Of a stretch of 55,736 bases of DNA, positions 1 to 55,736 are shown in pieces. The position numbers and the translations under genes are program-made. The stretch covers positions 1-55,736 of the forward strand of contig JAUYKM010000014.1 in NCBI GenBank assembly GCA_030699125.1, given 5' to 3'. Source of the DNA: Candidatus Daviesbacteria bacterium. Its GTDB lineage: Bacteria; Patescibacteriota; Microgenomatia; Daviesbacterales; UBA10151. The stretch's first letter is position 1. Each line of letters starts with the position of its first letter. The notes under the pieces are model-generated. The model searched no databases and was not told the origin of the DNA. It saw nothing but the letters and a program-made list of their open reading frames with translations.

Positions 1-2
1 TT

Positions 3-920
3 TGGCAAAGCTATAGAAATGTTGAAATTATTGTTGTTGATGACGGCAGTACAGATAATACATATGGGTATATAAAATCTAAATTTAAAGGAAAGGTTAA
101 GTATTTGAGAAATAAGATAAATAAAGGTCCGAATTATTCAATGAATTTGGGAATTGCAGCAAGCGATGGAGAGTACATACACTTGTTAGATAGTGATAGT
201 GAAATAATTAATAAGGATATGATAAGGAATATGGTTAAATTCTATAGCACTATTCCTAATGTAGGAACTTTAGGCGGGTACTTTAATATAAATTCAAAAA
301 TTAGCCAAGCGTTTGTAAATGAGAGTAGTGATTTAGTGTGTTTTGACTTAGACGAACCGAATGCCTTAAAAAAATGCGATATTGTATCATCATGTAATTT
401 ATTTGTAAAAAAAGAATTTGTTTATAAATATCGGGGTTTTGATGATTTTATAATTGGGGCGTGTCTAGAGGATGAATTTAATCTTATACTTAGAAAAAAT
501 GGTTTTGTTAATTATTTCGGACAAAGTATTTCCGTAACACACCACAAAGATGCATCTGAAAGGGATAATCTTGGAATAAAAGCAAATTTTGTTGACCCGC
601 AATTAAAAATTATGTTACGAATATTATATGGGGAAAGAAATTATTTAAGATATTACTTAAAAAATATGGGGATTAAGGCATTTCTAAGGGTTTATATCGT
701 TAGATTTTTCCCGGCTTACTTAATCCCTATATTAGCCTTTATAAAACAGTCTTTTACTGGCTTTAAAGATAAGAATATTAATAAATTAAGCTTAAAATCA
801 AAAATGGTTTATTTCTTATTTTTAATTAGATATTCAATAGACCCCTTTGCATGGAATATAATAAACTTTTATAAGATAAAAAAATATAGGAGCGTAAATT
901 TTATAGAGAACAAATTATAA
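3..920 (+). CDS. Glycosyltransferase family 2 (5' end lies outside the window)
   Basis: Frame is open from base 3: WQSYRNVEIIVVDDGSTDNT, later YIHLLDSD (DxD motif). Confidence 0.85.
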   Translation, partial: WQSYRNVEIIVVDDGSTDNTYGYIKSKFKGKVKYLRNKINKGPNYSMNLGIAASDGEYIHLLDSDSEIINKDMIRNMVKFYSTIPNVGTLGGYFNINSKISQAFVNESSDLVCFDLDEPNALKKCDIVSSCNLFVKKEFVYKYRGFDDFIIGACLEDEFNLILRKNGFVNYFGQSISVTHHKDASERDNLGIKANFVDPQLKIMLRILYGERNYLRYYLKNMGIKAFLRVYIVRFFPAYLIPILAFIKQSFTGFKDKNINKLSLKSKMVYFLFLIRYSIDPFAWNIINFYKIKKYRSVNFIENKL

Positions 921-930
921 TAATTTATTT

Positions 931-1650
931 TCACTTAGGAATAATTTCAGTAATTGCCTGATCTAATGTAACAATTGGGATTCCGCTATTTTTAATAACT
1001 GATAATTGTTTATCAAATTTTTCAGGAGATATGCCCCATTTATTTGGATTTTTTTCAATATTGTGATACAAAAAAACCAACCAGTAGTTATTTTTTTTCG
1101 CTTTATTTATCCAATCTACTATTTCTATAACCGAGGTATTATCGACGATTGTCATGGTGCGTATTTTATGAAGATTCAGATTCCATTTAGTATTATATCC
1201 TACTTGCGTTGTTCTGTTAGATCTATAATTTTTCTTTATTTGTGATAATACTGAATTATTATATATCCCGTAGGGAAGGGCAAAATCTCTTATAGGAATG
1301 TCAAGTAATTTTTGTAGATATCTCTGCGATTGTGATATTTCATCATATATTTTATGAGAACTGATGTCAGCAAGATTTGGGTGACTTACGCTATGTGAGC
1401 CGATATGATTTCCTGCTTTATATAGTACAGTAACTTCCTCTGGTAGCATTCCTCTTATTCCATCAAGTCTATCGGTAGTAATATAGAATGTACCAAGCAG
1501 CCCATATTTTTGCATGATCGGCCAGCCGTTTATAAATTGGGTTCTACTTGCATCATCAAATGTTAGGGTTAGGATTGGCCTATCCAGACCACCTTTAAGC
1601 GACAAATTTACCGAATGTATAAAAGATATAAAGATATATTTATTAAGCAT
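931..1650 (-). CDS. Polysaccharide deacetylase (NodB/CE4 family)
   Basis: TFDD, HSVSH, FALPYG and LYH motifs. Confidence 0.85.
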   Translation of the reverse strand: MLNKYIFISFIHSVNLSLKGGLDRPILTLTFDDASRTQFINGWPIMQKYGLLGTFYITTDRLDGIRGMLPEEVTVLYKAGNHIGSHSVSHPNLADISSHKIYDEISQSQRYLQKLLDIPIRDFALPYGIYNNSVLSQIKKNYRSNRTTQVGYNTKWNLNLHKIRTMTIVDNTSVIEIVDWINKAKKNNYWLVFLYHNIEKNPNKWGISPEKFDKQLSVIKNSGIPIVTLDQAITEIIPK

Positions 1651-1724
1651 TCATTTATAGATAAATTTCGAATTTACGCAGTAATTATGCTTAACGCATA
1701 AGTATATTACCATCTTTTCACCTT

Positions 1725-2927
1725 CTATAAATACAACTTTTTATTTTGAATAATTGTATTGTATATTTTTAGAATTTTTTTTATGTGACTTTTTGGTCCT
1801 AATTTGTCTTTAACAATTTTTAAATTTATTTCGCCCATTTTTCTAGCAAGAGTTTTATTTGTGTGCAATAAAATTATTTTTTCCGCTATTTTATTAAAGT
1901 CGAATCTGTTTACTAAAAACCCATTTTGTCCGTCTATAATATGATCTTTTACGCCTGCATTGTCAGAAACTATTATTGGCTTACCAAAACTCATTGCCTC
2001 GTATACTACTATTGGACCAGTTTCCTTCCATAAACTAGGGCTAGCTAAACAGAAAGAATACTTAAAGTACTTACTTATTTTATTATTGTTAATTTCTCCA
2101 AGGAATTTAATATTTTTTTCTATTTTAAGTTTTTTAGCTAAGTATCTTAAATTTTCTTCCTCAGGCCCTCTTCCAACAATGCTTAATTTTATTTTCTTGT
2201 TTTTATCTAAAACAAGCCTTAATACTTTTAATAAATATTTAACGCCTTTTTGTGCATGTAATCTTCCCACGTATAAGATTGTATCTGATTTCTTAGTAAT
2301 CATTTTAGGTTTAAAATTTGTGAAGTAAGGTAAATAGATAGCGTTTGTAAATCCAGCATTTATTAATGATTTGTATAACTCTTTTGAGGGGCAGATGAAG
2401 AATTTAATTAATAATTTTTTAATTAGTATATCGTTAAATAAAAGAAAATCTACTAAATAAGTTTGCAGCTTGAAGTCACTGTTTTTGAAGCATTTAAAGC
2501 TTCTGCTGTGTTTGCCATCGCATACGAAGTAATAATTTTTGTTTTTGTAGTTGCACAATGGGCAAAGAAAACCAAAATCATGCACAGTCATAATCTTTTT
2601 ATAGCCTATACACGCAAGTAATATAGTTTTTGATGCCTTGTTAATATTGTTGAGATGTATAATGTCGGGTTCTACTTTTAGTATATAATTTCTTATTTTG
2701 TAGTAAAGCTTGAGATTTATTAAATTTTGAGAGAAAAACCACTGAAGTTTATTTTGAAATTTATTATTAAGTACTATTGGATCTTTATTTTCAATGTGAT
2801 GTTCCTCAGATAAATATAGCTTAAAGACTTTATGTCCGAGATTTTTTAGCTCTCTTGATAGACTATTTATGTAAACTTTTTCTCCACCTATGCCTTCATA
2901 AGAATCATTTATTAGCAAAATTTTCAT
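1725..2927 (-). CDS. Glycosyltransferase family 4
   Basis: GGEK N-terminus, YVGRL..QKG, ETGPIVVYEAMSFGKPII. Confidence 0.9.
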   Translation of the reverse strand: MKILLINDSYEGIGGEKVYINSLSRELKNLGHKVFKLYLSEEHHIENKDPIVLNNKFQNKLQWFFSQNLINLKLYYKIRNYILKVEPDIIHLNNINKASKTILLACIGYKKIMTVHDFGFLCPLCNYKNKNYYFVCDGKHSRSFKCFKNSDFKLQTYLVDFLLFNDILIKKLLIKFFICPSKELYKSLINAGFTNAIYLPYFTNFKPKMITKKSDTILYVGRLHAQKGVKYLLKVLRLVLDKNKKIKLSIVGRGPEEENLRYLAKKLKIEKNIKFLGEINNNKISKYFKYSFCLASPSLWKETGPIVVYEAMSFGKPIIVSDNAGVKDHIIDGQNGFLVNRFDFNKIAEKIILLHTNKTLARKMGEINLKIVKDKLGPKSHIKKILKIYNTIIQNKKLYL

Positions 2928-2930
2928 AAA

Positions 2931-3791
2931 TTAAATGAGTGCCCAAATTATACCTAATCTCCAGGATAATTCTGATATAAGTAAAAATGAAGATTCGCCA
3001 ATAGGTTTTTTTATAAACTGAAGTGTAAGCCAAATAGGAAATGAAAAAAAGTTTTTAAGTGATATACTTTCAAACATAAAATGTTTTTTTTCAAAACCGC
3101 TATTTTTGTATTTCTTATATATTTTTGTAGTCCAGAATCCTTTGTTAAAGTTTGATAGGATCGTCTTTATGAAGGAACTTTTGTGGTTGTGTCCTACTTT
3201 TAATAAGGGGATAAATCTTATCTTTGTTTCCTTTTTCAGCCGAAGGTAGAGATCTAGGTCTTCAAAATTTTCTAAATTTGCATCAAACATTATTTTTTTA
3301 ATTGTTGAGGATTTAATTGCAAAATTTTTGGTGTCGATGTGATTTATGTATCTGCCTTCAGTGGTTCTTTTTAGAAATTCTTCATTTGCTTTTTGGATAT
3401 TTCTGGTCCAGTAATTTTTTATCAGGTCTTTTTCTGATCCAATTACAGCGACCTCATTTCCGTATATTATTGGCGCTGTAAGTTTTTGGAGCCAATTTTT
3501 TGGAACAATACAATCTGCGTCAGTCATGGTAATAATTTTTCCAGTCGCAGCTTTAATACCGGCATTTCTTGCAGCTCCTCTGGATATATATTCTTCAAAA
3601 ATATATTTAATATTTTTCTGTTTAAAACTTTTTATTATCTCCTTGGTTCTGTCATTTGAATTATTATTAACAATAATCACTTCATAATTTTTATAAGCTT
3701 GGTCCAAAACTGACTCTAGGCATTGTCTTAACGTCTTTTCTCCATTATATACCGGAATTATTACTGAAACTTTTTTTTTTGAATTGTTCAT
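2931..3791 (-). CDS. Glycosyltransferase family 2
   Basis: VSVIIPVYN, ARNAG, TDADC. Confidence 0.9.
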   Translation of the reverse strand: MNNSKKKVSVIIPVYNGEKTLRQCLESVLDQAYKNYEVIIVNNNSNDRTKEIIKSFKQKNIKYIFEEYISRGAARNAGIKAATGKIITMTDADCIVPKNWLQKLTAPIIYGNEVAVIGSEKDLIKNYWTRNIQKANEEFLKRTTEGRYINHIDTKNFAIKSSTIKKIMFDANLENFEDLDLYLRLKKETKIRFIPLLKVGHNHKSSFIKTILSNFNKGFWTTKIYKKYKNSGFEKKHFMFESISLKNFFSFPIWLTLQFIKKPIGESSFLLISELSWRLGIIWALI

Positions 3792-4525
3792 TTTTTTATT
3801 CTTTTAATTAAAAAATATAATGTAGGATTATGGCGTTTCAAAAAGACGCCACATAAGCCAATAGCTCTATCTATTGCTAGGTAGATAGGCAATATTTCTA
3901 TCTCAAAAAGGTTTAATTTATTTTCTAATCTTTCTGTGAGATTTGCTCCTTTATATTTTATTGCATATGTAATTGTATCTACTTTTTTTATTTCTACAAA
4001 TCTTTTTGAGTTATAGATATTTTCCTTAACGACCTTAGTTGGGCCCTTCGTATAATGATATATCGGCTTCTGACTATCATGAAAGGCAATTATTCCTCCA
4101 TTGATAAGATGCTTTTCCCAAAGCAGAAAATCCATTTTTACATATTCATAATCATGCCTTCCATCTATCCACAACAAGCTTATTGGTTTTTGCCAATTCT
4201 TAGCTGCTTGTTTTGAGGTCTTAACAATTGGAGTAATCCAATCATCAATTTTCGCATTTTTTATATTTTTTTTAAATATATTGAATATTCTCTTTTTTTT
4301 TCTGGGCAATATGCTAAAAGGATCTACAGCATAAACCTTACCCTTTTTGTTAATTTTTGCTGATTTTGCAAGAAGAATTGTAGATCCCCCTTTATAAGAT
4401 CCAATTTCAACAATTACTCCTACGCTTGGAATTTTTCCTGGTAATGAATATAATAATTCCCCTTCTTTTAGAGTTAAAAGTGCTTCCGCGTCCTCCATTA
4501 TTTTTTTAATAACTTGCTTATTCAT
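3788..4525 (-). CDS. Class I SAM-dependent methyltransferase (Methyltransf_24-like)
   Basis: VEIGSYKGGST, IDGRHDYE, GGIIAFHD. Confidence 0.85.
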   Translation of the reverse strand: MNKQVIKKIMEDAEALLTLKEGELLYSLPGKIPSVGVIVEIGSYKGGSTILLAKSAKINKKGKVYAVDPFSILPRKKKRIFNIFKKNIKNAKIDDWITPIVKTSKQAAKNWQKPISLLWIDGRHDYEYVKMDFLLWEKHLINGGIIAFHDSQKPIYHYTKGPTKVVKENIYNSKRFVEIKKVDTITYAIKYKGANLTERLENKLNLFEIEILPIYLAIDRAIGLCGVFLKRHNPTLYFLIKRIKK

Positions 4526-5604
4526 TATTTAATTATCTTTCTGATTTTTTTAACGAATATTTTTGTATCGAATTTTTTGGCTTGTTCCAGACATGCATCT
4601 TTATATTTTTCCGGACTTTTGCCGAGTTTTTCAATAGCTGATTTTAATTTTTCAGCATTTATGTCGTCTAGTAATAGTCCTGTTTTACCATGAATGATTG
4701 TTTCTTTAAAACCTCCCTCATTTGGAGCAATAACCGGTTTGCCGGATGCCATTGCCTCCACTGCAACCATGCCAAAATCCTCATCCTGGGCTGTGGTTAT
4801 AAACCCTTTACAGTTAGCGTAAAGGTCAATTAATTTTTTAGCCGTTACCCAGCTTAAAATTTCCACATTTTTAGGTTGATGAGCCTTGATAAGCTTCGCA
4901 TATTGCTTAAAATGGCGTGACTGCTCGTAGCTTCCGACTATAATCAGGTTTTCCTTTGGTAATTGTTTAAAAGCTTCCAGTTGCATCTCAATCCGCTTAT
5001 GAGTTATAAGCCGGTTAACGCTTAACCAGAAGTTTCCGTTTTCCCGAAAATAAAATTGTTTCGTCTCGATCGGCGGATAAATAACAACTGCATCTCTTTT
5101 AAGGAAATCACAGACCCGTTTTTTTGTATTATTTGAATTACAAATTATTTTATTGACAGACTTTACGTATTTTTTATTTAACATACGGTTATAGTAGACC
5201 CAAATATCAAAAAGGCTCCTAGCATACCAAGGTACACTATTTTTCCTTGTAAATTCGTGTAAATCCCAAATTTCTCTGATTGGAGAGTGAACATACCATA
5301 AATTGGGCTGATTATTTACTGCAGCCGACATTGCCCAGTCACCGCTGATTATGTAAAGATCATATTTTTTACCTAAATTTAGTTTTCTAAATTTCATTAG
5401 GGCTGATTGCTGCCTGAATGGGGCGTTTGCAGGAACATTTCCAATTGACTTAAATTTAATGTTTTTAAAGCCCATTTTTGCAATTTTCCCGGTATCTATA
5501 TTTGTTGTATACAAATCGGCTTTTAGTTCGCGGGCAAGGGTAAGGCTTACTTTCTCTGCTCCCCCTATGTTATCCATAAAATTATGCAGGATGGCTATTT
5601 TCAT
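4525..5604 (-). CDS. Glycosyltransferase family 4
   Basis: GGAEKV, EDFGMVAVEAMASGKPVIA. Confidence 0.9.
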   Translation of the reverse strand: MKIAILHNFMDNIGGAEKVSLTLARELKADLYTTNIDTGKIAKMGFKNIKFKSIGNVPANAPFRQQSALMKFRKLNLGKKYDLYIISGDWAMSAAVNNQPNLWYVHSPIREIWDLHEFTRKNSVPWYARSLFDIWVYYNRMLNKKYVKSVNKIICNSNNTKKRVCDFLKRDAVVIYPPIETKQFYFRENGNFWLSVNRLITHKRIEMQLEAFKQLPKENLIIVGSYEQSRHFKQYAKLIKAHQPKNVEILSWVTAKKLIDLYANCKGFITTAQDEDFGMVAVEAMASGKPVIAPNEGGFKETIIHGKTGLLLDDINAEKLKSAIEKLGKSPEKYKDACLEQAKKFDTKIFVKKIRKIIK

Positions 5605-5622
5605 ACAAAAATCCGATTTTTA

Positions 5623-5821
5623 TAATAAGTTCAAATTATAGCGGCCATCACCAGCAGCAAGATTCAGCCATTGACCATGAATTTCGATCCTTCTTAAGAC
5701 TTCCAAGGTATCTTTATCGCCAGTCCCCCAAATTGAAGTGACTGGTTTCAAAATAGTTAATTCCTCTGGTGAAGATATACTTATCTTCTTTTGCTTCGTA
5801 GGGTTTTGTTATTTTCTTCAT
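5623..5821 (-). pseudogene. Frameshifted, truncated SAM-methyltransferase remnant
   Basis: ATG at 5821 (MKKITKPYE...) stops early; a shifted frame reads SIWGTGDKDTLEVL...WLNLAAGDGRYNLNLL*, resembling motif I. Confidence 0.5.
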
Positions 5822-5826
5822 AAAGC

Positions 5827-5980
5827 TTATTTTATTAAGTGTCTTTTTAAAAAAGCTCTTCCGGAACCTGATTTTAAATATTTTTCAAAATTGAAAGCAA
5901 CATACTTATCTATCTTTCAGATTATCGGTACAGCCAATATAGAAACCACCAGAACATTTTAAACTATAGACATAATACAT
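5827..5980 (-). pseudogene. Small GIY-YIG nuclease with internal deletion/frameshift
   Basis: MYYVYSLKCSGGFYIGCTDNLKDR*, then in another frame DKYVAFNFEKYLKSGSGRAFLKRHLIK*; both ends are typical of small GIY-YIG proteins. Confidence 0.75.
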
Positions 5981-6007
5981 ATTTAGATCTACCAATTTTA
6001 AAGGTTA

Positions 6008-6072
6008 AAGGTCGCCTTCGCGAACCTTCTTGCGGACTTTGTCACGCCGAAGGTCCGCTTCGGCGGACCGAA
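6008..6072. repeat. GC-rich hairpins just 3' of tRNA-Ser(TGA) (REP-like or terminator)
   Basis: GGTCCGC-TTCG-GCGGACC at 6052-6069; imperfect AAGGTCGC-CTTC-GCGAACCTT at 6008-6028. Confidence 0.5.
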
Positions 6073-6074
6073 GG

Positions 6075-6162
6075 CGGAGGGGGTGAGATTCGAACTCACG
6101 GTTGACTTTCGTCAACATTGGTTTTCAAGACCAACCTGATAAACCACTCCAAGCACCCCTCC
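6075..6162 (-). tRNA. tRNA-Ser(TGA)
   Basis: GGAGGGG/CCCCTCC acceptor stem, CT-TGA-AA loop, long variable arm, GTTCGAATC T-arm; CCA not encoded. Confidence 0.95.
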
Positions 6163-6167
6163 GTATG

Positions 6168-6251
6168 CGGTGGGTACAGGATTCGAACCTGTGTGACATT
6201 GCTGCCAACGGTTTAGCGAACCGTCTCCTTAAACCACTCGGACAACCCACC
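6168..6251 (-). tRNA. tRNA-Ser(GCT)
   Basis: GGTGGGT/ACCCACC acceptor stem, ACGGT-TCGCTAA-ACCGT anticodon arm, variable arm, GGTTCGAATCC. Confidence 0.9.
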
Positions 6252-6282
6252 GTATAAGCAATTTTAACAGAATCCAGCTTCA

Positions 6283-6984
6283 CTATCTAGCCAGAGTGAT
6301 AGCCCACACTTTTTTAGCTCCTGCTCTTTTTAAAATCCAGCAACATTCTCTAAGAGTTGAGCCGGTAGTCCAGACATCATCTATTAACAAACAATTTTCA
6401 TTTTTCAATTTACAATTTTCAACTATTTCAAATGCATTTTTGATGTTTTGATGACGCTGTCTGCTATTGAGTTTAGCTTGAGATTTGGTATAGCGTACTC
6501 TTTTTAGCGCATCCAGATATTTTAAACCTAGTTTTTGGGCCAAAGATTGTCCAATTAAAGAAGACTGATTAAATCCCCGGTCATTTTCTCTCCACCAGTA
6601 AAGCGGTACTGGCACCAGGGCCCAACCCGCTCCTTGATCCTTTTTAATTTGATCTAACACAAATGGCTGATATTTAACCCAATACTCCAAAGTTAAATTA
6701 ACTAACACATCCGACAATTCTTTGATTCTTTTATACTTTAACTTTTGAATGGCAGATCTTAAAGGATCCTGATATATCCCCAGGCTCCACAGTCCATCCA
6801 GACCAAATCTTCTTCTGCAAATGGGATGAGTCTGCCCTCCCATGGCTAAATCCTCACATCTGGGACAAACTAACTCTCCCTGTCTGATATTCCTGATGCA
6901 ATCCTCACAAAGATAGCCTCCATCCCTGCTACATCCAACGCATTTTTTGGGAAATAAAATATCTAGTAAGAAGTTGATTTTCAC
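6283..6984 (-). CDS. comF: ComF family competence protein (Zn-finger plus PRTase-like domain)
   Basis: LFPKKCVGC...CEDC, RGFNQS, LLIDDVWTTGST; start set at GTG 6984 to avoid overlap with tmRNA. Confidence 0.9.
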   Translation of the reverse strand: MKINFLLDILFPKKCVGCSRDGGYLCEDCIRNIRQGELVCPRCEDLAMGGQTHPICRRRFGLDGLWSLGIYQDPLRSAIQKLKYKRIKELSDVLVNLTLEYWVKYQPFVLDQIKKDQGAGWALVPVPLYWWRENDRGFNQSSLIGQSLAQKLGLKYLDALKRVRYTKSQAKLNSRQRHQNIKNAFEIVENCKLKNENCLLIDDVWTTGSTLRECCWILKRAGAKKVWAITLAR

Positions 6985-7010
6985 CCCATAATATGGTAAT
7001 ATATTGGCTC

Positions 7011-7373
7011 GGGGATGTATAGTTTCGATAGAATTGCTCTTTAAAAACTGCAAGCCGTTAAGGAAACATTAAACGTATAAATATTGTTTCAAAATACAAA
7101 CGCCAATCTTTTTGGTGTTTTCAATAAGCAACCAGCATACGCTGTAGCTTAAAGATGTTTTAGGGTAGCTTCAAGACGTATCCTTAAGATAAGTACCAAG
7201 TCTTGATGCAGCTTCTGATATCTAATCCATAATCATAAGCCAAGCTTGTTGGATTAAGTATTAACCTTCCTGTTTATGGGTTACAAGTTAATACTCAAAA
7301 AATACATAAACTAAGCTTGTAGAAGTTTTTTAAGAATCTTTTCTAGACGGGGGTGCAAAACCCCCCATCTCCA
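7011..7373 (+). ncRNA. ssrA: tmRNA
   Basis: 5' GGGGATG pairs with 3' CATCTCC-A (G3:U70); T-arm GGGGG-TGCAAAA-CCCCC; tag ORF 7102-7152 ANLFGVFNKQPAYAVA*; adjacent to smpB. Confidence 0.92.
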
Positions 7374-7380
7374 CCCATTT

Positions 7381-7821
7381 TTATTCTTTTCCTCTTAATT
7401 CCTGTTCCACCCGCCTGACATGATCCCTTTCTTTAACAACCTTTCTTTTATCAAATTCTTTTTTGGACTTTCCCAAACCCACTTCCAGTTTAAATTTATT
7501 ATTTTTCTCATAAATGGCAACTGGCACAAGAGTGGTGGATTTTCCTGATACTTTAGATGTTAATGAATCTATTTGATCTTTGTGCAACAGCAGTTTTCTG
7601 GATTTAGTAGCATCATAGTCTTTTTGAGAAGACTCTTGGAATTTGGGAATATTGGCATTAACCAAATATGCTTCCCCGTTTAAGATTCTGACATAGGCCT
7701 CACCTAAATCTATCCTACCGGCTCTAATTGATTTAACCTCAGCCCCGGACAGCACAATTCCAGCTTCAATCCGTTCCAAAATATGATAGTTATGAAGGGC
7801 TTTTTTGTTAACAATTTTCAA
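7381..7821 (-). CDS. smpB: SsrA-binding protein
   Basis: NKKALHNY, EAGIVLSGAEVKSIR, RKLLLHK, GKSKKEFDKR. Confidence 0.97.
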   Translation of the reverse strand: MKIVNKKALHNYHILERIEAGIVLSGAEVKSIRAGRIDLGEAYVRILNGEAYLVNANIPKFQESSQKDYDATKSRKLLLHKDQIDSLTSKVSGKSTTLVPVAIYEKNNKFKLEVGLGKSKKEFDKRKVVKERDHVRRVEQELRGKE

Positions 7822-7825
7822 GGGA

Positions 7826-9697
7826 TTATTGCTCTTCTTCTGTTTGTTCTTCCTCAGGCGCCTGCAAATCTACTACATAAATTTTTGAACCTTCCAGAAG
7901 ATAAATCTTTTTCCCTACCTCATCCACTACCAAATCTGTAGCTGTGGAGAATTTATTGCCGGCAATCTGGCTCCTGTATACTCCGTCTTTGGCCAGTACT
8001 AACAATCTGGAGTTTCCTGAATCCAAAACATAGAGATTATCAGTATCTTGAGAGGTAAAGAAGCTTTTAGGATCTTTCACTCCCTTGTCCAGTCCTTGAT
8101 AGGTAAAATTATCTTTATTTCCTCTGGTAAATCTTAAAATCTCTCCATTTGATTTTAGAACATAGATTGATGATTCAATCTGCATTCTGCTACTGTCAGA
8201 AAGATCCGCTTCCACATCATCTTTTAAGTAAGAGCTTTTATCTGCATATCCTGATGCAACAGGCACATATTTCCAAATCTGTCCGCCAGCTGGCGGACTG
8301 GAATCTAAAATGTACGCATTTGATCCAAAACTGCCAATATCGGCAATTTCACCCCATTCTTTATCCGCTTCAGCGACCGCAGTTTGTTCTTTACTTTTGA
8401 CATCAGTTCTAATTACTCCTTTATCAGAAGCAAAACTGAAGGCAAAGTTATTATTTAGGATTGCCAGGGAGGCATCACCCAACTGCTCCCCACCTGCCAA
8501 AATCTCATTACTTTTTTGAGAAATATCAACTAAAAGCAGGGTTTTAGTCTGCGGGTCCAAAAGCAAGATATTGCCGGAAGATAAACTCATCTGCTTGGCT
8601 TGAAAACCTTCTTTGGCCAATCCTAAATCCAAGAAAACAGGAAACTCAGATGCTTCAAATTGCTGCAAAATTGATTTTTCCTCTTCATTAATTTGATTTT
8701 GCAGATCCTTAGCCTCACCCTCATTGGGTTTTAGACTTAAGGCTTGCTGCAAATTGGCCTTGGCTGAATCCAGCTTTGTTTTTGCCTCCACCGGATTTAA
8801 GCTTTTGAGCCCTTTGGCAGCTTCAAAATCATCCCTGGAGGATTGGATTAATTGGTTAAACTGAGCATCTCTTTGCTGATCTTTGGCTTGTTTATAATTT
8901 AGCCCCACCCCGATAGCAATTATGACAATTAAGATAACGGCCAACAACAGTCTGCCTCTGCCGCTCGTGGGGAAAAATCTGCCTAACTTCTTAAAAATAG
9001 TTAAAATACCTCCTAGTTTAGTGAGTACTTTTGTCGCTATTTTTTCTCCCTCAGTTGCTTTCACCTCCACTTTTTCTAAATCCTCTTCTTCCTGGGCAAG
9101 CGGGGGAATAGCAGCAGCCTCCTCTCCTTCTACTTCAACCTCAACTAAAACACCGGCCAAGCCTTGGCTTTCAGACTCCTGGCTGCCAATTTTTCCGGAA
9201 ATCTCTTCTTCAAAATTATCAATAGATAAATCCAAAGCTTTATCTAAATCATCTGATAAAAAGCTAACCATGCTTTTAGTGGCAAAGAGCACTTTATCGC
9301 TTTCTTCTAAAAATCCGGAGATTAACTGGCCCTCTGAACCAACGCTTAAAAGCGGTGAGCGTTGACCTGCTCTTTTTAAGTAAACCTCAACCTCTCCCTT
9401 ACCAATAAGATATAGTACCTTGCCGGAAAAGGAACCAACAATTAGCTGATATTCATCCTGTGATAATAATTTGGCCGCCTCGTCAGAAGTGGCTCTCAAT
9501 TTTTCCGCAGGTGTGCCTTCAAATTCAAAATAAAAATCAGCAATCTCAGAGAGAATCTGTCTGCCTTTGGTAAAAGCATCATCTGATATTAGCTCCAAAA
9601 CCGCCGCGAAAGCCTCACTGTCACGCTCAGACGAGATGACCTGGGCAGCTTTTTGGTCAGTATTTAGTCCTTGTACTTTAGCAAATTTTAATAGCAT
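7826..9697 (-). CDS. Membrane-anchored hypothetical protein (possible degenerate PP2C-like N-domain, one TM helix, C-terminal beta-propeller)
   Basis: 623 aa; TM LLLAVILIVIIAIGVGL; NHL-like blades such as LYVLDSGNSRLLVL. Confidence 0.6.
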   Translation of the reverse strand: MLLKFAKVQGLNTDQKAAQVISSERDSEAFAAVLELISDDAFTKGRQILSEIADFYFEFEGTPAEKLRATSDEAAKLLSQDEYQLIVGSFSGKVLYLIGKGEVEVYLKRAGQRSPLLSVGSEGQLISGFLEESDKVLFATKSMVSFLSDDLDKALDLSIDNFEEEISGKIGSQESESQGLAGVLVEVEVEGEEAAAIPPLAQEEEDLEKVEVKATEGEKIATKVLTKLGGILTIFKKLGRFFPTSGRGRLLLAVILIVIIAIGVGLNYKQAKDQQRDAQFNQLIQSSRDDFEAAKGLKSLNPVEAKTKLDSAKANLQQALSLKPNEGEAKDLQNQINEEEKSILQQFEASEFPVFLDLGLAKEGFQAKQMSLSSGNILLLDPQTKTLLLVDISQKSNEILAGGEQLGDASLAILNNNFAFSFASDKGVIRTDVKSKEQTAVAEADKEWGEIADIGSFGSNAYILDSSPPAGGQIWKYVPVASGYADKSSYLKDDVEADLSDSSRMQIESSIYVLKSNGEILRFTRGNKDNFTYQGLDKGVKDPKSFFTSQDTDNLYVLDSGNSRLLVLAKDGVYRSQIAGNKFSTATDLVVDEVGKKIYLLEGSKIYVVDLQAPEEEQTEEEQ

Positions 9698-9707
9698 AGT
9701 TACCTCC

Positions 9708-9944
9708 CTAAAGTATTCCGAAAATCAAAACAATCAAGCCAATGGCAAATCCTCCGTGGATAATAGCTATAGCCTTTACCACCCCAGAAACAGGTGTGAT
9801 CAAGGTTTTTCCCATCAGATCAACCTGTCTGACAATCAGTAATGCAAATATAGCGTAAAATATCAAAATAAGCAAAACCACTCCTTTTAAAAACCCCTCA
9901 GCCAAAGATGTATTTAATAAATTAGATGAATTAGTAGTCGGCAT
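9708..9944 (-). CDS. Small two-TM membrane protein
   Basis: 78 aa, two hydrophobic helices, coupled to neighbouring genes. Confidence 0.65.
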   Translation of the reverse strand: MPTTNSSNLLNTSLAEGFLKGVVLLILIFYAIFALLIVRQVDLMGKTLITPVSGVVKAIAIIHGGFAIGLIVLIFGIL

Positions 9945-10492
9945 CAGTTTCCTCCAGACTTTTTTTGTGCCTGGTCCAAAATAAAATCAGCTACCTGATG
10001 TGGTCTTGGTACTTTGTGAAAATCCACACTTTTGCTGGCTCCGGCAGTCTGAACAAAGACATCTCCATAATGGAAAAGTGCTTGTAATATTCCGCCCATG
10101 GAAGATGATACATCTTCTACATTTCTTAAAGGGGCCACATCAATATTTCTAAAAAGCAGTGAGTGAAAATCTATATCCACAATATTTTTATTAGTCACAA
10201 TATAAACATTAAAATACCAAAAAAGAAACCCCTCAAAAACAATTATTAATACTAAAAGATAATTAATTAAAAGAAAAACTAATCTAAAAGATGCCGGTAT
10301 GAAAGATAGATCAAAATTGACAAGTGTCAAGATTCGAGGCAATAAAAAAGGGAGAAAAAATAAAAAAATAGCCAAAATTATCCAAGATAGGTTGGTAATG
10401 GGATGAGCCCTTAAAAGAAGCAGAATCTTTTCATCTCTGTCTTGGCCGGCAAAAGAGCAGTTTTGGGGATTCTCTATATAAGCTGGAAACAT
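9944..10492 (-). CDS. Membrane protein with bacterial PH domain
   Basis: Two TM helices, then YIVTNKNIVD...YGDVFVQTAG. Confidence 0.75.
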   Translation of the reverse strand: MFPAYIENPQNCSFAGQDRDEKILLLLRAHPITNLSWIILAIFLFFLPFLLPRILTLVNFDLSFIPASFRLVFLLINYLLVLIIVFEGFLFWYFNVYIVTNKNIVDIDFHSLLFRNIDVAPLRNVEDVSSSMGGILQALFHYGDVFVQTAGASKSVDFHKVPRPHQVADFILDQAQKKSGGN

Positions 10493-10517
10493 GGCTCAAG
10501 TATAGCACAACTTCTCC

Positions 10518-10586
10518 TGTCATTCCCGCGCAAGCGGGAATCTATACAAATAAATTTATGGATCCCGGATCAAGTCCGGGATGACA
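10518..10586. repeat. Family A palindromic element (paired hairpins)
   Basis: TGTCATTCCCGCGCAAGCGGGAATCT ... TGGATCCCGGATCAAGTCCGGGATGACA. Confidence 0.8.
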
Positions 10587-10593
10587 CTTTGTG

Positions 10594-12303
10594 TCACTTT
10601 AGCTCAATATTAAATAGCGGTCCTACAATCTGAATATTGGCGGGGGCTCTGAGGTTAAAGAAGTTTTTAAATTCTGCACCATTAAATGTTTCTGATCTAC
10701 CATCACCTGATACTGTCACAGAGGTAGTCATACCAGAGCCAAAATCAGCTGAAACCGTAACTGAGGAAACGCTATTGAAAGGACTGCCTCCTCTCCCTTG
10801 CAATTCTTGTTTGATTCTGGCCTCATCCCATGTTTCCTGCCCCTCAGGATTAGGTTTATCAGTCTGATAAATATGCGCAGAAACCCCTCCATCTCTTTTA
10901 GAAAGCATGATGACATTAGCAATATCCGCTACTTCATTAGATTTAAGCCAGGCAGATTTATTAAATTCTGCTCTGGTACCTTGGGCAGCATAAAAACAGG
11001 GCGATTCTTTGTCATAAGATAAAGAGGAAAGATCCCCAAAAGATCCAATATCGCCTGTGGTGTCTCTTAATCTTTTGGTATAGGAGCGGGAGTTCCAACC
11101 TACATCAGAGGAGCTGAAGGTATACCCCCCATCTGTTGATGAATAATAGGCAGAAATGGGAGAGCCTCCGGAAATCATCACTTTCCCGGCAGTTTGTTCA
11201 ACAGCTGCTTTCCAATTCCCTGATTTGGGAGGCTGCTTATAGACTTGACATGCTTGGGTGGTACAGATTTCTTTGGAACCATTGTTGGTATAGGATAAGG
11301 CATAAGAGCGGGCTGCGATGGCCTGGGCTTTTAAGGCCTCCATGGGCCAAGATTCGGGCATTTCATAAATCCCCAAAAGGTATGTTTCTATGGGCATTAA
11401 TCCATAGCCGGAAACGGAAATATTGATGTTATCTCTTTGTTCAAAGGAAAAATCCTGAAAATATGCCTGTAAAATCTGATCTGCAGATTGTCCTGCCTGG
11501 GCTCTACCTAAGGCTCCGTATTGGTTCATACCTACTCTGTGAGGAATGCCGTAGGTGAAAAAAGCAAAGGCAGGCCTAAACCCGGGATCAAACTTACCCT
11601 CACGATCATCCACGCAAAGAAGGGGGCCTGCGCCCAATGAGGTAGGTAAGTTTAGGGCTGCCTGACGAGAAGCAATAATTTGTTGCTGACGGGCACTTAA
11701 TTGGGCAATCTTGGTGGAAAGTTCTGCCTGGAATGCCTTAGCTTTAGAAACCTCGCCTCCGATAAACTTGGCATTTTTGTCTACCTCCACCTGTAAAGCG
11801 GCCAGTCTTATCTTGTCATTTTCCAGTTTTTCTTTTTGAGTCAAAAGATCAATCACATCCTTGGTGATAGAGGTAATAATTTGTTTGTCATCTTTGGTAA
11901 CTGTTTGATAATAGGATAATTCCCTAAATAGATTCCCTGAAGAGATGGAGGATAAAATTACAGTCATGGGATCAGTTAAATAAGAACGGATATAGTAGGC
12001 TCTGACTCTTTCTTCCAAAAGAGCCTGCTGCAAAGCCAATTTTTCTTCTCTTAAATCCAGCTCTTTTTGTTTGGTTTTAATATTGGCATTTAGTGTATTA
12101 ATAGAGGCTTGAATTTGAGCCAGTTGCCTTTGTAGAGACCGGAGTTGTCCTTCCAAAGGCTTGGTGGCATTAACGGATAACTCCCTTTGCTTGTTTAAAT
12201 CATCAATTTGCCTTTGCAGATCCTCTATTTCATCAGCAGAGGTAAAGCTAACAAGTAACAAGGCACAAGTAACAAGTAGGAAAATTGCCAGGAAACGGGG
12301 CAT
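10594..12303 (-). CDS. Secreted coiled-coil protein with SpoIID/LytB domain (peptidoglycan hydrolase)
   Basis: Signal peptide, coiled coil, EMPESWPMEALKAQAIAARSYA, CQVY, HRVGMNQYGA. Confidence 0.85.
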   Translation of the reverse strand: MPRFLAIFLLVTCALLLVSFTSADEIEDLQRQIDDLNKQRELSVNATKPLEGQLRSLQRQLAQIQASINTLNANIKTKQKELDLREEKLALQQALLEERVRAYYIRSYLTDPMTVILSSISSGNLFRELSYYQTVTKDDKQIITSITKDVIDLLTQKEKLENDKIRLAALQVEVDKNAKFIGGEVSKAKAFQAELSTKIAQLSARQQQIIASRQAALNLPTSLGAGPLLCVDDREGKFDPGFRPAFAFFTYGIPHRVGMNQYGALGRAQAGQSADQILQAYFQDFSFEQRDNINISVSGYGLMPIETYLLGIYEMPESWPMEALKAQAIAARSYALSYTNNGSKEICTTQACQVYKQPPKSGNWKAAVEQTAGKVMISGGSPISAYYSSTDGGYTFSSSDVGWNSRSYTKRLRDTTGDIGSFGDLSSLSYDKESPCFYAAQGTRAEFNKSAWLKSNEVADIANVIMLSKRDGGVSAHIYQTDKPNPEGQETWDEARIKQELQGRGGSPFNSVSSVTVSADFGSGMTTSVTVSGDGRSETFNGAEFKNFFNLRAPANIQIVGPLFNIELK

Positions 12304-12352
12304 GGTTTTATGATTTTACCATAGAAGAATCTTATCTAGAGCTAAAATAAGT

Positions 12353-12382
12353 TTGACACCTGTCGCCAGAATACCGTACCAT
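12353..12382 (+). promoter_or_regulatory. Sigma70-type promoter, probably leaderless transcript
   Basis: TTGACA-N18-TACCAT, 6 nt before ATG 12389. Confidence 0.5.
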
Positions 12383-12388
12383 TAATTC

Positions 12389-14362
12389 ATGGAGCTACCT
12401 AACTTGCCTAACTTACTCAAATTCAAATATACAGAAGGACCTTACTCCCCAAAATACAAACCTGTACCGCCAATTCCAGAAGCTGATCTTGGATCTAATC
12501 CTGTAGATATAGTCTCTCGTCCTATCGAGGGCACCCTTACTATTTCTGAAAAGAAAAAAATTAACCGTACAAATTTTGCTTTAGCTGTAGGAGGTAAAGT
12601 TTTCAATAATAGAGGCGATACTATTGAGGTTGAAGGCATTGCAGAACGGGCTCTAAAATCCATATATCGGGACTTAAAAGCATTTGATGAACGGACTGAA
12701 TTTTTCCAGAAGGAAATTGCAAAAATCCAACCTGATTATGAACCAAGAAGATTTTTGGGTCTTTTTAAACGTCCTTCTATCGCTAGGGAAGGTGCCGAAA
12801 ACACTATTGAGGAATATGAAGATGCAAACCAAAAACTACGCAAACAGATTGCTCAGAAAAGGGAGGGTATTAGTAAGTTACTATCTGAGCATCGTATACC
12901 AGGTGAAGTTTTGGGAGTATGGAATGACTTAATAGGCATTACTAAATTTCTTAGACAGAATCCCCAGGAAGAGGATTTTACTGCAGTACAGAAACAATTA
13001 GACTCCTTAAATATTAATCTCCCGCAAAGGGCCTCAGATGAAGGAGTCTCACCTCGATCATACCTTGAATTATTAATATCTGATACCGAAATTACAAGCC
13101 CTGGTTTTTCTGATTATGTATATTTAAGACTTGGATCACAACCTGCAGATAAGGAACTAGATGTCCTGCAGGAGGAGCTGGATAAACGAACTGTTTCCCA
13201 AAGTGAGGAGGCTAAACAATCTTATCAGCCGCTGGCTGAAACAAAAAATAAGGAAAGGTTACTAGCGCAAGATAAAACTACCTTAGAATTATCTTCTAAG
13301 AAAGGGCAAGAAATTGTTGATGATTTAGAGGTTATTGAAGTAGCTACAGAATTTATTAGGGAGCATTATTTGGTTGATGAATCTGAGATTAGCGCAATTG
13401 ATGATGAAACTTTAAGGATAACTGATTTAAAGGAACGCCTAGTTGCTTCTTTTGCAGAAGCTATCCAACTTTCGCGTGAGGTAAAAAAAATTAGAGGCAG
13501 CGAGCAAGGGAGAATTAGATCCAAATTCGAGCCAGATGCTACACCTGAAATGGAAAAGCAACTTAAGAAGGATGTAGCAACACTGGACAAGCGGCTACAA
13601 CAATTAAAACAGCGGAATGTTGATATTTTCGATTCTAAAAAAAGATTGACGGAAGCACCAGCTGAATTAAAAGCGGCGCTGGAATTAGTTAGCAGGCCAA
13701 ATTTTAATTTAGATCAGATGCCCAGAAATCAACGCAGGATTATTTTGTTGGATAATAAAAATTCCGGGCAGGAAATCTACATTACTGCACTAGTGGAGAT
13801 GGCAGTAGTACTTTTGGGAAAAGGCCAGATTAAAAGTTACGAGATGAATAATTCTGTTGATACTGTTATCAATGAGCAAACAGATTCTACAGAACTTACT
13901 AACCAGGCTAAAATTGCTCCTGAAAAAGTTGTTGAGGCAGTCATAAGAGGCGACGTTGATGCCTTTCAATTTATAGATATGTCCTCCCCTACAGATAATA
14001 AAGACCCTATTTATCTAAATTCAGTAAATAATGTCAGTTATTCTCCCGAACAATTAGCAGATTTTCTTCAAACTAAAGCCGATGAAGAAGCATTATCGGA
14101 TAAAGATACTGAAACTTATATTTACCAACTCATCTTAACAACTTCAAGAGATATGTATAAAGCTATCCTTTTTGAGAACAATACCATTAGGAGCGGGTCA
14201 ATAAACTTGATTAATCAGGAAGAGCTGGAAAACTTATGCAGGAGCTTAAATATGAATATTTCTAACATGGAAATAATTATGCGACTTAGCCAATTAATTC
14301 TAAATTTATTGGGAATAGCTGAAACAATAAGACTTTTTGGGCTGAAAAATCTCAAATATTAA
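12389..14362 (+). CDS. Hypothetical coiled-coil protein
   Basis: 657-aa ORF, charged and helical, own promoter. Confidence 0.7.
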   Translation: MELPNLPNLLKFKYTEGPYSPKYKPVPPIPEADLGSNPVDIVSRPIEGTLTISEKKKINRTNFALAVGGKVFNNRGDTIEVEGIAERALKSIYRDLKAFDERTEFFQKEIAKIQPDYEPRRFLGLFKRPSIAREGAENTIEEYEDANQKLRKQIAQKREGISKLLSEHRIPGEVLGVWNDLIGITKFLRQNPQEEDFTAVQKQLDSLNINLPQRASDEGVSPRSYLELLISDTEITSPGFSDYVYLRLGSQPADKELDVLQEELDKRTVSQSEEAKQSYQPLAETKNKERLLAQDKTTLELSSKKGQEIVDDLEVIEVATEFIREHYLVDESEISAIDDETLRITDLKERLVASFAEAIQLSREVKKIRGSEQGRIRSKFEPDATPEMEKQLKKDVATLDKRLQQLKQRNVDIFDSKKRLTEAPAELKAALELVSRPNFNLDQMPRNQRRIILLDNKNSGQEIYITALVEMAVVLLGKGQIKSYEMNNSVDTVINEQTDSTELTNQAKIAPEKVVEAVIRGDVDAFQFIDMSSPTDNKDPIYLNSVNNVSYSPEQLADFLQTKADEEALSDKDTETYIYQLILTTSRDMYKAILFENNTIRSGSINLINQEELENLCRSLNMNISNMEIIMRLSQLILNLLGIAETIRLFGLKNLKY

Positions 14363-14426
14363 GAAACGGCTTAAATAATTAGCCTGATATATACTTTTTT
14401 AAAAAAATTGTGCTAATCTGAAACTA

Positions 14427-15917
14427 ATGTCCAAAATTCTTTCATTCGTTTTATTCTATCTTCTCTGTATAGTTTTTTTTCTATTTCCAAAAAATGTGCA
14501 CGCTGCTGATATAAAAATGTGGGGTATAGAACTGAATACTCCAGGAACGGCAACAATGGAAGTAGATATAAAAACTACCAATCCAGATAAAAATTACACA
14601 TTTTATAGTGATACAAGCAAAGAAACAAATTCTAAACAAAAAAATGATTGCAAACGCTTTGTAAATCCTGGTCCGTGTATAGGTAACCGCTACATAGAAT
14701 CTGCCAGTTCAGGCACTACTAGAATCGAGATTACAGCAGTTCGGAAGTATGTTGATGGAGATTTATCAGACGGAAGCTATAAACTGATTAAAATGGATAC
14801 CCCTGGTGTAAATGGAACAACTATCTGGGATTTAAGAGGTAATGGTGAGATTGGATTTGTGACTTACGCTTGGACTGATGCAGAAAAATCTATACCAGCT
14901 CCAGGAACACCTACTACAAATTTAACTCCAACTGAAGTTGAGAAAAATGGGCAGATTTTAGCTTTAATAAATTTTCCTGATCCTAAAGCCCCAAGCTATA
15001 CAGTTACTATTGCCGATACACTTAATTTACAAAATCCAGTCAGCAGCTTAACTGTTCAATGTGATCCCAATGCTAACAAATGTGATTCTATAACTTCTGT
15101 TAAGAATTTAGACAATGCTAATTTAAGCCCAAATGGAAATGATCTTGGTTTTACCATAATTGCCCAAACCCTTGGTGGTCCAGCAAATTTCCCAATAGAA
15201 GATCATACTTATAACCTGGCAATAACTTATCCTGGGAAACCATCAAGTATCTTTATCGGTAAAACATTTTCAGTAATAGGTACTTCTACACTTAAAGTGG
15301 AATTAAACCCTTCAACCGTAGACCAAACTCAAGGACTCCAATCTATACAAGTAAAGCTGGCTGATGGTACCAGTGAAAGATATGAAGTTAAATTATTGAG
15401 CAAAAGCAATATATTCACTTGTTCAGGAGCCGGGTGTATTTACGATTTGTCTATTCCTCCTTTAACCGAAGGAAGCTATGTTGTCACAGCAACTAATCTA
15501 CGTGATTCAAGTATTCATGGATCAGCTGTTTTGAAAGTTACTGGTAACGTAATCCCGAGTAAAATACCCAGTATAGACTGTAAAAAAGAGCCTGAAAAGT
15601 GTGCTTCTGCTGGTGGGACTCAGTGCGGATCAGATGAAGATCCGGCCATATCAACTGCCATAGGGTGTATTCATACATCTCCTGCCTCATTTGTGAAAGA
15701 TACTATGAAATTCTTTGTTGCTATATCCGGAGGTTTGGCATTTTTAATGATGTTACTCGGAGCATTTCAGATGTTAACCTCTGCCGGTAATCCGGAAACT
15801 TTGGCTGCAGGAAAGGATAGACTGCAGTCTGCAGTCATCGGATTACTAATCATCATCTTTGCCACATTACTGCTAAGAATTATCGGACTTGATATACTGG
15901 GATTACCAGGATTTTAA
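14427..15917 (+). CDS. Secreted beta-rich protein with C-terminal TrbC/VirB2-like pilin domain
   Basis: Signal peptide (VHA-A), T/P/N-rich body, TAIGCI, then GAFQMLTSAGNPETLAAGKDRL. Confidence 0.75.
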   Translation: MSKILSFVLFYLLCIVFFLFPKNVHAADIKMWGIELNTPGTATMEVDIKTTNPDKNYTFYSDTSKETNSKQKNDCKRFVNPGPCIGNRYIESASSGTTRIEITAVRKYVDGDLSDGSYKLIKMDTPGVNGTTIWDLRGNGEIGFVTYAWTDAEKSIPAPGTPTTNLTPTEVEKNGQILALINFPDPKAPSYTVTIADTLNLQNPVSSLTVQCDPNANKCDSITSVKNLDNANLSPNGNDLGFTIIAQTLGGPANFPIEDHTYNLAITYPGKPSSIFIGKTFSVIGTSTLKVELNPSTVDQTQGLQSIQVKLADGTSERYEVKLLSKSNIFTCSGAGCIYDLSIPPLTEGSYVVTATNLRDSSIHGSAVLKVTGNVIPSKIPSIDCKKEPEKCASAGGTQCGSDEDPAISTAIGCIHTSPASFVKDTMKFFVAISGGLAFLMMLLGAFQMLTSAGNPETLAAGKDRLQSAVIGLLIIIFATLLLRIIGLDILGLPGF

Positions 15918-15918
15918 T

Positions 15919-16236
15919 ATGAACATTCCCTTCTTAAAAGAACTTTTTGAAAGTGAACAAAGTAATCCTGTGGTGAGCAGATTTGATAAGCTTAGCGATA
16001 TCCTATCCGGTCTTTTAAATATTGCCCTTTATATCGGGGTATTTTTAGCTTTTTACTGGCTAATCTGGGGGTCTTTTGAATATATTTTAGCCAAAGGTGA
16101 GAAAGAAGCTTTGGCTAAAGCAAGAGCTAGAATTACCTGGGCATTGATTGGACTGATTGTGATCTTTTTAGCTTTTATTTTGGCCAGATTTGCCGGGGAA
16201 ATTTTCCCTCCGGGAAGAGGAGGTTTACCATTTTAA
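15919..16236 (+). CDS. TrbC/VirB2-like pilin
   Basis: TM-GSFEYILAKGEKEALAKARARITWALIG-TM. Confidence 0.75.
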   Translation: MNIPFLKELFESEQSNPVVSRFDKLSDILSGLLNIALYIGVFLAFYWLIWGSFEYILAKGEKEALAKARARITWALIGLIVIFLAFILARFAGEIFPPGRGGLPF

Positions 16237-16535
16237 TGAAAGGCGTTGATATTAGCCAATTTTTCGGCTTTGGGGATATTACTTCTTTGGGGGAAGGTAC
16301 TTCCAGATTGGTGGCCCCTATTTTTTCCATTGCCATGGCTTTGGTACTTATATATTTTCTCTTGGGAGCTTTTAAATATTTAAGAGCCGGGGGCAATAAA
16401 GAAGAGGTGGAGGGAGCAAGACTCATGATTGAACATGCTCTTTTTGGCTTTATTCTTTTAATGTTTAGCTTTTTAGTGCTACAATTTTTATTGTACAGGC
16501 TATTTGGAATTACAGATTTTCAAATATTTAAATGA
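16236..16535 (+). CDS. TrbC/VirB2-like pilin
   Basis: TM-GAFKYLRAGGNKEEVEGAR-TM. Confidence 0.75.
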   Translation: MKGVDISQFFGFGDITSLGEGTSRLVAPIFSIAMALVLIYFLLGAFKYLRAGGNKEEVEGARLMIEHALFGFILLMFSFLVLQFLLYRLFGITDFQIFK

Positions 16536-16864
16536 AAGAGGTAAAGGATATTTTCGGCACAATTGAACCGCCCGATCAACTCAAAGGGTTGGTTGGTAAA
16601 GATCAAACAGGTACTCAAGGGCTTAGTTTATTTTTATCCCAATTGGTGGCTTTAATTTATGTGGCAGCAGCTGTCATGCTTTTATTTATGTTGCTTTGGG
16701 GGGGATGGGATTGGATGACCTCAGGTGGAGATAAGGAGAAACTGGCAGCAGCCAGGGATAAGCTAATCCATGCTTTAATTGGTATTGGTCTTTTTGCCGC
16801 TGCCTTTGCCATCATCAGAGTCATTGAGACAGCTTTTGGCTTCAAAATCACCCCGGATATTTAG
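16532..16864 (+). CDS. TrbC/VirB2-like pilin
   Basis: TM-GGWDWMTSGGDKEKLAAARDKL-TM. Confidence 0.75.
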   Translation: MKEVKDIFGTIEPPDQLKGLVGKDQTGTQGLSLFLSQLVALIYVAAAVMLLFMLLWGGWDWMTSGGDKEKLAAARDKLIHALIGIGLFAAAFAIIRVIETAFGFKITPDI

Positions 16865-16869
16865 CATAC

Positions 16870-16899
16870 TTGACAAGTAATTTATAGTATGCCTAAGAT
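16870..16899 (+). promoter_or_regulatory. Internal sigma70-type promoter in pilin array
   Basis: TTGACA-N18-TAAGAT, 6 nt before ATG 16906. Confidence 0.55.
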
Positions 16900-16905
16900 A
16901 AGATA

Positions 16906-17235
16906 ATGCAGGACCAAACAAGAGTTACCATTGAAAGACCTACTATAGACGGCGACCCGGTGGGTTTTGCCACTATTGGCGACTTTATTCAAAAAACACT
17001 GGCTTTGGCATTTATTATTGCTCTGATTGTGGTACTGGTAATGCTGATCATTGGGGCCTTTGAATGGATCACCTCAGGCGGAGACAAAGAGGCGGTGGGT
17101 AAAGCCAGGGGCAGAATTATCAATGCCTTAGTGGGTATGGCCATTTTAGCTGTGGCCTTTGCTCTATTCCAACTGGCCGGACAATTCTTAGGATTTAATG
17201 TTTTAGACTTTACCATTCCCACTCCAGCTCCCTAG
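16906..17235 (+). CDS. TrbC/VirB2-like pilin
   Basis: TM-GAFEWITSGGDKEAVGKARGRI-TM. Confidence 0.78.
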   Translation: MQDQTRVTIERPTIDGDPVGFATIGDFIQKTLALAFIIALIVVLVMLIIGAFEWITSGGDKEAVGKARGRIINALVGMAILAVAFALFQLAGQFLGFNVLDFTIPTPAP

Positions 17236-17238
17236 TAT

Positions 17239-17556
17239 ATGGGTCCAGATCCTGCAGGTTTACAAGAAATTGAGCAGCTTTTTATTAATCTAATCTCAGT
17301 GGTGGTAGGCTTGGGCTTTATTGCTCTTTTGGTCCTACTGGTTTGGGCCGGATTTAAATATTTAACCTCCGGCGGAGACCCTAAAAATGTCCAGGCTGCT
17401 CATCAGACTGTGACCTGGGCTCTCTTGGGGGTATTATTTCTGGCCATTGCCTGGTTGATACTACAGCTTGTGGCGGCTTTTACCGGACTGCCTGTAACCA
17501 TCTTTAACATCAATGCCTTATGTGAAGTCGGCGGCAGAAACTGGTGCCAGCCCTGA
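17239..17556 (+). CDS. TrbC/VirB2-like pilin
   Basis: TM-GFKYLTSGGDPKNVQAAHQTVTWALLG-TM. Confidence 0.78.
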   Translation: MGPDPAGLQEIEQLFINLISVVVGLGFIALLVLLVWAGFKYLTSGGDPKNVQAAHQTVTWALLGVLFLAIAWLILQLVAAFTGLPVTIFNINALCEVGGRNWCQP

Positions 17557-17578
17557 GCGACCGAAGGGAGTCGAAGGG
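17551..17578. repeat. Family C palindromic repeat
   Basis: CCCTGAGCGACCGAAGGGAGTCGAAGGG. Confidence 0.65.
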
Positions 17579-17623
17579 TTGCAATTTATCCTGAGACGCT
17601 ATACGCTAGTAGATAATCTGCCT

Positions 17624-19360
17624 ATGCAAGTCCTATTTAGAATTATTTTTTTCGCTTTATTCATTATTCTTACAGCTTTATTCTATTCTCCAACTGTTCT
17701 TGCTCAATCCCCTTCGACAAGCTCAGGGCAAGCTTCCACCCCTTCTGCCACTTTTCCATCCTCTAATTTCCAACCTCTAACTTCCAACCCACCCCCCACC
17801 TCCCCAGCCTATACTGATCTTTTTGTCCATAACATGTTTCATACCTTCTCTTGTTTCAGCATTGGCTCCTCCATTATTGGTCAACCCTGTTTAACTTATC
17901 AGGTGACCCAAAATGCCCAAGGGACCATCCTGTCTGTGCCGATTTTATCATCTGTTAATTTAGGAGGCGGGGCTTTGGGAACAACAGCCTCTTTAATTGG
18001 ACTATTATACACCAATCCACCGATCAGAACCGCTGATTACCTGGCCTCTTTAGGTAAAGGGTTTGGGATAGTTAAGGAAGCTCAGGCCCAGGGAGTGGTG
18101 GGATCAGGCAATGCGGTTTTATCCCCTATTTTAACTTTGTGGCAGGTATCCAGAAATATTGCCTACATCATCATGATTATTATTTTTGTCATCATAGGTT
18201 TAATGGTGATGTTTCGCCAAAGAATCAATCCCCAAACAGTGATCACTGCCCAGGCAGCGCTACCAGGATTAATCATCGGACTGATTCTGATTACTTTCTC
18301 TTATTTTTTTGCAGCCTTACTCACAGATATCGCTTTTGTGGGAACAAATTTGGTGGGTTATTATTTTTCAGCTGCTCAAGAAGTCACCCAGCCAAATTTA
18401 GTAGAAAGATCTGCTGACCAAAGTGTGTTAACTATTTTTAGCAGGTTTATCAATGCAATTACACGGGAAGACATTTCCAGTGCAGTAGGTACTATCTACA
18501 ACAGCGCAGGTACTAACGTCCAACTTTTCTTTAAAGCATTCGCCTCGCTTATTGCATTTCAGTTTGGTAGTGCAATTGGTGGCATATCCCCTGTATTTAC
18601 GGAGACAGTTAAATTAATCACAGGTGCTGTTGCTGCTTTAGCCACAGCGGTTTCCACAGTAGAAATTCTAGGCTGGGTTTTTTGGTTGATATCTATAGCA
18701 ATACTAATCTATTCTATGATAAAGCTATTGCTTCGCCTAATTAATACCTATCTAAACATTATTTTTTTAACTATTACTGCTCCTTTTCATTTTTTGGCAG
18801 CCTCGCTACCAGGCAGACAGGAGATAGCCACAGCCTGGGTTTTAAATATGCTTTGTAATATTCTGGCTTTTCCAGCAGTAATTGGTGTTTTTTATTTTGT
18901 GGCATTTCTACTCAAAGGAACATATCTACCGTTTACTACTACCGCTCCAGCTCCTTTAACCGGTAGTGCTACTTTTCCTCTTTTGGGAGGTTTAGATCTT
19001 AGTTTTATCAATATTCTTTTGGCGTTTGGGGCAATGTTAGCAACTCCGGCTATCCCGGATATCATTTGCAGAACAATCGGCAGAGCGACTCAAGCTGGAC
19101 AGTTACTCGGACAGGAAATCGGAGCCGGTGTGGCCGGTGGGAGGGGATATTTCCAGCAATTTGGCGGTGGGCTAGGTGGAGCAGGAACACAGATTGGTAG
19201 AACTATCGGGGCAGTTAGAGGGCAACGAGCTCTGCGATGGGATGCCGAAGCAAATAATGGAAGAGGCGGATGGGTAGTATCTACAGAACCTGCTGCGACC
19301 TTTGCTCAACCAGGTGAAATAGCTAGGGGCAGAGCTGAGTTAGAAAGAAGGATTCGATAA
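17624..19360 (+). CDS. Polytopic membrane protein, VirB6-like position and topology
   Basis: Signal peptide, multiple TM helices, Gly-rich tail; follows the pilins; ATG 17624 preferred. Confidence 0.6.
   Translation: MQVLFRIIFFALFIILTALFYSPTVLAQSPSTSSGQASTPSATFPSSNFQPLTSNPPPTSPAYTDLFVHNMFHTFSCFSIGSSIIGQPCLTYQVTQNAQGTILSVPILSSVNLGGGALGTTASLIGLLYTNPPIRTADYLASLGKGFGIVKEAQAQGVVGSGNAVLSPILTLWQVSRNIAYIIMIIIFVIIGLMVMFRQRINPQTVITAQAALPGLIIGLILITFSYFFAALLTDIAFVGTNLVGYYFSAAQEVTQPNLVERSADQSVLTIFSRFINAITREDISSAVGTIYNSAGTNVQLFFKAFASLIAFQFGSAIGGISPVFTETVKLITGAVAALATAVSTVEILGWVFWLISIAILIYSMIKLLLRLINTYLNIIFLTITAPFHFLAASLPGRQEIATAWVLNMLCNILAFPAVIGVFYFVAFLLKGTYLPFTTTAPAPLTGSATFPLLGGLDLSFINILLAFGAMLATPAIPDIICRTIGRATQAGQLLGQEIGAGVAGGRGYFQQFGGGLGGAGTQIGRTIGAVRGQRALRWDAEANNGRGGWVVSTEPAATFAQPGEIARGRAELERRIR
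17710..17732. repeat. Family C repeat inserted in frame (PSTSSGQ)
   Basis: CCCTTCGACAAGCTCAGGGCAAG. Confidence 0.7.
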
Positions 19361-19361
19361 A

Positions 19362-22300
19362 TTAAACATCTCTTATAATACCGGCATTATGGGTAGGATC
19401 CAATTTGCCGAGTATACCATTTGCCACAGTTTCACCCTCTTTTTTCGCCGTATCATACTCCCAGTAAGCTTCGTCAATAAATTTAATATACGCTGCTGAT
19501 GATTTATAGGCCTCAGAACCTCCCAGATATCTCCTGGGCACTCCAGCTGTAGGATCTTTCAGCCAAGCAAAATAATCTTTCCAAAATCTTCGAATCTCCT
19601 TCCAGGCAGTATTGGCACCTCTTGCTCCCCTTGCTTCCTCTAAAATATAAGCACTCCATACAGCCACAGCTTGCCAGCTACCAAATATACCTGATTCTAA
19701 AGATTTCAGAACTAACTCCTCCGCTTCTGCTTGAGCTAAGACTTTCTTACCGTCAACCCCCCTAACCTCAAAAGTCTTAATCATTGCTCTTAATCTATCT
19801 ATACTTCTGGTTGGTTTTTGGAAAATACCCCAATTTCTTTCCCCTTTTTCATCTATAACTCCTTCCGCTGCTGATCTCCCAGGTATAATCCCTTTTAGCA
19901 TATTAAACCAGGTATTTAGTATCCATGAATCATATGCACCTTTCCCTTTTCTTCTGGTTTGAATAAACTCCTTCATACTCCTTACTCCGACGTACTCCCG
20001 AATGCTGGGCAGCCAAAGAGGGATAGAAGGAACCAGATCTCCACCTCTGGAAATATTATGTCTTTGATCCACTAACCACCATGCTTGTGGATACAAGTTT
20101 CTTTGCAAAAGTAAATTAGTATAGGGTATCCAGCTTATATGAGAAGCGTCATTTTTAGCCCATTCTTTATGGGCATATTTCCAGACTAAATAATGCAGGC
20201 TTCTTGACAGTTCAATCTTATCTCTGACTTCGTTTAGATCTTGTTGCTGATTTGTTTCCTTGAGCTCTTTTTTGGGATCTATCACATCCAAAACATGCTT
20301 CAGCCAGGAATTTCCCCCCTCAATCCATCTTTTTAATGAATTAATAATAGTCCGGCCGCGCATGGAATTATAGGTGGCGATGTTGTTATTCTCCATATGG
20401 TCCACCCGAGGATCTTTGATGATATCCTCAAGGGATTTATTTTTCCATTTGGCTTTGAAGCCATCACGCCTGAGTATGGCTACTGCTTCCTGTACGCGTT
20501 GAAGTTCTATCCGGTTGAAACCTAAAGTAATATAACCCACAGCTTTCTCTCCTTCTGGAACTACTCCCAGACCATCGGTTGCCCTCTGATCAAGCTTCTT
20601 AAGGATGTCTCCTGATTCATCAATTGCATACAGTAGGGCATATTTTATAAAGAAAACCACCCAGTCTACCGGAATCTGATCTCCAAATTTTTCTATTCTC
20701 TTTCTTCCTTCAAGCTCAACTTCTCTTTCCGGACCATTTTCCATAATGAATCTGGGGGCAGATTTTTTGGCGCTTTCACCGGTAACATTAAAAAATTGGA
20801 TAGCTAAAGTTAGCGCGCTTTCTGCCTCTTCCCGGGCTTCAGCCCAGGCATCTTTGAATCTATATAATTCCCATTTGGCCCTATTAAGTCTTGCCAGAGC
20901 AGCTTTTTTGTCATCGTAACTTGTCGCTTCATTAAGGTTATTTTGGGCTTCTCTAACGTTTTCCTCTGCTTTTTTATAATCTCCTTCCCAATCGATATCT
21001 TCGAATAAGGTTGTAATTTCTTCATCCGACATTTCACTTTGCATTCTCAGAAGATACGCCTGTCTTTCTGGATAACTTGCTCCTCTTACCTGCAAATTAG
21101 TTAATCCTCTGACCATTGATTCTACCCGAAGACTTTTTAACAAACCCTGCCCGTCAATATTCTCAATCAGTTGACCTCTGTGACCAACAGGAGATAAAAT
21201 CAATTCATTCTCCCGTTCCTCAAGCTCTATGACGGCTTTTATTAATCTACCATCGTACAAAGTGGCGAGGTTTTCAATTCTTTCATCCCCTCCTATATAG
21301 AAATGGTTTTCTGCCATTCCCTGATAAAGCTGCGCCATAGCATTATCTGTGGCAAAATTCATGATTGGATAGTCAAATTCAACTTCCATATCCATAGAAA
21401 TTCTTCTTATTTGTTCATTGCTAAAAAACTTATCCCCCTGTTTAATAAGGGCTTGCAAAAGTAATGATTTTCTTCTTAAAAACTCTTGTGGATCAAACTT
21501 AGGTGAACCATAGTAGGAATCTTTGGTAAATTGTCTGGCTGAAGCAATAAATCTATCCTCTGTTGAATCATCCAATATAACTTCCAATCCCATTCTATAT
21601 TCATATGAACTTGTCCTCTTTTCTACTAATTGCAGCCTTCGCTCTTCGTTATTAATATTCCATTCACCATCCATTCTATGATCTGTTAGAGGAATTTCAT
21701 TTCCTTCAACCATTCTGTTTCTTTTAGCAATCATCTGATCGGTAGCTCTCTCCGCATACAATCCTCTAATCCCCCTAAACTGTGCTACATCATCAGCAGA
21801 TAATTCTTCTCTTAATTGTACTTCTCTCCAGTCTGAGTCATCTTCTATCGTGGATCCATATCTTGCTTTCTCCTGGCGGAGCATCTCTCGCATACCTTCA
21901 TTTGTTAATACCTTTCGGTATTTTTCAAATTTTTGATTTATATCTGTTCTAATATCTCTGGTTATACCTTTTTTACTTGCTTTAACAAACAACAGTCTTA
22001 ATAGTCTATCGTGCTCTACTGGATCCCCTATTCTTTCTAATGCACTTACAGTCCACTTTAACTGCCCCGAGTCATCTTTTTCATTTAAAACAGCTAATTC
22101 TTCAACCGTCGGTTCTAGATCTTCCTCAAGCTCTTCCCTTGGTACGGTTACATAATGCCAGCCTGTCTCAATACTTCCCTTGGTTGCTTTATATCTTTCT
22201 GTTTCCCTTTTCCAGGTTAGTTCCGCGCGCAAATCAAGCAGTTGACGTCTATCTGCTGTATTGATTCCTGTCTGGCTGGCAATTTGATTGGCTAATTCCT

Positions 22301-23060
22301 TTTGCCGATTCTCAATGATTTCGAACTGTCTTTTTGCATCATCAGCCTCTTCTTGGGCTTTTTGTTTGCTCTCCTCGGATAATCTCAGCTGTTCTACCAA
22401 CTGCCCTTCTTTATCCAGTTCCAACCGGGTTTCATATAGAGCACCTTTTAATTTGAGTGTTCTCATTTGATTAGTGAGGTCATCAAATACTTCGAAAGCG
22501 GGCTGAAGATTAGGATATTGATCCCTAAATTGGTGTAATTGATGCTCTATAGTTACCAACTGAGTTTCAATATTGGTAAGTTCACCCGAGCCTAAATAAC
22601 CCAATCCTTCTGCTACGGTACCATCGGCATATTCTTCGATATAGCCATAAAGTTTGTCCAATCTTTGTTCATTTTCAGGTTTTGCTCGTTCTTCAAAAGA
22701 CAACCCGTTAAGTCGGGCTATCTCATCTCCCAGCTCCATAGGAGGAGGTAGTGGCTCAAATTCTGGCTTCTTTTCTTGCTCTACTCCTCCTAATTGACTT
22801 CTTACTTCAATTGGTCTTTCCTGGGAGGCAATTTCTTGTTCCATTTTGCGGTAGGCCTCAACTGAAGGGGAAATACCTGAATCTGTGGGTTTAACTAATT
22901 CTATTGACTTTTCTTTAGGACCACCCACTTGCGGGGAAATAACTACATTTGGTTCATTCAGCTCATCAGCCGGAGGTTGAACCAAAGATTGACCTTCTCC
23001 TGGTGGCGGAGCTAAACCACCTGTATCTGGACTAATTTCTGCCATAAATCTTTCTTTCAT
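19362..23060 (-). CDS. Large hypothetical helical protein
   Basis: 1232-aa ORF, P/E-rich N-terminus, coiled coils, no motif recognised. Confidence 0.75.
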   Translation of the reverse strand: MKERFMAEISPDTGGLAPPPGEGQSLVQPPADELNEPNVVISPQVGGPKEKSIELVKPTDSGISPSVEAYRKMEQEIASQERPIEVRSQLGGVEQEKKPEFEPLPPPMELGDEIARLNGLSFEERAKPENEQRLDKLYGYIEEYADGTVAEGLGYLGSGELTNIETQLVTIEHQLHQFRDQYPNLQPAFEVFDDLTNQMRTLKLKGALYETRLELDKEGQLVEQLRLSEESKQKAQEEADDAKRQFEIIENRQKELANQIASQTGINTADRRQLLDLRAELTWKRETERYKATKGSIETGWHYVTVPREELEEDLEPTVEELAVLNEKDDSGQLKWTVSALERIGDPVEHDRLLRLLFVKASKKGITRDIRTDINQKFEKYRKVLTNEGMREMLRQEKARYGSTIEDDSDWREVQLREELSADDVAQFRGIRGLYAERATDQMIAKRNRMVEGNEIPLTDHRMDGEWNINNEERRLQLVEKRTSSYEYRMGLEVILDDSTEDRFIASARQFTKDSYYGSPKFDPQEFLRRKSLLLQALIKQGDKFFSNEQIRRISMDMEVEFDYPIMNFATDNAMAQLYQGMAENHFYIGGDERIENLATLYDGRLIKAVIELEERENELILSPVGHRGQLIENIDGQGLLKSLRVESMVRGLTNLQVRGASYPERQAYLLRMQSEMSDEEITTLFEDIDWEGDYKKAEENVREAQNNLNEATSYDDKKAALARLNRAKWELYRFKDAWAEAREEAESALTLAIQFFNVTGESAKKSAPRFIMENGPEREVELEGRKRIEKFGDQIPVDWVVFFIKYALLYAIDESGDILKKLDQRATDGLGVVPEGEKAVGYITLGFNRIELQRVQEAVAILRRDGFKAKWKNKSLEDIIKDPRVDHMENNNIATYNSMRGRTIINSLKRWIEGGNSWLKHVLDVIDPKKELKETNQQQDLNEVRDKIELSRSLHYLVWKYAHKEWAKNDASHISWIPYTNLLLQRNLYPQAWWLVDQRHNISRGGDLVPSIPLWLPSIREYVGVRSMKEFIQTRRKGKGAYDSWILNTWFNMLKGIIPGRSAAEGVIDEKGERNWGIFQKPTRSIDRLRAMIKTFEVRGVDGKKVLAQAEAEELVLKSLESGIFGSWQAVAVWSAYILEEARGARGANTAWKEIRRFWKDYFAWLKDPTAGVPRRYLGGSEAYKSSAAYIKFIDEAYWEYDTAKKEGETVANGILGKLDPTHNAGIIRDV

Positions 23061-23169
23061 ATTCCAGTGTAAAACCTTTGGTTAAGTTTAGTCAACCTGA
23101 CTCCTTTTTGCTTGATTAAATCCTTACAAAATACTGACGAATTGGTTCAGAGTAGTATAATCCTTTCCA

Positions 23170-24177
23170 ATGAAGTTTTCTAATGTAGTTTTGGGCGGGA
23201 CTTTTGATCTATTACACAATGGCCACCAGTTGATGCTTAATAAGGCTTTCCAATCCGGCCGCCTTGCCTTCATTGGTTTAACTACTGATCAGTTTAATGA
23301 ATCCCGCGGCAAAGAGAGCTTTCAGAATCAAAATACCAGGCTTCACAATCTAAAGGCATTTTTGAAACAAAAAAACTACCTTAAAAGATCCGCAATTACT
23401 TTGGTAAATGATATTTTCGGCACCACTTTGGAAGATCCCAAACTTGAGGCCATTGTTGTCACTCAGGAAAATATGCACATTGTGAAGCTGATTAATCAAA
23501 AAAGAATTGCAGCTAGACTAAAACCCTTGCAAACCATTCTTGTGCCTCACCTCAAAGATGAGGAAGGAAGAATTATCTCCTCCACCAGAATTAGAGAAGG
23601 CCAAATTGATTCCTTAGGCAGAAGCTACAAAAAACTGCTTCTTAAGATTGCCGGCAAGAAGCTGAATAATCACATCAGAGAAAAACTTAAAAAACCTTTG
23701 GGCAAACTGCTTACTACTAAAACCATACCTGTCATCCCTGCGCAGGCAGGGATCCATTTAATTACAGTTGGTGATGTAACTACCTTAAATCTACTTAAAA
23801 GAAGAATCCGGCCGAACTTATCCATTGTTGATCAAAGAATACAGCGTAGATTGATGGTTAATTGGATTCCCGCATTCGCGGGAATGACGAAAGGAAATAT
23901 CAAAATTAAAAATCCCCCCGGCCAAATCTCCAGATCTCTTATCTTGGCAATTGACCAGGCCTTTAAAAAAATCCTAGTTCCTAATTCCTCCAGCCTAGTT
24001 CTCTTCATAGATGGTGAAGAAGACTTAGCCACCATTCCAGCTATTCTACTCTCTCCTTTAGGCACCAGAGTCTGTTACGGCCAGCCTAACAAGGGCTTAG
24101 TTGAGGTGAAAGTGGATCTGGAAATTAAGGATTACTTATATAAGCTTCTAATTTGGCGACAGGTTTCCCCCACTTAG
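23170..24177 (+). CDS. coaD: Fusion of archaeal-type phosphopantetheine adenylyltransferase and DUF359 (GTP-dependent dephospho-CoA kinase-like)
   Basis: GGTFDLLHNGH, GLTTD, ISSTRIR; then TVGDVTT, NPPGQIS, DGEEDLA, YGQP. Confidence 0.8.
   Translation: MKFSNVVLGGTFDLLHNGHQLMLNKAFQSGRLAFIGLTTDQFNESRGKESFQNQNTRLHNLKAFLKQKNYLKRSAITLVNDIFGTTLEDPKLEAIVVTQENMHIVKLINQKRIAARLKPLQTILVPHLKDEEGRIISSTRIREGQIDSLGRSYKKLLLKIAGKKLNNHIREKLKKPLGKLLTTKTIPVIPAQAGIHLITVGDVTTLNLLKRRIRPNLSIVDQRIQRRLMVNWIPAFAGMTKGNIKIKNPPGQISRSLILAIDQAFKKILVPNSSSLVLFIDGEEDLATIPAILLSPLGTRVCYGQPNKGLVEVKVDLEIKDYLYKLLIWRQVSPT
23731..23888. repeat. Two family A palindromes in frame within coaD-DUF359 (23731-23756 and 23863-23888)
   Basis: GTCATCCCTGCGCAGGCAGGGATCCA (VIPAQAGIH) and TGGATTCCCGCATTCGCGGGAATGAC (WIPAFAGMT). 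Confidence 0.8.
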
Positions 24178-24265
24178 TTATGATTATCTCTTTTCCTTTT
24201 AAAACTTTCTCTATTAATTCATAAAAGTGCATTTTTGCTTGAGTGAGACTTACTATTATTTGCAT
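24125..24265 (-). CDS. Phd/YefM-family antitoxin-like protein (46 aa, orphan)
   Basis: MQIIVSLTQAKMHFYELIEKVLKGKEIIITKWGKPVAKLEAYISNP*; TTGACA on minus strand at 24300-24295. Confidence 0.75.
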   Translation of the reverse strand: MQIIVSLTQAKMHFYELIEKVLKGKEIIITKWGKPVAKLEAYISNP

Positions 24266-24334
24266 AGCTCCATATTGGATAACTTAGCTAACTTTGTCAA
24301 TAATTTTTTTAGTATGAGTTCAGTTCTTCCCAGT

Positions 24335-24408
24335 GTCATTCCCACGTAGGCGGGAATCCAATCCCGACCGAGAGTTGTTAATTAGATCCCTGCATTCGCA
24401 GGGATGAC
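24335..24408. repeat. Family A palindromic element (intergenic pair)
   Basis: GTCATTCCCACGTAGGCGGGAATCCA ... TAGATCCCTGCATTCGCAGGGATGAC. Confidence 0.8.
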
Positions 24409-24559
24409 AATCGCTGGGCAATACCGACTAGTTACTTTTTTAAAATTCTTTAGGTGATAAGTCTTGGTGATTAGGGGACCGTTAACTACCACAAGCCTGC
24501 ACGGACCAACACAGGAGGCTCATCAGAAAAATTGTATCATAAAATCAACTAACCACATT

Positions 24560-25906
24560 TTAAATCAAGGCGCCACCGCACTTATAACATTTTTTAGTGC
24601 AGGTATTGGCTTCTCCACATATTATACATTTACCACCCTCCTTACTAAAAATACTACTTAACACAGAAACTGAAGAGACTACTTGATCAGAAAAACCCCC
24701 GATTGAAAAACTTGAAGAATTAGCGCCTCCCCAACTGCCGCAGCCATCCCCGTTAGAGCCTGTATAGCGGGCCAAAATCGCCTGATCCACTGGATTGATA
24801 TATTTACTACTACTATCAATACTTAGTGGAATTGTGGCGGCCAATAAACTATTATCCAACTTTCTGTCGGATAATTTCTCCAGCTTAATTTTTAATAATA
24901 ATTCTTTGGTTTGATCAATAAATTTTTGTCTTATTTCTGATTGTATTTTTGCAACAGGAGTCCTGTTTGTTAATTCAGCTACCAGCCAATCTGCCACCGG
25001 TATTGCCACCTCTTCTCTGATCCTGTCCTGAAGCCTTGTGTCTTGCAAAGCAATTATTGTCTCAACTGGCAAACCAAATACCTCATTCTTACCAGTTGCT
25101 TTTTCCTGAATTTCACCCAATCTTCTCCAGACAGCCTCAATTCCAAAATCGTCTTTTGTCCTAACCACAGTTGATTTAACCTTATCAACCATCGGATGAT
25201 CCAAAAAGAGAGGATTTTGGTAAACTTCACCTTCTAAACTCTCCCAGAAAAGCTGATAAGCTTCAGCATATAAGTCGTTTTTAAAATCATGAACTTCCAG
25301 GGCCCGAGCTCCGTCAATAGTGGTAACTCTTCCATCATATAAAAATCCATACGACCCATTATATTTAACTACCGTTTCACCTTCCCAGCCTTCGGCTCTT
25401 GAACTGAACCAATATAAATGTTCACCTTCTTTAAGAGTATCTTCAGCATCAAGAAATAATGTTCTTACCCCGGTCATAGAAACTTTATCCATTCCTCTTC
25501 TCCAATCAGAGATGGTTTCTAGAATATCTCTCTTAAAATCCTTCCATCTATGTTCGGGAGCAACCATCAAGTACTCCTCTGTATCAGGATCTTTTTCATG
25601 AAAATAATAATGCCTGGGCGGAGTTAGCTGCATGCGGATCCTGTCTTCAACATCAAAGATATACTCTCCCCTGCTATCCTTTTCACCGGATAGTTTTTCG
25701 GTGACTACTCCAACCGAATCATTGATCGCTGCAAATCTCATTATTTCATGAGCCTCCTGAGACGAAAGTCCCAACCCCAGCACGCGATTATAAAGATCTA
25801 CGTACAAAGAAACATTAAATACCTGATAATCATCGAGCGATGGGGCGGTATCTTTTATCTGGCTTTTTCTGTTTAAATCAGAGTTTCTTGTCTCAACTGT
25901 TATCAT
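24560..25906 (-). CDS. Hypothetical protein with C-terminal Cys-rich (zinc ribbon-like) tail
   Basis: 448 aa; CIICGEANTCTKKCYKCG. Confidence 0.7.
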   Translation of the reverse strand: MITVETRNSDLNRKSQIKDTAPSLDDYQVFNVSLYVDLYNRVLGLGLSSQEAHEIMRFAAINDSVGVVTEKLSGEKDSRGEYIFDVEDRIRMQLTPPRHYYFHEKDPDTEEYLMVAPEHRWKDFKRDILETISDWRRGMDKVSMTGVRTLFLDAEDTLKEGEHLYWFSSRAEGWEGETVVKYNGSYGFLYDGRVTTIDGARALEVHDFKNDLYAEAYQLFWESLEGEVYQNPLFLDHPMVDKVKSTVVRTKDDFGIEAVWRRLGEIQEKATGKNEVFGLPVETIIALQDTRLQDRIREEVAIPVADWLVAELTNRTPVAKIQSEIRQKFIDQTKELLLKIKLEKLSDRKLDNSLLAATIPLSIDSSSKYINPVDQAILARYTGSNGDGCGSWGGANSSSFSIGGFSDQVVSSVSVLSSIFSKEGGKCIICGEANTCTKKCYKCGGALI

Positions 25907-25918
25907 ATTTTATCCATT

Positions 25919-25940
25919 AAAAAACCCTCTCTTCGAGGGC
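25919..25940 (-). terminator. Intrinsic terminator-like hairpin just upstream of the ATG at 25906
   Basis: GCCCTC-GAAGA-GAGGGT-TTTTT on minus strand. Confidence 0.55.
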
Positions 25941-26223
25941 TTAAAATTTCACTCTTTGCTCGAAGAAATTGTAAGGAACCCAGGCAGCCCGACTGTAACG
26001 GTTACGGCATAGTGATAGAGTTACGCTATCTTCCCCTGGAATAACTGGTCTGATCCAATCTGTTCCTGTTATTTAATTGTTAAACTTTAAAGTAAAGCAT
26101 TTGGTTTAAAAAAACAAGGTCCCAGATATTGTATAGTGGCTATATGCCCTATTCACTACATAATATGACCTAGTTTGTACCTCTAGACTGATCTTTTTTC
26201 ACGCAGTAGCATAACTTATAGTC

Positions 26224-27288
26224 ATGGAAGCACATCCTATTCCTCAAAATGTTACTACTTTCCAGTTTCATCTAGTGGGAGATATGACCCTAAAACAATT
26301 TCTGTATCTGGCCGCGGGATCCGGCATTGCTTATTTGTTATTTGTTTTCGTGGCTGCTGACTATCCTCTGATTGCCTGGCCCACAATTGTAATATCCACT
26401 CTTTTGGGGATTGCCTTTGCCTTTTTACCCATTAATTCTCGCCCTCTAGATCATTGGCTGGGCGCCTTTTTAAACGCCATTTATTCACCCACCAAAAGAT
26501 TATGGAAAAAGAATGGTAAATCTTATAAAGATACTCCTGCCTTTAGTAGTCGCTTAACAACTTACTTATCAACCTTAGGGCCAACTCAACCGATCCCTTC
26601 TTTGCAAACCCCAATTAGCCCATTTTTCCCATCAGTCAGTCAGTTTCAGAAACCAATCTTTAAAAAAGCTCCTGCCCCAGAAGAACTGCCCTCCTCTGAT
26701 GAGCTTAAAAAAACTGTGGAGCTTGCTAAACAAGCGCAAGTTTTAAAGCAAAAGATTGTTCAAACAGAGCGAAATCTAGTTCAAATCAGAACTGCTGCCA
26801 CCCAACCCCACCAAACCCCGGAGAATTATTCCTGGCAGGTCAATAAAATTTTATCTGATTTAAAAGAGCTTGTGGAACAAGCCTCTGAGGTCAAACAAAA
26901 GCTGGAATCAGTAGGGGCTGAGCAGCCGAAAGTCTCCCTGCCATCTACCCAGACTCCCAAGGTAATTAAGGTTAAACTACCCCCCAGACCAAAACAACAA
27001 ATGGCTTTAACCACCTTTCCCAATGTTATCAATGGAGTAATCCAAGATGCCAGTAGAAACTACCTCCAGGGAGTAGTGGCAGTAATCTATGATAAAGAAG
27101 GTTTACCGGTCAGAGCCTTAAAAACCAATAAACTGGGCCAATTTTCAGGTTCCACTCCTTTATCTAACGGCGTCTACACTCTTGAACTGGAAAAAGAGGC
27201 ATTCGGTTTTGATGTTTTACAAATAGAGCTTACCGGACAAGTCTTACCTCCTTTAATTATCACTGCTAAGGAGGCAATAAGAAGTTAA
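26224..27288 (+). CDS. PrgI family protein with C-terminal beta-sandwich domain
   Basis: HPIPQNVTTFQFHLVGDMTLKQF, two TM helices, RPLDHW; precedes VirB4. Confidence 0.8.
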   Translation: MEAHPIPQNVTTFQFHLVGDMTLKQFLYLAAGSGIAYLLFVFVAADYPLIAWPTIVISTLLGIAFAFLPINSRPLDHWLGAFLNAIYSPTKRLWKKNGKSYKDTPAFSSRLTTYLSTLGPTQPIPSLQTPISPFFPSVSQFQKPIFKKAPAPEELPSSDELKKTVELAKQAQVLKQKIVQTERNLVQIRTAATQPHQTPENYSWQVNKILSDLKELVEQASEVKQKLESVGAEQPKVSLPSTQTPKVIKVKLPPRPKQQMALTTFPNVINGVIQDASRNYLQGVVAVIYDKEGLPVRALKTNKLGQFSGSTPLSNGVYTLELEKEAFGFDVLQIELTGQVLPPLIITAKEAIRS

Positions 27289-27289
27289 C

Positions 27290-28060
27290 ATGGCTTTAAC
27301 ACAAGAACATCTACCTGTTGCTGATATTAAAGAAGATATCCTGCTGCTCAAATCTGGGGGAGGTGCCATGATTTTACAGGTATCGGCAGTTAATTTTGGT
27401 CTGCTTTCACAAAAGGAACAGATGGCAATTATTGGAAGCTTTGCCCAAATGCTTAATTCTTTATCTTTTAGCATTCAGATTGTCATTCACTCGGAAAGAT
27501 TAAACATTTCATCCTATCTGGACCTTCTTGATCAGGCCAAAACAAGTCAAGTCAACCCTTTACTGGCTAATTTGATGGCTTCATATAGACAATTTATCCA
27601 AACTACCATTAAAGAAAACGAGGTTCTGGATAAAAAATTTTACATTGTCATTCCACTTTTTGCTCTGGAAGTTGGCCTCACTGCAAATATAGAAGCTTTG
27701 TGGCAAAAAGTTAAAACAACCCTGATCCCCAGGCGGGATCAAGTAGTCAGGCAATTGTCAAGAATCGGCTTAAAGGCCAACCAGCTAACCAATATAGAGC
27801 TAATAAAGCTCTTTTATCGCATCTACAACAATACCCAGTTACAAGAGCAGCTACAATATCAACCCCAGTTAACTGACATCAGATTAAAAAATCCCTCAAC
27901 CAATATCCAAAAACCAACTATTTCATCAACTGCCACCTTTAAACCAGCTGTTCAATCTCCTGCTGTGCCTTCTCCAGTCTATAACCCACCCATAGTTGAT
28001 CGCACCCGCCAAGTGAGAACCCATCCGTTTGTAGTGGAGGAATTATCAGATAACATATGA
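27290..28060 (+). CDS. VirB4-associated hypothetical protein (TraC/TraE N-terminus-like)
   Basis: VSAVNFGLLSQKEQ...FAQMLNSL; lies between PrgI and VirB4. Confidence 0.65.
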   Translation: MALTQEHLPVADIKEDILLLKSGGGAMILQVSAVNFGLLSQKEQMAIIGSFAQMLNSLSFSIQIVIHSERLNISSYLDLLDQAKTSQVNPLLANLMASYRQFIQTTIKENEVLDKKFYIVIPLFALEVGLTANIEALWQKVKTTLIPRRDQVVRQLSRIGLKANQLTNIELIKLFYRIYNNTQLQEQLQYQPQLTDIRLKNPSTNIQKPTISSTATFKPAVQSPAVPSPVYNPPIVDRTRQVRTHPFVVEELSDNI

Positions 28061-29826
28061 ACCTGCCTTTTTTAAATAAAGCCAAATCTCAAGTGGCTCA
28101 AACACCACAGTTTAGTTTAGATGATGTGCTTGCTCCGGCAGAAATTGAGGCGGATTTCAAATATTTAAGGATTGATCAGAGATTTTTTAGAACCTACTTT
28201 GTATCATCCTACCCCCGATACGTGGAACCCAATTGGCTGGAGCCGCTCATCTCTTTTGACCACTCTCTTTTTATTTCCATGTTTATCTACCCTACCCAAT
28301 CACGCGGCGTTTTAGATGAGTTAAAAAGAAAAATTGCTGAGATGGAAGCCACCATTCAAACTGATATCCAAAGAAGTAAAGCCATTGACCCAGCAGTGGA
28401 GGTAGCCTTGGAAGATGCCCGGCTCCTGCAAGATCAACTGGTCAGAGGAACTGAGAGATTTTTTGATTTCTCATTATACGTCACTGTGCCTGCTGTGGAT
28501 TTGTCAGATCTTAATAACACCTCCAAACTGGTGGAATCCACCTTAGCTTCTTTATCAATCAACGCCCTATCTACCACTTTACAGATGGAGGATGGTTTTG
28601 TTACCTCCCTACCTTTAGGGTTGGACCGCCTAAATCTTAGGCATAATATGGATACTACTTCCCTGGCCACCACCTTTCCTTTTGCCTCATCAGAATTAAC
28701 AGCTAATGAGGGCATCATGTATGGTATTAATGAGCATAATGATTCCTTAATCCTTTTTGATCGGTTTTCCTTGGAAAATTCCAACTCGGTAGTTTTTGCG
28801 AAAAGCGGTGCTGGTAAAAGTTACTTGGTAAAACTGGAAGCGTTGCGCTCTTTGATGTTTGGCACGGAGATTCTGGTCATTGACCCTGAGCAAGAGTATT
28901 TATCCTTATGCCGGGCAGTAGGAGGAGAATATATTAATTTTTCTGCTTCCTCCCCGGTGAAAATTAATCCTTTCGATCTTTCCAAGGAGGGGGATCAATC
29001 TGAAAATGAATTATCCAGAAAAATATTGTTTTTAACTTCATTCTTAAAGCTAGTCTTGGGAAATCTGACATCTTTGGAAATGGCCATCTTAGATCGGGCT
29101 CTCAATAGAACCTACCAGTTAAAAGGAATCACAAATGATCCTAAAACCCAGATTAATCCACCAGCAGGACCTCCTGTAATGGAGGATCTTTACAAAGTTC
29201 TGGTTGGAATGAGAGAAAGGGGAGCTCTGGAGTTGGCGGCCAGACTGGAAAGGTTTGTCAAAGGCTCTTTGTCCGGTATTTTCTCTGCCCAATCCAATAT
29301 TGGTTTATCTAACTCTTTTACTGTTTTTTCTGTAAGGGATTTGCCTGATACCTTAAGGCCTTTGGCCATTCAAATGATTCTGGAATTTATCTGGACCAAA
29401 ATAAGAAGTAAGCTAAAAAGAAGAATCCTCATAGTGGACGAGGCCTGGTATTTGATGCGCAATAGCGATTCAGCAGATTTTTTGGTGGATTTGGCTAAAC
29501 GGGCCAGAAAATATTGGCTGGGACTGACTACCATTACTCAGGATGTGGAGGATTTCTTATCTACTGATAGAGGCAAGGAGATTATCTCCAATTCCTCTAT
29601 TCAGGTGCTTTTAAAACAAGCTCCCGCCTCCATGGAGCTTTTGAGTAGAACCTTTAATTTATCGGAAGGTGAGCAAAGATTATTACTTTCTGAAGGCATT
29701 GGTCAAGGATTATTTTTCGCCGGGAACACCCATGTGGCCATGAGAGTGGTAGCCTCCTCTGGAGAACATCAGTTGATTACGTCCAATCCGGCAGAGTTGG
29801 CTGCAAGAGGCCAGATAGGAGGTTAA
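28057..29826 (+). CDS. virB4: VirB4-like ATPase
   Basis: Walker A AKSGAGKS, IDPEQEY, Walker B LIVDEAW, RARKY. Confidence 0.88.
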   Translation: MNLPFLNKAKSQVAQTPQFSLDDVLAPAEIEADFKYLRIDQRFFRTYFVSSYPRYVEPNWLEPLISFDHSLFISMFIYPTQSRGVLDELKRKIAEMEATIQTDIQRSKAIDPAVEVALEDARLLQDQLVRGTERFFDFSLYVTVPAVDLSDLNNTSKLVESTLASLSINALSTTLQMEDGFVTSLPLGLDRLNLRHNMDTTSLATTFPFASSELTANEGIMYGINEHNDSLILFDRFSLENSNSVVFAKSGAGKSYLVKLEALRSLMFGTEILVIDPEQEYLSLCRAVGGEYINFSASSPVKINPFDLSKEGDQSENELSRKILFLTSFLKLVLGNLTSLEMAILDRALNRTYQLKGITNDPKTQINPPAGPPVMEDLYKVLVGMRERGALELAARLERFVKGSLSGIFSAQSNIGLSNSFTVFSVRDLPDTLRPLAIQMILEFIWTKIRSKLKRRILIVDEAWYLMRNSDSADFLVDLAKRARKYWLGLTTITQDVEDFLSTDRGKEIISNSSIQVLLKQAPASMELLSRTFNLSEGEQRLLLSEGIGQGLFFAGNTHVAMRVVASSGEHQLITSNPAELAARGQIGG

Positions 29827-29827
29827 A

Positions 29828-32143
29828 ATGGCAGTTAAGACAAAAATTGCTCTTTCCAATCCCACCAGATTTAAAAAACTGGCCCAATTTTTGGCCAAAG
29901 CTTTGGAATACAAATATCGATTCCCTACTTCTCCTGATTATCCCAGCTCTGAGGCGGCATACCTAGGTAGGTGGTCCTGGATTAAAACTGAGCAGCAACA
30001 AGGTATTATTCCTTTAGCAAGGCGGGTTTTTAAAGAATACGGAAGGTATTACGCAAATGACAACGAATTTGTTAATCGATTTGTTTTAGGGAGACAAAGA
30101 AGAGATCCTTTATTGGAAAGGGTTATCCAGAATGACAAACCGACAGAGGAACAGGATATGTTGGCCGGGAGAACTGAAGAAGAGGCGCTTAGAAAAGAGC
30201 AACTGGCACCATCCTCCCAAAAACAAGCAGTCGGCACAGCACAAACTACACCAGCCCCTAAGATACAGCTACCTCCCATCCCCCAAGTTATTATCAAAAA
30301 AGAAGCTATCTCTCCCGAACAGCTTTCAGAAACACCCTCGCCTCAAGAGCCACCACCACCCCAGATATCCCCACAGCCTGAAACTTCCCTCCCGCCTGCC
30401 CCGCCTGCCGGAGGATCAGGCCCATCTGCTGCTCCTACTACTCCACCCCTTAGCGCAACATTAGGCATACCGTCCCCCGGATTTCCCAAAATGCCTTCAG
30501 CTGCAGTCGGTTTTGGTAAAGATTTTGCTTCCAATGCCGGTATATTTTTAAAGAAAAATGTCACCAAATATTTAACTTTTGGCAATATGGTCAGCGGAAT
30601 TTTTACTATTATCGGAGCAGTGGCCGGTGGGATCCTAACTCAGGGCCAAGCTTTAGGGGTAGCTGCGGGAGCAGGCGGAGGAGCGATTGGTTCGTCCTAC
30701 TTAAGAAGCCCTGAAGGAAGAAGGTTTTTGGGAAATTTTGGAACCGGCACGATTAATAGAACAGTGAATTTCTCCAGCCAATTTTCCACCCAATCTTTAT
30801 TTAAAGGCCCTCCTAAAAAAGTCTGGATTGGACTTTTGGTAGGTTTTTTAGCTCTGACAGCCCTGGGCGCAGCCTTCCCTTCATTACCAACCGACGAGAA
30901 ACCCTCAGCAGAAACTTTTCCTCGTCCTACAACTTTCACCGGTAGTCAAGCTCCCCAAGCCAGTTCGGATTACTCTACTTTACATAATGATATCTTGACT
31001 AGTTTCAGGATAGATATTGATCAAAACTTTAGCTATGATTATCTAAAATGGGCCTGGGAAAAATTCTGGAATATCAAAGATACTAAATTCTTCACACTTA
31101 TAAATCCTAACAATATAACCATTTCTGTTATCCGGGATGATACCTTAATAAACGCACAAATAGGTTGCAATGCAATAAGGATGAGAGGAAGAAGTGCAGC
31201 AACCGGCCAGCCCTACCCTGAGTCATTATTTAAGGTAGTTCTTGTACACGAACTATCACATATTATTGACAGTTGCAATCCAGACTCTGTTTCACGCAAG
31301 AGCCAGTTGCCTCAAATAATCCGCCAAGAAGGTTATCTAACAAATTATTCGGCGAATGCTTCCAGCTGCGTTGGCTCTAATAATTTAAATGAAGATTACG
31401 CAGAAATGTTTACTTACTATTTGAACTTGAACCCGGAATTCCCCGAACAAAGCCTAGGGATAGGGGCATTGTGTGAACCTACCATATTAACCAATCCCTA
31501 TAAAAGCAACAAGCCATTACACCAGAGCTTGGTACAGGCATTATTGGGTGTATCAGAGCTAGCTTCTTTATTAAAAACTGCCGATAAGTTAAGCTGCCCA
31601 GTAGACGGCGGTCAAATCTCTACCCCCTCTTACCAAGCCAATCCTCAAACCGGACATTGCGGGGAAATTTACACCAGTCAGGGATATATTTGTGATACTG
31701 ACAGCAGAAGAGCCAAATCAGTTGATATTCTAACTGGTGGACCGGCAGGAAAAGAGGTCAAATTACCCACCATCAACGAACAAGTCCTGGAGTGGACCTT
31801 TAACACAAGACCTCAGGACATACTTCATCTTAACCGTTCCGACTGCCTGCCAAATGAAATGATCGAAGGATTTAATTGTGGTGTAGGTATTGCTTTTCAA
31901 GCAACAGATCAAGATGGACAAAGTTGGATTTTACATCTTCTACATATGCACGAACCCAGTATTAAAACACAATTTGGCAAAAAATATTCCTCTGGTGAAG
32001 TAGTTGGCTTTTCCGAGGCAATACATACCCATGTTACTGTAGGAAAAAATATTTCAGGAGATAAAAACTTTGCTATCGCCGGCTCAAGTGATATCCGCTC
32101 TGGTTGGATTCCTGCTGATCTGGAAATGAAGATGTGCATGTAA
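29828..32143 (+). CDS. Membrane protein with Pro-rich linker, HExxH metallopeptidase-like domain and M23-like C-domain
   Basis: VHELSH...EDYAE; SVDI...HLLHM...HTHV. Confidence 0.6.
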   Translation: MAVKTKIALSNPTRFKKLAQFLAKALEYKYRFPTSPDYPSSEAAYLGRWSWIKTEQQQGIIPLARRVFKEYGRYYANDNEFVNRFVLGRQRRDPLLERVIQNDKPTEEQDMLAGRTEEEALRKEQLAPSSQKQAVGTAQTTPAPKIQLPPIPQVIIKKEAISPEQLSETPSPQEPPPPQISPQPETSLPPAPPAGGSGPSAAPTTPPLSATLGIPSPGFPKMPSAAVGFGKDFASNAGIFLKKNVTKYLTFGNMVSGIFTIIGAVAGGILTQGQALGVAAGAGGGAIGSSYLRSPEGRRFLGNFGTGTINRTVNFSSQFSTQSLFKGPPKKVWIGLLVGFLALTALGAAFPSLPTDEKPSAETFPRPTTFTGSQAPQASSDYSTLHNDILTSFRIDIDQNFSYDYLKWAWEKFWNIKDTKFFTLINPNNITISVIRDDTLINAQIGCNAIRMRGRSAATGQPYPESLFKVVLVHELSHIIDSCNPDSVSRKSQLPQIIRQEGYLTNYSANASSCVGSNNLNEDYAEMFTYYLNLNPEFPEQSLGIGALCEPTILTNPYKSNKPLHQSLVQALLGVSELASLLKTADKLSCPVDGGQISTPSYQANPQTGHCGEIYTSQGYICDTDSRRAKSVDILTGGPAGKEVKLPTINEQVLEWTFNTRPQDILHLNRSDCLPNEMIEGFNCGVGIAFQATDQDGQSWILHLLHMHEPSIKTQFGKKYSSGEVVGFSEAIHTHVTVGKNISGDKNFAIAGSSDIRSGWIPADLEMKMCM

Positions 32144-32180
32144 TTTGTAGCTCCCACGCGAAGGTGTTATACTTTTGCTT

Positions 32181-32591
32181 ATGGTAGACAAAAACTTAAT
32201 TCTACAAATTTCTCAAGCCCTAGTAAAAGAGCCGAAAATAAAATTGGCTTATGTGTTAGGCTCTGTGGTTAGTGGTAAATTAAAACTTGATAGCGACTTT
32301 GATTTGGCAATAGTGGTAGATAATAAAGATAAGATTGATTTTAAGTTTGTCTACAGTTTGATATCTCACATCAAATTCCCTAAAAACTTAGATCTTTCAA
32401 TAGTTGATAAGAATTCTTCTCCTCTATTCTTATTTCAAATTGCCAGCACCGGAGAATGCATTTATCGACAGTCAGAAGAGGAAAAAGTGGCTTTTGAAGC
32501 TTTTGTTTTGAAAAATTATTATGACACTGCTCATATGAGAAGCATTTATTATTCTTATTTAAAGGATAAATTCCATCATGCCAATCAGTAA
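32181..32591 (+). CDS. mntA: Minimal nucleotidyltransferase antitoxin (MNT)
   Basis: GS-x10-DFD motif; overlaps the HEPN gene. Confidence 0.85.
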   Translation: MVDKNLILQISQALVKEPKIKLAYVLGSVVSGKLKLDSDFDLAIVVDNKDKIDFKFVYSLISHIKFPKNLDLSIVDKNSSPLFLFQIASTGECIYRQSEEEKVAFEAFVLKNYYDTAHMRSIYYSYLKDKFHHANQ

Positions 32592-33000
32592 ATCATTACT
32601 CTCAAAAAAGTTGGATTTTTTAAATGAGCAAATTCGCAAAATAGAGGATATGGAATTTAGTGAGGAAAACTTTATAGAAAAAGTTGACACGCACGATCTG
32701 GTGGTTTTTCGTATTCAACAGGCTGTTGAAAGTTGTATAGATATCGCAACCCACATCATTGCAGGTATGGACGTCTCTCAAAAAGAAACAGCCAAAGATG
32801 CTTTCCGTTTTTTAGGAGAAAAGGGGATTATTAATCAAGAGTTATCTGCCAGGATGGGACAGGCAGCTGATTTTAGAAACAGAGTGGTTCATGGTTATAA
32901 TGATTTTGACTTTAAATTACTTTTTAAAGATTACAAAGGAGATTTAAAAGATCTTCGTCAATTTGGAACAGCGATTTTAAAATATCTGGAATCTTTATAG
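32578..33000 (+). CDS. hepT: HEPN/DUF86 ribonuclease toxin
   Basis: FRNRVVHGY (Rx4HxY). Confidence 0.88.
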   Translation: MPISKSLLSKKLDFLNEQIRKIEDMEFSEENFIEKVDTHDLVVFRIQQAVESCIDIATHIIAGMDVSQKETAKDAFRFLGEKGIINQELSARMGQAADFRNRVVHGYNDFDFKLLFKDYKGDLKDLRQFGTAILKYLESL

Positions 33001-33010
33001 AATCAGTCAT

Positions 33011-33469
33011 ATGCACAAGTTAAAAATAATAGTCGGACTAATTTTGGGATCACTTTTAACAATTGCCGGACTGATATTTTTAAACCAGACATTAAACAAT
33101 CCGCCTAAAGACTTAACTTCTTCCCTCGCTATACCACAACCTGCTGATAAAAATATTCCAGCCATAGTTTCCACCAAACCCGATCCGCTGGAAGGAGCAA
33201 TTATTACTGCTTCAGAGGAAATTGAGATTAGCTTTAACAAAACCCTGGAAAATGAGGGTGAGTTTAAATTAAGAATTGATCCGGAAATTCCTTTTAAAAT
33301 TCAGCTTTCTTCTGATAGAAAAACTGCCAAAATTATCCCTCAGGTCCCTTACGAGTTAGGCAAAACATATACCTTATTTATCAAATCAGACACTAAGTTT
33401 GATGGAATAGGCCAGTGGGGTCAGGAAAAGATTTTCCATGTTAATACTGTCAGATACCGGGGGATCTAA
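33011..33469 (+). CDS. Membrane-anchored Ig-like (Big_5-type) protein
   Basis: N-terminal TM; STKP...IEISFN...GKTYTL. Confidence 0.65.
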   Translation: MHKLKIIVGLILGSLLTIAGLIFLNQTLNNPPKDLTSSLAIPQPADKNIPAIVSTKPDPLEGAIITASEEIEISFNKTLENEGEFKLRIDPEIPFKIQLSSDRKTAKIIPQVPYELGKTYTLFIKSDTKFDGIGQWGQEKIFHVNTVRYRGI

Positions 33470-33512
33470 CCCTTCGACTCAGTTTACCCTGAGTTTATCG
33501 AAGGGCTCAGGG
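33470..33512. repeat. Nested family C repeat between convergent genes
   Basis: CCCTTCGAC[TCAGTTTACCCTGAGTTTATCGAAGG]GCTCAGGG. Confidence 0.7.
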
Positions 33513-33515
33513 CTT

Positions 33516-34616
33516 TCAGCTTAACCTTACCGGCATGACAATATATTCCAATCCCTCCACACCTACCGGTTTAATCAAGGCAGGTGAAAGAGGTCCGGAA
33601 AACTCAACCATAAGCTGTGTGGCAGGAGCATTAGATATGGCATCATGCAAAAATTTGGAATTAAAGGCAATCTTGACTTCATCACCCTCAACTTGAGCAT
33701 CAATCTCATTTTCCTGACTACCTAACTCCCTAGTAGAAGACTCCAGAACCAAAGACTTTTCTCTGACATTTAAAACCAATACATTAGCCTCGTTTCTGGC
33801 AAAGATGGCGGCAAGCTTAAGGGCTTTTAAAAAATCCCCCTTGTCAATCAACATTCTACTGGTTGTTTCTTTGGGGATGATTTTTTCCCAGGAGGGAAAA
33901 TTACCTTCAATCAATCTGGATGAAACCAAAGTTTGACCTAGGTTAAAGATGATTTGATTCTGATCATCCGAGGCAGCGATTGAAACCTGATCCACCTCTT
34001 CCTCTGAAATGATCCTGACCACTTCCTCGTATGTTCTTTTTGGTATGAGCGATTTAAACTGCTTAACTGCCGTCGGCAGCTTAAGGTGTCTGTGAGCCAA
34101 TCTAAATCCGTCTGTTGCCACCATATCCAAAGCATTATCCTTTACCTCTGTCAGGATTCCTGTCAAAACCGGCCTGCCTTCATCAACTGCCGCCGCAAAC
34201 AGAATCCCAGATGTGGACTGGATGACTTCTTTAGAGAAACTCACCCCGTTCTCTTTGGAGGTGGGTATAACCGGGAATTCCTCCGGGGCAATGCCGTTGA
34301 TTTGGGCTTTCAGCTTACCTGATTGTAATGAAGTGATATTGTTTTGGGACTCTATCTCAATAGTTGTTTGACCTATGTTGGAAACCAGATCCACCAGGGT
34401 TTTAGCAGGAACAGTAGTTTCTCCCTCCTCTAAAACATCGACTGTCAAAAACTTGATTACCCCAATTTCTAAGTTAGTTCCTGCAATCTTTAGTTTCTTA
34501 TTCTGAGCAGAAAGTAAGAGATTATCCAATATAGGCAAGGTCGAGCGGATCCCGACAGATCGGGCAACTGCGGAAATTGCCGGTAGAAGATCTTGTTGTA
34601 ATGCTTTAAATTTCAT
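33516..34616 (-). CDS. dnaN: DNA polymerase III beta clamp
   Basis: GTNLE, RPVLTG, ATDGFRL, IVMPVR. Confidence 0.97.
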   Translation of the reverse strand: MKFKALQQDLLPAISAVARSVGIRSTLPILDNLLLSAQNKKLKIAGTNLEIGVIKFLTVDVLEEGETTVPAKTLVDLVSNIGQTTIEIESQNNITSLQSGKLKAQINGIAPEEFPVIPTSKENGVSFSKEVIQSTSGILFAAAVDEGRPVLTGILTEVKDNALDMVATDGFRLAHRHLKLPTAVKQFKSLIPKRTYEEVVRIISEEEVDQVSIAASDDQNQIIFNLGQTLVSSRLIEGNFPSWEKIIPKETTSRMLIDKGDFLKALKLAAIFARNEANVLVLNVREKSLVLESSTRELGSQENEIDAQVEGDEVKIAFNSKFLHDAISNAPATQLMVEFSGPLSPALIKPVGVEGLEYIVMPVRLS

Positions 34617-35071
34617 GAACCATCTTTCCGGGCAGAAACAAATTTATGAACTTCCTCTTCTGATATCTTAATCAGCCTAAAATTAACTTTACCCTCTATT
34701 ATCAGATTTTTAATGTGTTTTTCCTCATCTGTCAAGATGTGATTTATTCCAGACTTAACTTCTATGAAATCTATTCTGTCTCCATTCTTAATACCGATAA
34801 AATCAATGGGCCAGCCTAAGGGGATAATTCTATCATAATCATATCTAAGCTCTGCATAAGTTAACAACTCAGCCATTTTCCCCTTTTGAGGATTAATTGA
34901 GCCTTGAATAGTTTGTAAAACCCTACTTGGTAAATCTTGTAAACCTCTATATAAATCAATAATGTCTGTAGGAATATCCTGCGGTTTTCTACCATGAAGT
35001 CTTCCTAAAAGATAAGTTATTAAAAAAAGTAAGCTGATTATTCCAACAAAATTCCAGTTAATGTTATCCAC
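34613..35071 (-). CDS. PD-(D/E)XK endonuclease related to archaeal Holliday junction resolvase, with N-terminal TM
   Basis: GKMAE...LGWPIDFIG...FIEVKSG. Confidence 0.75.
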   Translation of the reverse strand: MDNINWNFVGIISLLFLITYLLGRLHGRKPQDIPTDIIDLYRGLQDLPSRVLQTIQGSINPQKGKMAELLTYAELRYDYDRIIPLGWPIDFIGIKNGDRIDFIEVKSGINHILTDEEKHIKNLIIEGKVNFRLIKISEEEVHKFVSARKDGS

Positions 35072-35240
35072 AAGAGGTTAGATTATACTACATAATATTA
35101 ATATAAGTAGTCATAGTAGTATGTGGTGTGGATATGTGTAAAAGCTAATTTTTAAGTTCAGTTTTGGGAGAATTTCGCGTGAGTAAATACCCGGTTTTTG
35201 TGGAAATATATGTGGATAACTATTGAATGGATGTGGATAA
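35064..35240. promoter_or_regulatory. oriC: DnaA-box cluster, DnaA-trios and AT-rich unwinding element downstream of dnaA
   Basis: TTATCCACA 35064; TGTGGATAA 35211 and 35232; near-boxes 35127, 35135, 35199; minus strand reads ATATCCACA-CCACA-TACTACTATGACTAC-TTATATTAATATT. Confidence 0.85.
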
Positions 35241-36548
35241 GTTTTGTTTTACTTCCCCTAAAATCCTTTGAATGTCACGATTCTCCACAATTAGCCTTTT
35301 AATCTTATCCCGTCCGTGCATAACTGTGGTGTGGTCTCTGCCCCCCATGATTTCGCCAATTTTTTCAACTGTTAAATTTAGATCCTCAGACAAAATATGC
35401 ATGGCAAGATGGCGGGGTAAAACTAGCCCCTTGATCCTTCTAGGTCCAATTAAATCCAATTGTTTGATGGAAAAGTATTCGCACACTTTTATTAGAACCT
35501 GTTTTGGCGTTAGATTTTTTAAATCCGTGTCCGCCTTTTTGCCCAGCAGTTTGCTGATATTTTCTGAAGTTGGCTCCATCTTCTTTGTTTTTAAAGCCTG
35601 CAGAATTTGAATAAGTTTTCCTTCCAAATCTCTGGCATTTGTTTCAACTGATGCGGCGATTAGATTAAGCGAGGCCTCATCCAGAAGATATCGTTGCTCA
35701 ATACACTTATTTTTGAGTATCGCCACCCTGGTATCAAAATCAGGAGTCTGCATGTCAACCATCAGCCCACCCTGAAAGCGGCTTTTAAGACGATCTTCCA
35801 ATTTGGCAATTTCATATGGGGGTCTGTCTGAGGTAATGACAATTTGAGAATTTTTAGAGGAAAGCTCGTTGAAGGTGTGGAAAAACTCCTCCTGAGTGCC
35901 TTCCCGTCCGGAGAAGAATTGAACGTCATCAATTAGTAGAATATTGACATTTCTATAACGGGAACGAAAGGCGCCAAATTGTCTGGTTTGCAAAGCCTCA
36001 ACATAGTCATTGGTAAACTTTTCTGAAGAGCAATAATTAACCTTAAACTGTGGGTGCTTTCTCTTGATGGCATTGCCTATGCCCAACATCAGATGAGTTT
36101 TACCAACACCGGTCCCCCCGTAGATAAAAAGTGGGTTATAGGAAGTACCTGGATTTTGAGCAACAGCCTCTGCTGCTGCATAAGCTAAGTTGTTGGTTGG
36201 TCCTACCACAAAGTTTTCCAAAGTGTATTTGGGATTAAGCTGGAAGATAGAAGTTAGTTGGGGTTGAAAAAATGCTTCATCAGGTCCCTCTACCTCAGTG
36301 GGGCTCTCCTTAACAATAAATGAAACTACAACCTTTTTATCCAGTAGTTTAGAGAGAGTTTGCTCAATTAGGTTTTTGTATTTTTGGTCTAAACTTTCTT
36401 TAATAAAAGCTGAGCTGGTGTTTAAGACCACATTATTTGCATCAACGGATTTTAAAAAAGTTTTTAAAAAGTAGGCCTTAAAATTATCAGGTCCTACAAG
36501 CGGTTTAATGATTTGTAAGAATTTATGCCAAAGTCTTAAATTATCCAT
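35220..36548 (-). CDS. dnaA: Chromosomal replication initiator
   Basis: YNPLFIYGGTGVGKTHL, LLIDDVQF, GGRDHTTVMH. Confidence 0.98.
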   Translation of the reverse strand: MDNLRLWHKFLQIIKPLVGPDNFKAYFLKTFLKSVDANNVVLNTSSAFIKESLDQKYKNLIEQTLSKLLDKKVVVSFIVKESPTEVEGPDEAFFQPQLTSIFQLNPKYTLENFVVGPTNNLAYAAAEAVAQNPGTSYNPLFIYGGTGVGKTHLMLGIGNAIKRKHPQFKVNYCSSEKFTNDYVEALQTRQFGAFRSRYRNVNILLIDDVQFFSGREGTQEEFFHTFNELSSKNSQIVITSDRPPYEIAKLEDRLKSRFQGGLMVDMQTPDFDTRVAILKNKCIEQRYLLDEASLNLIAASVETNARDLEGKLIQILQALKTKKMEPTSENISKLLGKKADTDLKNLTPKQVLIKVCEYFSIKQLDLIGPRRIKGLVLPRHLAMHILSEDLNLTVEKIGEIMGGRDHTTVMHGRDKIKRLIVENRDIQRILGEVKQNLSTSIQ

Positions 36549-36578
36549 GGTTCTGAGTATCTTATAAGCAGACAGGAG

Positions 36579-36673
36579 TTATCCACAATTTAATCTTAAT
36601 AAAAGTTTTCCACAATATAGAGAAACTGTTAAAAAGTAGATCAACCACAATTATGTAAACTAATTGTGGTCAA
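36579..36673. promoter_or_regulatory. DnaA boxes in the dnaA-rpmH intergenic region
   Basis: TTATCCACA 36579, TTTTCCACA 36606, degenerate boxes at 36641 and 36665. Confidence 0.75.
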
Positions 36674-36694
36674 GTTATGGTATACTCATAAACT

Positions 36695-36832
36695 ATGCCA
36701 AAGAGAACGTATCAACCTAAAAAGATCAAGAGAGTTAAAAAACACGGCTTTAGAAAAAGAATGAGCACTCGCGATGGAGCGAAGGTTTTGAAAAGAAGAA
36801 GAAAAATTGGTAGAAAAAGGCTGACAGTTTAA
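36695..36832 (+). CDS. rpmH: 50S ribosomal protein L34 (missed by ORF track)
   Basis: [45 protein letters not shown]. Confidence 0.97.
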
Positions 36833-37212
36833 TGCTTCCTAAAAGTAATAGATTAAACCTCAAAAAGGATTTTAAGCGGGTTGCCTCAGGCAGAAAACTG
36901 GAATCTAAATACCTGAAGCTTTTTATTAAAGAGGGAGAAAATCATCCGCCAGCCAAGTCAAACTTGGCGCCAGCTGGCGGAGCCAGAATTGGGGTTGCTA
37001 TTTCATCAAAAACTTTTAAAAATGCTACTGACAGAAATAGGGCAAAAAGATTGGTTTTTCAAGCCTTCCAAACCATCATCTCAGGTCTCCCGCCGACTAT
37101 TAATATAGTGGCTCTTCCCAAAATAGGGGTACTTAAGGTAAAATCAGCTGATGTGCTTTCAGATTTGAAGAATGCACTAAAACATGAAAAAAATATTAAT
37201 CTATCTAATTGA
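36832..37212 (+). CDS. rnpA: RNase P protein component
   Basis: [24 protein letters not shown]; synteny. Confidence 0.93.
   Translation: MLPKSNRLNLKKDFKRVASGRKLESKYLKLFIKEGENHPPAKSNLAPAGGARIGVAISSKTFKNATDRNRAKRLVFQAFQTIISGLPPTINIVALPKIGVLKVKSADVLSDLKNALKHEKNINLSN
36945..36981. repeat. Family B palindrome inserted in frame in rnpA
   Basis: TCCGCCAGCCAAGTCAAACTTGGCGCCAGCTGGCGGA (PPAKSNLAPAGG). Confidence 0.85.
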
Positions 37213-37384
37213 TTTTTATCAAAGCTTTCTCTCTTTTGATGGAGGCATTTTGGCCATCTTCGCTCCCGGGGGTGCTTGCAGATATGAAATTAGATGTTCT
37301 GAGTATACAAAACAGATGATAGTGGAACAAGGAGTGCTCAAAGGTTTAATAATGGGTATCAAAAGAATTTGGAGTTGTCGATGA
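37184..37384 (+). CDS. yidD: Membrane protein insertion efficiency factor
   Basis: CRYEIRCSEY...G...KRIWSC; synteny. Confidence 0.88.
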   Translation: MKKILIYLIDFYQSFLSFDGGILAIFAPGGACRYEIRCSEYTKQMIVEQGVLKGLIMGIKRIWSCR

Positions 37385-38217
37385 TTATCATTGATATTTT
37401 TAACACCGTATTTTTAGGACCAGTTATTAATGTATTGGTCATTATATTTCAAGGGCTTCATGCTCTTAATATTCCGGGAGCGCTGGGATTTGCGATTGTG
37501 CTCCTTACCATCACCATCAGACTTTTAGTGTGGCCTTTTATGGGCAGCCAAATTAAAGCCACCAAGAAAATGGCTGATTTAAAGCCACACCTAGATGAGT
37601 TAAAAAGAAAGCACGGATCAGACAAACAGGCCCTGGCTTCTGCTCAGATGGCTTTATATAAAGAACATGGAGTTAACCCAGCTGGCGGATGCCTACCTGC
37701 TTTAATACAGTTGCCAGTGTTTATTGCCCTTTATCAATCCATTATTAATATATTACCGGGGGAAAACGGCAATCTGGAACACATCAATTCTTTGCTTTAT
37801 TTTAAAAAGTTAACACTACCTGAGAATATAGATCCCTACTTTTTGGGCTTAAACTTGGCAGCCAGGCCCTCTGACTTTAGCTCTATAGGAGCCTACCTGC
37901 TATTAATACCTGTTGTTACAGCTGCATTAACTTTTATGCAATCTAAAATGGCTATGCCAAAACCGATAAAGCGCTATCCTTCTGATTCTCCAAAAGAGGA
38001 GAAGGAGAAAGAGAAAATGGAAGATACCATGGGGGCTGTGCAGTCCCAGATGGTCTATTTGATGCCTGTGATGATTGGTTATTTTGCCTTTACCTTTCCC
38101 ATCGGACTTGCAATTTATTGGAATGTCTATACAATATTCGGCATATGCCAGCAATATCAACATACTGGCTGGGGAGGGGCTGCTGATATGGTCAGTAAAA
38201 TTCGAAGCAAAGTTTAA
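37381..38217 (+). CDS. yidC: YidC/Oxa1 insertase
   Basis: LYKEHGVNPAGGCLPALIQLP, GLAIYW. Confidence 0.95.
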   Translation: MIIIDIFNTVFLGPVINVLVIIFQGLHALNIPGALGFAIVLLTITIRLLVWPFMGSQIKATKKMADLKPHLDELKRKHGSDKQALASAQMALYKEHGVNPAGGCLPALIQLPVFIALYQSIINILPGENGNLEHINSLLYFKKLTLPENIDPYFLGLNLAARPSDFSSIGAYLLLIPVVTAALTFMQSKMAMPKPIKRYPSDSPKEEKEKEKMEDTMGAVQSQMVYLMPVMIGYFAFTFPIGLAIYWNVYTIFGICQQYQHTGWGGAADMVSKIRSKV

Positions 38218-38234
38218 AAATAGAAATTAAATTC

Positions 38235-38744
38235 ATGGAACAACAATTATCCGATGTATTAGATAATCTTTTAGGTTTGTTACTCCTGGAGGGTTCCTAT
38301 GAGATTGAGGAGGAAGATGAGGTCATCAATGTGTTGGTAGAAACTCCTGATGCGGCCAGACTAATTGGGGCAAGGGGTGAATCTTTGCAATCTTTGCAAC
38401 TGGTGGTAAATCAGATTATTTCCCAAAAGGTGGGAAGAGAGCAATTTAAAAGGGTGATTATTGATGTGGCCGGTTGGAGAAAACAAAAAGAGGAAGAGCT
38501 TACCCAAAGAAGTCAGGAGTGGGCTAAAGAAGTATTAGAAAGTAAAAAGGATTTGGAACTGGAGCCTATGCCCTCCTGGCAAAGAAGAATTGTGCATATG
38601 GTAGTTTCAGAAACTGAAGGGGTTGAATCTGAAAGTATAGGGGAAGGTCGAGATAGACACATTGTGATAAAGCTCAAAACTCAAAATTCAAAGCGCAAAA
38701 CTGAAAAAAATAAGAATGAAGATGTTGAAGCTTCAGAAACTTGA
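38235..38744 (+). CDS. jag: KH plus R3H RNA-binding protein (short Jag/KhpB)
   Basis: LIGARGESL, RRIVH, SESIGEGRDR. Confidence 0.88.
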   Translation: MEQQLSDVLDNLLGLLLLEGSYEIEEEDEVINVLVETPDAARLIGARGESLQSLQLVVNQIISQKVGREQFKRVIIDVAGWRKQKEEELTQRSQEWAKEVLESKKDLELEPMPSWQRRIVHMVVSETEGVESESIGEGRDRHIVIKLKTQNSKRKTEKNKNEDVEASET

Positions 38745-40008
38745 GCAAATACTTCTTTTCTTAACTCTGCTCTTTCTCCCAACCCAGTTAGGCAAGCATT
38801 TTTGGCCTGAATTTAGTTTTATCTATTCCCTGCCGATTGATTATTTATCCCCCACCCTTTATTTTTGGGATCTGTTGGTGGTGGGGTTATTAATAATTTG
38901 GATATTAAGAAGGCCTAAAATAAATCGACTGGCACTTAACTTATTACTGATATTTTTGCTAACACAAACTGTTTCTTTGGTGGGGGCAGAAAATTTTGGT
39001 GCAGGATTGGTACGACTTGAGCAGTATATTCTGGTAGGAGGATTAGGGGTGTATATAGCAAGTGCAAAGTGGGAAGCATTGAGTGCAAAGTTGTATCTAC
39101 CTCTCAGCCTGGCTATCCTGGGAGAATCAGGTTTGGCTATAGCCCAATTTTTAAAAGGAGGGACAATAGGCCTTTGGATTTTGGGTGAGCGAACTTTTTC
39201 CATCTCCACTCCGGCTATTGCCAAATTTGACTTTCAAGGCATCCAGTTCTTAAGGCCGTATGGTACCTTTCCTCATCCCAATGTTCTGGCAGCTTTTATG
39301 GTAATTGTTATACTCTTACTGTTATTCCGGCGAAGGCTCGCTTCGCGAAGCGGGCAGGAATCCAATAATAAACTATTTTATGGATCCCTGATCAGGTCAG
39401 GGATGACCGGGGTAGTAATGTTTTTAGCAGGATTAACTACCCTGGTCACTTTTTCCAGAACTGTTATGTTAGCTGGAGTAGTAGCTGCTTTTATTTTACT
39501 TAATAGCAAGGGTAGATTCTTACTACTTCTGGGTATCGTCCTACTCCTACCAATTTTATATGCTAGATTCTCCTCCCTTTTAAACTTTGATAATTTAACA
39601 TTACTCAGAAGAGAGGAATTATCTTTAACAGCTTTTTCTATCTGGCAGTCCTCCCCTATTTTTGGGGTGGGTTTAAATAATTTCATTCCAGCTGCCTCAA
39701 ATGAGTTGCTTTCCGGCCCCAGCAGGTTTTTGCAGCCGGTGCACAATATTTTTCTACTCTCTTTAGCAGAAACAGGCGTGTTAGGCTTTTTAGGGCTGCT
39801 AGGATTATTAGGGTATCCTATTATTATGCTTTTTAAACTACGAACTATTTTGCTTATTTGGGGAGTAATAATTTTCTTGGGGTTATTTGACCATTACTTT
39901 CTAACTTTACCTCAAGGGTATAGACTGCTTTTTCTAATATGGGGTTTATCTTTATCTCGTTCCGTGAAGCAAGCCATGTTAGAATTAAAAAATGCAAGTC
40001 CTTCTTAA
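38716..40008 (+). CDS. O-antigen ligase family membrane protein
   Basis: RPYGTFPHPN, TFSR, GVGLNNF, PVHNIFLL. Confidence 0.85.
   Translation: MKMLKLQKLEQILLFLTLLFLPTQLGKHFWPEFSFIYSLPIDYLSPTLYFWDLLVVGLLIIWILRRPKINRLALNLLLIFLLTQTVSLVGAENFGAGLVRLEQYILVGGLGVYIASAKWEALSAKLYLPLSLAILGESGLAIAQFLKGGTIGLWILGERTFSISTPAIAKFDFQGIQFLRPYGTFPHPNVLAAFMVIVILLLLFRRRLASRSGQESNNKLFYGSLIRSGMTGVVMFLAGLTTLVTFSRTVMLAGVVAAFILLNSKGRFLLLLGIVLLLPILYARFSSLLNFDNLTLLRREELSLTAFSIWQSSPIFGVGLNNFIPAASNELLSGPSRFLQPVHNIFLLSLAETGVLGFLGLLGLLGYPIIMLFKLRTILLIWGVIIFLGLFDHYFLTLPQGYRLLFLIWGLSLSRSVKQAMLELKNASPS
39321..39407. repeat. Composite family A element in frame within the ligase gene
   Basis: GTTATTCCGGCGAAGGC[TCGCTTCGCGAAGCGGGC]AGGAATCCA ... 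TGGATCCCTGATCAGGTCAGGGATGAC. Confidence 0.75.
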
Positions 40009-41197
40009 GATCTCCCAGCAGACTTTTTGGCAGATTTTAGGTAAAGTCGTAACTGCAGGTTCGACTTTTGTTATTCTGGGGCTGGTGGCCCGCAGTTATG
40101 GAGAGGAAGGAACCGGGGTTTTTACACTGGCTCTTACATATCTGGCCATATTTTATCTTTTGTCGGATTTTGGCTTTAATGCGCATGTCTTAAAAAGAGT
40201 TAGTAGTTCAGAGTTGGTAGTTGGTAGTGAATGGAATAAATTATTAGGGACAAGGATAGTATGGTCGGTAGTGTTGGTACTTTTGGCTGTTGGTACACTA
40301 CCCTTATGGCCGTTTGCCACAGGGGAATTTTTCCAGGCTGTTATATTTGGCAGTTTGGCCATCATTGGATCTGGGATATTTGTTACCTGTAATTTAATTT
40401 TCCAAAGTAAACTGAGGTATGACCTGTCGGTTTTAGCATCAAGCGCAGGAACACTGATCAGCTTGGCAGTGTTTATCTATCTAATCAGCTCGGGATACCC
40501 TGTTCCACTAATGCTTTTAGCTCATTTGGCAGGTTGGATCATCATAGCTTTGATGTCACTCATTTTGGTGAGTCGGATCTTCCCTTTAGTATCCCCCGTC
40601 TTTGACAGCAGTTATGCCGCTAACCTGTTTAGACAATCCTGGCCGATTGCCGCCACCCTGGCTTTAAATGTGGTTTATTTTAGAGCAGACTCATTTATGA
40701 TTGCCTATTTTAGGTCTAACACTGAAGTGGGTGTTTATAACGTGGCATACTCTGTTTTTCAAACAACTCTAGTTTTGCCTACCTTTATTATGAATGCTTA
40801 TTACCCGATGATGTTAAAATCCTTTAAAGGCATCAAAGTAGTGGTGCTGGGACTTTTGGTGGTAGCCTCTTTTGGGACTATGTTGACGCTAACTTTAGCG
40901 CCGCTAATCATCCAGATTTTGACAGGAGGAGGGTTTGTGGGGGCAACTTCCAGTCTGCAGATCCTCTCACTGGGCTTCCCGGCGTATTTTCTGTCAGCAC
41001 TACTAATGTGGGTAATGGTTGCTCAAGGTAGATATAGAACAATGCTGATAATTTATGCCATAGGTCTGGCTGTCAATTTAGTGCTGAATTTTATCTATAT
41101 ACCGCAGTACTCATTTGTAGCTGCCTCATATATTACGGTAATTTCTGAGTACTTGATTCTTATAATGCAGGGGATGGTATTATGGCGAAGAATATGA
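39992..41197 (+). CDS. Oligosaccharide flippase (Wzx/MOP family)
   Basis: Highly hydrophobic multi-TM protein, DFG, YFRAD, VGVYNVAY. Confidence 0.85.
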   Translation: MQVLLKISQQTFWQILGKVVTAGSTFVILGLVARSYGEEGTGVFTLALTYLAIFYLLSDFGFNAHVLKRVSSSELVVGSEWNKLLGTRIVWSVVLVLLAVGTLPLWPFATGEFFQAVIFGSLAIIGSGIFVTCNLIFQSKLRYDLSVLASSAGTLISLAVFIYLISSGYPVPLMLLAHLAGWIIIALMSLILVSRIFPLVSPVFDSSYAANLFRQSWPIAATLALNVVYFRADSFMIAYFRSNTEVGVYNVAYSVFQTTLVLPTFIMNAYYPMMLKSFKGIKVVVLGLLVVASFGTMLTLTLAPLIIQILTGGGFVGATSSLQILSLGFPAYFLSALLMWVMVAQGRYRTMLIIYAIGLAVNLVLNFIYIPQYSFVAASYITVISEYLILIMQGMVLWRRI

Positions 41198-41604
41198 GAT
41201 TGACTATATTTACAGATGGGGCTTCCCGCGGGAATCCAGGCCCAGCCTCATATGGGTTTGTGATTTTAGATGAGGAAGGCAAGCTTATTTATAAAAAAGG
41301 CGAGTATATTGGTCACACAACCAACAATGTGGCTGAATATACGGCTGTTTGGGAAGCCTTAAAATATACCAAAAAACTAATGATTGGGAAAAAACACAGC
41401 GAGATAAAACTTTTTGCCGATTCCAAGCTGGTAGCTGAGCAGCTTTCGGGAAATTACAGGATAAAGGCGGAGCATCTTAAGCCGATTATTGAAAAGATAA
41501 AAATCTTGAGTATTGAGCTGGGAGGCGTCATTTATAGCCATGTCCCTCGTTCTCAAAACATCTTAGCTGATGGGATAGCAAATCATGCACTAGACTCCAG
41601 ATAG
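41194..41604 (+). CDS. rnhA: Ribonuclease HI family protein
   Basis: FTDGASRGNPG, TNNVAEY, DSKLV, HVPRSQNILAD. Confidence 0.92.
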   Translation: MRLTIFTDGASRGNPGPASYGFVILDEEGKLIYKKGEYIGHTTNNVAEYTAVWEALKYTKKLMIGKKHSEIKLFADSKLVAEQLSGNYRIKAEHLKPIIEKIKILSIELGGVIYSHVPRSQNILADGIANHALDSR

Positions 41605-41660
41605 TTATCCATTACGATACCTTTGATCTCTCTTGCAATTCTTTTTAGGAGTGATACGAT

Positions 41661-44558
41661 TTGCCCGTGGACGAAAAGCGCATAAATAGCATTCAAAAAG
41701 ATAGCATAAACCTTTCGCGAAATACTCCGCTGGCTTTGGTCGTGGGGGCAGCTTCTTTTTTAGGTGCTCATATTATCGATAAATTACTGGGGAAGGGGGT
41801 TCAGGTAATTGGGGTAGATGATCTATCAACAGGCAAAAAAGAAAACTTAGAAGAGGCTTCCAAAAATAAAAACTTTCATTTTTTGTCTGTTTCTGCGGAA
41901 GATTTGGACATTGAACTGCCCAGACTTGATTATATTTATTTGTGCTCAGATACAAAACTAAAAATGGATAAAATTTTAGATCTTTTTTTGCAGCATAAAT
42001 CCAGATGTTTGCTGCTTTCCTCAATAGATTTATATAAAAGGGATTTAGATTCTCATCTGGAGTATCTGAAAAAAATAGAATCTGAGCTGGCCAAGTTTGC
42101 CAAGGAGAATAATCTCAATGCCAGAATTCTTAGGCTAGGTGCGGTATACGGACCGCGGATGGTTTTTGATCAGGATGATCCTTTGATTAAACTGATACAA
42201 GAAAGTTTAAGAGGGGATTTGCAAAAAGACATCTCTTTGGAATTTTCTACCAGGGCTTTATATATAGATGATGCGGTTGAGTTGATTATTAAAAGTATGT
42301 ATTTGGGCTCCACAGCCCAAAAAATCTTTGATGGAGTACTGCCCTCTCCCATTAAAATTTCCGAAATTAAGCAAATTCTTTTGGACCCACTCTGGTATGA
42401 GGAAAGAAATTTCGAGTCCTCGGAGCTTCCTCCCTGGTCTACTCCCAATCTGGAAAAAACTATCAAAATCCTAAATTGGCGCCCGAAAACAAAATTGATT
42501 AAATCACTCAGGGAAACAATTAGCTATTTTAAGGATCGAGAAATTTATATCCCGAAATTAGGGAGAGGAGGGAAAATAGAGGAAGCCAAGGATAAAGTAG
42601 GTGAAGAGAAAGTTTTTTGGCAGGAGAAGAGGGAGGAGGAAAAATTTTATGTCGCAGAGGAGGAACCAATCAGGCAGTCAAAAAAACTGCCCCAAATTAA
42701 AAATAGGCTTTCTAAATTTCTATCTTTAGCTTATTTTTTATCAGTATCAACCTTAATTTTTTATGCTTTAGTTTGGCCGCTATTAACATTAGGCTGGGGA
42801 GTATTTACTTTTAGACAGCAGCTCACTGAGGCTGAGAAAAATTTGCAAAGCGGAGATTTTGAAAAGAGTTTTTCTAATATAAAACAAGCCAGATGGGGGA
42901 TTGACAAATCTCAGGAAGTTTTAAGATCGTTTGAGGTTTTAAAAGAATTAAGTTTTTTTGAGGGTTATTTTCAATCAGCTGATAATTTAATTAATCTTGC
43001 TCAGTATTCAGCGGATGGTGCCAAGGATACTATTTTGGGGGTACAGTTTCTATACCAGGGATTAAATGCCTTAACCGGAGAAATAAACGATCCCCCGGTT
43101 ACTTATTTTGCCAACGCCCAAGTTGAGCTCGCCTCAGCTGATGAGAATTTCTCCCGGGCTTTTGCCTTATCCCAAAGGGAAGGTTTTAGAGAAAGTGTGC
43201 CAATTTTATTTGATGATCGGGTAGATAAATTACTGGATAAATTGGAAACTTATAAAAATTTAGTAGAAAAGGGTAGGGCGGTGGCTATTTTACTGCCGGA
43301 GGTAGTGGGTACTGAGGAACAAAAAGACTATCTGATTCTTTTTCAAAACAATCATGAGTTGCGTCCCACAGGAGGATTTATTGGTTCTTTTGCCAAAATC
43401 TCTTTTGAAGGAGGTAAGCTAAAAAACTTAGCTGTGAATGATATCTATGCCATAGATGGTCAGCTAGGTATCAATGTGGAGCCGCCTAAAGAAATCCGGG
43501 AGGATTTAGGTCAAAATAAATGGTTTTTAAGGGATTCGAACTGGGAAGCGGATTTTCCCACCTCAGCCAGACAAGCTGAATGGTTTTTTAATCAGGAAAC
43601 AGGGGAAAGGGTGGAAGGGGTGGTGGCTTTAGATATATCTGCTATGGAAAAGCTTTTGGAGGTGATTGGCTCTTTGGAACTGAGTGACTATAACGAAACA
43701 ATCACCGCTGATAATCTATTCGAGCGAGCCATCACCCATGCCGAAGAGTCCTTTTTTGCCGGCTCGCAGGCTAAAAAGAGCTTTTTAACCTCCTTGACCA
43801 ATCAACTTTTAACCAAGATATTTTTCTTGCCCAATCAGAATTGGCCAGGCATTGTCTCAGCCTTGGGTAATTCTTTAGAAACTAAACATATGAGTATTTA
43901 TTTGAATAATCAAAAACTTTTTTCCTATGTAGTTTCCCAAAACTGGGCTTCAGTTTTACCCAGGGTAGCTGAAGAAATAGAGGGTGAAACAGTAGACATT
44001 TTAATTCCAGTAGAGGCCAATTTAGGAGCCAATAAAGTCAACTATTATCTGGAGCGAAATTACCAGCTGGAAACTGTAGTTGGCATTAACGGTACTATTT
44101 CTCATAGGTTGAGAATCAACTATATTAACAGAAGCCCCTCCGCAACCTGGCCGGCCGGAGTTTATAAAAACAGGATGAGGATTTATCTTCCCTTCGGCAC
44201 TACTTTAAGCCGGGTGCTGTGGGGAGAGTCTGATATTACAGGGGATGTTACTCCGTTTGTGGATTATGGCAGAAGCGGTTATTCTTTGCTTTTGGAGCTT
44301 CAACCCAGGGAGCAAAGAAATTTGATCCTGGATTATCAGATCCCCCAGAGTCTGGATTTTAAGGAAGACCAAGCCAAGTATAGGTTAAATATTATCAAGC
44401 AAGCGGGTACCTTGAATGATCCACTGGAGTGGAGATTAACCTATCCTATCAACTACCAAGTCACATCAGGCACTGAAGGCGAGAGAGGAACACAGGAGCT
44501 AACTATCTCCACTGATTTGTCCAAGGATCGCAGTTTTGAGGTCACATTTGCCAAATAA
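41661..44558 (+). CDS. NAD-dependent epimerase-like domain fused via a TM helix to a DUF4012-type extracellular domain
   Basis: LVVGAASFLG...GVDDLSTG; QNNHELRPTGGFIGS, LRDSNW, ANKVNYY. Confidence 0.78.
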   Translation: MPVDEKRINSIQKDSINLSRNTPLALVVGAASFLGAHIIDKLLGKGVQVIGVDDLSTGKKENLEEASKNKNFHFLSVSAEDLDIELPRLDYIYLCSDTKLKMDKILDLFLQHKSRCLLLSSIDLYKRDLDSHLEYLKKIESELAKFAKENNLNARILRLGAVYGPRMVFDQDDPLIKLIQESLRGDLQKDISLEFSTRALYIDDAVELIIKSMYLGSTAQKIFDGVLPSPIKISEIKQILLDPLWYEERNFESSELPPWSTPNLEKTIKILNWRPKTKLIKSLRETISYFKDREIYIPKLGRGGKIEEAKDKVGEEKVFWQEKREEEKFYVAEEEPIRQSKKLPQIKNRLSKFLSLAYFLSVSTLIFYALVWPLLTLGWGVFTFRQQLTEAEKNLQSGDFEKSFSNIKQARWGIDKSQEVLRSFEVLKELSFFEGYFQSADNLINLAQYSADGAKDTILGVQFLYQGLNALTGEINDPPVTYFANAQVELASADENFSRAFALSQREGFRESVPILFDDRVDKLLDKLETYKNLVEKGRAVAILLPEVVGTEEQKDYLILFQNNHELRPTGGFIGSFAKISFEGGKLKNLAVNDIYAIDGQLGINVEPPKEIREDLGQNKWFLRDSNWEADFPTSARQAEWFFNQETGERVEGVVALDISAMEKLLEVIGSLELSDYNETITADNLFERAITHAEESFFAGSQAKKSFLTSLTNQLLTKIFFLPNQNWPGIVSALGNSLETKHMSIYLNNQKLFSYVVSQNWASVLPRVAEEIEGETVDILIPVEANLGANKVNYYLERNYQLETVVGINGTISHRLRINYINRSPSATWPAGVYKNRMRIYLPFGTTLSRVLWGESDITGDVTPFVDYGRSGYSLLLELQPREQRNLILDYQIPQSLDFKEDQAKYRLNIIKQAGTLNDPLEWRLTYPINYQVTSGTEGERGTQELTISTDLSKDRSFEVTFAK

Positions 44559-44638
44559 TTGCCAAAATTAGCCTCAAACGCACGTGCTTGAGTCTAGGGG
44601 CTTTTTTTGGCGCCATATTTATGGTATCTTATCATGTT

Positions 44639-45403
44639 ATGGATAGACTAAGTTTGCATGCTGAGGAAAGACAAATTGTTGGCAAAAAGGTCAAGAGATT
44701 ACGAAGAGACGGTAAATTGCCGGGACACGTTTTTGGCAAAGGTCTCGATAGTGAGATTGTGGTAGTTGATCAAAAAGAATTTTTAAAAACCTTCACAACT
44801 GCGGGTGAAACCGGGTTAATTGATTTAAAAATTGGAGCAGAAAAGATGAGACCGGTTCTAATCAGAGATGTGCAGTATGATCCGGTTACATCAGCGCCCA
44901 TACATATTGATTTTTATCAAGTTAATTTATCAGAAAAAGTGAAGGTATCTGTACCATTGGTATTGGTGGGTGAGCAGCCGGAGTCAGTGCATTTAGGTGA
45001 AGCAATTGTTCTGCAAACCTTAAATGAAGTGGAAGTGGAGGCTCTTCCTACTGATTTGGTGGAAGCAATTGAGGTGGATCAAAGTAGATTAAAAAATATT
45101 GATGATGCTATCAGTGTAGCTCAACTTGATTATGACCGGGAAAAATTAACTATCCAAGCTGACTCTGAAGAGATCGTGGTAAAACTGGCTCCAGCTGTGA
45201 CTGCTGAAATGGAGAAGTTAATGGAAGAGCAGGCTGCTGAAACTGCGGCAGCTGCTGTTGAGACTGCAGAAGGTGCAGTACCTGCTGAAGGTGAAGTTCC
45301 AGCTGAAGGAGAGCTTGTAGAGGGAGCTACCCTTGCTGAAGGTGAAGAAAAGCCTACTGAAGCTGGAGAAAAAGCTACCCCAGAAGAAAAGCCACAAAAG
45401 TAA
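44639..45403 (+). CDS. rplY: 50S ribosomal protein L25/Ctc
   Basis: GKKVKRLRRDGKLPGHVFG, HIDFYQV, acidic tail. Confidence 0.95.
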   Translation: MDRLSLHAEERQIVGKKVKRLRRDGKLPGHVFGKGLDSEIVVVDQKEFLKTFTTAGETGLIDLKIGAEKMRPVLIRDVQYDPVTSAPIHIDFYQVNLSEKVKVSVPLVLVGEQPESVHLGEAIVLQTLNEVEVEALPTDLVEAIEVDQSRLKNIDDAISVAQLDYDREKLTIQADSEEIVVKLAPAVTAEMEKLMEEQAAETAAAAVETAEGAVPAEGEVPAEGELVEGATLAEGEEKPTEAGEKATPEEKPQK

Positions 45404-45481
45404 TTTAAAATAAGCGGTGATTGTGCGTTAATTTTGCGGGAAACAATTAGTATTTTATTTTTGTATTTTCCATACTACCTA

Positions 45482-47689
45482 CTACTTGCTACTATCTACA
45501 ATTGTAGGCCAGTTTGTGATCATGACAGAGTTTTCTTTGTGAGGCAGTTTTTGCCAGAGTTCTTCTGTAATATATGGCATAAATGGGTGTAGGAGCTCTA
45601 AAGAAGTTTTCAAGACATATTCCAAAACCGGTTGAGCCTCAGCCCGCCTGTCTTTAGTGGATTCAATATATTTATCTGCAAACTCATGCCAGATAAATTC
45701 ATATAAAGCATCTGAGGCGTCATGAAATCTATAAGTATCCAAAGCTTTAGTGACTTTTTCTGCGGTTTTTGATAACTGTTCCAAAATTTGTTTATCCTGT
45801 GGATTGTCATCCCCGCGTAGGCGGGGATCCAATTCCGAACTGAACTTTTTTAATTGGATTCCTGCATTTGCAGGAATGACAGAAGGATCTAAATGTTTGG
45901 CATCCTCAGGTGCAAAATCGATGATAAATCTGCCAATATTCCAAAGTTTATTGGTAAAATTGCGCATGGCTTGCAGTTTGGGATGAGATATCGATTGATC
46001 ATGCCCGAAAGCTGTGCCATAAATTAGCGCCATACGGATGGCATCTGCCCCGTAAAGGTCAGCAACCTCAATTGGGTTAACCACGTTACCTTTGGATTTG
46101 CTCATTTTCTGGCCGAGAGGATCTAATACTTTCCCATGCAGGAGGATATCTTTAAAAGGCACTTTATTTGTTGCATAAATTCCCAACATTACCATCCTGG
46201 CTACCCAAAAAAGCAGGATATCATACATGGTTTCCATCACAGAGGTGGGATAAAATTTTTCAAAATCTCCTCCGCCAGCTGGCGCTAAGTCAGACTTGGC
46301 TGGCGGACGGGTGGATTGTAAGGTGGCATATGGCCACTGGCCGGAGGAAAACCAGGTATCAAATACATCACTGTCGCGCTCCAGATTGGCATTTTTGCAA
46401 TTGGGGCATACATCAGGTGTTTCACCCTCGGTAACAGTCCATTTTTTACACCCATCACAAAACCAGGCCGGGATTTGCATACCCCAGACAATTTGACGGG
46501 AGATATTCCAATCCCTGATATTTTTCAGCCAGTTAAAATAAGTTGTTTCCCAATTTTTGGGATAGATTTTAATATCGCCATTCTTGATTGCCTCAATTGC
46601 TTTTTTGGCCAAACCCTCTACTTTTATAAACCATTGCTCCAGAGGTAGAGGTTCTATCTCGGTGCCGCATTTATAGCAAGTTGCTACCCTGTTTTGATAC
46701 TCATAATCAATTTTTTCAATCAAACCTTTTTGCTCCATCTCGGAAGCTATAGTTTGCCTGGCTTCTTTTACTCTCATGCCAGAAAATTTACCTGCTTTTT
46801 CATTCAACCGGCCGTCATAGCCAATCACTTGGCGTATTTCCAAGTTATGTCTCTCTCCGATTTCAAAATCTATTGGAGCATGTGCAGGGGTAACTTTGAT
46901 TACACCTGTGCCAAACTCCGGATCTACTGCCTTATCTGCTATGACCTTAATTTTGGCTTTACCCAAAACAGTTTCAATCTCAATTTCTTTACCGATATAT
47001 TTCTGATAGCGTTTATCATCTGGATGAACTGCCACTGCTGTATCGCCAAATTTAGTTTCCAAACGAACTGTTGCCAGGGTCAGCGGGCCGTATTTGATGT
47101 AGTAAAGAGGGGTTTTTCTGTCCTCATAAATTACTTCCAGATCAGAAAAAGAAGTGCCATGTTTAGTACAATAATTAACTATTCTATTTCCTCTATAAAT
47201 TAAGCCCTCATCAAACATTTTCTTGAAAGTTTTATAAACAACTTTGACAATGTCCGGATCAAGGGTGAATTTATATCTGGACCAGTCCAGAGAAAAACCC
47301 AGTCTTTTAAGCTGTCCTTCCATGACCCCTTTATTATCTTGTACAAAGTCCCAAATCATTTGATAGAGAGTTTGTCTGTCATAATCAAAACGGGATTTGC
47401 CCTGAGACTCTAGGTGTTTTTCAAAAACTACCTGGGTTTCAAAGCCGGCATGATCTGCGCCGGGCAGCCAAAGAGTGCTGTCTCCTTTCATGCGGTGGTA
47501 TCTGATTAAAATATCTTCCACCGCATACATGGCATGACCAAAATGCAAGGGGGCGTTAGCATTAGGAGGAGGTAAAATTATGGTATATGGTTTACCATCA
47601 GGATTTATTTCAGGCTTAAAATAACCTGCCTCTTCCCAGATTTTATACCATTTAGGCTCAACTTTGGTCTGGTCATAAATTTTGTCCAT
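45482..47689 (-). CDS. valS: Valine-tRNA ligase (lacks C-terminal coiled coil)
   Basis: PPPN...HFGH, DHAG, DWNISRQ, DTWFSS, KMSKS. Confidence 0.96.
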   Translation of the reverse strand: MDKIYDQTKVEPKWYKIWEEAGYFKPEINPDGKPYTIILPPPNANAPLHFGHAMYAVEDILIRYHRMKGDSTLWLPGADHAGFETQVVFEKHLESQGKSRFDYDRQTLYQMIWDFVQDNKGVMEGQLKRLGFSLDWSRYKFTLDPDIVKVVYKTFKKMFDEGLIYRGNRIVNYCTKHGTSFSDLEVIYEDRKTPLYYIKYGPLTLATVRLETKFGDTAVAVHPDDKRYQKYIGKEIEIETVLGKAKIKVIADKAVDPEFGTGVIKVTPAHAPIDFEIGERHNLEIRQVIGYDGRLNEKAGKFSGMRVKEARQTIASEMEQKGLIEKIDYEYQNRVATCYKCGTEIEPLPLEQWFIKVEGLAKKAIEAIKNGDIKIYPKNWETTYFNWLKNIRDWNISRQIVWGMQIPAWFCDGCKKWTVTEGETPDVCPNCKNANLERDSDVFDTWFSSGQWPYATLQSTRPPAKSDLAPAGGGDFEKFYPTSVMETMYDILLFWVARMVMLGIYATNKVPFKDILLHGKVLDPLGQKMSKSKGNVVNPIEVADLYGADAIRMALIYGTAFGHDQSISHPKLQAMRNFTNKLWNIGRFIIDFAPEDAKHLDPSVIPANAGIQLKKFSSELDPRLRGDDNPQDKQILEQLSKTAEKVTKALDTYRFHDASDALYEFIWHEFADKYIESTKDRRAEAQPVLEYVLKTSLELLHPFMPYITEELWQKLPHKENSVMITNWPTIVDSSK
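45806..45880. repeat. 75-bp family A element in frame within valS
   Basis: Paired hairpins encoding VIPANAGIQLKKFSSELDPRLRGDD. Confidence 0.85.
46271..46307. repeat. Family B palindrome in frame within valS
   Basis: Reverse complement nearly identical to the rnpA copy; encodes PPAKSDLAPAGG. Confidence 0.85.
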
Positions 47690-47720
47690 GGAGTAAGTAT
47701 ATTGTAAGTTCGATTTGAGG

Positions 47721-48128
47721 TCAACGATAATTAGTTTGTGGGATTGGTTTAAAAAGAATTCTACTGTGTTCCCCTTCTGCTAATGGAGTATTCCAAGTTG
47801 CAAATTGTAAATCCTCATTTAAATCCTCATAAGTAATTGTCATAGTATTTCTTTTATGATTTAGAAAAACAACCTTTAGACGATAAACCCCTTCAGAGGT
47901 ATATTTAGTGTTCGGTTTTTTATTGGCATATATGAAATGATCTCCCCATGAAGCTTTAACATCAATTTTATCTAAACCTACAATTTGTTCTCCATCTGTA
48001 TCCAAATAAAAATTATGAACAACTTTTATGCTATCGGATCCTTCGCTTTCTGGTTTATCCCAAAGTTCAGGATTGATTTGCCTTGCTATCTCAGATAAAT
48101 TCTCTATTCCCATAAAAAAAAGCCCCAT
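47721..48128 (-). CDS. Hypothetical protein
   Basis: 135-aa ORF filling the tsaD-valS gap on the same strand. Confidence 0.6.
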   Translation of the reverse strand: MGLFFMGIENLSEIARQINPELWDKPESEGSDSIKVVHNFYLDTDGEQIVGLDKIDVKASWGDHFIYANKKPNTKYTSEGVYRLKVVFLNHKRNTMTITYEDLNEDLQFATWNTPLAEGEHSRILFKPIPQTNYR

Positions 48129-48185
48129 TCAGGCTAGTTTGGTATTTTATAGTAATTTTTTAAAAAGTCAATCCCTATTTAATTA

Positions 48186-49283
48186 CTATAGGGATAAATT
48201 TGGGTTTGCTTGGAGAACTAAAGGATCTATTTTTTTGTTTATAAAAAAAGCTGCTGAGGCTATCATAGCAGCATTGTCTGTACAAAGCTGGGGTGGTGGA
48301 ATGTGCAATTTTATTCCTAGTTCCTTGCACCTAGTTCCTAGTTCCAGTTTAAGTTTCTGATTTGCTGCCACGCCACCGGCAATCATGATATCTTTCACAG
48401 GATATTTTTTTAAAGCAAGCAAAACTTTGGCAATTAATGATTGGACAATTGTTTCCTCAATTGCTGCCGCCAAATCAGCTTTCTTGCTGTCACCTATAAC
48501 CTGTCCACTGTTAACTATTCTAGCCACTGCAGTTTTAAGCCCCGAGTAGGAAAAATCCAAATCTTTTGATTCTTTCATGGGAACAGGCAATTTAAATCTC
48601 AAGGCCTGGCCTTGTGAGGCTAATTTGGAAATTTCCGGACCACCAGGGTAGGGTAACCCTAAGAGTCTGGCGCATTTATCGAAGCATTCCCCGGCAGCAT
48701 CATCACGGGTTCCACCCAGGTATTTATATTTGCCATGGTCTGTAAATAAAACTAAGTCTGTATGTCCGCCGGAAACAAGTAAGCCGAGGCAAGGGAATTT
48801 GGGTAAGTCGTCAGGCGTCAGTCGTCGGTCGTCAGACTTTTTTTGTCTTCTGTCTGATAGCTGATAGCTGATAGCTGAAGACTGACTGATCCAATTGGCA
48901 TAAAAATGGCCAAGTAAATGGTTGACTGGAATAAGTGGTTTATTCCATATAGTAGCCAGAACTTTAGTTGTCTCTACTCCAACTAAAAGTGAGCCAATTA
49001 ATCCCGGGCCGTATGTCACTGCAATGGCATCGATTTCCTGTCCACTGTAACCTGCAACCCGTAGACCTTCCTGTATCACCGGAATAATGCTTTTAATCTG
49101 TTCTCTCGCAGCCTGTTCCGGAATTATTCCTCCATATTTAGCTTGTAAGGAAGCAGATGAAGCCACAACATTGGATAAAATTTTTATTCGTTTTAGATCA
49201 GATCGCAAGCTCTGCTTATCGTTATTCGTCAATACAGCAGCTGCTGTCTCATCACAAGAAGTTTCTATTCCAAGTATTATCAT
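48186..49283 (-). CDS. tsaD: tRNA threonylcarbamoyltransferase TsaD
   Basis: GIETSCDETA, GPGL, HLLGH, SGGHT, DDAAGE, TDNAAMIA. Confidence 0.97.
   Translation of the reverse strand: MIILGIETSCDETAAAVLTNNDKQSLRSDLKRIKILSNVVASSASLQAKYGGIIPEQAAREQIKSIIPVIQEGLRVAGYSGQEIDAIAVTYGPGLIGSLLVGVETTKVLATIWNKPLIPVNHLLGHFYANWISQSSAISYQLSDRRQKKSDDRRLTPDDLPKFPCLGLLVSGGHTDLVLFTDHGKYKYLGGTRDDAAGECFDKCARLLGLPYPGGPEISKLASQGQALRFKLPVPMKESKDLDFSYSGLKTAVARIVNSGQVIGDSKKADLAAAIEETIVQSLIAKVLLALKKYPVKDIMIAGGVAANQKLKLELGTRCKELGIKLHIPPPQLCTDNAAMIASAAFFINKKIDPLVLQANPNLSL
48807..48877. repeat. Heptamer tandem repeats forming an in-frame insertion in tsaD
   Basis: CGTCAGT/CGTCGGT units and (CTGATAG)x3. Confidence 0.7.
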
Positions 49284-49311
49284 ATTGGTATTTTACTTTT
49301 TTGTCGTGGAC

Positions 49312-49341
49312 TTGACAAACAGCCTATAACTATGGTAATAT
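49312..49341 (+). promoter_or_regulatory. Promoter of the DGR target gene
   Basis: TTGACA-N18-TAATAT with TG extension. Confidence 0.55.
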
Positions 49342-49351
49342 CCAATCCATT

Positions 49352-50194
49352 ATGTCAATGAACTATGAAAGAGCTTCACAAGGGATTTTAGAAGCAGACG
49401 CAGTAAAATATGCTGAAGGTATAAGGGAAATGAATGCTCTTGCTAATTCTTTACAGAGGGAGGGTAAATTACCAGTAGAATTTTCAGAGCCTGTTATTGA
49501 AACACCGACAGCTGTAGTAACTCCTGCGCTACAAGACAGACAACTTAGAGATGCTCTTCGTCCTTTTGTACAAGAATACAAAGATGCAAAAGTCCATACT
49601 CCGGAATTAGTTGATCATACTTGGCAAAATATGTGGGGAGAAATAGGAAGAGCTGTTGATTTTAAATATCAAGTCCCATCTTGTGATCGCGCTAGAGAAG
49701 AATTAGCACAGTTAAGAAAAGAGAATAAAGCAGTCTTACTTTTGCCGGATGATATATTTACCCCCGAAGGGTTAGTGAGATTTGGTAGAGCCTTTCCTTT
49801 AATGAGAAGTTGGACTACTGATCCAGAACATGCGGCAAAAATTTCATATGGATCAAACATCGGCGGTTGTATTGATATTGAGATGAGCCTTGATGCTCCT
49901 TATAGAACTTCCAAGGGATACAAACAAAAAGAATTAGTAGATAAAATTGCAGCTGATAAAAGAGCTGGCCAAAGATTACCAACCTACTTTGTTGGTTCGG
50001 AGTTCAGCCAACTTTTAACTGGACACTATTTTGATGAGAATACTTGGTCAAGACTCCCTGAGTCTTTCAGCGAGGGCAGCATGTTGGTTGCTCACTTCCG
50101 CTCAGATGGTAGCGCGGATGTCAACGCCTACTGGCATCCTGAGCTTCGGAGTCCGGACTTGGGTGGGCGTTCTGAGGGAGTAAAAAGAGCTTAA
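49352..50194 (+). CDS. DGR target protein with C-terminal variable region (probably CLec fold)
   Basis: VR covers 40 codons at the C-terminus; ends LGGRSEGVKRA. Confidence 0.92.
   Translation: MSMNYERASQGILEADAVKYAEGIREMNALANSLQREGKLPVEFSEPVIETPTAVVTPALQDRQLRDALRPFVQEYKDAKVHTPELVDHTWQNMWGEIGRAVDFKYQVPSCDRAREELAQLRKENKAVLLLPDDIFTPEGLVRFGRAFPLMRSWTTDPEHAAKISYGSNIGGCIDIEMSLDAPYRTSKGYKQKELVDKIAADKRAGQRLPTYFVGSEFSQLLTGHYFDENTWSRLPESFSEGSMLVAHFRSDGSADVNAYWHPELRSPDLGGRSEGVKRA
50057..50177 (+). repeat. DGR variable repeat (VR)
   Basis: 121 bp, aligns without gaps to 50497-50617; 19 mismatches, all opposite TR adenines. Confidence 0.96.
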
Positions 50195-50405
50195 ATCTTT
50201 GACCTTTTGATCTTCTTTGTTCCTTTGAACTTCTGTTTTTTTCTGCTATGCTAAATTTGAAAGTAGGTTAATGCATCTCTCCTCAAGTGAGGATTGGTCA
50301 CCGAAATTATTGTTTTTCAACAAACTGTCAGAATTTCATAGTCCATGGACTATGAGAGAGTACACTAGAAAGACAAGACACTCCTTGTTTGATACTGGTG
50401 GAGAT

Positions 50406-50426
50406 GTCCTGAGCTTGTCGAAGGAC
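50406..50426. repeat. Family C repeat upstream of TR
   Basis: GTCCTGAGCTTGTCGAAGGAC. Confidence 0.7.
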
Positions 50427-50496
50427 TACTCCCGGATAAAATACAGTGGTAAGAGAAATCAAACCGCAGTGGAAAAGAAGGTATCAGACAAATAAA

Positions 50497-50617
50497 CCTG
50501 AGTCTTTCAACGAAGGCAGCATGTTGAATGCTAACTTCAACTCAGATGGTAACGCGAATGTCAACAACAACTGGAATCCTGAGAATCAGAATCCGAACTT
50601 GGGTGGACGTTCTGAGG
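50497..50617 (+). ncRNA. DGR template repeat (TR)
   Basis: 13 AAY codons and 37 adenines; matches VR at every non-A position. Confidence 0.95.
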
Positions 50618-50632
50618 TAGAGTCTTGTCTCT

Positions 50633-51055
50633 CTATATTGTTTTTAGGGATTTTCTCCACCCTCCAAGCATCCGACCGATCTCTTGGAGGGAAGATTCAA
50701 GCTGTAGATATTTTTTGTTATCTAGTGCTTGGATATCTTTTGCAAGCCTTATTAGGATTTTTAGGAGATCTAAGGAAACAATACTCTTTTCAATTATAGG
50801 CAACTTTCTCTCTTGGGTTAAGTTCCCTGCCATAATAATTAATTCAAATAGTTCCAGAGTGAGATTATCCAGCCTTTGACCCAAGCTGTAGCGGTCTTTT
50901 TTAGGGAAGAGTTTTAAGTACTGATACAATAACTTGTAGAAGTCGTAAATTTTTTGAAATATGGGGATATTAAAATCGTTACCTGTCCTGTCCTGTCCTG
51001 TCCTGTCCTGTCCTGTCCTGTCCTGTCCTGAGCCCTCGCTTGGGTAATTATTCAT
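50633..51055 (-). CDS. avd: DGR accessory variability determinant (four-helix bundle)
   Basis: IPIFQKIYDFY...FPKKDRYSLGQR...LIRLAKD...EIGRMLGGW; lies between TR and RT. Confidence 0.9.
   Translation of the reverse strand: MNNYPSEGSGQDRTGQDRTGQDRTGNDFNIPIFQKIYDFYKLLYQYLKLFPKKDRYSLGQRLDNLTLELFELIIMAGNLTQERKLPIIEKSIVSLDLLKILIRLAKDIQALDNKKYLQLESSLQEIGRMLGGWRKSLKTI
50982..51030. repeat. Perfect pentanucleotide microsatellite (CCTGT)x9.8 in the avd 5' coding region
   Basis: 49 bp; encodes (GQDRT)x3. Confidence 0.97.
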
Positions 51056-52078
51056 ATGTTGTATTCCCAGCTTATCTCAATTGAACACTTGTTACAAGCC
51101 TGGGAGGAGTTTAAAGTTGGTAAAAGAAACAAATCTGATGTCCAAAACTTTGAAAGAAATCTTGAGAACAGTCTGTTTTCCCTTCACCGCGACTTGAAAG
51201 AGAGAGTTTACCAGCATGCCAGCTATACGGCTTTTAATATTTATGATCCAAAATTCCGCCATATCCATAAAGCTAGAGTTCGAGATAGAATCGTTCATCA
51301 TGCAGTAGTTTCTTTAATTGAGCCTCTTTTTGATAAAACTTTTATCTATGACTCTTATTCTTGTCGGGATAATAAGGGTAGTCATAAAGCAGTTACCAGA
51401 TTGGCCATTTTCATAAGAAAGATCAGCAAAAACTATACTGGGAACTGTTTTGTTTTAAAACTAGACGTAAAGAAGTTTTTTGCCAATGTTAACCAAACTA
51501 TTTTATTTGATTGCATCAAAAAGAGAGTGGAGGATCCGGATCTCCTCTGCTTGATTAAAAATATTCTTGGTAGTTTTTCCAATAATACTGGTATTCCAAT
51601 TGGTAATCTAACTTCACAAATATTTGCCAATATTTATCTAAATGAGCTGGATCAATTTGTAAAGCATGTCCTAAAAGAAAAGTACTACATCCGTTATTGT
51701 GATGATTTTACTATTGTTTCACCCACCAAAAGGCATCTAGAAAACCTAATCCCTCAAATAGAAACCTTTCTTAATGAAAAACTCAGATTATCATTGCACG
51801 AAGGTAAAATAGTTATCAGAAAATATACTCAAGGGGTAGATTTCCTCGGTTATATTATCATGCCCCATGTGATTTTACCTCGGACAAAAACTAGAAGAAG
51901 GGTTTTTAAAAAACTTAGAGAAAAGATTAATAATCTACAAACGGGGATAGTTTCGGAAGGATCATTTAATCAGTCACTGCAATCATACTTAGGATATTTA
52001 GGTCATGCCAATAGTTATAAACTCACTCAAAAACTAAAAAATCAAATTTGGATTTGGGAATCAAAGAGTAATAATTAG
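51056..52078 (+). CDS. DGR reverse transcriptase
   Basis: RDRIVHHA, LKLDVKKFF, GIPIGNLTSQ, YIRYCDDF, DFLGY; no maturase or endonuclease domain. Confidence 0.95.
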   Translation: MLYSQLISIEHLLQAWEEFKVGKRNKSDVQNFERNLENSLFSLHRDLKERVYQHASYTAFNIYDPKFRHIHKARVRDRIVHHAVVSLIEPLFDKTFIYDSYSCRDNKGSHKAVTRLAIFIRKISKNYTGNCFVLKLDVKKFFANVNQTILFDCIKKRVEDPDLLCLIKNILGSFSNNTGIPIGNLTSQIFANIYLNELDQFVKHVLKEKYYIRYCDDFTIVSPTKRHLENLIPQIETFLNEKLRLSLHEGKIVIRKYTQGVDFLGYIIMPHVILPRTKTRRRVFKKLREKINNLQTGIVSEGSFNQSLQSYLGYLGHANSYKLTQKLKNQIWIWESKSNN

Positions 52079-52129
52079 GTGCTATTTCGAAGGTATTTTA
52101 ACAGAATGCTCTTTTAGCCATTTGGAGAT

Positions 52130-52249
52130 TTATCTTTTGGCAAGTTCTCTGAGAACATCTGCATGTTCCTTCATAAACTTCTCAACTTCATTTTTGAATT
52201 TAGGAGTAATTTCACTCTGTTTTGTTTTAAACTTAGATTTCCCCTTCAT
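52130..52249 (-). CDS. 39-aa peptide, antitoxin-like
   Basis: MKGKSKFKTKQSEITPKFKNEVEKFMKEHADVLRELAKR*; ATGA overlap with upstream ORF. Confidence 0.5.
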   Translation of the reverse strand: MKGKSKFKTKQSEITPKFKNEVEKFMKEHADVLRELAKR

Positions 52250-52380
52250 ACTTTTGCCAAATCTTTCCATACACCAACGTATTTTTTAGAAAGCTCCTTA
52301 ATAAGCTTGGCAACTTCTGGTCTAACTTGTCGGCTTTGTCTTATTGTTAGTTTCAGGCTTTTCCTTGATGTAATTTTCAT
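52246..52380 (-). CDS. 44-aa peptide, antitoxin-like
   Basis: MKITSRKSLKLTIRQSRQVRPEVAKLIKELSKKYVGVWKDLAKV*. Confidence 0.5.
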   Translation of the reverse strand: MKITSRKSLKLTIRQSRQVRPEVAKLIKELSKKYVGVWKDLAKV

Positions 52381-52489
52381 GAACTAATCTTATCACTTTG
52401 TAATGACATAATAAATTGTAGTCTTATTACAGGAAGTCTCAATGTCAGGAATAATGATAAGGCTATTTTAAGAGATATGTGGTAAAATT

Positions 52490-52843
52490 TTGACCATGAC
52501 GCCGGATAGATTTGTGCCAATTAAGCTTGCTGAATATAAACACTCAGATTTACAGGAAGCGAAGCAATTGCTGGTGAGTATAAATCCAGGTACTGATATT
52601 GAGGAAAGAATAAGGATTGCTCTTACTATGATAGATCAGATGCCCAATAAAGCTGATACTCCAGAATTTGAAGAACTTGCAAAAGGAATCATACAAATGA
52701 GACTTCTGGCTTATAAATTTTGGTACATTAATTGTGTAGAAGAAGGCAAAGTTTTGAGAGGAAATATTTCTGTTTGGCAAAGAACTCCAGATCCTGATTT
52801 TAATAAACTATCTTTTGAAGCCACTTTTGGCGGAAGAAGTTAA
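52490..52843 (+). CDS. Hypothetical protein
   Basis: About 115-aa ORF coupled to the downstream nuclease gene. Confidence 0.6.
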   Translation: MTMTPDRFVPIKLAEYKHSDLQEAKQLLVSINPGTDIEERIRIALTMIDQMPNKADTPEFEELAKGIIQMRLLAYKFWYINCVEEGKVLRGNISVWQRTPDPDFNKLSFEATFGGRS

Positions 52844-52845
52844 AG

Positions 52846-53709
52846 ATGATTTCCAAGCCGCAGTTTAAGTACATCAAAAATCCCATATATATTTCCTATA
52901 CTTCTTTAAGGGATTTTTTGAAGTGTCCCCGCTCATATTATTTAAAAAATATTTACAAAAATAAAGATGATAGGCGGATTCAGGTAGCCTCACCTTACCT
53001 TTCTCTAGGCTCAACAGTGCATGATAGTGTGAAATGGTTTTTGGAAACGGCAGAAAAGCCTGCTTTGGATGAGCTGATTAGAAAATACAGGGATCTTTGG
53101 CCTAAATTTTCCGGCAAAAGAGGGGGTTTTAGCTCCCGTGAAGAAGAGGGCAATTTTGGTAAGCGTGGCTTGAAAATGCTGGAAAATTTCTACCGAAATT
53201 GGCAGGTTTTGGGGAAAAAAGCTCCGGAGATAACCTTTCCAAAGTATAACCTGCTGGACAATATTGTTTTGATCGGAAACTTTGATTATATAGGAGAACG
53301 CAAGGATGGCTCGCTTCATGTTGTTGATTTTAAAACCGGGGCAAATGATGAAGATGACCCAACTCAACTTTATATATATTCAATTCTGGCAGAAGTAAAT
53401 TTTGAAAAGAGCGTTTCAGCAGCAGGATTTTGGTATCTGGATAGGGAGGATCAACCAAGAGATATTGTTTTAGATCCGCTGGAGCCAAAGCTGGATTGGC
53501 TAAAGGAAAAAGCTAAAGAGTTAAAAAAGACTATAGAGTTGGGTGAGTGGACTTGCGTTAAAAATGATGCACCAGACGTGGGCTCATCACCCAAGAATGG
53601 TGCGTTATGTAGAGACTGCAAAGACTATCAGGCCATAATAGATGGAAAAGGTGAATTCCAATTTACAGATTATAGGTACAAAAAGGATGTTTATTATTTG
53701 AATAAATAG
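52846..53709 (+). CDS. PD-(D/E)XK nuclease (RecB/AddB-like)
   Basis: SYTSL..F.KCPR, G...H, GNFD, VVDFKTG, QLYIY, CRDC. Confidence 0.85.
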   Translation: MISKPQFKYIKNPIYISYTSLRDFLKCPRSYYLKNIYKNKDDRRIQVASPYLSLGSTVHDSVKWFLETAEKPALDELIRKYRDLWPKFSGKRGGFSSREEEGNFGKRGLKMLENFYRNWQVLGKKAPEITFPKYNLLDNIVLIGNFDYIGERKDGSLHVVDFKTGANDEDDPTQLYIYSILAEVNFEKSVSAAGFWYLDREDQPRDIVLDPLEPKLDWLKEKAKELKKTIELGEWTCVKNDAPDVGSSPKNGALCRDCKDYQAIIDGKGEFQFTDYRYKKDVYYLNK

Positions 53710-53770
53710 GATGTCCTTTTACGAGATGACTCTAGAAAAAGACGTATATTTTCTATCTAAATAGCCACAG

Positions 53771-53812
53771 AATGTAATGTAATTTGACAAATGTAATGTA
53801 ATATGGTATAAT
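53771..53812 (+). promoter_or_regulatory. Consensus promoter with direct-repeat operator for the TA operon
   Basis: TTGACA(53784)-N17-TATAAT(53807); AATGTAATGTAAT at 53771 and 53790. Confidence 0.8.
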
Positions 53813-53818
53813 TAATGT

Positions 53819-54073
53819 ATGACTTATACAGTTTCCATTACCTCCCAGGGACAAATCAGTATTCCGGCCAAGTTTCGAAAAGAAATGGGTTTAAATAAAG
53901 GTGGTAAAGTTATTCTCTCCAAAGAGTCTGATAGGCTAATACTTGAGCCTGTTGTGGATTTTTTAAGTCTTAAAGGATCTCTTAAAAGCAACAAAAAACC
54001 GCTTTCAAATAAGGAGCTGGATGAGTTTGTAGCCAAAACAGTAGCAAAGGAATATGCACAAAAGCTTAAATGA
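53819..54073 (+). CDS. AbrB/MazE-type antitoxin
   Basis: ITSQGQISIPAKFRKEMGL. Confidence 0.9.
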   Translation: MTYTVSITSQGQISIPAKFRKEMGLNKGGKVILSKESDRLILEPVVDFLSLKGSLKSNKKPLSNKELDEFVAKTVAKEYAQKLK

Positions 54074-54453
54074 AACTAGTTGTTGCTGACACAAATGCTT
54101 TTCTCAGATTTCTTCTCAATGATATTTCAGAGCAGGTAAAAAAATTTGAAAAAATCCTAAAGCAAGCACAAAAATCTGAAATTATAATTGTTGTTCCACA
54201 AATAATAATTTTCGAGCTAAATTTTATCCTGAGTAAGTATTATCTTTTTCCAAAGCAGGATGTTGTTGAAAAGCTTCAATCAATCATAAAAACTCCTTAT
54301 TTTAAAATTCAGGATATTGAGATTTTTAGAGAAGCTATAAAGCTTTATGCTAAATCTAATCTATCTTTAGCTGACTCATTTGTTTACTACTACTGCGAAG
54401 CTTGGAAAGCTGATCTTTTTACCTTCGATAAAAAATTAAGCAATTTAAAGTAA
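54070..54453 (+). CDS. vapC: PIN-domain toxin (VapC-like)
   Basis: DTNAFLR, E, SLADS, TFDKKL. Confidence 0.88.
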   Translation: MKLVVADTNAFLRFLLNDISEQVKKFEKILKQAQKSEIIIVVPQIIIFELNFILSKYYLFPKQDVVEKLQSIIKTPYFKIQDIEIFREAIKLYAKSNLSLADSFVYYYCEAWKADLFTFDKKLSNLK

Positions 54454-54550
54454 AGGATTATTAAGCTCTTCAGGATGGTAAAGACGAGTTCCATTTACAG
54501 ATTATAGGTATAAGCGAAGTTTGCGGGCTAATCGCTCTTAAAAAGGATGT
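54453..54550 (+). pseudogene. Degenerate duplicate of the nuclease gene 3' end
   Basis: KDY*ALQDGKDEF/FTDYRY..KKDV versus KDYQAIIDGKGEFQFTDYRYKKDV at 53620-53690. Confidence 0.75.
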
Positions 54551-54700
54551 AATCCCTAGGTGTCAACCTAATACACCTCCCAGGTGTCGGAGATAAAATC
54601 TCCAAAAGTTAAGCAGTTTTTAAAGTTTGAGCCCGAACTTTAGAACTTTTCCAGGTTCTAAAATCTTGAAATCATTATCTAAAGTACTTATACTAAGTTC

Positions 54701-55513
54701 ATGGATGAAGTAAAGGAGCAACCACAGACAGGGCAAAGTGTATCAGAAGATAGAGACTTAGCGCACAAGGTGATAGATGCGAGAAGAGATTCTTATGAGG
54801 CTGCTAAAAGGTATGGGGGTTATAAATTAGATAGATCTGTTCATGATTACGAATATGAGCTCCCGAAATTTCAAGCTAAAACATTTAGGGAACATTTATT
54901 GGATAGATTAACCACATCACAAGATGTTTCTATCTTAGATGTTGGCTGTGGTAGAGGAGTTGCTTTGGCCGAGCTTGTCAGGGATAATTCTGGGCTAAAG
55001 GCAGCCGGTATATCTGCTCAAGATTTCAGAGAAGAAATTTCTGATCCACAGCTCAGAGACTCTATTAGAAAAGTTGACTATAAAACTGGAGATGTACAAA
55101 AACTGCGATCAATTTTCCAGGGGCAGGAATTCGACGTTGTGATTTCAGATGGAGTATTTTTTTATTTAGGTGATCCGCTTAACGCTCTTCGTCAATGCTA
55201 TGGAATACTAAAACCCGATGGGATTCTTTTTATAAACTTTACGGGACTACATTTACCGCAAAGTGATGTTGCAAGATTGGAAAAGTATTGGAAAGATATT
55301 GGGGTAGAAGCTGAAGCTAGTATAGACGGAAGAACTAAAGACTTAGTATTTGCGATACAAAAAGGGCTCATTGATAAACTTCCAATGCCTTTCAAGTATA
55401 GCCAACGTACAGAATCAGGTATGTCATCAAGTATGTCTGCCACGTCCTCTGGATGGGATTATGTTCTTGATGAAAGCATATTGAATAGATCTCTTGTTCC
55501 AAGAAATGGTTAA
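54701..55513 (+). CDS. Class I SAM-dependent methyltransferase
   Basis: ILDVGCGRG, FDVVIS, LKPDGILFI. Confidence 0.88.
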   Translation: MDEVKEQPQTGQSVSEDRDLAHKVIDARRDSYEAAKRYGGYKLDRSVHDYEYELPKFQAKTFREHLLDRLTTSQDVSILDVGCGRGVALAELVRDNSGLKAAGISAQDFREEISDPQLRDSIRKVDYKTGDVQKLRSIFQGQEFDVVISDGVFFYLGDPLNALRQCYGILKPDGILFINFTGLHLPQSDVARLEKYWKDIGVEAEASIDGRTKDLVFAIQKGLIDKLPMPFKYSQRTESGMSSSMSATSSGWDYVLDESILNRSLVPRNG

Positions 55514-55736
55514 TTAGGAGTATTTTTTTAAAATGTAGGGGGATTAAATGGTATTCCGAAAAAAAGCTAAATTAATCCTAATTTCTCGGTAATGTCGGTA
55601 TGTACACTTAAATATCCGACACTTGATACTGTTTCAAAAACTCATTCGGTGTCTTCATGTTTAAACTCATATGAGGCCTCTTAGTATGATAATACACCAA
55701 ATAATCTGTTAGTTCTCTACTTAGGTTTGGTAACTC

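What the first reader, a model, noticed from the sequence alone, without database searches (positions are those of the whole stretch)
50618..51100. Inverted avd, head-to-head with RT at zero spacing and antisense to the TR 3' flank
Seen: target, TR and RT are on the + strand, but avd is on the - strand. The two start codons abut as CAT|ATG (51053-51058), and the avd stop lies 15 nt past the end of TR. Established: in model DGRs avd, TR and RT are co-oriented, and RNA 3' of TR is needed for priming. Inference: the avd promoter must lie inside RT, RT is transcribed from or through avd, and the TR 3' flank is the antisense of avd mRNA. Convergent-transcription or antisense control is therefore possible. 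The microsatellite also sits 25 nt upstream of the RT ATG and could tune RT expression.
Basis: partly seen in the sequence, partly recalled or inferred. Interest (0 to 1): 0.78.

Follow-up and report, generated by a model that had tools for sequence, protein, structure and literature searches.

The report
Slippery repeat switch in a DGR
The backwards-facing avd gene is the normal layout for this group of bacteria, but the five-letter repeat inside its first codons is one case of a widespread, length-variable repeat that probably switches the gene-diversifying machine on and off at random.

Summary
Target, VR, TR and RT are on +, avd is on -, the starts abut as CAT|ATG, and the avd stop lies 15 nt past TR. 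The layout is not new: Wu et al. 2018 call it architecture B3, TR-(avd)-RT, and give it 90% of their CPR set. I found it in 159 of 180 related loci.

The new part is the microsatellite. (CCTGT)9.8 lies inside the avd ORF, between its ATG and the Avd domain. Of 145 distinct related loci, 98 carry a simple repeat at this same spot. The units are poly-G, GT, AG, CTGT, CCTGT and one 7-mer, never a multiple of three. Repeat density there is about 49 times that of the rest of the loci. Copy number differs in 3 of 8 locus groups whose flanks are identical. One unit opens or closes the avd frame, and in one pair the RT frame too.

Best reading (0.6): a slipped-strand phase-variation switch on the DGR accessory module. 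Caveats: in-frame states are no commoner than 1/3, no reads span the repeat, and no RNA data exist.

A covariation-supported RNA domain lies 5' of TR, with a helix closing at the avd stop.

The parts
49352..50194 (+). DGR target gene (280 aa, no Pfam, NCBIfam or PDB sequence match) with the variable region at its 3' end
   Evidence: ORF. No family hits. It contains the VR.
50057..50177 (+). Variable repeat (VR)
   Evidence: 121 nt, 84% identical to TR. All 19 differences fall at TR adenines.
50366..50496 (+). Conserved structured RNA domain 5' of TR. It holds the 5' arm of long-range helix P1 (about 50374-50384), a conserved AAUACAG motif (about 50439-50446) and hairpin P2 (50446-50450 paired with 50463-50467). 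It overlaps a 74-aa ORF that is probably not a gene.
   Evidence: RNAalifold and pair counts on 17 subclade sequences: 95% of cells paired against 37-51% when slid; 44 double-change cells against 7-11; 0 of 500 shuffles reach the observed value. P2 covaries in 52 diverse loci. No Rfam match. The ORF has no family hit.
50497..50617 (+). Template repeat (TR)
   Evidence: It is the only TR/VR pair in the genome.
50616..50635 (+). 3' arm of helix P1. It spans the last bases of TR and the 15-nt gap, and reaches the avd stop codon.
   Evidence: Inverted repeat I2. The MFE fold has z = -4.43. Covariation.
50633..51055 (-). avd accessory gene, in frame from its ATG in this assembly ('ON'). The domain is aa 31-136. 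The N-terminal 29 residues are an extension that contains the repeat.
50982..51030 (.). (CCTGT)9.8 simple sequence repeat, read as (ACAGG)n in the avd sense. It lies inside the avd ORF and ends 25 nt upstream of the RT ATG. This is the proposed slipped-strand switch.
51027..51044 (+). Short stem-loop followed by a T-rich run, lying between the repeat and the RT start. It is a consensus match only and its function is unknown.
51056..52078 (+). DGR reverse transcriptase. Its ATG abuts the avd ATG.
   Evidence: The GNLTSQ block is invariant in 15 relatives.

Best explanation
The locus is an ordinary DGR of the type found in the candidate phyla radiation (CPR, Patescibacteria), architecture B3. 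The order is target/VR, a structured RNA domain, TR, then avd on the opposite strand head-to-head with RT.

The (CCTGT)n tract lies in the first codons of avd and is a contingency repeat. Slipped-strand mispairing during replication adds or removes 5-nt units. Only one copy number in three keeps the avd ATG in frame with the Avd domain. With 9 units, this assembly is in frame.

Avd is the RT cofactor in the model DGR (recalled knowledge). Under this reading the repeat turns mutagenic retrohoming on and off at random in a population. The same tract lies 11-29 nt upstream of the RT start in most relatives and inside the RT ORF in some. It may therefore also set RT expression.

Shown: where the repeat sits, that a repeat is conserved at this position, that the repeat type turns over, that copy number is polymorphic, and what that does to the ORFs.

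Inferred: that the upstream ATG is the real avd start, that switching happens within populations, and that Avd loss stops the DGR.
For: 1. Position. The repeat lies between the avd ATG and the Avd domain. Repeat-free relatives start avd a few codons before the same domain, often at a CATATG junction.

2. Recurrence. 108 of 159 B3 loci, or 98 of 145 distinct loci, have a repeat at this junction. Density is 108 repeats in 14,304 nt at the junction against 105 in 678,539 nt elsewhere in the same loci. Poly-G/C tracts of 8 nt or more number 64 against 2, Fisher p = 2.5e-105.

3. Unit sizes. In the 108 junction repeats the units are 1 nt (64), 2 nt (26), 4 nt (6), 5 nt (11) and 7 nt (1). None is 3, 6 or 9 nt.

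4. Turnover. On the RT tree the repeat class changes at least 33 times. All 30 rows of the window's clade carry a repeat, with AC, ACAGG and CAGA types intermixed. This points to selection for slipperiness rather than for a particular sequence.

5. Polymorphism. Of 8 groups of loci with 150-nt flanks identical on both sides, 3 differ in copy number: 7 vs 8, 10 vs 13 and 14 vs 15.

6. Consequences for the ORFs.
- L119 (8 units) has a 136-aa avd from its ATG. L118 (7 units) has only a 96-aa ORF from an internal TTG.
- L174 keeps both avd and RT open through the repeat. L177, with one more unit, truncates both.

7. No alternative start. 59 of 77 out-of-frame loci have no ATG, GTG or TTG between the repeat and the Avd domain.

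8. One related genome has six cassettes. Five carry their own repeat, and their frame states differ: one is in frame and four are out of frame.
Against: - In-frame states are not enriched. 29 of 98 distinct loci are in frame using any start (p = 0.46 against 1/3). Only 18 of 98 are in frame from an ATG, which is below 1/3 (p = 0.0012). This is what neutral drift of a switch would give. It is also what irrelevance of the frame would give.
- 18 of 77 out-of-frame loci do have a TTG, GTG or ATG just after the repeat that could serve as the start.
- In many poly-G loci the tract is followed by a TAnnnT box and, about 7 nt later, the RT ATG. That fits a promoter-spacer role for RT instead.
- No read-level evidence exists for length heterogeneity, and there is none at all for the window's own population. 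The nearest relative, L101 (91% RT identity), has the same 9 units.
- No expression data exist.
- The repeat is always G-rich or GT-rich on the RT strand (64 of 64 poly-G). Slippage alone does not explain this.
Confidence: 0.6

Rival explanations
1. The repeat mainly tunes RT and not avd. It would lie in the spacer or upstream part of a promoter for a leaderless or short-leader RT mRNA, or in its 5' UTR, so that tract length sets RT transcription or translation.
For: The repeat ends 11-19 nt before the RT ATG in most relatives, and 25 nt before it in the window (29 nt from the last complete unit, as measures it). 25 of 70 loci have a TAnnnT box 4-9 nt upstream of the RT ATG, and many poly-G loci read G(n)-TAnnnT-7 nt-ATG. 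The tract is strand-specific, 64 of 64 G on the RT strand. In-frame avd states are not enriched.
Against: In the window and its clade the repeat runs up to or across the place where a -35 element would lie. Adding units would therefore not change the spacing between -35 and -10 (reading). The promoter scan calls nothing at the junction. Units that are multiples of three are absent. Most out-of-frame loci lack an alternative avd start. In the AG class the repeat lies inside the RT ORF rather than upstream of it. This rival is not exclusive with the best explanation.
Confidence: 0.2
2. The repeat is a tolerated mutational by-product of a head-to-head gene junction and has no regulatory role. Avd would be made regardless, by non-canonical initiation or by slippage during transcription or translation.
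For: The in-frame fraction is about 1/3, as expected if the frame does not matter. Some loci have TTG or GTG after the tract. Transcriptional slippage on long homopolymers is known in other bacteria (recalled).
Against: Density is about 49-fold higher than elsewhere in the same loci, poly-G/C tracts are roughly 1500-fold enriched in AT-rich genomes, and the repeat type has been replaced repeatedly at one position. The window's clade has no canonical start downstream of the tract. Penta- and tetranucleotide units are poor substrates for RNA-level slippage (inference).
Confidence: 0.12
3. Antisense or convergent-transcription control is the key feature. TR RNA would read through avd in antisense, and the divergent promoters would interfere with each other.
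For: Geometry only. With abutting starts, each promoter must lie in or beyond the other gene. TR ends 15 nt from the avd stop.
Against: The conserved RNA structure lies 5' of TR and closes at the avd stop, so no antisense overlap is required. No RNA data exist. The layout is the family norm, so it explains nothing specific to this locus.
Confidence: 0.06
4. The tract or the junction is an assembly artefact.
For: Public contigs of the likely source run break on both sides of the tract, at 50973 and 51038, so the copy number is unverified.
Against: The same junction with a repeat occurs in more than 100 independent assemblies from many studies. Among them is a 91%-identical relative with the same unit and flanks. 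Contigs of related strains in another study also stop at 50973.
Confidence: 0.02

Closest known systems
DGR cassette architecture B3, TR-(avd)-RT (Wu et al. 2018, NAR, PMC5758913)
   Same: The order and orientation of target/VR, TR, reversed avd and RT are the same. It occurs in CPR/Patescibacteria genomes.
   Different: The layout does not differ. The passages I read do not mention a repeat at the avd/RT junction or an RNA domain 5' of TR.
Bordetella phage BPP-1 DGR (the model system)
   Same: It has the same parts: an RT with the GxxxSQ block, an Avd four-helix-bundle cofactor, A-specific TR-to-VR mutagenesis and a VR at the 3' end of the target.
   Different: In BPP-1, avd, TR and brt are co-oriented, and the RNA needed for priming lies 3' of TR (recalled). 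Here avd is reversed, the conserved RNA domain lies 5' of TR, and a repeat sits in the 5' end of avd.
Simple-sequence-repeat contingency loci (Neisseria, Haemophilus, Campylobacter phase variation)
   Same: The repeats have non-triplet units or are G/C homopolymers in the 5' end of an ORF or in a promoter. They are strongly over-represented in an AT-rich genome, differ in copy number between near-identical strains, and show ON and OFF reading frames.
   Different: Known contingency genes are mostly surface structures and restriction-modification systems (recalled). Here the switched gene belongs to a targeted hypermutation machine. Reversible switching has not been observed.
Haemophilus influenzae hifA/hifB divergent promoter with (TA)n (recalled)
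   Same: One repeat lies between two divergently transcribed genes and can affect both.
   Different: In hifA/hifB the repeat is intergenic, in the -35/-10 spacer. Here the start codons abut or overlap and the repeat lies inside one or both ORFs.

Membership tests
Diversity-generating retroelement | TR/VR pair whose differences fall at TR adenines | tested here: met
   19 of 19 differences fall at TR-A over 121 nt. It is the only such pair in the genome.
Diversity-generating retroelement | Reverse transcriptase next to TR, with the DGR-type GxxxSQ block | tested here: met
   RVT_1 match at 2e-25. G183-N-L-T-S-Q188 is invariant in 15 relatives. That this motif is diagnostic of DGR RTs is recalled. 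No DGR-specific RT model was available; other RT families score below their cutoffs.
Diversity-generating retroelement | Avd accessory protein | tested here: met
   NCBIfam NF033474 at 86.7 bits, at or above the cutoff of 80. Pfam PF22296 at 75.8 bits, above the cutoff of 40.
Diversity-generating retroelement | Ongoing mutagenic retrohoming | not testable with these tools
   Only contigs were available. One contig in a second sample ends 2 nt before the VR, which is a weak hint at most.
Architecture B3 (Wu et al. 2018) | Core order TR-(avd)-RT with avd on the reverse strand | tested here: met
   The same order is found in 159 of 180 related loci.
SSR-mediated phase-variable (contingency) locus | Repeat with a non-triplet unit in the 5' part of an ORF or in its promoter | tested here: met
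   A 5-nt unit lies 25 nt after the avd ATG. None of the 108 junction repeats has a unit of 3, 6 or 9 nt.
SSR-mediated phase-variable (contingency) locus | Copy number differs between otherwise identical or near-identical strains | tested here: met
   3 of 8 identical-flank groups of relatives differ. Not shown for the window's own strain: L101 has the same 9 units.
SSR-mediated phase-variable (contingency) locus | Length change switches the gene product on or off | tested here: inconclusive
   The ORFs open and close as predicted. The real avd start codon is inferred, and in-frame states are not enriched.
SSR-mediated phase-variable (contingency) locus | Reversible, high-frequency switching within a population | not testable with these tools
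   No raw reads span the tract. The contigs break at it.

The most novel reading that the evidence does not exclude
Across Patescibacteria, most DGRs carry a hypermutable repeat in the abutting or overlapping 5' ends of avd and RT. This repeat would be a stochastic master switch for the hypermutation machine. Only a subpopulation would diversify its target at any time, and genomes with several cassettes could switch each one independently. In one subclass a single repeat unit shifts the avd and RT frames together. These DGRs would also use an RNA architecture with the accessory RNA domain 5' of TR, clamped to the TR 3' end by a long-range helix, in place of the 3' spacer of the phage model.
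Probability: 0.45. Interest if true: 0.9.

Novelty: new variant of a known kind. Interest (0 to 1): 0.78.

Why it matters
DGRs are the most powerful natural protein diversifiers known, and they are especially common in CPR bacteria. How their activity is controlled is largely unknown. A repeat-based random on/off switch on the Avd/RT module would be a second-order bet-hedging device: a mutable switch on a mutator. It would explain why many assembled CPR DGRs look as if avd were frameshifted. It would warn annotators not to call those genes pseudogenes.

It also gives a direct test. Long reads that span both the repeat and the VR, about 800-975 nt apart, can ask whether VR diversity travels with in-frame alleles.

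The RNA domain 5' of TR offers a new model for how TR RNA is presented to the RT in the commonest DGR class in nature.

Tried and rejected
- **Sequencing runs.** No RNA holder was listed, and only contigs were served, not reads. The contigs stop at 50973 and 51038, so they say nothing about copy-number heterogeneity or transcripts.
- **TR-flanking helix across all loci.** I ran RNAduplex on upstream against downstream flanks in 100 loci. The effect was small: mean -22.1 against -21.0 kcal/mol for mismatched partners, p = 0.014, with 7 of 100 below the control's 5% quantile. I therefore claim the long-range helix only for the window's subclade, where alignment-based covariation is strong.
- **Rfam.** No match in 50100-51150.
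- **PDB sequence search of the target protein.** Nothing meaningful.
- **Promoter consensus scan.** 13 sites found against 8.3 expected, and none at the avd/RT junction. This is not informative for CPR promoters.
- **Literature.** The searches were DGR + phase variation, DGR + avd + opposite, mixed SSR terms, DGR + microsatellite, DGR + homopolymer, and DGR + Avd + CPR + frameshift. I also read passages of PMC5758913 and of two 2026 preprints. None describes a repeat at the avd/RT junction.
- **Sources I could not see.** Paul et al. 2017 (Nature Microbiology), the main CPR DGR paper, is not held (the title search lists only citing papers). A prior mention there cannot be excluded.
- **Considered and rejected.** Another genetic code is not needed, because all ORFs are open under table 11. 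The poly-G tracts are not sequencing artefacts, because they are internal and occur in assemblies from many studies and years.

Full report
**1. The observation**

The window is one whole contig (C5) of a 1.13-Mb, 19-contig genome with 38.6% G+C. Relatives found by RT homology are almost all labelled Patescibacteria/CPR.

The DGR is real:
- VR 50057-50177 and TR 50497-50617 are 121 nt long and differ at 19 positions. All 19 are adenines in TR. No other copy exists in the genome.
- The ORF at 50633-51055 on the - strand is Avd. It scores 86.7 bits against NCBIfam NF033474 (cutoff 80) and 4e-21 against Pfam bAvd, with the domain covering residues 31-136 of 140.
- The ORF at 51056-52078 on the + strand is the RT (RVT_1, 2e-25). 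It carries the GNLTSQ block, which is invariant in 15 relatives.
- CAT at 51053-55 abuts ATG at 51056-58. The avd stop (TAG, 50633-35) lies 15 nt after TR. (CCTGT)9.8 occupies 50982-51030, ending 25 nt before the RT ATG.

**2. The layout is already known and typical**

Wu et al. 2018 (PMC5758913; passages read) define architecture B3 as TR-(avd)-RT with avd on the reverse strand. [quoted passage not shown]

I checked this independently:
- Among 100 loci (20 from 61 related genomes; 80 from a scan of species-representative genomes), avd lies upstream of and opposite to RT in 92. It was not found in 4 and has another arrangement in 4.
- Among 80 metagenome loci, it does so in 67. In 10 of the other 13 the contig lacks enough upstream sequence.
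- In 59 loci where both genes have an ATG, the two start codons are a median of -9 nt apart, that is, overlapping. They abut exactly in 6 loci.
- TR ends a median of 17.5 nt (IQR 6-26, n = 108) from the avd stop.

The 'inverted avd at zero spacing' is therefore the family norm.

**3. What the microsatellite is**

The tract is not merely upstream of RT. It lies inside the avd ORF, between the ATG and the Avd domain, and encodes (GQDRT)3 in a 29-residue extension. Repeat-free relatives begin avd only a few codons before the same domain, often at the same CATATG junction. The window's avd therefore looks like the short form with a repeat inserted just after its start codon.

Relatives carry different repeats at this same place. 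On the RT strand they read:
- poly-G of 8-13
- (GT)6-13
- (AG)/(CT)8-16
- (CTGT)n
- (CCTGT)7-14
- (TGGC)6
- (CGTT)9
- one 7-nt unit repeated 8 times

The census:
- 108 of 159 B3 loci have such a repeat. After removing duplicates this is 98 of 145 distinct loci.
- In the 108, the unit sizes are 1 nt (64), 2 nt (26), 4 nt (6), 5 nt (11) and 7 nt (1). None is 3, 6 or 9 nt.
- Repeat density is 108 in 14,304 nt at the junction against 105 in 678,539 nt elsewhere in the same loci.
- Elsewhere, 73 of the 105 repeats are poly-A/T and only 2 are poly-G/C. At the junction 64 are poly-G/C (Fisher p = 2.5e-105).
- Several 'repeat-free' loci have G tracts of 6-7 nt, just under my threshold.

On a FastTree RT tree of 155 rows, the repeat class changes at least 33 times and presence/absence changes at least 17 times. 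All 30 rows of the window's clade carry a repeat, with AC, ACAGG and CAGA types intermixed (support 82, below the 95% star mark). The adjacent clades have none.

**4. Evidence that the tract is hypermutable and has consequences**

Eight groups of repeat-bearing loci have 150-nt flanks identical on both sides. Three of the eight differ in copy number:
- (GACAG)7 against 8
- C10 against C13
- (TC)14 against 15

The ORF listing shows the effect on the ORFs:
- With 8 units, avd is a 136-aa ORF from its ATG. With 7 units, only a 96-aa ORF from an internal TTG remains, and it lacks the start of the domain.
- In the other pair the repeat lies inside both head-to-head ORFs. With 14 units, both the 157-aa avd and the 359-aa RT read through it. 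With 15 units, both are cut to internal starts and a 72-aa out-of-frame stub appears.

Of the 77 out-of-frame loci, 59 have no ATG, GTG or TTG between the repeat and the Avd domain. As assembled, these loci have no translatable full-length avd.

One related genome (G006) has six cassettes. Five carry their own repeat, and one of those five is in frame. The sixth has no repeat.

**5. What argues against a simple avd frame switch**

- In-frame states are not enriched: 29 of 98 with any start (p = 0.46 against 1/3) and 18 of 98 with ATG (p = 0.0012, below 1/3). This fits a switch that drifts neutrally or is mostly kept off. It equally fits a frame that does not matter.
- In many poly-G loci the tract is followed directly by a TAnnnT box and, about 7 nt later, the RT ATG. 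25 of 70 loci have such a box 4-9 nt upstream. This suggests a leaderless RT mRNA whose promoter holds the tract.
- The tract is strand-specific: 64 of 64 poly-G, 17 of 17 GT and 11 of 11 CCTGT on the RT strand.
- In the window, though, the repeat would cover the -35 region itself, so unit changes should not alter the -35/-10 spacing (my reading).

I therefore commit to 'slipped-strand contingency switch on the Avd/RT module, acting in this clade through the avd frame' at 0.6. An RT-promoter role is a non-exclusive rival at 0.2.

**6. No direct population or expression data**

Only contigs of public runs were served, and no RNA run was listed. The contigs of the likely source run stop at 50973 and 51038. 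Contigs of about 92%-identical strains from another study also stop at 50973. This is what a 49-nt repeat does to a k-mer assembler, and it gives no copy numbers. The 9.8 copies in the window are therefore unverified.

**7. The TR flank**

- The + strand at 50340-50800 folds at -141 kcal/mol, z = -4.43, with 0 of 100 shuffles as stable. The fold includes a long-range helix, found as inverted repeat I2. It pairs about 50374-50384 with 50616-50627, the end of TR plus the gap before the avd stop.
- In an alignment of 17 subclade sequences, RNAalifold recovers this helix (P1) and a hairpin (P2) about 30 nt upstream of TR.
- Pair counting gives 95% of cells paired against 37-51% when the partners are slid. 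Ten of 14 pairs have changes on both sides. There are 44 double-change cells against 7-11 when slid, and 0 of 500 shuffles reach the observed value.
- P2 and its flanking AAUACAG and CAGUG motifs are conserved in 52 diverse B3 loci, with 17-26 double changes per pair.
- Rfam has no matching family.
- A cruder duplex test of P1 across 100 loci was only weakly positive. P1 is therefore claimed for the subclade only.

The conserved RNA partner of TR thus lies 5' of it, and the structure closes at the avd stop. The TR RNA need not extend antisense into avd. The 74-aa ORF at 50271-50495 overlaps this RNA domain and has no family match. It is probably not a gene.

**8. Comparison, novelty and limits**

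The locus is a member of the DGR family and of architecture B3 (see the membership table). It works like a contingency locus, but reversible switching has not been observed.

None of my literature searches or read passages mentions a repeat at the avd/RT junction or phase-variable DGRs. The main CPR DGR paper (Paul et al. 2017) is not held, and supplements were closed, so priority cannot be settled here.

The loci are related and not independent. Counts are given both raw and de-duplicated. The tree-based change counts are minimum numbers on a FastTree topology with many weak branches.

Noticed in passing
window 50366-50635 (+); alignments A2 and A3: A conserved structured RNA lies 5' of TR. 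It comprises hairpin P2, flanked by AAUACAG and CAGUG motifs about 30 nt upstream of TR, and long-range helix P1, which pairs an upstream segment with the TR 3' end. Covariation is strong and there is no Rfam family. It may replace the 3' spacer RNA of the phage model.
   Followed up: yes
window 50271-50495 (+): A 74-aa ORF between the target gene and TR has no Pfam or NCBIfam match and overlaps the conserved RNA domain. It is probably not protein-coding.
   Followed up: partly
window 50055-50057: In a second sample of the same study (run X2), a 421-nt contig identical to the target gene ends at 50055, 2 nt before the VR starts. Nothing from that run covers the VR. This would fit VR heterogeneity breaking the assembly, but it is a single contig.
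   Followed up: no
G006: L003, L018, L181, L182, L183, L184: One related 1.1-Mb genome carries six DGR cassettes. Five have their own junction repeat (four of GT type, one of GA type), and their frame states differ: one is in frame and four are out of frame. The sixth has no repeat.
   Followed up: partly
L174 and L177; also L015, L072, L176: In the (AG)n subclass the RT start codon lies upstream of the repeat. The repeat therefore sits inside both head-to-head overlapping ORFs, and one unit shifts both frames together.
   Followed up: partly
L152 and L155, between the poly-G tract and the RT start: An insert of about 200 nt, with a GC-rich hairpin-like segment, separates the repeat from the RT start in two related loci. 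Its nature is unknown.
   Followed up: no
window 50196-50234: An 18-nt unit repeated 2.2 times lies directly after the target gene's stop codon, downstream of the VR. No role is known.
   Followed up: no
window 53819-54453 (+): Two small adjacent ORFs of 84 and 127 aa overlap by 4 nt. By eye they look like an antitoxin/PIN-toxin pair. I ran no search on them.
   Followed up: no
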